Of a DNA stretch of 64,000 bases, positions 1 through 64,000 are shown piece after piece. The position numbers were made by a program, and so were the translations under genes. The notes under the pieces are model-generated. The model was not told the DNA's origin. It saw only the letters and a list, made by a program, of their open reading frames with translations, and searched no databases. Source of the stretch: Octopus sinensis (Eukaryota); NCBI RefSeq assembly GCF_006345805.1, contig NC_043008.1, forward strand, positions 57,784,001-57,848,000. Reading direction: 5' to 3'. The number at the start of each line of letters is the position of its first letter. Positions within the stretch are counted from its first letter, which is position 1.

Positions 1-834
1 GAGGAAACCTATTGTCTTCAATCATTACATTTGACAAAATAATCTGATTGCTAAAGGGTTAATTTTTCTACCAGGCTTTAAAAAAAAATTACAATGACTG
101 GGTTGATTCATTCAACTAAAATGTTTCAAGGTAGTACCCCAGCATGGACACAATATTTGGATTTGAATTCAGAACATGAAGAACAAGAAAAAATAATGCT
201 TTCAAATTTTGGCACGAGGCCAGCAATTTCGGGGAAGGGGCAAGTCAATTACATTGACCCCAGTGTTCAACTGGTACTTATTTTATCAACCCCAAAAGGA
301 TGAAAGGCAAAGTCAATCTGGGCAAAATTTGAACTGAGAATGTAAAGATGGATGAAATATCACTTAGCATTTTTGCCTGGCACGCGACCGATTCTGCCAG
401 CTTGCTGCCCTAACAAGAGTAAATATTACTAAGCGTTTCATCCGATACCCTAGCAACTCTGTCAATTATTGCCTTGACTGGTACTTTATTGATCGCAGAA
501 GAACAAAAAGGTAAAATTACCTTGGCTGCATTTCAACTCTCAAGGGAAGTGTACTAAATTGCTTAATGCACTTTGCATTAATTCAACTAAACACACACTA
601 GATAAACCAGTAGGGATTAAACCTTTGAATGAAACATTTGGATTCAGCAAGGAACATTATGTCTCTTTTTCAATTAACCCTTTAGCGTTCAGACTACGCC
701 GTCAAATGTAATGCTTATTTATTCATAGGCACGGCTATGTGGTAACAAGCTTGCTTCCCAACCACATGGATCCAGGTTCAGTCACACTGTGTGTCACCTT
801 GGACAAGTGTCTTCTACTATAGCCTCAAGCTGAC

Positions 835-1063
835 TTAACCCTTTAGTATTTAAACTGGCCATATCCGGCCAAAAGTATTCTGCCTGTTTTATGTTCAAAC
901 TGGTCAGATCTGGTCTCTCACACCAAACCTACAATATCGTTTTAAAAATTAACAGCTACCTCATCAAAATCTCATAGCTACAAGATAATGCATGATTAGT
1001 TCAAAACAATGTGGATAAAAAAGGATTAACTTTGCCAGAATAATGTGAACACGAAAGGGTTAA
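835..1063. mobile_element. TTAA-flanked piggyBac-like MITE
   Basis: TTAA-CCCTTT ... AAAGGG-TTAA termini; related pieces at 675-725, 1895-2030, 45840-45955 and 50140-50260. Confidence 0.75.
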
Positions 1064-1414
1064 GTCTTGTGAGTGGATTTCGTTGACGGAAACTGAAAGA
1101 AACCCGCCACACACACACACACACCACACACACACACACACACATACACACATATATATATATATACAGGACATCAAAAAAATGTTGAACACAATGAGAA
1201 ATGAGACATGCAACATAAAGAATATTCCCCTTCATCAGTTGTCCCTGTTTCATCTACTACGTGTTTTGAGTATATATATATGTGTGTATATATGCATATA
1301 TTTATATATTATTTATATTATGATATGATCGACTGCCATGTATCCTTTTCCAAGTATATATATATATATATATTCAAAATATATAATCAAAATAAGCAAC
1401 AAGAATGACTCCGG

Positions 1415-1507
1415 TAATTTGGTATGATCGTTTCATACTACATCATTTTATTAAATGTTGTAAGTATTACAACAGTTTTAAAATGCTGAGCACTCATCAG
1501 CCAATTA
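1415..1507 (-). ncRNA. Decayed type I hammerhead ribozyme motif (Penelope-like)
   Basis: Minus strand TAATTGG-CTGATGA-long stem II-GAAAC-GATC-ATA-CCAAATTA; stem III palindrome ACGATCGT damaged to ACGATCAT. Confidence 0.6.
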
Positions 1508-2234
1508 TAGAGGTTTTCCATTAATACAAAAATTTTCATATCAAGTGGCAACATTATAGAGAAGGTAGATATATAGACAAAGATGTAGATTTAAATTTTA
1601 AGAACATTTGAGATAGTGGAGCCCATCAACTGACTGACTAAGATTCAGTTGTTCCAGATGTGTCTTTGTGTCTGTATTTGTCCCCCACCACCACATGACA
1701 ACTGGTGTTGGTGTATTTATATCCCTGTAACTTAGCAGTTCAGCAAAAGCAACTGATAGAATAAGTACCAAGCTTAAAAAAACAAGTTCTGGGGTTGAGT
1801 TGTTTGACTAAAACCCTTCAAGGTTGTGCTCCAGCATGGCTGCAGTCAAAAGACTGAAACAAGTAAAAGTTAAAAAATAAAAGATATAAAAAATGTTTTC
1901 GAATTAATCATGTATTCTCTTGTATCTTCGAGATTTCAATAATGTGATTGTTTATTTTTAGAATGACATTGTAGGGTAGGTGAGAGAGGCCAAATCTGGC
2001 CAGTTTGAACATGAAAGTGGTAGAATAATGTTAATGTGATCCTTCTTTCATTAGAATGTTGTTAAAGTGTCAACATCGCAGATCATTTTATTTACCACTA
2101 AACAAGATATGTGTAACTACTTACCCCTACGTGCCAATGTCTAAGTACTTAAACATTTACAAGAAACCCTAGAATATACAACTATATACACCTCTCCGGA
2201 AGCATGGCTGTGTGGTTAAGATGTTTGTGTGGGA

Positions 2235-2590
2235 TGATGTCAGCAGCTGGGGAGCTGACCGGAAGGGGCAGCAGTGACGCGTGCGCAGGTAGGGTAGCAT
2301 TTGGGCTTTTCGATCGTGGTCGCCGAGCAAGGAAGATGGGTCAGCACCTTGTTAAGGTTGGGAGAAGCAGCTGCTATTTCTAGCGTTCGGGTCAGGCTGT
2401 GTTGAAGGATCCATTACTGCTGAAGGGTCTCCATCTGAGCGAAGAGAAGGTAGGTGCCTTTATTTGATGTGGAGGCCGAGGGGAAGACGTTCAAGGCCTT
2501 TGTGGATACGGCCTGCACGAGCACCCTTGTAACTTCAAGGGTGACGAAGAAATGGAACGGGGCAAGTAGCGTCTGGGCGGTCAATGGCGG
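2235..2590 (+). mobile_element. Ty3/Gypsy LTR-retrotransposon gag-protease fragment (decayed)
   Basis: GC-rich island; frame from 2454 reads VPLFDVEAEGKTFKAFVDTACTSTLV, a retropepsin xVDTG-like motif. Confidence 0.6.
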
Positions 2591-3458
2591 TTTCAAGTTC
2601 AATCTCACTGCATGGCACTTTTAGCAAGTGTCTTCTACTTTAGCTCGGGGCCAATCAAAGCCTTGTGAGTGGATATGGCAGATGGTAACTGAAAGCAGCT
2701 TATCATTTGTGTGTGTGTGTGTGTATGTGTGTGTGTGCCTCCTCGTCTTGGCATAATGTGATTGTTGTAAATGAGTGTCACCCTCATACAAGAGGTGTCA
2801 TTCCTTTCTATTCTTCCATAAAAAACATGTCCAGTAATGGGGAAATATTATGTTGCTTGGAAACAAATGGGAGTTGGTGACCAGAATGGCATCTGGCAAT
2901 AGAAGATCATCTGCAACAAATTCTATATGATCCATGTAAGCCTGGAAAAGTGGATGCTAAAACGATGATAGTTCACACATGTATCTAGATTCTACATAGT
3001 CACTCAAATTTGATGGGGAAATAGTAATCAAATCCCTGTTGAATTACATCCCAGTGCAGCAAACCAAAAGAAGACAGGTGAAACAAATTGAGAAAGGCCT
3101 GAAGTTGCTTTGCCTCGACCTCAAGCATGTTAAGACCAGTACCATGGATCAGAAAGTGTGGAATAACATCATCACCAGAGGCTATCATCCAGTGGCACCC
3201 ATAGCAGCATATTGGTTGAAAGGACAGCCTCCCGCTCGAGTTGCCAGCAAGGGATTTTACTTTACTTACTGTGAAAACCCATGTAATTTGCACACCTGTG
3301 TAATTTACAAAGGTAATTTTGAGGATAAAATTTATTGCAAAAAGCTTTTACTCCTGTAAAATTCGCACCCAAAAGTTTTCAGAATTGCCGATATGATCAA
3401 GGAGTAAAGGTTTTCAGTTTAGTTGTATTTAGCATTATTTCACTTACTTATTAAGTAA

Positions 3459-3957
3459 GTGAAATGCTTACCAGTATTTCGTCTGCCGCTACGTTCTGAG
3501 TTCAAATTCCGCCGAAGTCGACTTTGCCTTTCATCCTCTCGGGGTTGATTAAATAAGTACAAGTTACGCACTGGGGTCGATGTAATCGACTTAATATAAT
3601 AATAATGAAATTATTGTATACAGTGCTCAGGTGCACCACAACTTGTCAGAAAGTGCATATAAAGTACATGCAGCAATGTAGAAATGTCTGGAAAGTGAAC
3701 ATGCTTGTGTGTGTATGGAGGAGAGAAAATCAAGTGTAGTGTTGGCGAATCTCAGGAAGCATGGAAGTTTTGAAGGATGCAGTGCTCCGACAACTAACAA
3801 CCGATGCCGGCAGTTTGTTCCATGCTTCAGCAACTCTCAGCGTGAAAAAATGTTTCCTGAAGTCATGGGAGCTGTGCTGTTTTCTTACTTAATCCGTTTG
3901 TCTGTCCTTGTTTGTCCTCTCTGTATTTAGCCCCTTGTGGGTAGTAAAGAAATAGGT
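3459..3957 (+). mobile_element. SINE family B with Meta/RUDI-like central domain, interrupted by a CR1 fragment
   Basis: GAGTTCAAATTCCGCCGAAGTCGACTTTGCCTTTCATCCT...AAGTAC domain. Other copies: 31596-31815(+), 43677-43910(+), 48627-48822(-), 52895-53130(-), 59568-59790(+); decayed copies at 195-410(-) and 40215-40425(-). Confidence 0.8.
3596..3886 (-). mobile_element. 5'-truncated CR1-like LINE with 7-bp target-site duplication
   Basis: Near-identical to 51650-51955; (TTA)n tail; ACTTAAT duplicated at 3589-3595 and 3887-3893. Confidence 0.8.
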
Positions 3958-4499
3958 ATCACATTAAAAGCTATTAAATTACAAAGTGATTGTGTTGTTT
4001 ATAATAAACTTTATTTTACATTTCTTGCCCTCAAGAGATTGTCTGATCATTAGCAAACTGCTGTATGTCTTCTCAAATCATGATCACAGGAAAAGTTGTC
4101 GATAAGAATTAGCAACAAAAACAAAGCGATAAATAACACAAGTGTTGCAAATTAAGCTTAATTACCAATAAACATTAATGGTTTTAGTAAATTTATACAG
4201 GAAAAGTAAGCATTATACCAAACAGCATAAATAAAAGTTAACTTTGTTATATTTAAGCCTTTATTTTTTCTGTAAAAGAACCATTCTGACTTTAAATGAT
4301 TCAACTTCTAGTATGAATGTTTATGTTTTGTACATGTTTTCAACAAAAAAAAATTTCTAAAAAAGATTCTGGAAGTGATCTACTCATGAAATTTTCACAC
4401 CTCTAAAGTTTATTTTTATTTCTGCAAAAACAAAAAAAAATGTGTGAATTACATGGGTTTTTACAGTACTTACATTCAACACACTGAAGTTGACAGATA

Positions 4500-5487
4500 T
4501 CATCATCATCATCATCATCATCGTTTAACGTCCGCTTTCCATGCTAGCATGGGTTGGACGGTTCAACTGGGGTCTGGCAAGCCCGAAGGCTACACCAGAC
4601 CAGTCAGATCTGGCAGTGTTTCTACAGCTGGATGCCCTTCCTAACGCCAACCACTCCGAGAGTGTAGTGGGTGATTTTATGTGCCACCGACACAGGTGCC
4701 AGACGAGGCTGGCAGACGGCCACGCTCGGATGGTGTTTTTTATGTGCCACCGACACAGGTGCCAGACGAGGCTGGCAGACGCCACGCTCGGATGGTGTTT
4801 TTTATGTGCCACCGACACAGGTGCCAGACGAGGCTGGCAGACGGCCACGCTCGGATGGTGTTTTTTATGTGCCACCGACACAGGTGCCAGACGAGGCTGG
4901 CAGACGGCCACGCTCGGATGGTGTTTTTTATGTGCCACCGACACAGGTGCCAGACGAGGCTGGCAGACGGCCACGCTCGGATGGTGTTTTTTATGTGCCA
5001 CCGACACAGGTGCCAGACAGGCTGGCAGACGGCCAGCTCGGATGGTTTTTTTATGTGCCACCGACACAGGTGCCAGACGAGCTGGCAGACGGCCACGCTC
5101 GGATGGTGTTTTTTATGTGCCACCGACACAGGTGCCAGACGAGGCTGGCAAAACGTCCACGATCGGATGGTGTTTTTTATGTGCTGCCACCGACACAGGT
5201 GCCAGACGAGGCTGGCAGACGGCCACGCTCGGATGGTGTTTTTTATGTGCCACCGACACAGGTGCAGACGAGGCTGGCAGACAGCCACGCTCGGATGGTG
5301 TTTTTTATGTGCCACCGACACAGGTGCCAGACGAGGCTGGCAGACGGCCACGCTCGATGGTGTTTTTTATGTGCCACGCCACCGACAGGTGCCAGACGAG
5401 GCTGGCAGACGGCCACGCTCGGATGGTGTTTTTTATGTGCCACCGACACAGGTGCCAGACGAGGCTGGCAGACGGCCACGCTCGATG
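4500..5487 (-). mobile_element. RTE-LINE 3' UTR fragment with (GAT)n tail and expanded internal array
   Basis: Shares its 3' end (...CCAACCCATGCTAGCATGGAAAGCGGACGTTAAACGATGATG) with the RT-bearing copy at 20820-21835. Further copies: 7283-7570(+), 14908-15158(-), 24795-25381(+), 32848-33093(-), 37812-38078(-), 38550-38830(+), 42020-42235(+), 45245-45480(+), 57720-57963(+), 57998-58495(-), 63397-63815(-). Confidence 0.82.
4679..5487. repeat. Minisatellite, 13 copies of a 63-bp unit
   Basis: Unit ATGTGCCACCGACACAGGTGCCAGACGAGGCTGGCAGACGGCCACGCTCGGATGGTGTTTTTT starting at 4679, 4742, 4804, 4867, 4930, 4993, 5053, 5115, 5179, 5245, 5307, 5369 and 5435. Confidence 0.95.
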
Positions 5488-5662
5488 ACTGTTATTTCCA
5501 ACATACAAGTCAAATTTTCCAGATCAAAATTCACAGCTAAAACAGCTCGGTTGATAACTTTGGTGGGTCAAAATCTCTATGTAAAATGCAGCAAGGAATG
5601 GGAAAATAATTCCTTTTAGTCTATGCACAAGGCCTGAAATTAATTTTGTGTGAGTGAGCTCC

Positions 5663-6066
5663 TCTTTTACTCTTTTACTTGTTTCAGTCATTTGACTGTG
5701 GCCATGATGGAGCACCGCCTTTAGTTGAGCAAATCGACCCCAGGACTTATTCTTTGCAAGCCTAGTACTTATTCTATCGGGCCCCTTTTGCCGAACCACT
5801 AAGTTACAGGGAGGTAAACACACCAACATTGGTTGTCAAGCGATGTTGAGAGGACAAATACAGAAGCACAAACACACATACACACATATATATATACACA
5901 CACATATACGATGGACTTCTTTCAGTTTCCGTCTACCAAATCCATTCGCAAGGTTTTGGTCAACCTGAGGCTATAGTAGAAGACACTTGCCCAAGGTATC
6001 ACACAGTGGGACTGAACCTGGAACCATGTGGTTGGTAAGCAAGCTACTTACCACACAGCCACTCCT
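5663..6066 (-). mobile_element. SINE family A, full length
   Basis: tRNA-like head with A and B boxes, internal (TA/TG)n and (GAGTAAAA)n tail. Other near-full copies: 17741-18134(+), 19416-19825(-), 20346-20778(-), 30643-30946(+, partial), 33378-33780(-), 46731-47161(+), 50277-50657(-), 52463-52842(-), 58726-59143(+). Confidence 0.85.
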
Positions 6067-6183
6067 AATGCCTATAGTCTATAAGAGAATTTCTTTTCCG
6101 AAACAGTTACTGCAGAGATGGTCTTCCTATGTTTGAGTGTATACAAATATGTTAAATATAAATGTTCACAGTTTTATTTTAAT

Positions 6184-6560
6184 ACTAGCAGTATCGCCCA
6201 GCGTTGCTCGGGTTTGTAAGGGAAATAACTATATAAGCATTTTTAGAGAGTTATAGCCAAAAAATGGAAAAAAAATTATGGTAAATTTTTTTAAAATCGT
6301 TGACTCATCGTAGACATTTTTAGAGAGTTACTTCCCTTATATAATAGCGAAAAAATGCATTAAAATGGAAAAAAATGATGGTTAATTTTTTTTAAAATCG
6401 TAGACTCATCGTAGACGCACGCTAATACCCAGAAGGGCTCGATATGAATCACGACTATAAGATACTCGGTATTGGTTAAACTGCACCGCAAAATGTGGGA
6501 GTAGTTAGGAATCTAAATCGTAGGAGACAAACACACAACCTCTCTTTTATATATAAAGAT
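6184..6560 (+). mobile_element. Helentron-associated non-autonomous element (HINE/DINE-1-like)
   Basis: Starts ACTAGCAGTATCGCCC..GCGTTGCTCGGG (terminal hairpin), ends TTTTATATATAAAGAT, no TSD; same family as 10518, 11741 and 39121. Confidence 0.7.
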
Positions 6561-7049
6561 TTGCTGTTCAGTGTCTTTGTTTTAATTAATTATAAAAATA
6601 ATGAAGAATTACGTAAAAATAACTCTGTCATAATTTGTCTGGTGATTGCAACATAAATTCAAATGGAGTTTTGATGAAAGGTTTTAATTTAAATTATTTT
6701 AAAACAAGAAACTTGTATAATAGAACCGGGGATGCTATCTCATAGACTGGTGCCAAAATGGTTAATTAAGCTTAAGATGTAAAAACAAAAGAAAAAGAAC
6801 TTATTGAAAATATTTCCCAGCATATAAGTTGAATTTTTCAGACCAATATTTCAGTCAAAAATGGTAGGTCGCCTTATATAGCAAGATGACTGGAGGATTA
6901 TAAATCCTATGTGAATACAGTGAAATTTGGAAAGATAGTGGTAATCTTTGAATGTTTACACTACAAGTTTACACTGTGTACTATATTGACTTGTATGCTG
7001 GAAAGTATGGTAATTCACAGGCCTAAGGTATCGGCTGTACAGATGCCAG

Positions 7050-8055
7050 GAATTCAAACAGACAAACTGAAGGCTGTATTAACTTCAAAAGTAGCTCTAC
7101 TAACTTTATACAAGATGAGAGCTGCTTCATAAACTTAAACTGAATTCCTACTAAATTAAAAATCTCAAAATGACTTCATTACAAACTTTCCTGGCTCAAG
7201 TTTACAGATCAACTATTTTCTCTAACACAAACTGACATCTCTACTAACATCAAACACTCCACTTAAAAACTCACCTAACTCACCGTTGCCAGCGCCACCC
7301 CGGCTGGCCTCTGTGCCGGTGGCACGTAAAAAGCACCATCTGATCGTGGCTGTTTGCCAGCCTCGTCTGGCACCTGTGCCAGTGGCACGTAAAAAGCACC
7401 CACTACACTCATGGAGTGGTTGGCATTAGGAAGGGCATCCAGCCGTAGAAACATTGCCAGATCAGACTGGGCCTGGTGCAGCCTTCTGGCTTCCCAGACT
7501 CCAGTTGAACCGTCCAACCCATGCTAGCATGGAAAGCGGATGCTAAACGATGTTGATGATGATGATGATGAACTCCAGAGGCTCAAGCGTACTTACTCTA
7601 TTGACTTCATAAACTGAAACTGCAAGCTCATCTAATTTCATTAGCTCAAGTCCTACCAACTTGAGAAATTCAAATTGACAGTGCTACTAACAGCAGCTCA
7701 AGACGGCAGCTTTATGAACCCATACTGATATCTCTACTAACTTGAGAGACCCAGGTGACAATTATATAAACTTGAGCTTCACAAACTTGGGTCAAACAGG
7801 ATTATTAACTTCACAGAATTGAGCTGACAGCTGAAGTAACATCACAGACTCAAAATGACAAATCTATTAATTTCACCTTCTTACACACTGCTGATTACAA
7901 TAGCTAAAACTGACATCTCTATTACCTTCCCAAATTGAAGCTGACAGTTCTTCTAACATTACATAATACAGACTTAATCTGACAAGCGTACTTATTTCAC
8001 TAACTCAATCTGCTACCAAATTTACAGATTCAAACGAAGGCTGTGCTAACTTTAG
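7050..8055. repeat. Old degenerate ~31-bp minisatellite, split by an RTE tail at 7283-7570
   Basis: Recurrent motif resembling TTCACAGACTCAAACTGACAGCTCTACTAAC, e.g. units near 7808 and 7839. Confidence 0.6.
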
Positions 8056-8207
8056 CCTGGGTGGAACAGGTATATGGCTATCTAGTTCAGAGAAAATTGA
8101 AGCAGAGGCTATCATAGTAGTAGTAGTAGCAGCATCAGCAGTATATTCAGAGAAAAGAAACTTTATCTGTATGACTTGCGGTCGCATTCTTTTGGTCTAT
8201 TTGTAAT

Positions 8208-8466
8208 TATGATGGAGGACAAAGATGAAGAGGAGAACGACGACGATGATGATGATGAGGAGGACAATAGTGATGAGGATGATAATGATGATGACTATGA
8301 CGGCAATGATGATGATGTTGATGGTGATGAAGCTGATGATGATGATGATGATGATGATGAAGCTGATAATGAGGCTGATGATGATAAGGCTGATGTTCAT
8401 GGTGATGGTGGTGATGATGGTGATGAAGATGGTGATGGTTGATGATGATGATGGTGGTGATGATGG

Positions 8467-8523
<57 letters not shown>
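8208..8523. repeat. (GAT)n compound microsatellite
   Basis: Directly visible. Confidence 0.95.
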
Positions 8524-8524
<1 letters not shown>

Positions 8525-9552
8525 TCTGTTCCTTTTAATTGACAAACTTTTCCTTTGAACTACTTTTTATGTATTTAAGAATTTCCAATTTGATTTGTAA
8601 CACACACACACACATGCACACACACACACATATATTTGAAGAAAGATTTTCTTAAATTAAAAATCATTACTTACATAAAATATTTTTTTTAAAAACAAAC
8701 TCCTAGATCAACACAGATTTTATGGAAAGATTTTATGTGCAAAAAGAGAGAAGTTCTAACAGGCCATTTCCTAGTTTGCTAACTGTTTCTCAAATAAGAC
8801 ATTCCCTGCTTATGTATAAGGGGAAGTCAAAAATTATCCACACTTTTACCATAACATATCTTTAGTATTGTCACACTGCTTTCTGCACATGTGTGCTTAT
8901 AGTTGGTACTATTGTGGTCATGTGATCAAACTTTGAACCTGATCAGCCAATTTTCTTTCTGGCTTTGTATGTATATGTGCATATAAATTACAAAAATTAC
9001 AAAAATTGATTCCAGGTGAGAATGCAATCGATAAAGCCGTTGGAACGTGCATTTGTAAAATCGTTTTTCTTGGAATAGAAAAAAATTCTTTATTTCTTCT
9101 TTTGCTGGTGTCTCAAATTTAGGTTAAATCAGTGTTTCTCAAAGGGGAGGCCTATGGGGGGAACGAACAAATTGTTTTGAGAAAATTTGGTTTAAATGTT
9201 TGACAACTCAGCACCGTCCATTGGACTGGTAGGGGGGGGGGCTTTTGCTCATATATATATTTATATATATACACACACACACATGTATGATTGTTTTGTT
9301 TCATTTGTATTGTTTGTTTTTCAACACAAGCTTGGATTTGATGCAAATTATTTGAGGCTCATTACCTATTTTTCAAATTAGGGAAGTTTTTTTTCCGTTG
9401 TTGTTGTCTTCCTTTTATTTCAGAAGTTTTCAGAAGTGTAGAGCAGACTGGTTGTAATGCAAACAAGGAATGTGAACATCATTACCTTTTCACTCAAATG
9501 ATGACAAGTATGGAATATCAACATTCATGCAGATAACACACACACACACACA

Positions 9553-9610
<58 letters not shown>

Positions 9611-9680
9611 TGATAGATAGGTTATTTGTCTACTGTGAAAGAATTTTCTCACATTTTTTTTGTCAAAGTATATATATATG

Positions 9681-9713
<33 letters not shown>

Positions 9714-9900
9714 TACAAATAAGAAAATGGAGAAACAATTTAGTTGGTTTATCAGCTTTAGGATATTAGAATGTCGACTTATTTATTTATTTAACAAAAC
9801 GAGAACCATAATAACATACATATATACATTAAAATTCTATACATATAAGATAAGAATACAATTATAAAAACCTTAATATAAATTATTGGAATCATTAAAA

Positions 9901-10027
9901 TCACTTACAGCTGTTTCAGTCTATGGAAAAAAGTATTTTTCTGTGCCTATATTTGTCAATTATATTGAGGTTGTAGGCATTCAAAAATGGGGTACATATA
10001 TATAACCATAGGCCTCATCAAAGACTA
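9901..10027 (-). ncRNA. Decayed hammerhead ribozyme motif (Penelope-like)
   Basis: Minus strand TTGATGA-GGCCTATGG...CCATAGACT-GAA-ACAGCTGT-A; palindromic stem III; C3 mutated. Confidence 0.55.
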
Positions 10028-10122
10028 TAAAGAACTTACAAAATATAAATAAATATATACATAAAACAGGATACATGTACAATTTAATATATATAAATAT
10101 AAACATATATCCATATACACAT

Positions 10123-10161
<39 letters not shown>

Positions 10162-10352
10162 CATAAGCAAAGTATATACACCTTTACAGGTGTATAAATA
10201 CATATATGTATATTTAATCCTCCTCCACCACCACCACCAACACCACCACCACCACCATTATTGTTTTAACACCAACTTTTCCATGCTTGCCTGGTTTGGA
10301 CAGGGTTTATCCGCGCAGATTCTCTATGACCAGACACCCTACATATATGTAT

Positions 10353-11400
10353 ATAAAGTGACCCGCAAAAGTTTACAACACACAATCAAAAATCCAAGTT
10401 TACATATATTGAGTTAATACAGGTCAATGAAATTTTCACCATTTATGAAGTTTTTTGTAATAAATTCAATGCAGCAATTGGAATTACATAATAAGGAATG
10501 GAAAAATTTTATATGGAACTAGCAGTATCGCCCGGCCTTGCTTGGGTTTGTAAGCATTTTTAGAGAGTTACTTCCCTTATAGATGCCAATTTGGGCTTTC
10601 TTAGCCATTTCTGTTTTGGTGTCTTCAAGCCATGAAGTCGTTGTTCTAAAAGAACGCTGGTCTCCTTGACAACGCTTTACGACGTTAATTTCCTTACACT
10701 CCCTTCCCCACAGCTTCACGAGGGAGGGAAGAAGGGGGAGAAGCAAACAGGTGCAGGTGTGACCGTGGACGCCAACTCCGCCGCCATCGACACACGAAAA
10801 ATTATGCATTAAAATGGAATAAAAAATGATGTTAAATTATTTTTAAAATCGTAGACTCATCGTAGACGCGCGCTAATACCCAGACGGGCTCGATATGAAT
10901 CACGACTATAAGATACCCGAATTTGGTTAAACTGCACCGCAAAATGTGGGAGTAGTTAGGAATCTAAATCGAAGGGGACAGACACTCACACAACTACAGT
11001 TTTATATATATAGATTAAATTTGGACTTCAAAATGCAAAAGTTTACAACACATTTATACAATCGAATCACTTTTTAATTGCATAACCCTTGTCGATGATG
11101 AGATCTTGCAGGCACTTTGAATAGTCTCCTAAATACTTTTTACATGTGGTGGGGATTATTTTTCTCTATTCTTTTCCCATATTCTTTTCAATTCTTGTAA
11201 GTTATGCAGGTCTGTTTTGAACTCTGAGTTTCAATTCTTTCCACAAATTTTCAATTGGATTAAGGTCTGGAGATTGACTTGGCCATTCTAGAACATTAAT
11301 CCCATTTGTTTTCACCCAATTCTTGGTCAGCTTTGCTGTGTGCTTTGAATCATCATCCCGTGGAAAGGCCCATCCTTGTTCCAAGTTTTCTCTGTTGTTC
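10353..11400 (-). mobile_element. Tc1-family transposon 3' remnant with IR/DR-type end, interrupted by a HINE
   Basis: [10 protein letters not shown]...[22 protein letters not shown] at 11202-11384; identical 18-bp direct repeats GCAAAAGTTTACAACACA at 10365 and 11035. Confidence 0.85.
10518..11015 (+). mobile_element. HINE-like element, long variant
   Basis: ACTAGCAGTATCGCCCGG ... TTTTATATATATAGAT; inverted near-identical copy at 11741-12255. Confidence 0.75.
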
Positions 11401-11740
11401 AGCCAGTCATCCAGACTTGGTTCTCACTAACTAACTTTGGCTTATGGGGTTCTTGCTTTTATAACTATCCAAAACTAGCCAGAAGGAAAGACATATTGTT
11501 GAGAACAATAGATTTTATTGGCAGTCTTTTATCTCTATTCTAACTTTTGGTGGCCTAGAAGAGGTTAGAAGGGTCAAGTGGCAAAGACATTATTCTGCTT
11601 AGTGAAGGCATCTGGCAAATGTAACTGCTGTCACTCACAGAAAAACTATTATTTTACCATGAGAAAAGTGCTGTTGAACTGCTAAGTGAAATTTGGCTAT
11701 CAAGGATCAAATCCATGCTATGCCTGCATGAAGCCATTAT

Positions 11741-12255
11741 ATCTATATATATAAAACTGTAGTTGTGTGAGTGTCTGTCCCCTTCGATTTAGATTCCTAA
11801 CTACTCCCACATTTTGCGGTGCAGTTTAACCAAATTCAGGTATCTTATAGTCGTGATTCATATCGAGCCCGTCTGAGTATTAGCGTGCGTCTACAATGAG
11901 TCTACGATTTTAAAAATAATTTAACATCATTTTTTATTCCATTTTAATGCATAATTTTTCGTGTGTCGATGGCAGCGGAGTTGGCGTCCATGGTCACACC
12001 TGCACCTGTTTGCTTCTCCCCCTTCTTCCCTCCCTCGTGAAGCTGTGGGGGAGGGAGTGTAAGGAAATCAACGTCGTAAAGCGTTGTCAAGGAGACCAGC
12101 GTTCTTTTAGAACAACGACTTCATGGATTGAAGACACCAAAACAGAAATGGCTAAGAAAGCCCGAATTGGCATCTATAAGGGAAGTAACTCTCTAAAAAT
12201 GCTTATATAGTTATTTCCCTTACAAACCCGAGCAACGCCGGGCGATACTGCTAGT
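11741..12255 (-). mobile_element. HINE-like element, long variant, inverted
   Basis: Reverse complement of 10518-11015; both give the same spurious ORF MHNFSCVDG... Confidence 0.75.
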
Positions 12256-12840
12256 ATATATATAAAAGGAGGGATAGATAGTTAGATATAGATATAGATA
12301 CATATTTATCTATGTAATAATTCTATATTCGGGCATGCACCTTGTAGTATGCTGTTTAAAGCTTCCATTTTCTTTCTCTCATATTTATGTATGTTTATAT
12401 ACCTATGTGCTTATGTATGTACATATCTATGCATGTATATCTATCTATCCATTTATCTGTCTGGCTGTCAATCTATCTTTCTGTCCATCTGTCTTTCTCT
12501 CCCTGCTCTCCTTTGTGTACATATATATGTATGTATATGAGTGTATATATGTGTGTGTGTATTTATATATATATATAATAGAAAAATAATAAATGCACCC
12601 TTTTAAAGCCTAACCAGGCTCATGGGCCCAGTTTCCCAGTTTCAATGGTGTATGTGTTCCCCAGCTGCACGGGACACCAGTCCATTGCAGCGTTACTCAC
12701 TTTTGCCAGCTGAGTGGACTGGAGCAACGTGAAATGAAGTGTTTTGCTCAAGAACACAACGCGTTGCACGGTCTAGGAATCGAAACCACAACCTTACGAT
12801 CATGATGCTGACACCCTAAACACTAAGCCACATGTGTGTG

Positions 12841-12915
<75 letters not shown>

Positions 12916-13063
12916 TATATACACACACATATATATATATACATACATACATATATATATAAGTATGTATGTGTATACTCACACCACACACACATATACA
13001 TTCAACTGATAATGAATGATAACTAATTAGCTCTTCTAAGTGCCTACATTAGGCCTCTCTCTT

Positions 13064-13096
<33 letters not shown>

Positions 13097-13344
13097 GCTC
13101 CTTCCCTACCCCTAATTACCCTGCAGCCATTTGACAGTTTTGTTGTTGCGGAAAGAAACTTGGCAGCCTGGCAGCAGTTAAGGGCTCTGCATGCAGATGT
13201 TATTTAAACCTTAATCTCGCCAAGCCAATCCGTATCTGCCCCCCACCACCTACCCACTTCAAGCTTTTCAGAATTGATAAAATAAATTAACTTAGACAAG
13301 GACTTTCTATTTCTTTCTTTCGTTCTCTATTCATCATTTCCCCA

Positions 13345-13478
13345 TCCACCGCCACCACCACCACCACCACCACCACCACCACCACCGCCGCCGCCGCCGC
13401 CGCCGCCACCACCACCACCACCACCACCACCACCACCACCACTACCACCACCACCACTACCACAATCACCACCACCAC

Positions 13479-13521
<43 letters not shown>

Positions 13522-13662
13522 ACCACCACAGCCATCACCACCACCACCACCACAGCCACCACCACCACCACAATCACCACCACCACCACAATCACCACCA
13601 CCGCCGCCGCCGCCGCCACCACCACCACCACCACCACCACCACCACCATACCACCACCACCA
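13345..13662. repeat. (CCA)n/(CCG)n compound microsatellite
   Basis: Directly visible. Confidence 0.95.
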
Positions 13663-13936
13663 AATTTCTCTCTCTTGGTTTTTCCATGTCTCTCAGCTCC
13701 GTCCGCTGTCTTTCTCATCATCTCCCACACTCTTTTAACTCCGCATTCTCTTTATTTGATATATCTTATAACCGCAGGAATGACTGTGTGGTAGGCAAGT
13801 TAGCATCCCAAACTTTGTCGACACAGTTTTCTCTTCAAACTAATTGTGTGGCACTTTGAGCAAGTGTTTTCTACTATAGCCAGGGGACATTGAAAATTCT
13901 TTGGCAGACCAACATACATATATACATATATATATA

Positions 13937-14700
13937 TCATCATCATCATCATCGTTTAACGTCCGCTTTCCATGCTAGGATGGGTTGGACGATTTGACTG
14001 AGGTCTGGTAAACCAGATGTCTGCACCAGGCTCCAATCTGATCTGGCAGAGTTTCTACAGTTGGATGCCCTTCCTAACGCCAACCACTTCAAGAGTGTAG
14101 TGGGTACTTTTTACATGCCACCGGCACAAGGGCCAGTCAGGTGGTACTGGCAACGGCCACACTCAAATGGTGCTTTTTATGTGCCACCTGCACAGGAGCC
14201 GGTCCAGCAGCACTGGCAACGACCTCGCTTGAATGCTTTTTCACGTGTCACCAGCACAAGTGCCAGTAAGGTGACGCAGGTAATGATCATTCTCGAATGG
14301 TGTCTTTTACGTGCCATCGGGACGGAGGCCAGCTTGTTGCTCTGGCAATGATCTCACTCATATGGTACTCTTAGTGCTCCACTAGCACAAATGCCAGTCA
14401 TCGAATTTGATTTCGATTTCACTTACCTCAACAGGTCTTCGCAAGCAGAGTTTAGTGTCCAATGAAGGAAAAGTACACATAAGTGGGCTGGTTACACCCC
14501 TGGCATAGGCTACAAGGTTATGGTCTCACTTGCACTTGCCGAGTCTTCTCAAGCACAGCATATTTCCAAAGGTCCCGGTCACTAGTCATTGCCTCAGTGA
14601 GGCCCAATGTTCGAAGGTCATGCTTCACCACCTCATCTCAGATCTTCCTGGGTCTACCTCTTCCACAAGTTCCCTCAACTGCTAGGGTGTGGCACTTTTT
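13937..14700 (-). mobile_element. RTE-LINE 3' fragment including the end of the RT ORF
   Basis: Minus strand of 14530-14700 encodes GTCGRGRPRKI...VVKHDLRTLGLTEAMTSDRDLWKYAVLEKTRQ, followed by the 3' UTR and (GAT)n tail. Confidence 0.8.
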
Positions 14701-14712
14701 CACACACACGCA

Positions 14713-14774
<62 letters not shown>

Positions 14775-15649
14775 ATTAATGAAATAGATGGAATGAGTAA
14801 TAGATTTTATTGGGTATGACACGTTTCAACCTGTTCTGGGTCTCTTTGGGTACATCAATAAAAAGTCTCACTAGAGATTTCCTGAGTCAGCTTACATACT
14901 GCTATATCATCATCATCATCATCATCATCATCATCGTTTAACGTCCGTTCTCCATGCTAGCATGGGTTGGACGGTTCGACCAGGATCTGGGAAGCCAAAG
15001 GCTGCACCAGGCCCGGTCTTACTGGCAATGTTTCTACAGCTGGATGCCCTTCCTAACGCCAACACTCTTGAGTGTAGTGGGTGCTTTTTACGTGCCACCT
15101 GCACTGGTGCCAGGCAAGGCTGGCTCGGCCACGTCTGATTGGATTTTACGTGCCACCGAGAATGAGTAAAAACAGAAAAAATTTATTGAAACGCAAAAAA
15201 ATTCAGATACGAACGGGTCGAAACATGTCGTACCCAATAAAATCTATTACTCGTTCCTCTATTTTATTAGTACTGTTACCCCAACCGCCATTACGAAGTT
15301 CCTACAGTTAACAACTATTTAAGCAACCAGTAAAATACATTTTTCAGTTTGAAAACAGTTACTTGAAGCTCCAAACTCATATCAGAGTAACTTGCTGTAA
15401 ACATAACTATTAAAATAAAGTAAAAGTTATCCCCCACCAAAAAGCTTTTGCCGAACTGCTAGTTATGAGGACGTAAACACACCAACACTGGTTGTCAAGC
15501 GATTCTGAAAATAGAGGTACTGCTCATTTTTGCCAGCTGTGTGGACTGGAGCAACATGATATAAAGTGTCTGGCTCAAGGATACAATGAGGTGCTGGGAA
15601 TTGAACTCTTGATCTTACGATCATGAGCCGAATGCCCCTAACCACTAAG

Positions 15650-16287
15650 CCACTCACATACACACACATACATACCTACATATATTTATACATGCATACA
15701 CATATATATATATGCATACATACATACATACTCACACATACATACATACACACATACATACATTACATATATACATACATACATAATGCATATGCATACA
15801 TACAGACATACAACATACTACACATACATACATACATACATACACACACATACATACATACATACATACATAATACATACACACACATACATACATTCAT
15901 TCATACATACATACATACATACATACATACATACATGCATACATACATACTACCTACTACCACCACACATACATACATACATACTACATACATACACCCA
16001 CACATACATACATACATACATACATACACAATACATACATACATACATACACCACACACATCATACATACATACATACCACACATCATACATACATACAT
16101 ACATACATACATGCATACATACCATACAACATACACACACACATGCATACATCATACATACATACATACACACACACATACATACCATACATACATACAT
16201 ACATACATACATACACACATACATCATACATACATACACACACAACATACATACATACATACACACCACATGCCCTACATACATACA

Positions 16288-16323
<36 letters not shown>

Positions 16324-16433
16324 CATACATACATACATACATACATACATGCATACATTCATGCATACATACATACATACATACATACATACATACATAC
16401 ATGCATACATTCATGCATACATACATACATACA

Positions 16434-16505
<72 letters not shown>

Positions 16506-16532
16506 CATACATACACACACATATATATATAT
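15650..16532. repeat. ~880-bp (CATA)n microsatellite
   Basis: Directly visible; source of the HTYI/MYVC ORFs. Confidence 0.97.
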
Positions 16533-16841
16533 CATGTGGTAAGGATTCAACAAGTAGAGAAGCACTTGATCAGCTAAGAGTCTAAAGATAATATAGTAGA
16601 AACCATAAATCTTGTTAAATATAGCTACCCACAGTTTTCCTGGCTGGAATAATAATTTATTTTGCTATTTTTCAACCTGAGAACAAGTCAGTTTGTCAGT
16701 TGTCTTTTGAGCAGATGATGTCTAAAAAAGAGATGCTGGTAAGGGAAGTAGGCATGAAGAAAATCACAAGGGTCTCTCCATCAAAAGCAGCCTGTGGCAC
16801 TTTGCTCTTATGCCTATTATGTGTAGGCATATAACTGGTAG

Positions 16842-17114
16842 GTGAAGGTACGTGGCTTAGTGGTTAGGGTGCCAGCATCATGATCATAAGATTGTGGTTT
16901 CGATTCTTGGACCGGGCGACGCGTTGTGTTCTTGAGCAAAACACTTCATTTCATGTTGCTCCAGTCCACTCAGATGGCACCACCACTGGCAAAAATGAGT
17001 AACGCTGCGATGGACAGGCATCCTGTCCAGCTGGGGAACACATGCGCCATAGAAACTGGGAAACCGGGCCCATGAGCCTGGCTAGGCTTTAAAAAAGGGT
17101 GCATTTATTTTTTT
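16842..17114 (+). mobile_element. tRNA-derived SINE family C with 13-bp TSD
   Basis: Head GTGGCTTAGTGGTTAGGG...GTTTCGATTC; ATATAACTGGTAG duplicated at 16829-16841 and 17115-17127; inverted sibling at 12588-12833. Confidence 0.8.
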
Positions 17115-17864
17115 ATATAACTGGTAGACTTTTGCTTTTTGTGTTTTGTATGATTTGGGTTAAAAGTAGGGATCAATTTCTTAAGTTGGGGCTGATATAT
17201 TTTTCAAATAAAGCAAAATAAATGTTAGTTTCCTAACTTTTATAAAATTATTTATTGAATTACAATATAGGGTTATTAGGTTATGAAAAGGTCATAATCC
17301 TAGTGTATAGGTACCAGGCACGTGCCATCAGTAATTGATTGCTCTGGGTAAGCAGTTGGCAACCTTTATGTAGTAAAACACATAAAAAATAAGCGAAACA
17401 CAGGTGCACAACTGAGTTGAAGGCAGATCTTTTTCTGCCTTTATAGAATGTAAAGAGAACGGTGTTGTAGAAATGTACACAGCACATGTGCTACAGCAGC
17501 AATATGTGTAGCTTAAATACTGAAATTGAAAAGCAGGGGTGAATTATGCCTACCTAGTCTACAAAAAAAAAAAACCATTTTGCATTTTATGCATAGTAAT
17601 CAGACTAACCTTCATAATTTTATGGAATTAGGTCATATTTTGCCATGAGAGGAAAATGTTGCTATTGATCTATTATATTTAAGGTAGGCACTGCCTACAT
17701 TGCCTACCTAGGCAACATGTCCCTGGTATATATGCATATATGTTCCGGGTTCAATCCCACTGCGTGGCACTTGTGCATGTGTCTTCTACTATAGCCTCGG
17801 CCCGACCAAAGCCTTGTGAGTGGATTTGGTAGACGGAAACTGAAAGAAGCCCATCGTATATATG

Positions 17865-17896
<32 letters not shown>

Positions 17897-18164
17897 ATAT
17901 ATATATATGTATATGTGTGGTATGTGGTATATGTTTGTGTGTCTGTGTTTGTCCTCCCCACATCACACTTGACAACCAGTGCTGGTGTGTTTGCATCCTA
18001 GTAACTTAGCGGTTCGGCAAAAGAGACCCAATAGAATAAGTACTCGGCTTACAAAGAATAAGTCCTGGGGTTGATTTGCAGTGCTCCAGCATGGCCACTG
18101 TCAAATGACTGAAACAAGTAATAGAGTAAAAGAGTATATGTATGTTTGTGTGTATGTGGGTGTA

Positions 18165-18203
<39 letters not shown>

Positions 18204-18228
18204 GTGTGTATATATATATATATATACA

Positions 18229-18489
18229 CATTATAATTTGTGCGTCTCGAAACAAACCGATAGAAATCTCTAAAAAATTTGTTATTACCGTATTGGTCCA
18301 ATTTCGGGGTTAATTCATAAGAAATTTTCCCCTCTTCAGCGGCAAATACGCAAGATATAAATGAAATACTTACTCATACCCATGGGTATGAGTTAACTTA
18401 TGAATTAACTCCGAAATTGGACCAATATGGTAATAACAAATTTTTTAGAGATTTCTATCGGTTTGTTTCGAGACGCACAAATTATAATG
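18229..18489. repeat. Long inverted repeat (93-bp arms) with internal 22-bp palindrome
   Basis: Arms 18229-18321 and 18397-18489 with 2 mismatches; ACTCATACCCATGGGTATGAGT at 18372-18393. Confidence 0.92.
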
Positions 18490-20819
18490 GTTATCGACAA
18501 AAAAATTTTTTGTTTCGGCATATTTGGCGTTAGAATTTTTCTTCTGGCCTTATCTTGTAAATTATGTATAAATTTTACCTTTAAAGGCATTTTTTGATAT
18601 GCTGGCCATTGATAAAATCCCCCCCACCCGAAATTTTTTTAATCCTATATTAATTATGTGGTGTCCTGTACTCATATATGCTTGTATATGTACATGTAGA
18701 GGTAGGTACGTACATATATGTTTATATATATGCATATGTTTTATTTCATTTATTAATATATATATATATATATATATACACCATACCACCTGTGAGAATT
18801 GAATAGGTGACCTCAAATCTATAGGCACCAACAGGTCTTCTTTTGATCAGGACACAACAAAATTGACCACTCCTAAATATACCATTTCTTTATTCTTGAT
18901 GGACTTAACTCCCCTCCTCCACTGCTCACTATTACTATTAGTGATATCTTTATTTTTATTTTTATTCATATATTTATTTTTATTTTCTCTATTTCATTTA
19001 CTTTTTTCCTCTTCTTTTTCTTCTACTTCTTAGCCTTCTGCCTTCCTTCTTGTTCATTGTTGTTGTTGTTCTTCTTCTTCTTCTTCACACCTTCTTTTGT
19101 ATTTAATATATATTTCTTTTTTTTTCTTTTTTACTTGTTTTACTTGTTTTACTTGTTTCAGTCATTTGACTGTGGCCATATTTTTTAAATATATTTTTTC
19201 CCCTTTTTTGTATATATTTTTTTGCATATATCCTTGCAAGAAAAAAAAACTTTTGCTATTTAAACAATCAGTAAAACCCATTTTTCAGTTTGAAAACAGT
19301 TACTTGAAGCTTGAAACTCATATCAGAGTAACTTGCTGTAGACATAACTATTGAAATTAAGGTAAAAATTATCCCCACCAAAAAGCTATCTCTACTCATT
19401 CTTTCAAAGTTATATACTCTTTTACTCTTTTACTTGTTTCAGTCATTTGACTGCAGCCATGCTGGAGCACCGCCTTTAGTCGAGCAAATCGACCCCGGGA
19501 CTTATTCTTTGTAAGCCCAGTACTTATTCTATCGGTCTCTTTTGTTGAACCGCTAGGTGACGGGGATGTAAACACACCAGCATCGGTTGTCAAGCAATGC
19601 TAGGGGGACAAACACAGACACACAAACACAGACACACACATACATATATATATATACGTATATACGACAGGCTTCTTTCAGTTTCCGTCTACCAAATCCA
19701 CTCACAAGGCTTTGGTCGGCCCGGGGCTATAGCAGAGAACACTTGCCCAGATGCCATGCAGTGGGACTGAACCTGGAACCATGTGGTTGGTTAGCAAGCT
19801 ACTTACCACACAGCCACTCCTGCGCTATATATATAATATATAATATACATCACACACATACATATGATGTAAATATATATAAATATATATAATATATATA
19901 TAGTATATATATATATATAATATATACATACACACATATATATATTGGTATATATATATATATATGTGGAACACTTAGCCAGTGCAGGCAAGTGGTGGTG
20001 TTGTCAGTTTTTCCTGTCAACAAATCGTCCAGTCACTTCTCCCGTTCCTTCACACGAAGCTGATGTACATCCATATGTATGTTTGTATATATATGTAAGT
20101 ATGAATGTATGAATGTATGCATGCATGCATGAATGTGTGTGTGTGTGTGTGTGTGTGCATGCACGTGTGCGCTTCTCTCCAGATATCTACACTTTAACAC
20201 CACTTGAGAACAGCAGTGATGTGTGTTTATTTTCGTCATAAACAATTAGACCCACTGACTGGTGGTTTCAACATGCAAAAGCATGTAGACTAAAGAGTAC
20301 CTTACTTTCAAAAAAATATGTAATGGCTGGGATATTATTAGGAATACTCTTTTACTTGTTTCAGTCATTTGACTGTGGCCACGCTGGGGCACCACCTTTA
20401 GTTGAACAAATCGACCCCGGGACTTATTCTTTGTAAGCCTAGTACTTATCTATTGCTCATTTTTGCTCAACCGCTAATGACGGCAACGTAAACACACCAG
20501 CATCGGTTGTCAAGCAATGCTAGGGGGACAAACACAGACACACACACACCACACACACACACACACCACACATATATATATATATATATATATATCATAT
20601 ATACGACAGGCTTCTTTCATTTTTCGTCTACAAATCCACTCAAGAAAATCCCTCACAAGGCTTTGGTCGGCCCGAGGCTATAGTAGAAAACACTTGCCCA
20701 AGATGCCACGCAGTAGGACTGAACCCAGAACCATGTGGTTGGTAAGCAAGCTACTTACTACACAGCCACTCCTGCGCCTATGTTATCTGACTGAAGAATA
20801 CTGCCTCAAGAAATTTCAT

Positions 20820-21835
20820 CATGCAGTGTTATCAATGGAAGGTTAACGGAGAATATAGTCTTTGTGTGTGGCAAATGTGTAGGTAGAATAAGCACTATAA
20901 CTACACAGACAGCAGGTTCCCTCAAATGCTTTGGTGGATCATTAGAAGTAATTGATAGCTCCTGTTATCTAAAGGAGCAAGTTAACAGTGGGGGAGGGAG
21001 TTCTGAAAATGTAGTTGCTAGGATAAGAACTAATTGGACAGAGTCCAGGGAGCTTCTGCCTTTTTGTTGGTAACTAAGGGTCTCTCCTTCAGAATGAAAG
21101 GCAGATTGTATGATGCCTTTGTATGTACAGCTATCTTACATAACAGTGAAACATGGGCTTTGAGTATAGAGGAGTTGTGAAAGCTTGACAGAAATGAAGC
21201 TAGCATGCTCTGCTGGATGGGTAATGTCAGTGTGCATGCATGACAGAGTGTAAATGATTTAAGAAGAAAACTGGGCATAAGAGGCATCAGATGTTGTGTG
21301 CAAGAGAGAAGACTGTGCTGGTTTGGTCATGTGATGTGTATGAATAAGGACAATTGCATAAAGAGGTGCTGAACTCTAATTGTGGAGGGTACTTGTGGAA
21401 GGGGTGGACCCAGGAAGATGTGGGATGAAGTGGTGTGAAGGGATCTTCAGACACTGGACCTCACTGTGGAAATGACAAGGGAGTGAAGGATGTGGTGATT
21501 TGTTGTCCTTGATAAGACATATCAAGCTAAGTAAAATTGTTGTCTTCCATACATACAGGCTTGTCCTTTCAGGCGCTGGTGCCACTTGAGAAGCACCTGT
21601 GCCAATGCTGCATAAACAGACTCATGCTAGTGGCATGTAAAAGGCACCCAACACACCCTGTTAAGTGGTTGGCATTAGGAAGGACATCTGGCCATAGAAA
21701 CCATGCCACAACAAACGACTGGAGTCTGGACAGCTCCTTGCTAGCCGGCTCCATGTCAAACCATCCAACCCATGCCAGCATTGAGAGTAGACATTAAATG
21801 ATGATGATGATGATGATGATGATGATATGATGATG
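20820..21835 (+). mobile_element. Decayed RTE-clade LINE 3' portion (post-RT domain, 3' UTR, (GAT)n tail)
   Basis: Frames read ARIRTNW..., KGRLYDAFV..., SETWAL, RNEASML, QERRLCWFGHV and GTCGRGGPRKMWDEVV, with stops and frameshifts. Similar piece at 31850-32340(+). Confidence 0.85.
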
Positions 21836-21903
21836 AGGTTTGCCTGTTGGAAAAAAGAAGAAAGAAAAACTGACATAAAAAACTAAAACAATATTATATA
21901 TAT

Positions 21904-21940
<37 letters not shown>

Positions 21941-22077
21941 CTGTGTATGGTGTATAAATACTTAATAAATACATATACATACATATATGCATACATGTGT
22001 GTGTGTGTGAGAGAGAGAGAGAGGGTGTGTGGTGTGTGTGAGAGAGAGAGAGAGTGTGTGTGTGTGTGTGAGAGAGA

Positions 22078-22108
<31 letters not shown>

Positions 22109-22139
22109 TATGTGTGTGTGTGTGTGTGTGTGTGTATTC

Positions 22140-22400
22140 AGGATGAAACATGTCAATGATGTCAATGATCTCATTGCAGAATACCGAAAGCACAAGTACC
22201 ACTGGGCTGGATATGTTACAAGGTTCACAGACAATAGGTGGACTTGTGCAGTTGCTGAGTGGTATCAAGAGATTGGAAAAAGAAACTTGGAAGTTCTCTA
22301 CAATGATGGCAAGACAATTTATTTAAGCAATTTGGGACAGGATGGAAAAAATGGTGCAGAGAAGCAAGAACTCATGGAAAAATTGGAAGCACATTTTGAC
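22140..22400 (+). mobile_element. RTE-1-like LINE C-terminal fragment
   Basis: KYHWAGYVTRFTDNRWTCAVAEWY matches the RTE WAGHV.R..DNRWT motif. Confidence 0.7.
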
Positions 22401-22566
22401 CAGCAAAGTATAACACTATCTGATAGTTGGCTGTTGCAGTGATACACTGAATATATATATATATATATATATACATGCATCAGACACGTGCCACCAGTAA
22501 TTACTCTGGGTAGGCAGTTGATGACCTTTATATGTAAAAAACACATAAAATAAGCGAAATACAGGC

Positions 22567-22597
<31 letters not shown>

Positions 22598-23004
22598 ATC
22601 CATGGGCTTCTTTCAGTTTCCATCTACCAAATCCACTCACAAGACTTTGGTTGGCTCACGGCTATAGTAGAAGACACTTGCCCAAGGTGCCATGCAGTGG
22701 GACTGAACCTGGAGCCATGTGGTTGGTAAGCAAGCTACTTACCACACAGCCACTCCTGCACCTACGCAGCCACTCCTGCGCCTAGACAGCCACTCCTGCA
22801 CCTAACATACAGCCATGCCTGCACCTAACACACAGCCATGCCTTGCATCTAGATATATATATATATATATATATATCTATATATATATATATAATTCCAC
22901 AAGTGTACATTAATATATATCGCAAAAATTATATATAGCACAAGTGCTGAGTACAGTTCTCTAGTATGTAGCATCTAGGTAGAGGGAAGGCTCATTGAAA
23001 CAAA

Positions 23005-23045
23005 TGGATGATGATGATGATGATAGTCATCATCATCACCACCAC

Positions 23046-23116
<71 letters not shown>

Positions 23117-23730
23117 ACATCATCACCACCACCACCACCACCATCATCATCATCATCGTCATCATCATCATCATCATCACTGCCACCATTGCTTCTGTGG
23201 TTCCTATCCCTCCCATCAACATTGTTGCTGCCACTATTGCTGCAGCTGCCACCACAAGCATATTGTTGTCGTCGTCATTGCCGTCATCGTTGTCATCATC
23301 ATCATCATCACTTTCTCTGCTGCCGCCATCACCACTGCTATTACCACCACCACCACCACCACCACCACCACCACCACCACCACCACCACCACTACCACCA
23401 CCACCACCACTACCACCACACTAACAAACAAACACCCACCACCACCACCACCACCACCACCACCACACCACCACCACCACACCACTACCACCACCACCAC
23501 CGACACACCACCACCACACTACCACCACCACCACCACCACCCCACCACCACCCCACCACCACCACCACCACCACTACCACACCACCACACCACCACTACC
23601 ACCACCACCACTACCACCGCCAACCACCACCACCGACCACCACCACCACTACCACCACACCACCACCACCACCCACCACCGCCGCCACCACCACCGCCAC
23701 CACTATTATCAGCAACAACAACAACAATGG
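23005..23730. repeat. (CAT)n/(CAC)n compound microsatellite
   Basis: Directly visible. Confidence 0.95.
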
Positions 23731-24433
23731 CACTGGCAGCCAATGTGTGCAGTGAAATGCTTCAGTAACCTCCATCTTCATATTTTTTTTCCCTTTTCTC
23801 TCTTTGTTCTCAATTTAACCCAAACATCTGCAATATTCTTTTGTTTCAAAGTTGTGTTCATTCTAATTTTGGTTCATATCTTTCTGATTGTTCCAATCTT
23901 ATTCTTTTCTTGTAGCAAGACATTCCTCACCATTCTTTGGTACATATTCTTTGACCCTTTCTTTCCATCCGACGCTGTACATTAGAGATGATGAATGAAA
24001 ATTGCTTCATTTGACAAGAAATTTTATATTGATCACTTCATTTTTTTCTCTCAATTCTCAAGAAAGCCTCTAAAAGGTCATATGTAGTTGCATATAATTT
24101 TTTATATTCTGTAGATGTTGGTTAAGAACTGTTCAGATTGGTGAAGATCAATCACATCAGTCAGAAGGTGAGCCTGAAAACATCAAATTGTCACCCCCAC
24201 CTTCCAACTACTGCATCAAGAATTCATGTATGATGTCTTCCCATGTAGTATACAATATACTATCATGTAGTATATGCGTTCATGTAGTATAATAGTCTAT
24301 ACTAAATAAGCATAACATATTATCATGTAGTATAAGATGCTATCATGCTGTATGACATGCCATCATGCAGAATATGCTACAATGTAGTATGATATGCTAC
24401 TATGTAGTCTGATATGCCATCATGTACTATAAT

Positions 24434-24525
24434 GGCGATCTCTGAAGAGTGCAGTGTTACATAATCGGACTGTTACCTAACACTCTGTTGAACCCCTAAT
24501 GCGAAACTAATTGGTAAGATTGGCC
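24434..24525 (+). ncRNA. Type I hammerhead ribozyme motif with intact core
   Basis: GGCGATCT-CTGAAGA(24442-24448)-G...C-GAAA(24503-24506)-CTAATTG-GTA(24514-24516)-AGATTGGCC; stem I pairs; near-palindromic stem III. Confidence 0.65.
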
Positions 24526-25348
24526 GTAGTGGATATATAATACTGTACTTTCAATGCTGGCTCTAATTGCTATGGAAAATTTGTAACTTTAAAAACTTTA
24601 AAAAGTGGCTTATATATATATATACATAAAGAAAAAGAAGATAGTAAAGATTTAGATAAAACTATTTATTTGCTGCTTTTATCCTTTTCAGGGATTCATC
24701 ATGAATGATTTCTATATAAATAGTTTTTATCAAAATCCTATCAAAAATCAAAATCAAAAATCAAAAATCAAAATCAAAAATCAAAAATCAAAATGGAAAT
24801 CATAGTTGTGGCTAGGGATAGTGCTGCCTGAGTGGCACCTGTGCTGGTGGCACGTAATGAGCACCATTCAAGCATGAGTCGATGCCAGTGCTGCCTGACT
24901 GGCTCCCCATACCAGTGGGATGTAAAAAGCATCATCTGAATGTGGCTGATGCTAGTTCCCCACACTGGCTCCAGTTCCGGTGGCATGTAAAAAGCGTCAT
25001 CCGAACGTGGTTGATGCCAGTGCCCTCGACTGGCTCCAGTTCTGGTGGCATGTAAAAAGCATCATCCGAACATGGTTGATGCCAGTGCCCTCATCTGGCT
25101 CCAGTTCTGGTGGCATGTAAAAAGCGTCATCTGAACGTGGTTGATGCCAGTGCCCTCGACTGGCTCCAGTTCTGGTGGCATGTAAAAAGTGTCATCCGAA
25201 CGTGGTTGATGCCAGTACCCACTACACTCTCAGAGTGGTTGGCATTAGGAAGTGCATCCAACTGTAGAAACCTTGCCAGATCACATTGGCTTGCCAGTCT
25301 TCAGTCAAACTGTCCAACCCATGCCAGCATGGAAAATGGATGTTAAAC

Positions 25349-25382
<34 letters not shown>

Positions 25383-25692
25383 TATCCCACTTTAAACAAT
25401 CTGTGTATGTGTGTGTGTGCGTGTGCACACGCATACACACACACACACAGTGATCTATGAGCTTGTAAGTCAGAAAATATCTGCACTTGTATATTTGTCA
25501 ATAAAGTGAGTTCACTATAAAGTAGTTGGCATTAAGAAGGGCATCAATCTGTACAAGCCATGCAAGAGTCAATATGGAGCAAGATGTGACTTTGTGATTC
25601 ACCAAATCCTGTGAAACAGTCTAACCTATGCCAGCATAGAAAATGGACGTCAAATGATGTTGATAATGATAATATGTATGTGTATGTATGTG

Positions 25693-25784
<92 letters not shown>

Positions 25785-25791
25785 GTATATA

Positions 25792-25824
<33 letters not shown>

Positions 25825-26168
25825 CTGTGAAAATCAGAGTTAAAGAATCCTCTAAAAAACCCACAAATAACTGGATATATAACAAGCACAATAGAAATCA
25901 GGTTACAACCCAGTATACAGGGCCAGTTCCAGAAATTTTCCGAAGAGAGGGCACAAGATCAGAAAGGAATGCAATTTCAGGATAACAATAACATTATTTA
26001 AAAGGGCACATTTCTTTTCTTGCGGGGGTTATGTGCCCCTCGGTCTCCACTCTTGGGTCCTCTTCTGGTATAAACGTTTTCTGATATAGAACTCAATACA
26101 TTGTGTTGAGTGAATACAGGCATACAAACACAGATATACATATGAGAAGCGGTCTTCATATGTACATA

Positions 26169-26310
26169 GGGGCTACTGCAAAGTTCCTGGCTTTAAGGGT
26201 GTTGTGAAAGGTCTAGCAGGAGACCCAACCTTCTGAGTTCTTTTACAGGACTTAGAAAAACTGAAGGACCGCTGCAAAAAATTTGTGAATCTGAAAGGGG
26301 AATATGTTGG
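26169..26310 (+). mobile_element. Mariner-like transposase C-terminal remnant
   Basis: GLEKLKDRCKKFVNLKGEYV-like C-terminus. Confidence 0.55.
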
Positions 26311-26311
26311 A

Positions 26312-26720
26312 ATCTATCTATCTATCCGCTCAGTCGAAGTTGACTCTCAGTCACTCGTTGGATCAGTGTCCTCCAGTTAGTTCTATCCTGGGCCGCTTCC
26401 TTCAGACTGGCCATGTCCATTCCGGTATCACTCCTGATGGTGTCAAGCCACTGGGTTCTTGGTCGGCCTTTTCCTCTCTTGCCACTGACCATTCTGAGCA
26501 TGATGTCCTTCTCCAGGGATTTTCTCTGCATAATATGACCGAAATATGCCAATCTATGCTTGGTGATCCTAGCTTCTAATGACATTTTTGGCCTGATCTT
26601 CTTAAGAACTTCTCCATTGGTGAGCCTCACTGTCCATGGAATCTGTGAAAGTCTTCTCCAACACCAAAGCTCGAAGGCATTAATTCTCTTCTGGTCAGCT
26701 TTCTTTAGTGTCCAGGTTTC
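26312..26720 (-). mobile_element. BovB-like RTE LINE 3' end with uninterrupted ORF and (TAGA)n tail
   Basis: ETWTLKKADQKRINAFELWCWRRL...YFGHIMQRKSLEKDIML...GRPRTQWLD...RVTESQLRLSG*; no stops over about 133 codons. Confidence 0.85.
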
Positions 26721-26729
26721 GTATAGGTA

Positions 26730-26960
26730 TAGCTCAACTTACGTCAGTAATTGGTTTTAAGCCATACGACTTAAACAAAAAAAACGATGTAACAAGGAAA
26801 AAAATCGTTTAAACAAATTTATTAGTTGATATCTGCCGTTTTTAAAAATGGTTTGTATATATATTCACATGTATTTTATTTAATTTTTATTTCAGTATTG
26901 AATTTTTGTGTTTTTTTTTATTTTTAATTTCTATGTATTTAAACCTTCACCAAGACCGAC
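26730..26960. promoter_or_regulatory. Probable VPS33B promoter region
   Basis: Unique sequence just upstream of the putative first exon with retained CpGs, a CRE-like TTACGTCA (26739-26746) and reverse CCAAT (ATTGG, 26750). Positional inference only. Confidence 0.4.
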
Positions 26961-27002
26961 GTAAAGTGAAGGAAGACGTAACACGAAATGACATAAGCTG
27001 AG
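26945..27002 (+). other. VPS33B: Probable non-coding first exon (5' UTR) of VPS33B; start uncertain
   Basis: Donor GAG|GTATGC at 27002/27003. An acceptor TTTTAG at 27156 lies only 5 nt before the ATG, implying an upstream exon. Region is locally CpG-retaining. Confidence 0.5.
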
Positions 27003-27161
27003 GTATGCCTGCATTTGTATTTGTATTCACATGTATATCTGTATACGTATGTACATCTGTGTATGCGTGCGTATGGATGTGTGTGTGTGTGTGTGTGTGG
27101 TTGCCAATCGAAAGCAGAGCCTGGATATCAAGGGAGATAACTTTCGTATGTTTTAGTCAAC

Positions 27162-27236
27162 ATGGCGTCTAGATTTCCAGATGTCAGTTTGCTCTCTCAA
27201 TTCATTAAGGATCGGCTAATTTACCAGCTCGAAAAC
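27162..27236 (+). CDS. VPS33B: VPS33B coding exon 1 (MASRFPDVSLLSQFIKDRLIYQLEN)
   Basis: ATG in strong context (caacATGG); donor GTAAGT; resembles human [20 protein letters not shown]. Confidence 0.9.
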
Positions 27237-27375
27237 GTAAGTTATTATAATTTCGATATCATCATCATCATCATCTTTATCATTCACATCATTATCGAAT
27301 TGCATTACATCTGTGATGTTTAATTTTTGGTGATTTACCGTTCTTCTTCACCGTTAGGCTCACACCCCCTTTGTG

Positions 27376-27406
<31 letters not shown>

Positions 27407-29640
27407 ATTTCCCTTTACATGATTTAGTTGATGTTTGGACCTAGGTAATCTCTGAGTACGCCTATGGCCAAAAGCGTTCCAATTGTGACCATCATCCTGT
27501 GTTACATTCCAGACATAGTAGTGTCTTCAGAACTACATTGTCCACATTGTAGCCTTGTATGAAAGACAGTAGGGTGTGATCGCAGAGATTTAGCTGTTAT
27601 TTCTAGTAGGTTCGTGCGACATCCTAGATAGGGACTACCTCATCACATCATGTTTGTTGTTATTGTTGGTGTCTAACCCCTCCACCAGGTTATCTGCACT
27701 CGGTTTCACCTTTGATCGAAGACGTTCCGACCATAACAACCGCCTTTTTTCCCTCCCAAAATCTATGTGTCAAAGGTATAAATGATCAGCTGTGTCTAAC
27801 TCTCGGACGGTTAGACCTGTTTTATGAGGGAGACTCGGCAGATTCTGTGAAGGAGATGCAGGTGCCATTTGTACCTTATCAAGCCATCTTTTTGATACGC
27901 TGTCGTTGGCTTGACTACATCGTTGTTGACATATACAGCATCCACTTAATTACGTAAGAACCTATCGCATTTTTTAGTTAGTATGCACACCGCCCCTCAT
28001 GTCTATTTTATCTCGGTCTTAATCAGCGTCATAACATACCATTTACACACACACACAAGCTCAGCTCTCTTTGCAGCCACGTGGTTTTCGGGTTCGGTCC
28101 CACTGCGCGGCACCGTGGGCGAGTATTTTCTACTATATCCCCAAGTTGACAATGTCCTGTGATTGAATTTGATGGACAGAAGTTGTTTAGTGACTTGTCG
28201 TATATGTCTGTCTGTCTGTCTGTCTGTCTTTCTTTGTCGTCTTGACCAGCTCACTAGCTAGACTGCAGTGAATTTCCTGTCTACAGTTCGTCTGTTATCA
28301 GTCCTTGGACAATGCCCTACACCGGTGTTGGTTAGTTCACATCCCCTAACTTCGCGGTAAAGACTGATAGAATAAGTACTAGGCAAAAAAACAAAAACAA
28401 ATAATAATAATTACTGATGGTCGGTTTGTTTAACTAAACTCTTCAAGGCGGTGTCCCAAAATGGCTGCTGTCCAATGATTGAAACAAGTAAAAGGCAAAA
28501 GCTGAGTGTGTTTGTGTGTGTGTCTGTATGCGTGCGCCTGTATGTGTGTTTGTTTGTATGTGTGTGTGTTTGTGTGTGTGTGTGCATGTATGTGGGTGTG
28601 TCTGTTTGTATATGTGTTTGTGTGTGTGTGTCTTTGTGTCTGTTTGTCCCTCAGTGTTGGTTTGTTTATGTCCACACAACTTATTGGTTTAGTAATAGAC
28701 ATTGATGGAATAGGTACTATACGTAAAAAATAAGTCCTTAGGTTGATTCATTTGCCTAAAATCCTTCAAAGTGTCGTCCCTGCATGGTCACAGTCCATTG
28801 ACAAAAACAAATAAAAGGGAATAAATATACACATACTCACACACACATTCCACACACATCATATATATATACAACTTATAAATGAGGGCTAAAGAAAATT
28901 ATTTCGATGCCAATATGCTGATAACAGACTTTCAAATCGTCAATTTCCACATATTATTTACCCGCTACAGAAAAAAACACGAAGAACTGAAATCGGGGAA
29001 GCCGGCCGATAGAATTTTTTTTAAAAGTTCGTTATTTCTATATTGAATCAATTTCGGAATTAATCTCATAAAAGATTCTTTCCTCTTCAGTAGAACATAC
29101 GAAAGGATATAAATAAGATACTTACATGCGCCCATGGAAAAAAGCCAAAGCAAAAATCATGAGTACATATAAGTACCCCAGATATATCTAAAAATAAAAT
29201 TTTTTGGTCAGCCTCAGCACAACATGTTGACTGTTCTCCACTACAGGTTATAGTGGTTACCAGTCCCTATAGCGAATAGTAATAAGTAAGACTTATTATA
29301 TATATACGTATATTCCACACAATCACAGGAGTAGTTGCCTGGTAAGAAGCTTGCTTATCAACCACATGTTTCTGGGTTCAGTCCCACTGCCCAGTACCTT
29401 GGGTGAGTGTCTCCTACTACAGCCTCAGGCCGACCAAATCACTGTGAGTGGATTTGGTTACTATACAGCCATACCTGCAAATATGTATATATGTGTGTGT
29501 GCACACACACAAACACACACATACAAATCTACATATGCACATAAACATCAGATATGCATTCATGTTATATCTTTATTACATTAAAATAATTTTTCAAAAT
29601 ATCTTTTCATTTGAATTCTATTTTTTGAATTAAAATTTAG

Positions 29641-29721
29641 ATGCCTGGTCAAAAAGACTTGGTGCTTGATGGTGAGCTGATGAAACCACTTGATCGCATT
29701 GTTGGCGCCTCTGTTCTAAAG
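29641..29721 (+). CDS. VPS33B: VPS33B coding exon 2 (MPGQKDLVLDGELMKPLDRIVGASVLK)
   Basis: TTTAG acceptor, AAG|GTTGGT donor, 81 nt, phase 0/0. Confidence 0.93.
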
Positions 29722-29784
29722 GTTGGTATAAGTTGTACGTTTCTATATATATTTGTTATTTAGTTGGTTATTATTTCTATATAT

Positions 29785-30037
29785 CCTCCGAAGAACCTGA
29801 GAGACCTGCATGGGGTGGATGCAGATGTCTTTAAAATAAAACTGGATCTCTTCTTGTCAGGTGTCCCAGATGAACCAACTTCACGGCAGGAGGGGCAGAT
29901 GAGGGCAGCTGCATCGAACTCTCTCATGCAACAAATGGCAATTGCTAAAAAGCATTCGTGAAGTAAAACCATGTAGCAACACCAAATGGCGGTGCCCCAG
30001 CATGGCCACAGCTTGTGAGCTGAAACTAGATAAAGAA
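29785..30037 (+). mobile_element. CR1-superclade LINE 3' end in intron 2
   Basis: PKNLRDLHGVDADVFKIKLDLFLSGVPDEP...RAAASNSL; flanked by duplicated TTCTATATAT(A)TTTGTTATTTAG; tail-only copy at 35269-35325. Confidence 0.75.
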
Positions 30038-33000
30038 TTTGTTGTTATATTTCTATATATTTGTTATTTAGCTGATTGAGTTCACCCTAGATCAAAGGCA
30101 TCAAAACTGTTACCATCCTATTTTTTTAGGGATATAGAGGACTACATCACTTCATGTGCCCTTTTCTGATTTGAGAGAGATTTGGCTGGTGTTTCAGAAC
30201 ATTGAGAAAGCGGAATTTAGTAGACAAAAACTATGCCAAAGCCTATCATATATATTTCTCTCTTCTATGTTTGTGTGCATTTCTCTATGTTTCTCTCTTC
30301 TATGTTTGTGTGCGTGTGTGTGTTTATGTGTGTGTGTGTGTGTGTGTTTATGTTTTATGTTTTCCAGTTTCAGCTCTTGAGCTGTGGCCATGCTGGGGCA
30401 CCGCCATGTGTATTTTGTGTCTCTTTGTCTTGGCATTAATGATAATTGTAAATGAGTGCCACTGTCATGCAAGCAGTGTTGTTTGTTTCTAGTATTCTGC
30501 AATGACATGTCAGGCCATTGGGAAATATTAATTCATTTGGGATCAGGTAAGGGTTATTGACATGAAGGGTATCCAGCTGTGGAACATATGTCTCCATAAA
30601 CTCTGTCTGGAAAAGTGAACATTAAATGATGATGGCGATGACTGGGTAAGTGTCTTCTACTATAGTCTTGGGCCAACTAAAACTTTGTGAGTGGATTTGG
30701 TTGTTGGAAACTGAAAGAAGCCTGTCCTATATATATATGTGTGTGTGTTTGTGTGCATGTGTTTGTCCAACCATTGCTTGACAGCCGACGTTAGTGTGTT
30801 TACGTCCCTGTAACTTAGCGGTTCAGCAAAAGTGACCAATAGAATAAGTACTAGGCTTACAAAGAATAAGTCCTGGGGGCGATTTGTTTGACTAAAGGTG
30901 GTGCTCCAGCATGGCCACAGTCAAATGCTTGAAACAAATAAAAGAATATATATATATACACACACACACATAATGTGACTAGGATGCTAAAAAACAACTA
31001 CATTGCTAGAAATAAGAGCTAAACTACTCTAATGCTGTAGTTAACACACATGAATGAAAACATGCACCATCAGGGACCATAATTGTCCAAAAAATGCCAA
31101 CTGAGAATTTTTAAGAGTGTAATTAGTTTTGGCATTTTCCGTTGCCATCATCAGTTAAGCCAGCTTGATGTTCAGCCATTTCCGGAATTGTTTCTCTATT
31201 AGCATATATGCTTTTGTCATTCAAATTAATGGATGATTTAGCAATTCGCTAATGTGTATACAGAAAATTAATATAAACAGCAGGTTGTAATGTTTCACCA
31301 AAAAGGAGAATTATGATTGTCACTAAATGTGACCAGGGTTGTTAGGAAACACCCACATTGCTAGAAATAAGAGCTAAACCCCTCTAATGCTGTAGTTAAC
31401 GACAACTATGGTCCCTGTTAGTGAATATGTTTTCATTCATCCACTCTGATGGGTAGCTGGTGTTAGGGAGGGTATCCAGCCATAAAAACCCTGCCAAACA
31501 GACACAGAAGTCTGGTGCAGGCTCCTGCCTAGCCAGCTCCTGTCAAACCATCCAACCCATACTAGCGTGAAGGGTGGATGTTAAATGATGATAATGGCAG
31601 AACCGTTAGCACGCCGGGCGAAATGCGTAGCTGTATTTTGTCTGCCGTTACGTTCTGAGTTCAAATTCCGCCGAGGTCGACTTTGCCTTTCATCCTTTCG
31701 GGGTCGATAAATTAAGTACCAGTTACGCACTGGGCTCGATATAATCGACTTAATCTGGTTGTCTGTCCTTGTTTGTCCCCTCTATGTTTAGCCCCTTGTG
31801 GGTAATAAAGAAACAGATAATAATGATATATGTGTGTGTGTGTGGATAAGGACAGCCACATAAAGAAGTGCCAATACCTTACTGTGGAGGGAACCTGTGT
31901 AAGAGGTAGACCCAAGAAGACATGGGGCAACATGGTGAAGCATGATCTCCGAATGTTGAGCCTCATGGAGGCAATGACAAGTGGCTGAGACCTTTCATGA
32001 TATACTGTGCTTGAGAAGACTCCTCGAGGTAAGTGAAATCGTAGTTGTGGCCAATGCTGGTGTTGTCACGTAACTGGCACCCATGCCAGTGGCACCCATG
32101 CCAGTGGCACCCATGCCAGTGGCACCCATGCCAGTGGCACCCATGCCAGTGGCACATAAAAATGCACCCATTGCGCTCTTGGAGTGGTTGGCATTAAGAA
32201 GGGCATCCAGCCATAGAAACCATGCCAATTCAGACGGGAACTTGGTGCAGCTCTCTGGTTTACCAGTTCCAGTCAAACTGTCTAACCCATGCCAGCATGG
32301 AAAGCAGATGCTAAATGATGATGATGATGATGATGAAGATATATAAAATCATTATTTTTATTTCAGCATTTCCATGCCAGCAAGTATTGGCCTGTTTTTC
32401 TGAGCCAATGTTTTACGATTAGATGCCCTCATTTTAGTTGCTTTTTATGACACACATTAATGGTATTGATTCATTTAGAGAATAACATTCTGACAATAAG
32501 AGGATCGTATAAAATCCCTGAAATGTAATGACGAGTAATCATCCAGCTATGACAGTAAAAAAATAACCTAGGCAAAGCAATTTGTAAAAACGCCTTGACG
32601 ATAGATAACAACTGAACTGAGGTGAGATAGACAAAATATCAGAAAAACTGTCACAAGAAACAGCTTCAGAAAAGCAAGTTATTAGAATGCTAATGTAGGA
32701 TCAGTATGCGGGGTCAGATCTGGCCAGCTTAAATTGAAACTGCTACCATCCTATTTTTTTGGGGATATAGAGGACTACATCACTTCATGTGTCCTTTTCT
32801 GGATGTTAGAGGATGAGGATGACGATGACGATGATGATGATGATGATCATGATCATCATCGTTTAACGTCCGCTTTCCATGCTAGCATGGGTTGGACGGT
32901 TCAACTGGGGTCTGGCAAGCCCGAAGGCTGCACCAGGCCAGTCAGATCTGGCAGTGTTTCTACAGCTGGATGCCCTTCCTAATGCCAACCACTCCGAGAG

Positions 33001-33881
33001 TGTAGTGGGTGATTTTACGTGCCACCGACACAGGTGCCAGACGAGGCTAGCAGACGGCCACGCTCGGATGGTGTTTTTTATGTGCCACCGACACATGTTA
33101 TATATATATATATTCTTTTTTGGAATAGGGAATCTTGAAGCAGATGACAAAGCTATAAATAATAACATAAATATTGGATGGTAAAACCGTTTTGGATAGA
33201 ACTTATTTCCTTCTCCCCACCCCAACCTCATTGTCTGTACCCCACACACACCTACCATTTACTTCATTCCTAAACCCAAACTCATCTCCAAATAACTCGA
33301 CCTTGTCCTTAAAGAAGAATGTTGTTGAGAGTGACTTCAAAGTTTCAGCCACTTAAGCCTTATGATACTCTCTCTCTCTCTTTACTCTTTTACTTGTTTC
33401 AGTCATTTGACTGTGGCCACGCTGGAGCACCGCCTTTAATCGAGCAACTCGACCCTGGGACTTATTCTTTTGTAAGCCCAGTACTTATTCTATCGGTCTC
33501 TTTTGCCGAACCGCTAAGTAACGGGGACATAAACACACCAGCATCAGTTGTCAAGCAATGCTAGGGGGACAAACACAGACACACAAACACACACATGCAT
33601 ATCTATATATACATATATATGACGGGCTTTTTTCAGTTTCCGTCTACCAAATCCACTCACAAGGCTTTGGTCAGCCCTAGGCTATAGCAGAAGACACTTG
33701 CCCAAGGTGCCACGCAGTGGGACTGAATCCGGAACCATGTGGTTGGCAAACAAGCTACTTACCACACAGCCACTCCTGCAATGCATTATAAACTATTTTC
33801 CCAGTTAACCTTCCTCCGATGTTGCTGCACCTGTTTTGTTTCCTTATATATGTGTAATATATAGTTTTCTATATCTTTTAG

Positions 33882-33946
33882 GCTCATGGAGTTGCCAAAA
33901 TATTCAAATTCGATTTTACACAAAAAGCATTGCCTGGATGCCAGCA
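33882..33946 (+). CDS. VPS33B: VPS33B coding exon 3 (AHGVAKIFKFDFTQKALPGCQ)
   Basis: TTTTAG acceptor, GTAAAT donor, 65 nt, phase 0/2. Confidence 0.88.
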
Positions 33947-34334
33947 GTAAATATCATTTTTCTTCTTTGTAATTAACATTTGCAATTAAATTTTATTACA
34001 TTATTAATTATATTATCAATTACATTATGCTGTTTAGCTTCCATAGGGGAAATATTGTGATGTGGGTGAAATCATTTAGTTCTTTGAAACAAATATAGAA
34101 TAAAAGTAAAAAATATAATTCTTCAATGACTAATATTGACTAATGACAAATGATATAATCATTAAGGCTGATTTAAGGTCAGCAGTTTTAGGGGTGGGAT
34201 TGAGTTAATTACATCAACCCCATTTATTGTATTGGTAAAGTTGGCTTTGGTGGAATTAAATATATATGTATGTATTTATGTATGTATGTGTGTGTGTTTG
34301 TGACCCTTTGTCGGTATGTATATATATATATTAT

Positions 34335-34805
34335 GTCAGGTCACTTTCGAGTGCTACTGGTAACATGTACCCCAGTACAACCTGTTGCATGGTTGGGTCG
34401 TCAGCGACTTAACCGGCAACCCCACCAAGCTTGCTTGGTGAGGAGGGTGTTTATTGGAAAACCTGCGGGATGAAAAGCAAAATCCGCCAAAGGGCGGAGG
34501 AACTATTGAGAGTCAATGGCCATCCAATAAATGTTTTAAGGCTGTATTATGCATGGGGACATAGAAATAAGCGGACTGAATACCCGATTGCGCAGTTAAA
34601 CCATTGGGAGTGAAGGACTCCTAGCCTTTGTTAGGGCATCCTTCTAGGAGAAGGTAACTCAGGTAACTGGGATAACTCCAACATAAAACTTGCAGCTCAG
34701 TGGTTACCGGTGATGTTGACTTGTTCTTCTTTTCGGATTATGACTGCTGTTGCTTAGTGAGTGAGATTGACTCAGTGCACAGCCTTTCTTCACTTTAAAA
34801 AAAAA
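34335..34805 (+). mobile_element. Unclassified GC-rich interspersed element, possibly RTE 5' UTR-derived
   Basis: Sharp GC-rich island with GGGCATCCTTCTAGGAGAAGGTAACTC motif and A-rich end; classification tentative. Confidence 0.35.
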
Positions 34806-34888
34806 TCTTCTTGCACAGGCATTGCATGATAACAACATTGATTAAGCTTCGTGCAATGGCCATACTCGATAACAAGGGGGCAGACACC

Positions 34889-34920
<32 letters not shown>

Positions 34921-35105
34921 TTTCCCTCCTTTCTGTTTAGTGCACAAGAACTTACACAAACATACACACACACACACATGTATGATATCCTGGAGAGTGT
35001 GTGTGTCTATATCACTTGTTATACACTACAATAAAATAAGTACCTGTTGAAGTACCTGGCTTGATATAATTGACTACAGCCTTATTATTTACCTATTTAC
35101 TTCAG

Positions 35106-35223
35106 GCGGCTGTACATTGTTCGTCCAAGAATTGAAATGATGGAGCATATTGCAAGGCAAGTCAATTGTGAGAGAAGTTTAGAGCAGAAAAGGACATATC
35201 GAATATTAATGACACCTCGTAAA
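35106..35223 (+). CDS. VPS33B: VPS33B coding exon 4 (RLYIVRPRIEMMEHIARQVNCERSLEQKRTYRILMTPRK)
   Basis: TTCAG acceptor, GTAAGT donor, 118 nt, phase 2/0. Confidence 0.92.
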
Positions 35224-35321
35224 GTAAGTACTTAAAATGAATTTGTCAATATATATATATATATATGAATGGCGGTGCCCCAGCATGGCCACAGCTCGTG
35301 AGCTGAAACTAGATAAAATGA

Positions 35322-35364
<43 letters not shown>

Positions 35365-35533
35365 TAATATTATTAAAATATAAATATATACATATATATA
35401 TATATATATATAATAGTAGGGAATATAATTCCATAACTTACAGGGAAAAATTCAATTAACAATTTTAAATCAAATTTCACAATATATAATATATGTATAT
35501 AGTTTAGTGAAAAACCACTATTAAAAAATTCAT

Positions 35534-35691
35534 TAAAGAAAGATGTTATTCACACCATATAGAAAACATATACTATAAAAAAAAACTTATTTGTAAAATA
35601 TTTACTATTTATTGTACTTTATTGATTTTTTAAAATAAGTTTTTTTTTATAGTATATGTTTTCTATATGGTGTGAATAACATCTTTCTTTA
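35534..35691. repeat. Perfect 59-bp inverted repeat with 40-nt loop in intron 4
   Basis: 35534-35592 is the reverse complement of 35633-35691. Confidence 0.92.
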
Positions 35692-36028
35692 TTGAATTGT
35701 TTAATATTGACTTTTCTTGCTTTCGTTTCTATCTTCTCATTCCATTTTTTGCATCAACCTTCTTCATGTTTTTCTTCTCATTTTTTTCATAATGCATAAG
35801 CAGAGCCTGAAAGATTGCTTGGAGACACATGGTGTATTTTATAAATATGCCTAGTAAAAATATCCTAAAAGCATGGAACTATCAGTAGCTCTTTTGGTTA
35901 TGTATTAAATACATGTTTATGTCTCAGTGGATTGAGTACTTTTTTTGTTGATTCTACCTATATTGGATCTATAAACTATTAAACTATGTCTGTGTGTGTA
36001 TATATATATACACACACACACATATATA

Positions 36029-37150
36029 CAGGGTGTGGTGAATAAACTGTCGTCCAAGTTATGCAAAAATGAAAATAATACTGACATCTCATTTTAACAG
36101 ATATATTTACCAAAATAACATAAAAATATCTTGAAATACTAAAGAGTAAATATATTCAATAAAATCACTATTGGCTTCAACAACAGCCTCCAGACGACTT
36201 TGGAATCTCCTGCGACTCTTCTGGACAGTCTCCTTTTTAAGTTAGTGAATACTGCCATAATCCTTGCCTCATCTTTGATGTTACAAGGAGTTTTGTTGGT
36301 CTTGTTGCAGTCTGTGGAGTTAGGTGGCCAAATGTTAGTGGGTGATGTGGTCACAGGAATTGTCTAACAGCCATGACTGGGTTCTCCTGCTTGTGTGGCA
36401 TGGTACAGAGTCCTGTTTCCAGACAGAATCTTCCAACAGCCTCCCTCTTCACCCAGAGCAAGATTACCTCCTGAAGGCACTTGATGCAGGCCTCTGTGTT
36501 GAGTCTGAGGCTGTGTGGGAAGATGAATGGAAGCATAATGTCGCCATCACTAGTGATCGCCCCAAACACTATGATGTTGACTGGATGTTTGGTCCTCAGA
36601 TTGATACCCAAACACTTTGAAATGTTCGTATTGGAACTTCTGGCATGAATCCCAAGCATTGCAGCATGTCATTTCCAAATTTCTGGCAGAGTGAATTGTG
36701 TCATGGTGCTGTTTTCCTGACAGATGGTGCCCAACTGCTCTTACTTTTAAAAACTAGCACTATGGCCCGGCAATACCGGATCGTAATGCCAGTGCATGCA
36801 TATACAGCTGCATACGTGCGCACGTACACGCGCTACTGTCCAAATCTCCGACCAATCACATACAGCTAGCTGGCATTCAATTGGCGTATCAAGTTTCGGG
36901 CATTTTAATTGGGTTTAGGATAGAAAATTCACAAAATAGTCACTTCTATTGATTTTTTAATGGCTTTGCAGGGTGACTGGGGAAATGTAAAGATGTGCAC
37001 GACCACCTTTGGACGGTTTTGAATGACCATAGAAAGTGTGAGTCCTCTAACTGAAAAATTGTGGATTTGTATAAAGGACACGCATGCAGACATTTTGCCG
37101 TTTATATATAAAAAGTATAAAATGGAGACAATTTTCCCATTGCACTCTGT
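36029..37150 (-). mobile_element. Decayed maT (DD37D-like) Tc1/mariner element with a nested second-family HINE (36753-37115)
   Basis: TA-flanked degenerate TIRs CAGGGTG.../...CACTCTG; KHPVNIIVFGAITSDG and IWPPNSTDCN motifs. Confidence 0.75.
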
Positions 37151-37152
37151 AT

Positions 37153-37194
<42 letters not shown>

Positions 37195-37214
37195 GTATGT
37201 AATCTTTTTTTCAG

Positions 37215-37355
37215 CTGAATGTATGTGAGGAAGTCTTGGAGAGAGAAGGAGTATATGGCTATGTTACTGTGGAAGAGTTCATTTTAGATTTAATACCACT
37301 TGACCGAGATGTTTTGTCTTTGGAATTATCCGATTTCCTGCCAAGATTTTATTTG
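37215..37355 (+). CDS. VPS33B: VPS33B coding exon 5 (LNVCEEVLEREGVYG...LIPLDRDVLSLELSDFLPRFYL)
   Basis: Poly-T CAG acceptor, GTAAGT donor, 141 nt; PLDxDxLSxEL Sec1 motif. Confidence 0.94.
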
Positions 37356-38880
37356 GTAAGTTGAATTGAGTACAATTTCTTAAAAGACATAAGACATCAT
37401 TAATTTCAAATTCGTACTACAGAACTGTAACACACACACACACACACACACTGGACAAATCTAGCTTCTCACTCCAATTTTACAAATAAACAATAACATC
37501 ACTGAAATCTTGAAGTTATGAGATAACGCATGATTAATTCAAAACAATTTGAATAAATAAACATTACATTTAAAAAAATAATTTGAATGCTAAAGGTTTA
37601 AACATTGAATGTCAAGTGGAAGTCCACCAGAGTAAAACGATAATCAAAGAGGTCCATAGGCTAAAAAACGGTTTTGAGAACCCCTGAGTTAGATAATAAT
37701 AGTAATGTAATACACTGATTATTTCTACTCAGAATATTTTGTCTAAACCAGTTACATAAAGTAGAGGTGGGTCCATACCAACATGGTAAAATCTCTTTCA
37801 TTCATTCATTCATCATCATCATCATCATCGTTTAACGTCCGCTTTCCATGCCGGCATGAGTTGGATGGTTTGACTGAGGGCTGGCAAGCCAGAAGGCTGC
37901 ACCAGGTTCCAATTTGATGTGGCAAAGCTTCTACAGCTGGATGCCCTTCCTAATACCAACCACTCTGAGAGCGTAGTGGGTGCTTTTTACATGCCACCAA
38001 CACGAGGGCCAGTCAGGTGGTACTGGCATCGACCACACTTGAATGGTGCTTTTTACATGCCACCAGCACAGGAGCCATTCATAAATGCTCTTCTCAGCCT
38101 TCTTTCTCAGATATTCTCCCTGAACTGCTATTATACACACCGTATTTTCTTGCATTCAAGTCAAATTTATCAGACCAAAATTTATAGCTCAAAAGCTAGG
38201 TCAACTTTATACACCAAGATGACTTTGGAGGATCAAACATTCTATGTTTGGAGGATCCAGAAAGACAGTAATGATGTTTGAATGTTTACAACCAGTTGTT
38301 TGCACTATATACTTCACTGATTTTATCATCATCATTATTCATCATCGTCATCGTTTAATGTCCTCCTTCCATGCTGGCATGGGTTGCACGGTTTAACAAG
38401 AGCTGGCCAGGCAGGAGCCTGTACCATGCATCTGTGTCTGTTTTGGCATGTTTTTTATGGCTGGATGCCTTTCTTAACACCAACCACTCCGCTGAAAAAT
38501 ATGATACAAAAATCTATAATTATCTCATTCTTCTCCAATCACTACAACAACTTGACTGGCTTCTGTACCGGTGGCACGTAAAATGCACCAACCCAATCGT
38601 GGCCGTTGCCAGCCTCGCCTGGCACCTGTGCTGGTGGCACGTAAAAAGCACCCACTACACTCACAGAGTGGTTGGCGTTAGGAAGGGCATCCAGCTGTAG
38701 AAACACTGCCAGATCAGACTGGAGCCTGGTGCAGCCTCCTGGCTTCCCAGATTCCCGGTCAAACAATCCAACCCATGCTAGCATGGAGAACGGACGTTAA
38801 ACGATGATGATGATGACGACGATGATGATGAAAAAGAATCCAATACATTTGTGTAATTAAGAAATGATTTGTTTTTTCAG

Positions 38881-38985
38881 CATAATGATTTTACCTGGTT
38901 AAATACTGTTGCGAAGTCATTGGTTCATTTCCAGTCAGTCTATAGACAAATACCATTTGTCTGTGGTATTGGAAGAGCAGCTAAG
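38881..38985 (+). CDS. VPS33B: VPS33B coding exon 6 (HNDFTWLNTVAKSL...GIGRAAK)
   Basis: TTTTTTCAG acceptor, AAG|GTAAAT donor, 105 nt. Confidence 0.94.
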
Positions 38986-39059
38986 GTAAATGAAATTATT
39001 TTACTTCTTTCAGACTATTTGATTGTGTTAAAAATTAAGATTTGAGGGAACAAACTCCC

Positions 39060-39584
39060 TTAACCCTTTCACTACTGTATTTATTTTGAGATGCTCTGTG
39101 TTTCTTTCAATTAATTTTAAACTAGCAGTATTGCCCGGCGTTGCTCGGGTTTGTAAGGGAAATAACTATATAAGCATTTTTAGAGAGTTACTTCCCTTAT
39201 ATAAACCGAGCAAAAATGCATTAGAAATGCAGAAAAATGATGGTAAATTTTTTTTTTAATCGTAGTCTCATCGTAGACGCACGCTAATACCCAGAAGGGC
39301 TCGATATGAATCACGACTATAAGATACCCACTTTTGGTTAAACTGCACCACAAAATGTGGGAGTAGTTAGGAATCTAAATCGGAGTAGACAGACACACAC
39401 AACTTCAGTTTTATATATAAAGATACAACAAAGAATTTAATAAAATAACTTTGTTATCATTAAGCTAGTGCTAGGAACGTAAATTGTGACTAAGGTTTAG
39501 TGGAAGATTTTAATTCAAAACTTATGAAAACAAGACATTTGTACTCAGAGCTGGTTTCAGCCGGGTTGGTAACGAAAGGGTGAA
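39060..39584. mobile_element. TTAA-type MITE with nested HINE (39121-39424)
   Basis: TTAACCCTTTC ... GTAACGAAAGGG; uninterrupted sibling at 49092-49320 and partial copy at 45643-45820. Confidence 0.75.
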
Positions 39585-40673
39585 TCCTTTCTTTTATTTA
39601 TACATTTATTTACTTGCCAGAATCTCTTCTTATCTACTTTATAGGCACAGGTGTACTGTGTGGTAAGAAGTTTGCTTCCCAACCACATGGTTCCAGGTTC
39701 AGTCCCACTGCAATTACTACATAGTTTTCTCTTCTAAAAATGCACACAAATACAGGCTCAATGTGGCTCCTGATAAACAGTAAAAGTAATTACCCAATCA
39801 TCGATGGGTTTTATTGCTAGTAATAATAATAAAAATAATAATCGTAACATATAATTGCCAACCAAGTGTGGTGTCCTATACGGGACAGTGCTACTGGCAT
39901 TTTTAGCCCCAGGAAGACATCTCTTCCAGCTGGCTAATGACACACATTCTGTGTCCGATTAGTATTTGTGAGGGGAGGTCATCGCCCTCATCCCTAACCT
40001 TACATGATACACATGTACTCAAGTTTCTGGTTACCCGTCCTCAGTGTGTGTTAAACACTCCACTTGCAAAATACTATATGCTTTTTCCAGTGACAAACTG
40101 CCGCTGATCTTGAAAAAGGAGAAATAAGCTATATTAAATCTCTGAGTGAGATGTAAACAGTAGCAATATGGAATTGCAACATGTAATTGCCAACCAAGTG
40201 TGGCGTCTTATAATGTTTTCAAATTTTGCCACAAGGGCAGCCATTTTCGGGCGGGGGTGGATGTGTTGATTACATTGGCCCTAGTGTTCAACTGGTACTT
40301 ATTTTATTGATCCTGAAAGGATGAAGGGCAAAGTCGACCTCAGCAGAATTTCAACTCAGAACATAGCAGCAGACAAAATACCACTAAGCATGTCACCTGG
40401 TGTGCTAACAATTCCACCAGCTCGAATAACACCAACAAACTAAAAGTAACATGATATACTGAATAAAATAAGAATACTACATTACACTGATGGAATAGGA
40501 GAATAGAATAGGAACATAAACTTAAATACATTAGCGACTTATTGACCTAATTTCGGACAGCAAGTGGCTTGTTTTCTCACCAGCCATGTAGGAAAGTTCA
40601 ACATTTAGGTTATTTTTAGATACATGAACAATTTTGGTTGGACAAGTTCTCTGTTCAGATGGTATCTGAAATG

Positions 40674-41168
40674 TACTGTAAATCCTCGAGTATAATCCGC
40701 ACTTTTTACCAAAATCTAATGGTCAAAATCCCTAGTGTGTACTATATACAAGGTTAAAAATGAAAAATATTTTCTAAGCAATGTCCGAGTCTCTATTTGC
40801 TGTCCGGCAATGTTTATTCAGACACATTTTGTGATGTCGGGCAAGAAAATACCTTAAGCTAAGCCTGAAAGCAATGAAGTCATAAAAGAGTCATCTATAA
40901 CTTGCAGTAAGCAACATTTATTAAATGTTATTACTGTTATTTCTTTGTTTTCTGCAAACAAAATGCACAAAAAAGCTACATGTTTGCATTATGTTATATA
41001 TACAATAATAATAAAGGACGTTACCGTATACATTTTTACAAACCAAAGATGTTATATAGACCTCCTTGACTCAAGTTAGAGAAGGGGTGCGTATTATACA
41101 CAAAGTTTAGGTTTTTCAGAGGTACAACCTCCTAAAAATCCCCTGCGTATTATACTCAAGGGTGGATT
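40674..41168 (+). mobile_element. Tc2/pogo-like MITE
   Basis: TACTGTAAATCCTCGAGTATAATCCGCAC terminus; subterminal GTGCGTATTATAC motifs at the other end. Confidence 0.55.
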
Positions 41169-41670
41169 GTGTTTGTCCCCCCCCCCCCAACATCGCTTGA
41201 CAACTGAGATCGATAGAATAAGTCTAGGTTTACAAAGAATAAGTCCCGGGGTCGATTTGCTCGACTAAAGGCAGTGCTCCAGCATGGCCATAGTCAAATG
41301 ACTGAAACAAGTAAAAGAGTAAAAAAGCTGAAAATTGGAAATAAATACCTTCTGTACCATGTATATCTATCTGTCTGTCTATCTATCTATACACACACAC
41401 ATACATACACACACATATGTACACACATGTACACACACACACACACACACACAAAATGGCTTCTGCACAGTTTCTGCCTACCAATTCCACTCACAAAGCA
41501 TTGATCTACTTGAGGCTATAGTAAAAGACACTTGCCCAAGATGCCCTGCAACTGGACCAGACCCAAAACCACATGACTGCTAAGCAAAGTGCTTAACCAC
41601 CGCACAACCAGACCTGTACCTATTTAATGTTCTTTTCTTCTTTTTCTGTTTCTTATATTTTCATGGCTAG

Positions 41671-41764
41671 AAAATACATGAAATGATGTTATCAATGACA
41701 GAATATCATCAGAAAACTGAAGATGAGCATTTTGAGATTGGAAAGCTGTTTATCATAGACAGAG
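41671..41764 (+). CDS. VPS33B: VPS33B coding exon 7 (KIHEMMLSMTEYHQKTEDEHFEIGKLFIIDR)
   Basis: Long pyrimidine tract then CTAG; GAG|GTATAT donor; 94 nt, phase 0/1. Confidence 0.9.
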
Positions 41765-42368
41765 GTATATATTTATATTTTATTTTGTACTGCTTCGTAT
41801 GCCCCACACGTCTTCACCACCATGTTCTCTCTCCTTCTCCTCTCTTCTCTCTTTTTCCAACTGGGGAAACCATGTATCTCCTCTACGGCAGGATGCCTAT
41901 TTCTGCCTTCCTATCATACCTTAACCTCACATTGCTTGACACAAAGCCTCCTTCATCAATATTTTCTTCAATACTATTCCTCCTCTTATTTGAGGTTTTT
42001 TGTCCTGCAAATTATTTGGTGACCTCACTGGTGTTGGTACCATGTAAAAAAACACCAAGTACAATCTGTAAAGTGGCTGGCATTAGAAAGGTCATCCAGC
42101 TGTAGAAGCCATGCCAAGGCAGACAATAGAACTTGGTGCAGTCCTCTGGCTTGCCAGCTCCTGTCAAACCGTCCAACTCATATCAGCTCCTGTCAAACTT
42201 TCCAACCCATGCCAGCATGGAAAACAGACATTAGACAGTGGCGATCATCATCACCACCAAGAGCAAGAAATCATTATTGATTTTTTTCATCTAGAATATA
42301 TTTTTAGACTCTTTGCGTGAACTGTTTTGTTCATATAATTTCTATCCTTTGTTTTTCTTTCATTTTAG

Positions 42369-42446
42369 ATGTAGATTTTGTGACACCTCTTTCTTCACAG
42401 TTAACATATGAAGGAATCTTAGATGAAACATTCGGAATACAAAGTG
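42369..42446 (+). CDS. VPS33B: VPS33B coding exon 8 (DVDFVTPLSSQLTYEGILDETFGIQS)
   Basis: TTTTAG acceptor, GTAAGT donor, 78 nt; hallmark Sec1 motif TPLxxQLTYEG. Confidence 0.96.
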
Positions 42447-42639
42447 GTAAGTTATACAAAACAAATTATCGTTTTATTGTTGTTGTCACTAAAGGCAGTG
42501 AGCAGGTTGAATCATGAGTGTGTTGATCAAAATGCTAAGCAGCATTTGTTCCACCTTGAGTTAAAGTCCTGCTCAGATCAACTTTGCCATTCATCTTTTT
42601 AGGGTTGCTGGCATAAAACCACCTCCCTCAGTACCACTC

Positions 42640-43110
42640 AGGCCTACATCAAGTGCCTGGAGGAGGTGCTGCTGCCTTGGATCAAGAGGGTGGCAGCTGG
42701 AAGACCCTGTGTCTGGCAACAGGACCATGTACCATGACACACAAGCAGGAGAACCCAGTCATGGCTGTCAGACAATTCCTGCGACCACATCACCCCTAAC
42801 CTCTGGCTACCTAACTCCACACACCTTAACCCCCTTGATTATTTTGTGTGGGGCGCAGTTGAGTGAGAGACCAACAAAACTCCTTGTAACAAAGACGAAC
42901 AGAAGGCAAGGATTATGGCAGCATTCACCAACTTAAACAAGGAGACCATCCAGAAGTGTTGCAGGAGATTCCGAAGTCATCTGGAGGCCATGGTTGAAGC
43001 CAATGGCGATTTTATTGAATAAATTTACTCTTTAGTATTTCAAGATTTTTTATATAATTTTAGTAAATATATCTGTTAAAATGAAATGTCAGTGCTATTT
43101 TCATTTTTGT
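42640..43110 (+). mobile_element. maT-like transposase 3' fragment, sibling of 36029-37150 in opposite orientation
   Basis: YIKCLEEVLLPWIKRVAAGRPCVWQQD...NPLDYFVWGAVE...EANGDFIE*. Confidence 0.8.
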
Positions 43111-44355
43111 CTAACCCTAACCCTAACCCTGTGTGTGTGTGTGTGCGCACATTCATGCATGTGCGTGTGTGCTTTCCTGTCAGTTCTCATCCAGACTTAT
43201 CTCCATTGTAGGTGGGTCAGGCACCATATCTTGATCATACTTTCAGTTTTGGTATGGCTTCTATGGCTGGACTCCCTTCCTGAAACCAGCCAGCATTTGA
43301 GAGCTTACCTTGTTCCTGGCATGTCTAAAGCATCTCTCTACCCTGTGTTATTGCCATTTGTTTGTTCACCAGCACCAGAGGTATTGTCTTGATCCCCAAC
43401 AAGACTTATGAAAGTTGCTTCTTCCTTGTGACGTCTCCATTTGTGTGTTCATTTCTTCCCCACACGTCTGAGTTGAAAAAGAGTAAGAGCAAGATAGACA
43501 GAGCGATAGAATAGTAACAGAAGAGAATCCGAGTGAGAGGGTGATAAAAATGAGAGTAATGGAAAATAGAGAAAATGTGATAGACAGCTATATAAATGTT
43601 GTTGGTAAGGAGATTGAATAGAAGCATGGCTGTTAGGGTGATACAAGAGAGAGTGATGTAAAGAGGGAGTGATAGAAAGGCGGCGAGCTGGCAGAAACGT
43701 TAGCACACTGGGTGAAATGCCTAGCAGTATTTTGTCTGTCTACGTTCTGAGTTCAAATTCCGCCAAAGTTGGACTTTGCCTTTCATCCTTTCAGGGTCAA
43801 TAAATTAAGTACCAGTTACACACTGGGGTCGAGGTAATCGACTTAATCCCTTTGTCTGTCCTTGTTTGTCCCTTCTATGTTTAGCCCCTTGTGGGCAATA
43901 AAGAAATAAGAAGAGGGAGTGATGTAGGGAGTCTGTGCATTTCAATTTGTGAAGTAAACCCATTCTTGTTTCTATTTTCTATAAACATATTCATTATTAT
44001 CATCTTCATTTTTAATCTTTATAACCCCCCTCCTCTTCCTCTTGATCATCATTGTCATCACCATGATGTATTACATGTTAATAATATCTCATATTAAGGT
44101 GGCAAGCTGGCAGAATTGTTAAACCTCTAGGCAAAATGTTCAGTGACATTTCACCCGTCTTTAATTTCTGAGCTCAAATTCTGCTAGGGTTGACTTTGTC
44201 TTTCGTCCTTTCTGGGCCAATAAAATGAGTACCGGTTGATCATTGGAAATCGATGTAATTGACTTATCCCCAACCCCCAAATTTGATGACCTTTTGCCAA
44301 AATTTGAAACCAATAATATCTCATATTCTGTGTGTCTTCTGTTTGTATTGTCTAG

Positions 44356-44429
44356 GTTATATAGAGTTCACGAAGGAAATCACAGGGAAAGACAAACCTA
44401 CCAGAGTACTGCTGTCCCATCAAGATGAA
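44356..44429 (+). CDS. VPS33B: VPS33B coding exon 9 (GYIEFTKEITGKDKPTRVLLSHQDE)
   Basis: TCTAG acceptor, GTAAGT donor, 74 nt, phase 1/0. Confidence 0.92.
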
Positions 44430-44921
44430 GTAAGTATATTAGTCACTGACTGCTGGTCATGAAACCTGTAACTTATTGAGGAAAGTGGGAGAAATACATT
44501 TATATCACTTAGAATACAGAATTCTTTCTCAAGTGTACTGTACCCTAAGGGAATTGAAGGCAAGAAATGGTTCTAACAAGAAAGTGAAACCAAATTGCTG
44601 ACTTGGTTTGATGGAAAGTTAATGCTGTAATAAATCCTCCTCCTCCTGCCCACAGCTCTTTGTTGTGAAAGCAAAGAGCTGTGGGTTTGAGTCCCATGCC
44701 TACAGAAAACCCTGCTTTATTCTGTCAAGATTTTAATGCCCCAATATTAGACTATTTTCTTTAGTCATTACATGGTGGTCACTTATAAGCTTTAAGCTTA
44801 TGAAATATTATTATTATTATTACTTTTTTTTTTTTACAGAATTGTAAAAACCGACACTGGTTACCAAAAACCATTGTTTTAAAAAATGTTTTTCAACAAA
44901 ATTTTCCATCCATTTTTGCAG

Positions 44922-45008
44922 ATATATGACCAAATAAGAAACAAGCATTTTTCTACAGTTTTTGAGTTTCTCAGTTGGAAGGTGAAAGAAGTTCAAAGTG
45001 GTTATGAT
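44922..45008 (+). CDS. VPS33B: VPS33B coding exon 10 (IYDQIRNKHFSTVFEFLSWKVKEVQSGYD)
   Basis: TTTTGCAG acceptor, GTGAGT donor, 87 nt. Confidence 0.94.
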
Positions 45009-46104
45009 GTGAGTATATCATCAAAAAAAAAAAAAACTTTTAAGTTCAAATTTTAAAAACAGATAAGGTGTTGGCCTGCCAAATCTTAGTTTATGAATTC
45101 ATATTTGCTGCTGGTATTTTATAGAAATTTTGAAGTCATTTAATTCTATACATTTTTAAGTCATTCAATTTTACAGATTTAATTCTGCACGTGTATGCAA
45201 TGAAAACTGTATGCAATAAGTTCGCTATTATTATTGAAAATCACCCCTGGCACTGCCAGCCTCCCCTGGTGCTGCCAGCCTCCCCTGGCACCTGTGCTGG
45301 TGGCACGTAAAAAGCACCCACGACACTCACGGAGTGGTTGGCGTTAGGAAGGGCATCCAGCTGTAGAAACACTGCCAGATCAGACTGGAGCCTGGTGCAG
45401 CTTCCTGGCTTCCCAGACACCGGTCGAACTGTCCAACCCATGCTAGTACGAAAAACGGACGTTAAATGATGATGATGATGTTGTTTCATCATTTTGTGTA
45501 AGTACCAAGAAATTTGATGATTTGGAGGGTATTTCTACTCAGTTGTTTAATTTGGTAGAAATATCAGCCAAATCCTCCTCAGATCACACCCCACTGTCTT
45601 CATATGAAAAGGATATATTAGATAATGTAGCCATTGATTGCTTTAACCCTTTCGTTACTGTATTTATTTTGAGATGCTCTGTGTTTCTTTCAATTACTTT
45701 AAATATAACAAAGAATTTAGTAAAATAACTTAGTTATCATTAAGCTAATGTTAGGAACATAAATTGTGACTAAGGTTTGATTTTAATTCAAAACTTATGA
45801 AGATTTTAATTCAAAACTTACCACATAGCCACTCCTGTATATTTTTAGACTAACATTGTAGGGTTGATGTGAGAGGCTGGATCCAGCCACTTTGAACATA
45901 ACGCAGGAAGAATATTTTGGCTGGGTATGGCTGGTTTAAATGCTAAAGGGTTAACTAATTCATGGAATAAAAAAAAAAGGAAGCCCCCCCCCCACTCAGT
46001 ATTGTTGTCAGGGGAATAGCTAGATTGTGGCCAATATATTGTAATGTGGTTTGTGAAAAAGAAAAAATAGTTAATGGTTAATTATTCTAATGTTTTCATT
46101 TCAG

Positions 46105-46198
46105 AAAAGACATTCTCTGACCACGGTTGGTGCCATGAAGAATTTTGTATCAAATGAACTTAAGGACCTGAGTCATCGGCACAAAACCCTTGCATATC
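46105..46198 (+). CDS. VPS33B: VPS33B coding exon 11 (KRHSLTTVGAMKNFVSNELKDLSHRHKTLAY)
   Basis: TTTCAG acceptor, GTAAGT donor, 94 nt, phase 0/1. Confidence 0.94.
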
Positions 46199-47460
46199 GT
46201 AAGTATGTCTTTGTCTTGTGGTTTACTGACTAGATTGCCAGAGAGTGTAGTGGGCTGCCACATGTGCTGAGATGTCACATATTGAGTTTGATGTTGTATT
46301 TGCTACTAGACTGGTACATGTGGTGATCTATCACTTCTTTGTTTGCAGTCACATGTTGTAGTATCGGGCTGTCACACATAGTGAACTTTAACATGTAGTG
46401 ATCTGTTACATATTGTAATGGACTGCCACATGTAGCGAACAGACACATGTAGCAAACAGACACATGTGGTGGACTGCTTCATGTTGTAGGCTGTCACTCA
46501 TTGTTGTGAATTGCTACATGTTGTGAATGCAGATGCCATCCTTTCAGCTCATAATTGAAACCAGTCTTTGTTCCTGACGAGCAACTAATTTGCATTTTGG
46601 TATTCACTGTGTCTGCTAACATGGATATATGCACAGAGAGACGCAAACACTCACATACATGCAGTTGAATACAGAGAAACTATTGAGTTTGTGTTGCAAT
46701 TAAGTATATTTAAACCTGTGCAGTACACATAGGTGCAGGAGTGGCTGTGTGGTAAGTAGCTTGCTTACCAACCACATGGCTCCGGTTTCAGTTCCACTGC
46801 ATGGCACCTTGGGCAAGTGACTTCTACTATAGCCTTGGATTTGGTAGATAGAAATTGAAAGAAGCCCGTCGTATATATGTATATGTATATGTCCAACCCA
46901 TGCTAGCATGGAAAACGGACGTTAAATGATGATGATATGTATATATATATGTGTGTGTATGTGTGTGTGTGTATGAGTGTTTGTCCTCCCAACATCGCTT
47001 GACAACCGATGCTGGTGTGTTTACTTGGAGGTTCGGCAAAAGAGACCGATAGGCTTACAAAGAATAAGTCCTGGGGTCGATTTGCTCGACTAAAGGCAGT
47101 GCTCCAGCATGGCCACAGTCAAATGACTGAAACAAGTAAAAGAGTAAAAGAGAGTAAAGAGTATACAAACTGATCAAATTGAACTATTTCCCCAAAGATT
47201 GAAACAAAATGATGGACATCCTTAATTGATTTTCAAACCTTATTGAGCTCTCATCAGTGATGTTTACATGATTTGACCAATATCAGAGAGATAAGCAGCC
47301 AATCTGTTTGTTTATTCAACAAATCCAGTAGCTACAGAAAACTGGAACAACTAATTTGCATACAATAAGTGTGTAACATTTTTATTTGATATCATCAGCC
47401 TGCCAATGGGAATCTCAGATCTGCATTGACTATGGTCCGTGTTTGTTTTTCATTTTTCAG

Positions 47461-47541
47461 ATATTGGAGCATGTGAAGTTGTTATGGCGAGAAAGACGAA
47501 AAGTTTTGAAAACTTTGAGGAAATCATGCAAACTGAACATA
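47461..47541 (+). CDS. VPS33B: VPS33B coding exon 12 (HIGACEVVMARKTKSFENFEEIMQTEH)
   Basis: TTTTTCAG acceptor, GTGAGA donor, 81 nt, phase 1/1. Confidence 0.93.
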
Positions 47542-47571
47542 GTGAGAGGTTTTTATTAAATATTTATTCCT

Positions 47572-48476
47572 TTGACCCTTTGACTGCATAATTTAATTTC
47601 ATGGTCATTACTGTAATGATGTTAATTATCCATCAAAATACTAGAATTTATATTTTCTACTTTCACAATAGTTTTTTTCATATCTCCTGCGGGTACATCT
47701 TTCATATCCATCACTAAAAGTATTTAATTCTTGCTCTATCAGGAAATATTTGATTAAATATGTGAAACAATTTAGCCCCTTGACAACGGTTGACACAAAT
47801 ATGCGATCACACTTTTGCTTGCCTACCTGCGGTTAACGTAAATATACGATGTAGAGCTGCAGTACATCTATCACAGACTTTGTAGCGGCTGACGTATGTT
47901 TACGTTCGTTATCATGTACTTTATCTCTTGAGGTGTGTGCGCTCGCTGTCCCTTGCATTATCTTAGCTATTTTAGGTTACGTTCAAGTCATGAGACTAGC
48001 AGTAGGCCAATGACATGCGGATACTTTACAAGCATAATACCGTGTTTTGAGTTGTACCACACGCAAGCTATTTTCCGAACTTGAGCAGAATAACTTGTGC
48101 ATATCATATTATGATAAATAGCTTCACATAGTTCGTTTTCATAAACCGGTAGACGTAAATGTACGATGCTATGTTATTTATTGTAAGGGTGAATGTAAAT
48201 AGACGCGAGCTCGTTGGCACTTATGTGTTTGTGTGGCCTCATTAGATAAAAAAACCAGAGCATTGTCTCGCATACTTTGGGTAATACCAGCGTCTAGAGG
48301 TTAAGAAAATTTGAAACATTGTCTTTCATAAAAAGTGTCAACGGGGATGTCACCTCTTCTCGTAGCATAAGGAAAATTTTTTTTTTTTCAAATCTGAGAG
48401 AGTAATGCCAATTTCCATAGTTAATAGTAATAAAATTTTAAGCAGATATATCCACTTTCTGCATTCAAAGGGTTAA
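47572..48476. mobile_element. Nested TTAA-type DNA elements (outer MITE plus CpG-rich inner element 47772-48304)
   Basis: Outer CCCTTTGA...TCAAAGGG-TTAA; inner CCCTTGAC...GTCTAGAGG-TTAA with repeated CGGTTAACGTAAATATACGAT-like motifs. Confidence 0.55.
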
Positions 48477-49556
48477 TACATCATTCCATTCACTTATTCC
48501 TCCTAATCTTTTATTCAACTGGTTTCATTGTTCTCCTAACTCTCATAAATAGTATATCTGGATGTAGTTTATTTTATGTTGATCTCATCAATTTTCTGAA
48601 TGATAGTGTTGTTTGTCAGATATAGGTTTCTTATTTCTTTATTGCCCACAAGGGGCTAAGCATAGAGGGGACAAACAAGGACAGACGAAGAGATTAAGTC
48701 AATTACATCGACTCCAGTGCGTAACTGGTACTTAATTTATCGACCCCGAAAGGATGAAAGGCAAAGTTGACCTTGGTGGAATTTGAACTCAGAACGTAAC
48801 AGCAGAAGAAATACTGCTAAGGCATAAATATCACTGCATCTAATTTTATTCTTCAGGGTCAATATGTTGTGGTTTAGCCCTAAGTATGCCCTAGTTGAGT
48901 AGATCTATAATCGAAGTTGTCTCAGTCACGGTCATCTTATCTGTTTTTCAAACATAATGAATCTAGGACTACATTGTCTAATCATTACTTGTGTAATTTG
49001 GAAGAGAATTGGTTGCTATTTTTAGTAAGTCTAGCAACTGAATAGATACCTTCATTGGCTCATCAGTAACATATAATCTTTCATTAATAGATTAACCCTT
49101 TTGTTACTAACCCGGCTGAAACTGGCTCTGGCTCTGAATACAAATGTCTTGTTTTCATAAGTTTTGAATTAAAATCTTCCACCAAACCTTAGTCACAATT
49201 TATGTTCCTAACACTAGCTTAATGATAACTAAGTTATTTTACTAAATTCTTTGTTATATTTAAAATTAATTGAAAGAAACACTGAACATCTCAAAATAAA
49301 TATAGTAACGAAAGGGTTAAGACAAATCAGGGGATCAGGATCAATTCTATTTGTCATCCCCTACACAAAGCAGTTAAACATACTGACTGTTGCTTCAGGA
49401 AAATAAAACTTCAGTTAATACTAAAATCAATGTTAAAAATGTATTCCTTTCTTTTTAAAATATAATGTTGAATGGTTTGAAACATCAACATTGCATCAAA
49501 TACTGTCTGGATTTCAGGATTGAATAACATTCCTTTATTTCTTCATTTCATTTCAG

Positions 49557-49621
49557 GTCTACTGGAAGGTAGCGATACAAAAGAAAACATTAATTTTATT
49601 GAAGAGTGTATCAACCGAAAG
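49557..49621 (+). CDS. VPS33B: VPS33B coding exon 13 (SLLEGSDTKENINFIEECINRK)
   Basis: TTTCAG acceptor, AAG|GTAGGT donor, 65 nt, phase 1/0. Confidence 0.93.
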
Positions 49622-49847
49622 GTAGGTAGGCACTGCACCCAATTACTGAGGTAGTGGCCTTGTTGCAGGAAGTAACCTTTAGTCTTTTAGCTTTTATTTG
49701 CTTCTCTCATTGGACTGTGGCCATGCTGGGGCACTGCCTTGAAGGGCTACGGCACTGTAAAGAAACCGACATTTGTTGTCAAGTGGTGGTAGGGAACAAA
49801 CACAACAAGAACACAAAGGCACACACACGCACACATGCACACACACA

Positions 49848-49897
<50 letters not shown>

Positions 49898-51126
49898 CTT
49901 TGTTTCATGTTGCTCCAGTTAACTCAGCTGAAGAAATGAGTTGTGATGTCATTGGTGCCAAGTTGTATTAGCCTTTGCCTTTCCCTTGGATAATACCAGT
50001 GGTATGGAGCGGGAAGGCTGGTATGCATGGGCAACTGCTGATCTTTCATAAATAACTTTGCCTGGGCTTGTGCCTCAGACGGGAACTTTCCAGGTGAAAT
50101 TCCATGGTCATTCATGACTAAAAGGGGTCTTTACCCTTACATTCAAATTGGCCATATCTAACCTCTCTCACCTAATGTACACTAACATTCTAAAAATAAA
50201 CAATCACATCATCAAAACTTCAAAGCTATATGATAATGCATAATTAATTCAAAACAATTTTACTCTTTTTTTTAATCTTTTACTTGTTTCAGTCATTTGA
50301 CTGTGGCCATGCTGGAGCACCGCCTTTAGTCAAGCAAATTGACCCTAGGACTTATTCTTTGTAAGCCTAGTACTTATTCTATCAGTCTCTTTTGCTGAAC
50401 CGCTAAGTTACGGGGATATAAACAAACCAGCATCGGTTGTCAAGCAATGTTGGGCGGACAAACACAGACACACAAACATATACACACACACATATATACG
50501 ATGGGCTTCTTTCAGTTTCCGTCTACCAAATCCACTCACAAGGCTTTGGTTGGCCCAAGGCTATAGTAGAAGACACTTGCCCAAGGTGCCACACAGTGGG
50601 ACTGAACCCGGAACCATGTGGCTGGTAAGCAAGCTACTTACCACACAGCCATTCCTACATTTGACTGAGTAATCTGAACATTGATGGGTTAAATATATTA
50701 AGCTGTCTAGTTTGATGTCATAAGTAGGCAGTGGGAGTAAAACTTAGATATCTTTTATAGAAACCAGTAGCAACCTAAAGGTAGATGTGTATCATCATTT
50801 GTTTAATAATGTTATGTTCCCTCAAGTCAAAGATGATGTAAGAATTTGATCTGTATATGTATGTAACCATAAGTACTAGTATCTTTCTGTTTGTAGTGTT
50901 GTTTCACACCTTAGATCAACCACCTCTTGTTTCACACCACGGACCAAAGTTAGTCTTCTGTGTTACACACAGATCACCCAACAATAATTAATAATTATTT
51001 TGTTCTTTTTTTTTTGTGATGCTGTTTTAATTACTTCCATCCTTCATTTTATCCAGTACTGCATCTATTTGTTACAAAATCTCCGAAACAGCTGTTTAAT
51101 ATTTCACTATCATTCTTTTATTTCAG

Positions 51127-51228
51127 TTCAACTGTGAACAGACTCTGAGGCTTCTTTGTCTACTTTCCCTGACGAATGATGGCATTAATTCCAAACACTA
51201 CAAGCAGCTGTCAATACAGTTTATTCAG
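51127..51228 (+). CDS. VPS33B: VPS33B coding exon 14 (FNCEQTLRLLCLLSLTNDGINSKHYKQLSIQFIQ)
   Basis: TTTCAG acceptor, CAG|GTTAGT donor, 102 nt; LRLLCLLS motif. Confidence 0.95.
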
Positions 51229-51614
51229 GTTAGTTTCCAAATGATTTCTTTGTTTCCGTTAAAAGACTTAAAGACCAAATCCCTCATGTGACATATGGCT
51301 GTAGCAGTCATTTCTATTATTTTATTTTATTTTTATTCTATTATTTTATTTTATTTTTTGTGGTTTAGAAGCTTATTTTGCATCCATATGGTTTGGAATT
51401 CAGTGCAACTGTATGGTTTGGGCAAGTGTCTTCTTGCACTGCACTGTAGAACTGGAAGTTGTTGGAAAGGATTTCTCTGAATAAGAATACTTGAAAAGAG
51501 TATGTTGATGACATACATTCCGTGGATAGGGAATTGGGGAACTGAGTGGTAAAGGAAGAGGATTATGTTGATGCCTTATGTTCCATAGGGAGTTGAAAGT
51601 TAAAAAAAAGGAAT

Positions 51615-52060
51615 ATAATAATAATATTAATAATAATCATAATAATAATAATAATATTGAAATTATTGTATACAGTGCTCAGGTGCACCACAACTTGTCA
51701 AAAGTGCATGTAAAACATATGCAGTAATGTACAAATGTCTGGAAAGTGAACAGTGTATGAGTCAGATACATGCTTGCGTGTGTATGGAGGGGAGAAAATC
51801 AGGTGTAGTGTTGGCGAATCTCAGGAAGCATGGAAGTTTTGAAGGATGCAGTGCTCCGACAACTAACAACAGATGCCGGCAGTTTGTTCCATACTTCAGC
51901 AACTCTTAGTGTGAAAAAATGTTTCTGAAAGTCATGGGAGTTGTGCTGTTTTCTGACTTTGTAAACATGTCCACGGGTGTTAGACAGGTGGAGTTTGAAA
52001 AGGTGCTCAGAGTTATTGTTAGTAAGATGGTTAATAATTTTATGGGTGTCTGCCAAGTCA
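51615..52060 (-). mobile_element. CR1-like LINE 3' end
   Basis: SNTRGHVYKVRK...KHFFTLRVAEVWNKLPASVV motif; (TTA)n tail. Confidence 0.85.
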
Positions 52061-53348
52061 GCATATGTTAGTAGCCTATTTTTTGATGGGGAAGCTAAAG
52101 AACAAGGAATATATTGATGACCTCTATTTCACTGGGGAGCTAAAGATAATGAAGGAACCTGTGTTGATTGCCTATGTTCTATAGGGAGCTGAAATATAAA
52201 GGATGAATATTTTAGTGGCCTACATTTTCTGATGAGTGGAGACCAAGAAAGAGAAGATTACTTTTCAGATTTTTACTTTCACCAGAAGTAAACTCTAAGC
52301 AACACATGTTCAGTAATTATTTAGGGCTGTAATATATAGTCTAATTACATGGGTTGAACTTGTGAAATTGCGATTAGTATTTTACCCCTTAAGCCCTTTT
52401 AATACTAACTTAGTTGGGGCTATCTCTAATTCTATGATACAAAAACCTGTTTTATGTTCTTTTATTCTTTTACTTGTTTCGATCATTTGAATGCTGCCAT
52501 GCTGGGGCACCACCTTGAGGGGTTTTAGTCAAATAAATTGACCCCAGGATTTATTTTTTATAGCCTAGTGCTTATTCTGTTGGTCTCATTTGCCAAACTG
52601 CTTAGTTACAGGGCATAAACACACTAACACCAGTTGTCAAGCAGTAATGGGGGGGACAAACACATAGAGATATACATATATATACAACAGGTTTCTTTCA
52701 GTTTCCGTCTACCAAATCCACTCACATGGCTTAGGTCAGCCTGAGGTTATAGTAGAGGACACTTGCCCAAGGTGTCACATGGTGGGACTGAACCCAGAAC
52801 CATGTGGTTGAGAAGCAAGATTCTTACCACACAGCCACACCTGTTGATCATATTTATATTAAAACCTTCCATTATAATTTTATATAAGAACCATTCTTAT
52901 TTCTTTACTGCCCACAAGGGACTACACACAAAGAGGACAAAAAAGGACAGACAAACGGATTAAGTTGATTATATCGACCCCAGTGCATAACTGGTACTTA
53001 TTTAATCGACCCCGAAAGGATGAAAGGCAAAGTCAACCTTGGCGGAATTTGAACTCAGAACGTAGTGGCAGACAAAATACTGCTAAGCATTTCACCCGGC
53101 ATGCTAACGATTCTGCCAGTTCGCTGCCTTTACCCATTCTGTAAGAACCATTCTGTTAAGTTATGTTCCAAGCATTTTATAACAAAGAGGTTAATTATTT
53201 TACTGAATCACATTTTTCTTTTGTTAGGAATATAATCAAGAAAGTCATAGTCTTTTGTTACATGACACCATGAACTTTTCTGAACAATAAAATTTCATTT
53301 GAGTTAAAATTTTGTTTGTTGAAATTTCCTTTACATTATCATTTGTAG

Positions 53349-53513
53349 ACATATGGCTTTGATATGTTGCCAACTTTACATAACCTGCGCAAACTCCATC
53401 TGTTCATGGAACAAGAGCAGTCACTGAGTAAACCCCTTGGGAAAATGGCTGCTGGAGTAGCAGCAATGGCCAAGAGGAGCAGCTACCAAGCTTTAGTGAA
53501 AAAACTCAACCTA
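53349..53513 (+). CDS. VPS33B: VPS33B coding exon 15 (TYGFDMLPTLHNLRKLHLF...AKRSSYQALVKKLNL)
   Basis: TTGTAG acceptor, GTAAGT donor, 165 nt. Confidence 0.94.
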
Positions 53514-54180
53514 GTAAGTACATTCGTAAATGTTGTTGTTCTTATTTGTTATTTTTTGTCCCTCCCCCCAGTCAGCCTTTACTGAACAGACTTATGATCA
53601 AGGGTGTTCTGACCATCACCGCTTTCTCCTGTGTATCTATGGTACAGAAGACAAAAGACAGAGACAGGTGATGGAACAACAAACAGGTGTATTAGAACTG
53701 CATTATTAAACGAGCAAAACGACCCCTCCTCCGTCCGTTGGACGGTGCTGAGTTGTCAAACATTTAAACCAAATTTTCTCAAAACACTTGTCCGACCGTC
53801 CCATAGGCCTTCCCTTTGAGAAACACTGATTTAACCTAAATTTGAGACACCAGCAAAAGAAGAAATAAAGATAGACTTTTTTCTATTCCAAAGAAAAAAG
53901 GTCAACACTCTGATGATGTTGAGGATGGTGGCTGTGGGAATGGCGTAGTGGCACTTGTGGTATTTTCTGCAAGTCCCCTCAACAAACTTGACATGTCTCA
54001 ATAAAAGATAGACTGGTATCTAAAACTGCTGTCTGCAGATAAAGGTAATGAAATTTAGAATGGATGTAGCTGATTTTCATAGTAAAAGGGTCAACACTCT
54101 GATGATGTTGATGATGGCGGCTGTGGGAGTGGCGTAGTGGCACTTGTGGTGGTGGTGGTGGTGGTTCCACTGTTTGATGG

Positions 54181-54658
54181 TCTGAATTATCTGCTCCTTC
54201 CTGATATGAAAACAGATTCCTCCCCACCCCCATACTCATCAATATGTTTTTTTTTCTCTTTTTTCCTTTTCTTTGCTTTTCAAGGTCCCCAAATCTGCTG
54301 TACAGCAAGACACCTTGTTTGAAGAGTAATCTATTGATAATTAAGTGCCCTCAAATACCTCTCACATCTGAATAATCTGCTCCTTCCTGATATGAAAACA
54401 GATCCTCCCCCTTCATACTCATCAATATGCTTTTTTTCTTTTTTCTTTTTCTTTGCTTTTCAAGGTCCCCAAATCTGCTGTACAGCAAGACACCTTGTTT
54501 GAAGAGTAATCTATTGATAATTAAGTGCCCTCAAATACCTCTCAAATCTGAATTACCCGTTCCTTCCTGATATCAAAACAGATCCCCTCCACATACTGAT
54601 CAATATGTTTTTTTCTTTTTTTCTTTTCCTTTGCTTTTCAAGGTTCCTAAATCTGCTG
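54181..54658 (+). repeat. Tandem triplication (~180-bp period) of the exon-16 3' splice-site region
   Basis: Units start at 54181, 54367 and 54547. Each has the pyrimidine tract, TTGCTTTTCAAG and GTYCCYAAATCTGCTG. Confidence 0.93.
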
Positions 54659-54744
54659 AAGACATCAATTTAAAAAGTCCCCGTGATATGTCATATGTTT
54701 TTAGTGGTGCGTATACTCCAACCTCGTGCCGCCTGGTTGAGGAG
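54643..54744 (+). CDS. VPS33B: VPS33B coding exon 16 (VPKSAEDINLKSPRDMSYVFSGAYTPTSCRLVEE)
   Basis: Pyrimidine tract plus uncommon AAG acceptor; GAG|GTAGGT donor; 102 nt. Confidence 0.94.
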
Positions 54745-55751
54745 GTAGGTAAAAATATTCACTTTTAGCTCTGGTACCACAATCTAATGCTTCAAAAAAT
54801 CATTCAAATCATATCAGCATTGAAAGAATATAAAACATTGTGGGGTTAAGAAGCTTGCTTCCTGACCATGTGGTTTTCAGTTCAGTTACACCACATGATC
54901 CCTTAAGCAAGTGTCATTTACTGTAGCCTTGGGCTGGGCTAACCAAAGCGTGTGTGCCCTTGTCTATACATAATGCATGGTTGCAAACGGGTATCATTGT
55001 CACACAGCAAAGCTGTTCATTTCTAGTCTTCTATGAAAACACGTCTAGCAATGACAAAATATTACCTTGCTTGGGTTAGGGTCAAAACTAATCACTCGGT
55101 TAGTTACAATGACGAGGGTTCCAGCTGAGCTGATCAATGGAAAAATCTGCTCATGAAATTAGCATGCTAATGGTTGAGCACTCCACAGACACACACACTT
55201 GACATAGCTATTACTATCTCTCTCTCCCCTCTCCTTCTATTCTGATTGTTACCATCAACCATCTTTTGTCAAACGCTTACCATCTTTTGTCATTCGCTAC
55301 ATCTATCTCTTGTCCAATTTCTACTCATCTGTCATTCTCCTCCACATTTTTGTGGAATTACCCACTCTTTCCTTCCCTCATAATTTATGGACTATATTCC
55401 CTCTTATACTCGCCTTTTTGTACCTTGTGAGTATGCCCTGGCACCCTGTCACCACCATCTTCATTTCCCTTCCAGCTACTCCCACCCATTCTTGCACATC
55501 GTGAAGAAGAAATGTATCTCCTGTATAGCAAGACACCTAGTTTGAAGAGAGTAATATATTGATAATTAAGCACCCTCAAATACCTCTCACATCTTCTGAG
55601 TGTGTGTGTGTGTGTGTGTGTGATAAACATTTGTGGTCAAAAAGTAATAGAAAATTTGCAGTATTTTCAAAATTTCTCAAATATGTGATAATTCTTTTGA
55701 AAATTTGAAATCTGATTGTGTAGTAAATATTTACATTTTTATCAATCACAG

Positions 55752-55845
55752 GTTCTAACTAGAAATGGTTTCACTGGTTTGGAAGATGTGACAAAATTAT
55801 TGCCTGGTGAAACATTCTGTAGTATACGATCTCCTATTCCTAAAG
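55752..55845 (+). CDS. VPS33B: VPS33B coding exon 17 (VLTRNGFTGLEDVTKLLPGETFCSIRSPIPK)
   Basis: CACAG acceptor, AAG|GTAAGT donor, 94 nt, phase 0/1. Confidence 0.92.
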
Positions 55846-57076
55846 GTAAGTTCTTCCTTGGTTATGTTTTACTTGTTTCAGTCATTGGACTGCAGCCATT
55901 CTAGGGCACTGCTTTGAAGGGTTTTAGTTGAATGAATCAACCCCATTAGTTATATATTTTTTTTTCCCTCTCTCTCTCTTTCGGAGAGGCACAAGCACCT
56001 ACATGCACATATACACACACGGCAGTAACTTCCGCCTGCCGAATTCAATCACAAAACTTCGGTCGGCTTGGGGCTATAGCGGAAGACACCTACCCAAAGT
56101 GCCACACAGTGGAACTGAACCCGAAACCATGTAGCTAGGAAGCAAGCTCCCTAACCACACAGCCATGCCCATATTTTTTTAAAGCCTGGTACTTATTCTG
56201 TTGGAAAACAATGTTACTCTGTAGAAGGGAAACTTTGCTTGTTGGGCAGAATTTGAATTCAGAGTGCAATGATCCAGAACTAGTACTGCAAAGCTTCTTC
56301 ATCCAATGCGTCAATAATTCAAGTCCAACATCATTCTATCACTCTACAAGTCATTTCGCCAGATAAATTCTGATGTGTTCTTAAAAAGGTTCAACTGCAT
56401 GAAATGTCTTCAATCACAAGAGGAGAGCTATATAAGAAATCTGAGCTACATAACCTGGCACTTTTAGCTTATCGATCCTCGAAGGATGGAGAGCAATGTC
56501 GATCTCAAGTGCAAAGAACAGGAAACGAATATGGCAAGGCATTCTGTCTTATGCTCTAACAATCCTATACTAATTTGTCAGTTGTCTCTTACTTGTTTCA
56601 GTCATTTAACTGCGACCATGCTGGAGCACTGCTTCGAAGGGTTTTTAGTTGAACAAGAATAAATCGCCCCCGTTATTTATTCTGTCTATCTCTTTTGCTA
56701 AACTGCTAAATTATGGAGATGTGAACAAACCAACACCGGTTGTCCAGCTGTTGTGGGAGACATAAATAAAGACGTACACACACACACACCACACACACAC
56801 ACACACATACATACATATATACATATATACAATGAGCCTCTGCACAGTTTCCATCAACCAAATCCACTCACAAGGCATTGGTCATTCTGGAGCTATAATA
56901 AATGACACTTGCCCAAGGTACTGTATAGTGAGACTGAACCTGAAACCACGTGGTTGCAAAGCATGCTTCTTAACCTCATGGCTAGCTGTATCTAAAAAAA
57001 CAAAATCCCCAAAACCTTTCAGGTCGTTCATCTTCTAATCCCATATGTCCTGTTTTTTTTTTCTTCTTCATTACAG

Positions 57077-57190
57077 GCAAATCAAAAGGTTCTCCTGATT
57101 ATCCTGCTGCCAGAGTAGTGATGGTATTTTTCCTTGGTGGATGCACGTTTGCAGAAATAGCAGCGCTACGTTTACTGGGGCGTGAAAAAG
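57077..57190 (+). CDS. VPS33B: VPS33B coding exon 18 (GKSKGSPDYPAARVVMVFFLGGCTFAEIAALRLLGREK)
   Basis: TTACAG acceptor, AAG|GTGAGG donor, 114 nt; Sec1 C-terminal GGCTxxEI motif. Confidence 0.96.
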
Positions 57191-59949
57191 GTGAGGGCGT
57201 TATTTCTTTTTATCCTTGTATTGAACCCCTTGATTGGAAACAATGTGTGAGAAATAAATGGTAGTTCTTTACCATTTAATTATTTTTTGGTTAAAAAGAG
57301 ACGATGAGCGATGGCTAGAAGAATATTGAGCTTTATTTGATAACCAGCTGATCTAGCAAGTGGGACCTCATATCAGTGAGTGGGGTGCCGGTGCGCATTG
57401 ACGCCGTCAAGAGGTAGGCCCTGAAATGGCTCGCATTCTCTCCTGATGACCTCATACATTTGCTGGCTTCCAGTATGCAGAGTTTTTGACTGGTAGCACT
57501 TGCATGTGCAAGTTGTTTGCAAGACACATCTTATGACTTAATGAGAATGGGTGAGATCAGTGTTGTAATTCTTTCAAAACTTCAGCATCATTCTTTGTGC
57601 TGTATCAGTTTTAACAAAGGACCGAGATATGTGGTGCACTGCTGTTACTTAAGAAGACCCATCCATCGCAACAGAAATGAGATCCTAGAACCAAGGTGCC
57701 ACATACAAAGCATTGGTGTGGATGCTGGTGCCTTGTAAAAAGCCCTGGTGCTGGTGTCATGTAAAAAGCATTTGTAATGGTGCCATGTAAAAAGCACCCA
57801 GTACACTCTGTAAAGTGGTTGGTGTTAGGAAGGGCTTGCAGGTGTGGAGACCAAGCTGAAACAGACTATGGGACCTGGTGTGGCCCCTAGCCTTGCCAGT
57901 TCCTGTCAAGTCATCCATCTCATGCCAGCATGAAAAATGGACATTAAATGTTGATGATGATGATTCTGAGTTAACTCTTTTACTATGGAAATCGGATATC
58001 ATCATCATCATCATCATTGTTTAATGTCTGATTTCCATGCTAGCATGGGTTGGACGATTTGACTGAGGACTGGCGAACCAGATGGCTGCACCAGGCTCCA
58101 ATCTTGATCTGGCAGAGTTTCTACAGCTGGATGCCATTCCTAATGCCAACCATTCTGAGAGTGTAATGGGTGCTTTTACGTACCACCGGCATGAGAGCCA
58201 GTCAGGTGGTACAGGCAACGGTCATGAAAAAATTGTGTTTTTTTTTTACATGTCACCTGCACACCGGCACAAGTGCCAGCAGTAAGGCGACGCTGGTAAC
58301 GATCATGCTTGAATGGTGTTTTTTATGTGCCACCGGCACAAATGCCAGTTAGCCACTCTGGCAACGATCACACTCAGATGGTGCTCTTAGTGCTTCACTA
58401 GCACAGATGCCAGTCATCGAATTTGATTTCAATTTCACTTGCCTCAACAGGTTTTTGCAAGCAGTGTCCAATGAAGGGAAGGTACGCATAAGTGGAATAT
58501 ATCTCCTCAAAATTTCATTACCCTTACTCTTAACTCTGGAAAGCAATTTTATATGCCAATCTGTCTTTTGTTGAGGAATGTCATGTTTGAAACTATTTTC
58601 TGCTGAGATAGGTGAGGTTTATTGAAGTAACATAACTTTCAGAAAATACCAATTCTGTTTTGGTTTTGGTAGATATCTAAAATCATTACTGGAATAATCA
58701 TGAAATTTAATTTCACAGTGAAATAGGTGTAGGAGTGGCTGTGTGGTAAGTAGCTTGCTTACCAACCACATGGTTCTGGGTTCAGTCCCACTGCATGGCA
58801 CCTTGGGCAAGTGTCTGCTACTATAGCCTTGGGCCGACCAAAGCCTTGTGTGTGGATTTGGTAGATGGAAACTGAAAGAAGCCCGTCATATATATATGTA
58901 TATGTATGTGTGTCTGTGTGTGTGTATATGTTTGTGTATCTGTGTTTGTCCGCCCCCAACATCGCCTGACAACCGGTTCTGGTGTATTTATGTCCCCGTA
59001 ACTTAGCAGTTCGGTGAAAGAGACCGTTAGAATAAGTACTAGGCTTACAAAGAATAAGTCCTGGGGTCAATTTGCTCGACTAAAGGTGGTGCTCCAGCAT
59101 GGCCACAGTCGAATGACTGAAACAAATAAAAGAGTAAAAGAGTGAAAGGGTTGAAGTACAGTTCTGTTGCTGAGAGGCTCTCATTTTCAGCTGAGTATGC
59201 TGGAACAATGTGAAATGAGGTGTCTTGTCCAAGGACACAACATGCTACCTAATCTGGAGATTGAACCCACGAACTGTACTATTACATGTCAAATACTGTA
59301 ATCACTAGTTCACATGACTTCACAGTTCATAACTTACAGGGAAGGAAACTAAAATATTTTATGCTGCTTTTTTGCCACTTTAATAGCAGTAGTAATTAGC
59401 ACCTTGAGCAAGTATTTTCTTTTATAGCCCTGAGCTGACCAAAACCTTGTGAATGAATTTTGTAGACAGAAACTGAAAGAAGCCCATTGCATACAGATGC
59501 ATATGTGTGCGTGTGTGCATGTGTGTGTGTTAACTATGTTAAGGGTACAAATGTTTGTGGAAATTGAAGGCAGCGAGCTGGCAGAATCGTTAGCACGCCG
59601 GGCAAAATGCTTAGCAGGATTTCGTCTGCCGCTACGTTCTGAGTTCAAATTCCGCCGAGGTCGACTTTGCCTTTCATCCTTTCGGGGTCGACTAAATAAG
59701 TACCAGTTACGCACTGGGGTCGATATAATCGACTTAATCTGTTTGTCTGTCCTTCTGTGTTTAGCCCCTTGTGGGTAGTAAAGAAATAGGTGCAAATGTT
59801 TGTGGAGTGCTCAGCCACTTACACATTAATTTCATGGCAGTTCTGTTGATCAAAACCCTTGTCATAACCAGCAGAGTGCCAATCATACACACATACACGC
59901 ACACACAAATTGTTATTTATTTATCTAACAATATTTTATCTTTTGACAG

Positions 59950-60023
59950 GTTACCAATTCTTGATTGCAACGACGTGCATCACAAACGGAAGCCGTATGA
60001 TTCAATCTTTTATGGACAACTAA
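59950..60023 (+). CDS. VPS33B: VPS33B terminal coding exon 19 (GYQFLIATTCITNGSRMIQSFMDN*)
   Basis: TTGACAG acceptor, phase 1, TAA at 60021-60023; resembles human [21 protein letters not shown]. Confidence 0.94.
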
Positions 60024-61056
60024 TTAACTGTTAAATAATAACGACACACACAAACTACAACCGTACTTTGTGCAAGTACAAGGCATTTACATTTACATGC
60101 CTGTGAAAAACAGAACGACAAACAAAAAACAATTGTTAAGATTCTTTTGATACCAAAGCTCTTTGAAGAAAAAAAAAATACAAAACGAAACATATCATTG
60201 AATTTAGCTTTAAGCAATGTGCAACTGTGAAAGGTTTACTGCGAGATTATGTAGCTTGGATTTCTTGTATAGCTCTCCTCTTGTGATTGAAGACATGCCG
60301 TGCAGTTGAACCTTTTTAAGAACACATAAGAATTTATCTGCTGAAATGACTTGTAGGGTGACAAAATGATGTTGGACTTGAAAATCTAAAATATTCTCTC
60401 AAGCAATGCAGAAGAGAATGTCTTGGATATTTCGAGACTGTTGAGGTGCCTGTGAAGAATATATCGTAATTGAGGAGATTTCTGCTTATAAAAATGCCAG
60501 TTTGGTGAAAATGAAAGGCTGAGGAATCACAATGAAGCACTAACAGGCTGAGTGAATTGAATTGTGGATATTGGGGGATGGCATGGCACCCGTGATTGGA
60601 ATCTTTATAAGTCCGACGAGAGATGGGAAGGAAACAATCAACCGATTAACAGCTAACGAGTTCGTTTTGCACTTTTGTATACTTAGTAGCTGAAATAGCC
60701 TGCGAAAGGCTGTGATAAACTTAACACACATGCACACACACACACATGCATGTACTCATGCATACACAAACACACACACACACACATGCATGTACTCATG
60801 CATACACAAACACACACACACACACATGCATGAATTCATGCATACACAAACACACACATGCATGAATTCATGCATACACGCACACACACACATATGCATG
60901 TATTCATGCATGCACAAACACACATACACATGTGTGCACACAAATGCATGCATTCGTGCACACACGCAGACACACACACACACACAGATATTATGTGTTG
61001 CTATCATGTGACAGTAACAGTATGTTCAGAATATTCTAGCAATTTCTATACCAAAG

Positions 61057-61069
61057 AATAAATAATAAA
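61057..61069 (+). terminator. Candidate polyadenylation signals for VPS33B (two AATAAA)
   Basis: First canonical AATAAA hexamers I found after the stop, at 61057 and 61064; usage not verified. Confidence 0.35.
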
Positions 61070-61445
61070 AAAGAAAAGGCAAAATTCCACATAAACAGAT
61101 TTCCCAGTGAAACCCCAGAATCCTGAATATCTACTAGAGTATTCATAGATAGATATACATACACACATCTCTAAACATTCCATGTTGACATTATGACTAG
61201 TTGCTCTGTGCTTTCGAAGTCCTGTAGAATAAAGGAACCTTTTACTTGAAAAAAAACCCAGAAAGCATTGGTGACTGGAAGAGCATCTCTCTGTAAAATC
61301 CTGCCTCAATATAACTCATGCTAGCATGGAAAAATAAACGCTGAATGAAGGAACAAACATATATGAGTGTGTGTGTGTCTGTCTGTAATGTGTGTACGTG
61401 TGTGTGTGTATATATATATATATATATCGAGTAATGTAACATATT

Positions 61446-61506
<61 letters not shown>

Positions 61507-61604
61507 GGAAAGTTTTACGAAAATAAACAAAAGACGAAGACAGGTGGTGTACAAAACAAACAGATGCATTAGTATAGCGCTCAGGAACTCAGGAATAGAA
61601 AAAG

Positions 61605-61641
61605 TCTTTTACGTTTCGAGCGTACGCTCTTCTACAGAGAG
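61605..61641 (-). ncRNA. Minimal hammerhead-like motif in a Penelope-like fragment
   Basis: CTGTAGA-A-GAGC-GTAC-GCTC-GAAACGTA; core position A6 deviates. Confidence 0.4.
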
Positions 61642-61670
61642 GTACACAGAAAAAACAAGGAGAGAAAAAA

Positions 61671-61716
<46 letters not shown>

Positions 61717-62339
61717 TAAAGAGTAAAGATCCCCTCTCTGTCATGAAAACTATGGGATTGCACCTAGAAATTTCCCTTCCAAAGCACAAGTCCAGGCAAG
61801 GTTGTTTATGGAAGACCAGCAGTTACCCATGTCTCCCCTCTACACACCACTGATGTTATCCAAGGGAAAGGCAAAGGCCGATACAGTTTGGCACCAGTGA
61901 TGTTGCAACTCATTTCTACAGCTGAGTGAACTGGAGCAACGTGAAAATAAAGTGTCTTGCTCAAAAACACCACACATAACCCTGTTTAGGAATTGAACTC
62001 ACAACCTCACCATTGTAAGCCTAATGCTCTAACCACTGATCTATGCACTTTCACAACACACACACAGACACACACACACATACACATACACATACACACA
62101 CAAACAGATGCATGTATAGTATAAATTATCAGCTAAGGTATTTAAGTTAGAAACACTATACATTTGTAAACATCAGTCTGAGATCAGAGGAAATAACAAA
62201 TACATTCTTGTGTTGGACCTCTCAGTGTGGATCTTGACAGCCTGTAGCTCTTTGATGACCTTCAACTGATGTGCATACCAGTATGCCATGTATATATGCA
62301 TGCATGTGTGTGTGTGTGGTGTGTGTGTGTGTGTGGTGT

Positions 62340-62480
62340 TTCTGCTGGAGGTGTGAAACATGTCCCATGAAAGATCAACTGTATTCAACGTCCTTCTACC
62401 TAGAATGGGTAATTCGACATGTGTAGTGTGTGAAAGGGCTTGCAAGTCGATTTTGGGTCTGAAGAGACGTAAGCATGCGT
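62340..62480 (+). mobile_element. LINE C-terminal zinc-finger remnant (RTE/RTEX-like)
   Basis: CVVCERACKSILGLKRRKH followed by a (CA)n tract. Confidence 0.5.
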
Positions 62481-62508
62481 GCATCCACACACACACACAC
62501 ACACACCA

Positions 62509-62589
62509 TTACTCAGAGTTTCACTTTACCATTTGTCAGACAGTTGTGATCATACTGTCTGACGAATGGCAACGTGAAACTCTGAGTAA
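62509..62589. ncRNA. Fold-back palindrome of two head-to-head hammerhead motifs
   Basis: 36-bp arms. Plus strand CTGACGA(62559-62565)-ATG-GCAA-CGT-GAAAC-TCTGA-GTA; minus-strand copy has CTGACAA. Confidence 0.6.
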
Positions 62590-64000
62590 AAGTTTGTGAA
62601 GAATTTTTTCTGCTTTAATAAAAAGTATATATATGCATGTGTGTGTATACATATATATATATATTTATATAAAACACACATAATTATATATATATAATAT
62701 ATATATATATATATAATTACTACTGTACATTGCAGTCAATATATTATATATAACATATAAATTTAAATTATATTATTATTGTTCCTGTCAGGTAAGAAGG
62801 GAGAGATGTCAGAGATAGTAGACAGTTGGGTTCGATACTTCCCAGTAATTTAGTATGCCACTTCACCAGCAACGGTTCAAATTCTACAGGGGTTGATTGT
62901 TTCCTTTCATTCTCTGAAAAATTAATAAAATAACTAAAGCAGTATACAAGGGTCAATTCAAATATACTGTTTGTTAAGAAACTGAACTTGTGTTCTTAGT
63001 CAAAAGTAATTTTTTGTCTTTTTGCGTTTCGACTTATTTTCTTGATCTTGGACAAAATTTTTGATTCAAGTTGTTTGTTTAACCTCTTAACATATACATT
63101 TTTTTCAATTTCCATGCAAAAAGCATCATATTTTTTTAATCATGTATTTTGAATCTGTATATAAGGAGGAGCAAGTACACAAATTATTTTGGATCAGTTA
63201 TGATTTATTATGAAGTTACTGATAGAAATGATAATTACTGATAGTTAATGATAGAAAATGGGAATAACATCATGAACGAAGCATTTTGAGTTGGAAATGA
63301 GTAGCAGATACTTCAGAGTACAGTGAACATACATTTTCATTGAAATATATATTTACTAGACACCTCTGAACAAAAATATGCAGAATTATATGTTAATCAT
63401 CATCATCATCGTTTAGCGTCCGCTTTCCATGCTGGCATGGGTTGGATGGTTCAGCTGGGGTCTGGGAACCCAGAAGGCTGCACCAGGCCCAGTCTGATCT
63501 GGCAATGTTTCTACGGCTGGATGCCCTTCCTAACACCAACTATTCTGTGAGTGTAGTGGGTGCTTTTTACGTGCCAACGGCACAGGTGCCAGACGGGGCT
63601 GGCAAACGGCCACGATCGGATGGTGTTTTTTACGTGCCACCGGCACGGAGGCCAGGTGAGGCTGGCAACGGTGAGGCAGGCAACGGTGAGGCTGGCTCTT
63701 TACGTGCCACCGGCACAGAGGCCGGTCGGGGTGGCGCTGGCAACGGCCACATTCGTATGGTTCTCTTATGTGCCACCGGAACTGGTATCACAGCTACAAT
63801 TTCCATTGATGTTGATTAATATCTCTGTCTTCACATTATTAAACAAGTTTGTTTCCACAAAATCCTTAGAATTATGCTATTTTCTGTTATGCAAAGCTAG
63901 CAGATCTTTGTAGATTTCGATTTTGAGTTTGATTTTTGAAAAAAAAACCTCTTTTTTGTCTCTTAAAAAGGGTTCCCTTGAATGGTGTCCAGTTTTATTT

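What the first reader, a model, noticed from the sequence alone, without database searches (positions are those of the whole stretch)
54181..55594. Triplicated splice acceptor creates two stop-containing decoy pseudo-exons upstream of VPS33B exon 16
Seen: three tandem copies (period 178-186 bp) of the branch region, pyrimidine tract and CAAG acceptor. Copies 1 and 2 (exon starts 54285 and 54465) keep the first 16 nt of exon 16. They then jump, at a CTG microhomology, into ~70 nt that matches intron 16 downstream (55521-55594). Spliced to exon 15 they read VPKSAVQQDTLFEE* (TAA at 54327 and 54507). A weak GA|GTAATC donor would instead give 41-nt frameshifting cassettes. Inference: a ~1-kb tandem duplication, then internal deletion, then re-duplication. 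The spliceosome must skip two equally strong upstream acceptors, so this could be a young poison-exon/NMD switch or yield a C-terminally truncated SM protein.
Basis: partly seen in the sequence, partly recalled or inferred. Interest (0 to 1): 0.72.

Follow-up and report, generated by a model that had tools for sequence, protein, structure and literature searches.

The report
Ignored duplicate splice acceptors, octopus VPS33B
An octopus VPS33B intron holds two broken extra copies of the start of exon 16, but every assembled transcript examined splices past them to the real exon, so they are likely harmless relics of a local copying accident rather than a regulatory switch.

Summary
The feature is real but ordinary. 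The window holds three copies of the exon-16 acceptor of the single-copy VPS33B gene. The two upstream copies keep 16 nt of exon and then run into 74 nt copied from intron 16. That tail spans a junction of two repeat families found only at the intron-16 site, so the template was local. Contigs from 3 of 4 public DNA runs laid carry the chimeric copy. The fourth, a more distant organism, joins straight across with one acceptor. In 4 of 4 spliced-transcript runs (4 studies), one contig joins exon 15 directly to the third acceptor. The extra acceptors score like real ones, but no competent donor follows them, and their branch point is the weaker variant. Exon definition likely ignores them. Use at about 10% or less, cleared by NMD, cannot be excluded, because contigs drop rare forms. 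No conservation signal was found. The copies are 8-10% diverged from their templates, so the first event is not recent. A regulated poison exon or a truncated protein is unsupported.

The parts
53349..53513 (+). VPS33B coding exon 15; its donor is the GT at 53514
   Evidence: Exon chain translates exactly to P0003; spliced contigs leave the window at 53513
54181..54300 (+). Acceptor copy 1 (S1): branch motif CTCAT (A at 54238), pyrimidine tract, AG before 54285, first 16 nt of exon 16
   Evidence: contigs of X2, X6, X9 cover it
54301..54366 (+). Tail 1 (T1), copied from intron 16; holds the weak GT at 54326 and TAA at 54327-54329
   Evidence: 5 substitutions in 66 sites and one 2-nt gap against 55524-55591; donor score -5.8
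54367..54480 (+). Acceptor copy 2 (S2): CTCAT branch motif, tract, AG before 54465, first 16 nt of exon 16
   Evidence: outside the assembly supported only indirectly
54481..54546 (+). Tail 2 (T2); weak GT at 54506, TAA at 54507-54509
   Evidence: 1 substitution from T1; an X6 contig runs from 54515 across the T2/S3 junction
54547..54642 (+). The acceptor in use (S3, intron part): CTGAT branch motif (A at 54599), tract, AG before 54643
   Evidence: used in 4 of 4 spliced-transcript runs
54643..54744 (+). VPS33B coding exon 16, 102 nt, followed by a strong donor at 54745
   Evidence: leave-one-out donor score 10.96
55392..55538 (+). Fragment of dispersed repeat family R1 in intron 16; its last bases form the 5' part of the copied tail
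   Evidence: 38 other genomic matches at 73-85% among 40 of 291 candidates scored, all ending at or before query position 164; alignment
55521..55594 (+). Template of the tails (T0): CTG microhomology, R1/R2 junction, fragment of repeat family R2, TCT microhomology
   Evidence: only the local places match across the junction; present in X13, which lacks the decoys

Best explanation
The two upstream acceptors are partial copies of the exon-16 acceptor, the transcripts examined splice past them, and they are likely neutral relics that the spliceosome ignores. Origin (inferred): replication left exon 16 after 16 nt at a short microhomology, copied 74 nt of intron 16 about 870 nt downstream, and returned by a second microhomology to about 95 nt upstream of the acceptor. 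A 1-kb duplication followed by a deletion gives the same sequence. The 180-nt unit was later duplicated again. Why they are skipped (inferred): all introns of this gene are 492-4160 nt, so exons are probably defined across the exon. The real acceptor lies 102 nt from a strong donor. The copies have no competent donor of their own, would need 280- or 460-nt exons to reach that donor, and carry a weaker branch motif. Any stray product has a stop far upstream of three further junctions and would be removed by NMD.
For: Shown: one contig joins 53513 to 54643 with consecutive record coordinates and 0 mismatches in X10, X11, X15 and X18, 4 of 4 runs from 4 studies; X15 shares its sample code with the best DNA holder. 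The annotated 602-aa protein equals the canonical chain. The decoy GT scores -5.8 against 2.3-12.9 for the 18 real donors (leave-one-out), and 68% of 1904 intronic GTs of the gene score as high or higher. Strong AGs without exons are common here: 25 of 1657 intronic AGs reach the median real acceptor. The donor-like GT and the stop codon come from repeat sequence and show no change towards the donor consensus. The decoy is no better conserved than flanking intron in X9: 3 of 169 against 30 of 820, Fisher p = 0.34. Local tandem duplications are common: 8 other arrays of period 80 or more with no match to another array in 463.9 kb. Literature: PMC9225289 (abstract, passages, section 9) reports that under exon definition (flanking introns over 250 nt) sites closest across the exon are favoured and smaller exons preferred.
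Against: All RNA evidence is assembled contigs at word depth 5-22, tissue unknown, no NMD block. A form at 10% could be missed in all four runs with probability about 0.15 and at 5% about 0.53, and contig cleaning makes this optimistic. The donor matrix rests on 18 sites; one real donor (intron 3) also lacks both G at -1 and G at +5, and one has only 4 of 9 consensus matches, like the decoy. In PMC9225289 section 9 the upstream 3'ss preference in human is only reduced under exon definition, not stated to be reversed. The decoy has persisted across organisms B, C and D as well as the window's own, and its point estimate of divergence in X9 is half the flank rate, on very few sites. The organism with one acceptor may have lost the copies, which would fit mild selection against them.
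Confidence: 0.72

Rival explanations
1. Leaky but unregulated: the copies, mainly copy 2 pairing with the real donor as a 280-nt exon, capture a few percent of splicing events; NMD clears these and the cost is tolerated.
For: The acceptors score 7.0 and 9.6 against 8.7 for the real one, with the same tract, and predicted structure does not hide them. The detection limit is about 10-20%. PMC8819188 (passages) found splicing activity in normal cells at 15.7% of catalogued human pseudoexons.
Against: The contigs of 4 of 4 runs run unbroken through the canonical joint at 53513. The longest real coding exon of the gene is 165 nt.
Confidence: 0.17
2. Regulated poison or decoy exon: the copies tune VPS33B level by NMD or by detaining intron 15, or yield a 489-aa truncated SM protein.
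For: The anatomy resembles decoy exons (usable 3' site, weak 5' site, rarely spliced in; PMC12017769 passages). All four aberrant products carry premature stops. The copies persist in several organisms. A human VPS33B cut at residue 420 keeps some function (PMC3746110 passages), so a truncated form need not be inert.
Against: Spliced contigs join across the region in 4 of 4 runs. There is no excess conservation. One related organism has a single acceptor. No truncated isoform is among the 2 clusters found with exon 15 or the 3 members of the octopus cluster. A human stop at c.1519 is listed among the pathogenic ARC variants (PMC3746110 passages).
Confidence: 0.05
3. The three-copy state is partly an assembly artefact or a polymorphism: one decoy is real and the second is a falsely tandem allele, or is present only in some animals.
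For: No laid contig spans the whole array. In X2 and X6 the copy-1 contigs end at 54327, whereas the assembled sequence predicts a break at 54296, so copy 2 may differ or be missing in those animals.
Against: The X6 contig begins at 54515, exactly where two tails differing at 54365/54545 would fork. The X9 contig runs from tail 1 into 30 nt that fit copy 2: 3 mismatches in the whole contig, whereas copy 3 differs from copy 2 at 5 of those 30.
Confidence: 0.05
4. Recursive splicing: each copy is an AG|GT ratchet point, so intron 15 is removed in steps and the mRNA looks canonical.
For: Each acceptor is followed directly by GT, and a canonical mRNA is what this would give.
Against: The regenerated donor scores -14.1; 98% of intronic GTs score as high or higher. 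The GT is simply the Val codon that opens exon 16. The intron is only 1129 nt.
Confidence: 0.01

Closest known systems
Silent pseudo-exons / pseudo splice sites (PMC8819188, passages)
   Same: Exon-like intronic stretch with a good 3' site and a poor 5' site, carrying a premature stop, not seen in the mature mRNA examined.
   Different: Here the 3' site is a recent copy of the gene's own next acceptor, 178 and 358 nt upstream of it, not a chance match.
Poison exons and decoy exons (OGT intron 4 type; PMC12017769 and PMC8819188, passages)
   Same: Premature stop if included; weak 5' site; located inside an intron.
   Different: Those are conserved and measurably included or cause intron retention. 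No inclusion or excess conservation was found here, and one relative has no copy.
[quoted passage not shown]
   Same: A local duplication containing AG|GT is made harmless by splicing.
   Different: There the duplicate creates a new intron from coding sequence. Here an existing acceptor is copied and the existing intron simply grows by about 366 nt.
Duplicated 3' splice-site competition experiments (Reed and Maniatis, as described in PMC9225289; original not read)
   Same: Near-identical 3' sites compete for one donor.
   Different: In those short-intron substrates the upstream site was chosen. Here the most downstream site is used, as exon definition would favour.
Microhomology-mediated templated insertion (FoSTeS/MMBIR; search listing and recalled knowledge)
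   Same: A short piece copied from about 1 kb away, with 3-nt microhomologies at both junctions, joined to a small duplication.
   Different: Cannot be told from duplication followed by deletion on the end product alone.

Membership tests
Poison exon | Introduces a premature stop that predicts NMD | tested here: met
   489-, 498- or 504-aa products, stops upstream of further junctions
Poison exon | Alternatively included in normal cells | tested here: inconclusive
   4 of 4 runs show only the canonical joint; contigs drop rare forms; limit about 10-20%
Poison exon | Conserved above neutral intron | tested here: not met
   Absent from X13; 3 of 169 against 30 of 820 differences in X9, p = 0.34, low power
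Poison exon | Stabilised by NMD inhibition, regulated by tissue or state | not testable with these tools
   No raw reads or NMD-blocked runs among the 24 listed
Decoy exon (intron-retention type) | Usable 3' site with weak 5' site inside an intron | tested here: met
   Acceptor scores 7.0 and 9.6, donor -5.8
Decoy exon (intron-retention type) | Host intron is retained or detained | tested here: inconclusive
   Contigs join across intron 15 in 4 of 4 runs; library type and nuclear fraction unknown
Decoy exon (intron-retention type) | Deletion or blocking makes splicing constitutive | not testable with these tools
   needs a minigene or antisense test
Recursive splice site | AG followed directly by GT | tested here: met
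Recursive splice site | Regenerates a competent 5' site after the first step | tested here: not met
   score -14.1, against 2.3 for the weakest real donor
Locally templated duplication | Inserted piece traceable to one nearby template | tested here: met
   the R1/R2 junction is matched only locally
Locally templated duplication | Microhomology at the junctions | tested here: met
   CTG within a 7-of-8 match; TCT at the return junction
Locally templated duplication | A relative holds the single-copy state | tested here: met
   X13 contig joins 54274 to 54642 and X13 holds the template region; whether this state is ancestral or a loss is open
VPS33B (Sec1/Munc18 family) | Sec1 domain and VPS33-type sequence | tested here: met
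   PF00995 precomputed and NCBI names VPS33B or VPS33B-like; E 1.8e-99 to human VPS33A chains. The B label rests on the sources' names; no tree was built.

The most novel reading that the evidence does not exclude
The copied acceptors have been co-opted, within one octopus lineage, as a de novo decoy or poison element that lowers VPS33B output in some tissue or state, by 41-nt cassette inclusion, use of copy 2, or detention of intron 15. That would be a regulatory splicing element born from a duplicated acceptor, with relatives holding zero and one or two copies as a natural comparison series.
Probability: 0.06. Interest if true: 0.6.

Novelty: new member of a known kind. Interest (0 to 1): 0.2.

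Why it matters
As it stands it is a tidy natural example that near-identical upstream acceptors are skipped when no donor backs them. That fits exon definition operating in a mollusc with kilobase introns. It could serve as a ready-made minigene for splice-site choice in cephalopods, but it does not change what is known. It would matter more only if regulated inclusion or intron detention were shown, because that would capture the birth of a poison or decoy element.

Tried and rejected
1. No RNA holder listed: none of the 24 runs is on record as RNA and all are kept as contigs, so junction reads could not be counted. The four runs laid are judged transcript-derived because their contigs are spliced and no intronless gene copy was found in the genome. 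2. Zero depth over 54184-54599 in those four runs is recorded here only; a hole in contigs proves nothing. The joints table was empty, with repeats masked at 54426-54461 and 54603-54641; the joint was read from table 8, and 24 loose-end rows and 44 piece rows were not shown. 3. X2 has no cover over 54518-54778 (76% of the run was read): no inference drawn. By the tool's 31-letter rule the X2 and X6 contigs (27 letters past 54300) do not strictly bridge the exon/tail junction; X9 does (77 and 96 letters), and X6 bridges the tail/acceptor-3 junction (32 and 338). 4. Independent insertion of a repeat as the source of the tail: rejected, because the tail spans a two-family junction matched only locally. 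5. Nucleosome-sized duplication bias, prompted by five neighbouring arrays of period 183-184: rejected, because they are one repeat family unrelated to this array. 6. RNA structure hiding the copies: predicted accessibility does not separate the three acceptors. 7. Pfam scan of single exons 15 and 16: no hit, too short. 8. Literature: no paper on this locus was seen. VPS33B occurs 0 times in the 15 listed of 256 papers, and the 9 papers concern human disease; most subscription journals are not searched. Supplements were not opened. 9. Earlier scan findings were not available, so no comparison with them was made.

Full report
Gene. Exon 15 alone finds two protein clusters among 16 candidates, both named VPS33B or VPS33B-like by their sources. 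A 602-aa member, P0003, is listed for two Octopus species. A chain of 19 GT-AG-bounded coding exons from 27162 to 60023 translates to it exactly; exon 15 is 53349-53513 and exon 16 is 54643-54744. The gene is single-copy: the only other genomic matches are 33-47% identical.

Observation. The array is as described: period about 180, 2.6 copies, 54181-54658. Each upstream unit is an acceptor block S (branch region, pyrimidine tract, AG, first 16 nt of exon 16) followed by a tail T. Splicing exon 15 to 54285 or 54465 gives VPKSAVQQDTLFEE and a stop, 489 aa. The 41-nt cassettes give 498 aa (one) or 504 aa (both).

Origin of the tail. T matches 55516-55594 at 90% and 11 other genomic places at 82-89% over 45-62 nt, so an independent repeat insertion had to be excluded. 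The intron-16 site is a mosaic. Family R1 ends near 55538: 38 non-local matches among 40 of 291 candidates scored, none beyond query position 164 of 217. Family R2 follows. Only the window's own places match across that junction, so the template was local. The first junction has CTG in common within a 7-of-8 match; the second has TCT. One replication event with two template switches gives S-T-S directly. A 1048-nt duplication followed by deletion gives the same result, through an intermediate carrying an in-frame second exon 16. The sequence cannot separate the two routes.

Age. S1 and S2 differ from S3 at 9.8-9.9% of sites and the tails from their template at 7.6-9.1%. S1-S2 differ at 4.4% and T1-T2 at 1.5%. 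So there were two events of different age. Divergence to X13 in the listed pieces is about 4-8%, and intronic divergence to X9 about 3.7%. The first event is thus about as old as the split from organism E. No dates in years were derived.

DNA runs. Of 24 runs listed, four DNA-type runs from three studies were laid. X9 has a contig over 54224-54396 that bridges the exon/tail junction. X6 has contigs over 54189-54327 and 54515-54884, the second bridging tail 2 to the real acceptor. X2 has one over 53873-54327 with 1 mismatch. X13 has a 704-nt contig that covers 53958-54274, continues at 54642 after 4 letters, and then skips 54796-55282; other X13 contigs cover 55418-55868. X13 therefore has one acceptor and the template. 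The X6 start at 54515 is where two tails differing at 54365/54545 would fork, which supports two decoys. Against this, X2 and X6 break at 54327 rather than the predicted 54296, so copy 2 may differ in those animals. No contig spans the array. Polarity is open: the truncated difference table lists X13 changes at 54215-54227 but none at 54190, 54192, 54194 and 54208, where S1 and S3 differ. If X13 really follows S1 there, its single acceptor may be a loss by deletion between the repeats. 115 rows were not shown, so this is a hint only.

Transcripts. Four runs of organism A from four studies were laid. In each, one contig holds 53347-53513 and then 54643 onward at consecutive record positions with no mismatch (depths 22.2, 8, 14.5 and 5.15), and X10 continues into exon 17. 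The dominant mRNA therefore skips both copies. If a contig needs two copies of a word, a form at 20% would be missed in all four with probability 0.005, at 10% 0.15 and at 5% 0.53. Contig cleaning, unknown tissue and intact NMD make the true limit weaker. No truncated isoform is among the 3 cluster members, but NMD-type transcripts are often not entered as proteins (general knowledge).

Why the copies are skipped (inferred). The difference lies downstream. The best GT within 300 nt of acceptor 3 is the real donor (11.8; leave-one-out 10.96). The five GTs in each decoy unit score -2.7 to -10.2; the proposed one scores -5.8, matched or beaten by 68% of 1904 intronic GTs. Reaching the real donor needs 280 or 460 nt, against 65-165 nt for the gene's coding exons. 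Only copy 3 has the CTGAT branch motif. The regenerated donor for recursive splicing scores -14.1. Predicted structure does not distinguish the three. PMC9225289 (abstract, passages and section 9 read) reports that with introns over 250 nt sites closest across the exon are favoured and smaller exons preferred, though for 3' sites it shows a reduced upstream preference, not a reversal. The matrix is small, and one real donor has as few consensus matches (4 of 9) as the decoy.

Selection and background. In X9 the decoy contig differs at 3 of 169 sites against 30 of 820 in intronic flanks (p = 0.34): no signal, low power. In 463.9 kb around and including the window there are 20 arrays of period 80 or more. 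Eleven belong to two repeat families; 9, including this one, match no other array. The other 8 cover about 0.6% of the sequence, so an occasional duplicated acceptor is expected in a genome with very many introns (inference).

Protein consequence. A stop after residue 489 removes about 125 native residues that align to the C-terminal part of human VPS33A chains. In PMC3746110 (passages), nonsense and frameshift alleles go with severe ARC syndrome, while a form cut at residue 420 may keep some function. A truncated product is therefore more likely a loss than a new function, but is not certainly inert.

Comparison. Poison exons are defined as conserved, alternatively included, stop-containing exons, and decoy exons as elements that promote intron retention (PMC8819188 and PMC12017769, passages). 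The stop and the weak donor are met, conservation is not, and inclusion and retention were not seen but could not be tested deeply. Intron gain by AGGT duplication (PMC3265369, part 1 of 4 read) is related but makes a new intron.

Verdict. A real, locally templated, twice-copied acceptor that the transcripts examined ignore. Neutral fossil 0.72, leaky and cleared by NMD 0.17, regulated element 0.05, second copy artefactual or polymorphic 0.05, recursive 0.01. Interest 0.2.

Noticed in passing
window 53712-53898 (intron 15): A repeat whose summed contig depth is about 10,000-19,000 times that of exon 15 in X2, X6 and X9 but only 0.3 times in X13. This suggests a very high-copy element that spread after the split from organism E. 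Other copies follow (TA)n runs, and it appears in all four transcript runs. Summed depth is not a copy number.
   Followed up: partly
window 53886-53961 and 54075-54150: A second local direct repeat in the same intron, 76 nt, 91% identical, 189 nt apart, starting at the end of that element.
   Followed up: no
window 54796-55282 (intron 16): Skipped in the X13 contig: an insertion of about 490 nt of repeat sequence in the window's lineage, or a deletion in organism E.
   Followed up: no
L021:3516-4984, L031:2087-2519, L049:3544-3967, L051:7100-7468, L054:8951-9316, L055:5383-5737, L058:8809-9699: One dispersed repeat family forms head-to-tail arrays, mostly of period 183-184, at 7 places in 464 kb; a second family of period 125-132 does so at 4 places, including window 4675-5484.
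   Followed up: partly
window 54643-54744: Exon 16 is 102 nt with phase-0 ends, so skipping it keeps the frame; a second, weaker GT lies 4 nt after its donor (54749, score 3.9).
   Followed up: no
window 54645, 54648 and 54598: The real exon differs from both copies at two synonymous third positions, and the real acceptor differs at the branch motif. Whether the real site was strengthened or the copies decayed could not be polarised.
   Followed up: partly
G000:C7757:150265-151982 and G000:C29:14469717-14469890: Distant Vps33-like matches (33-47%), probably the other paralogue.
   Followed up: no
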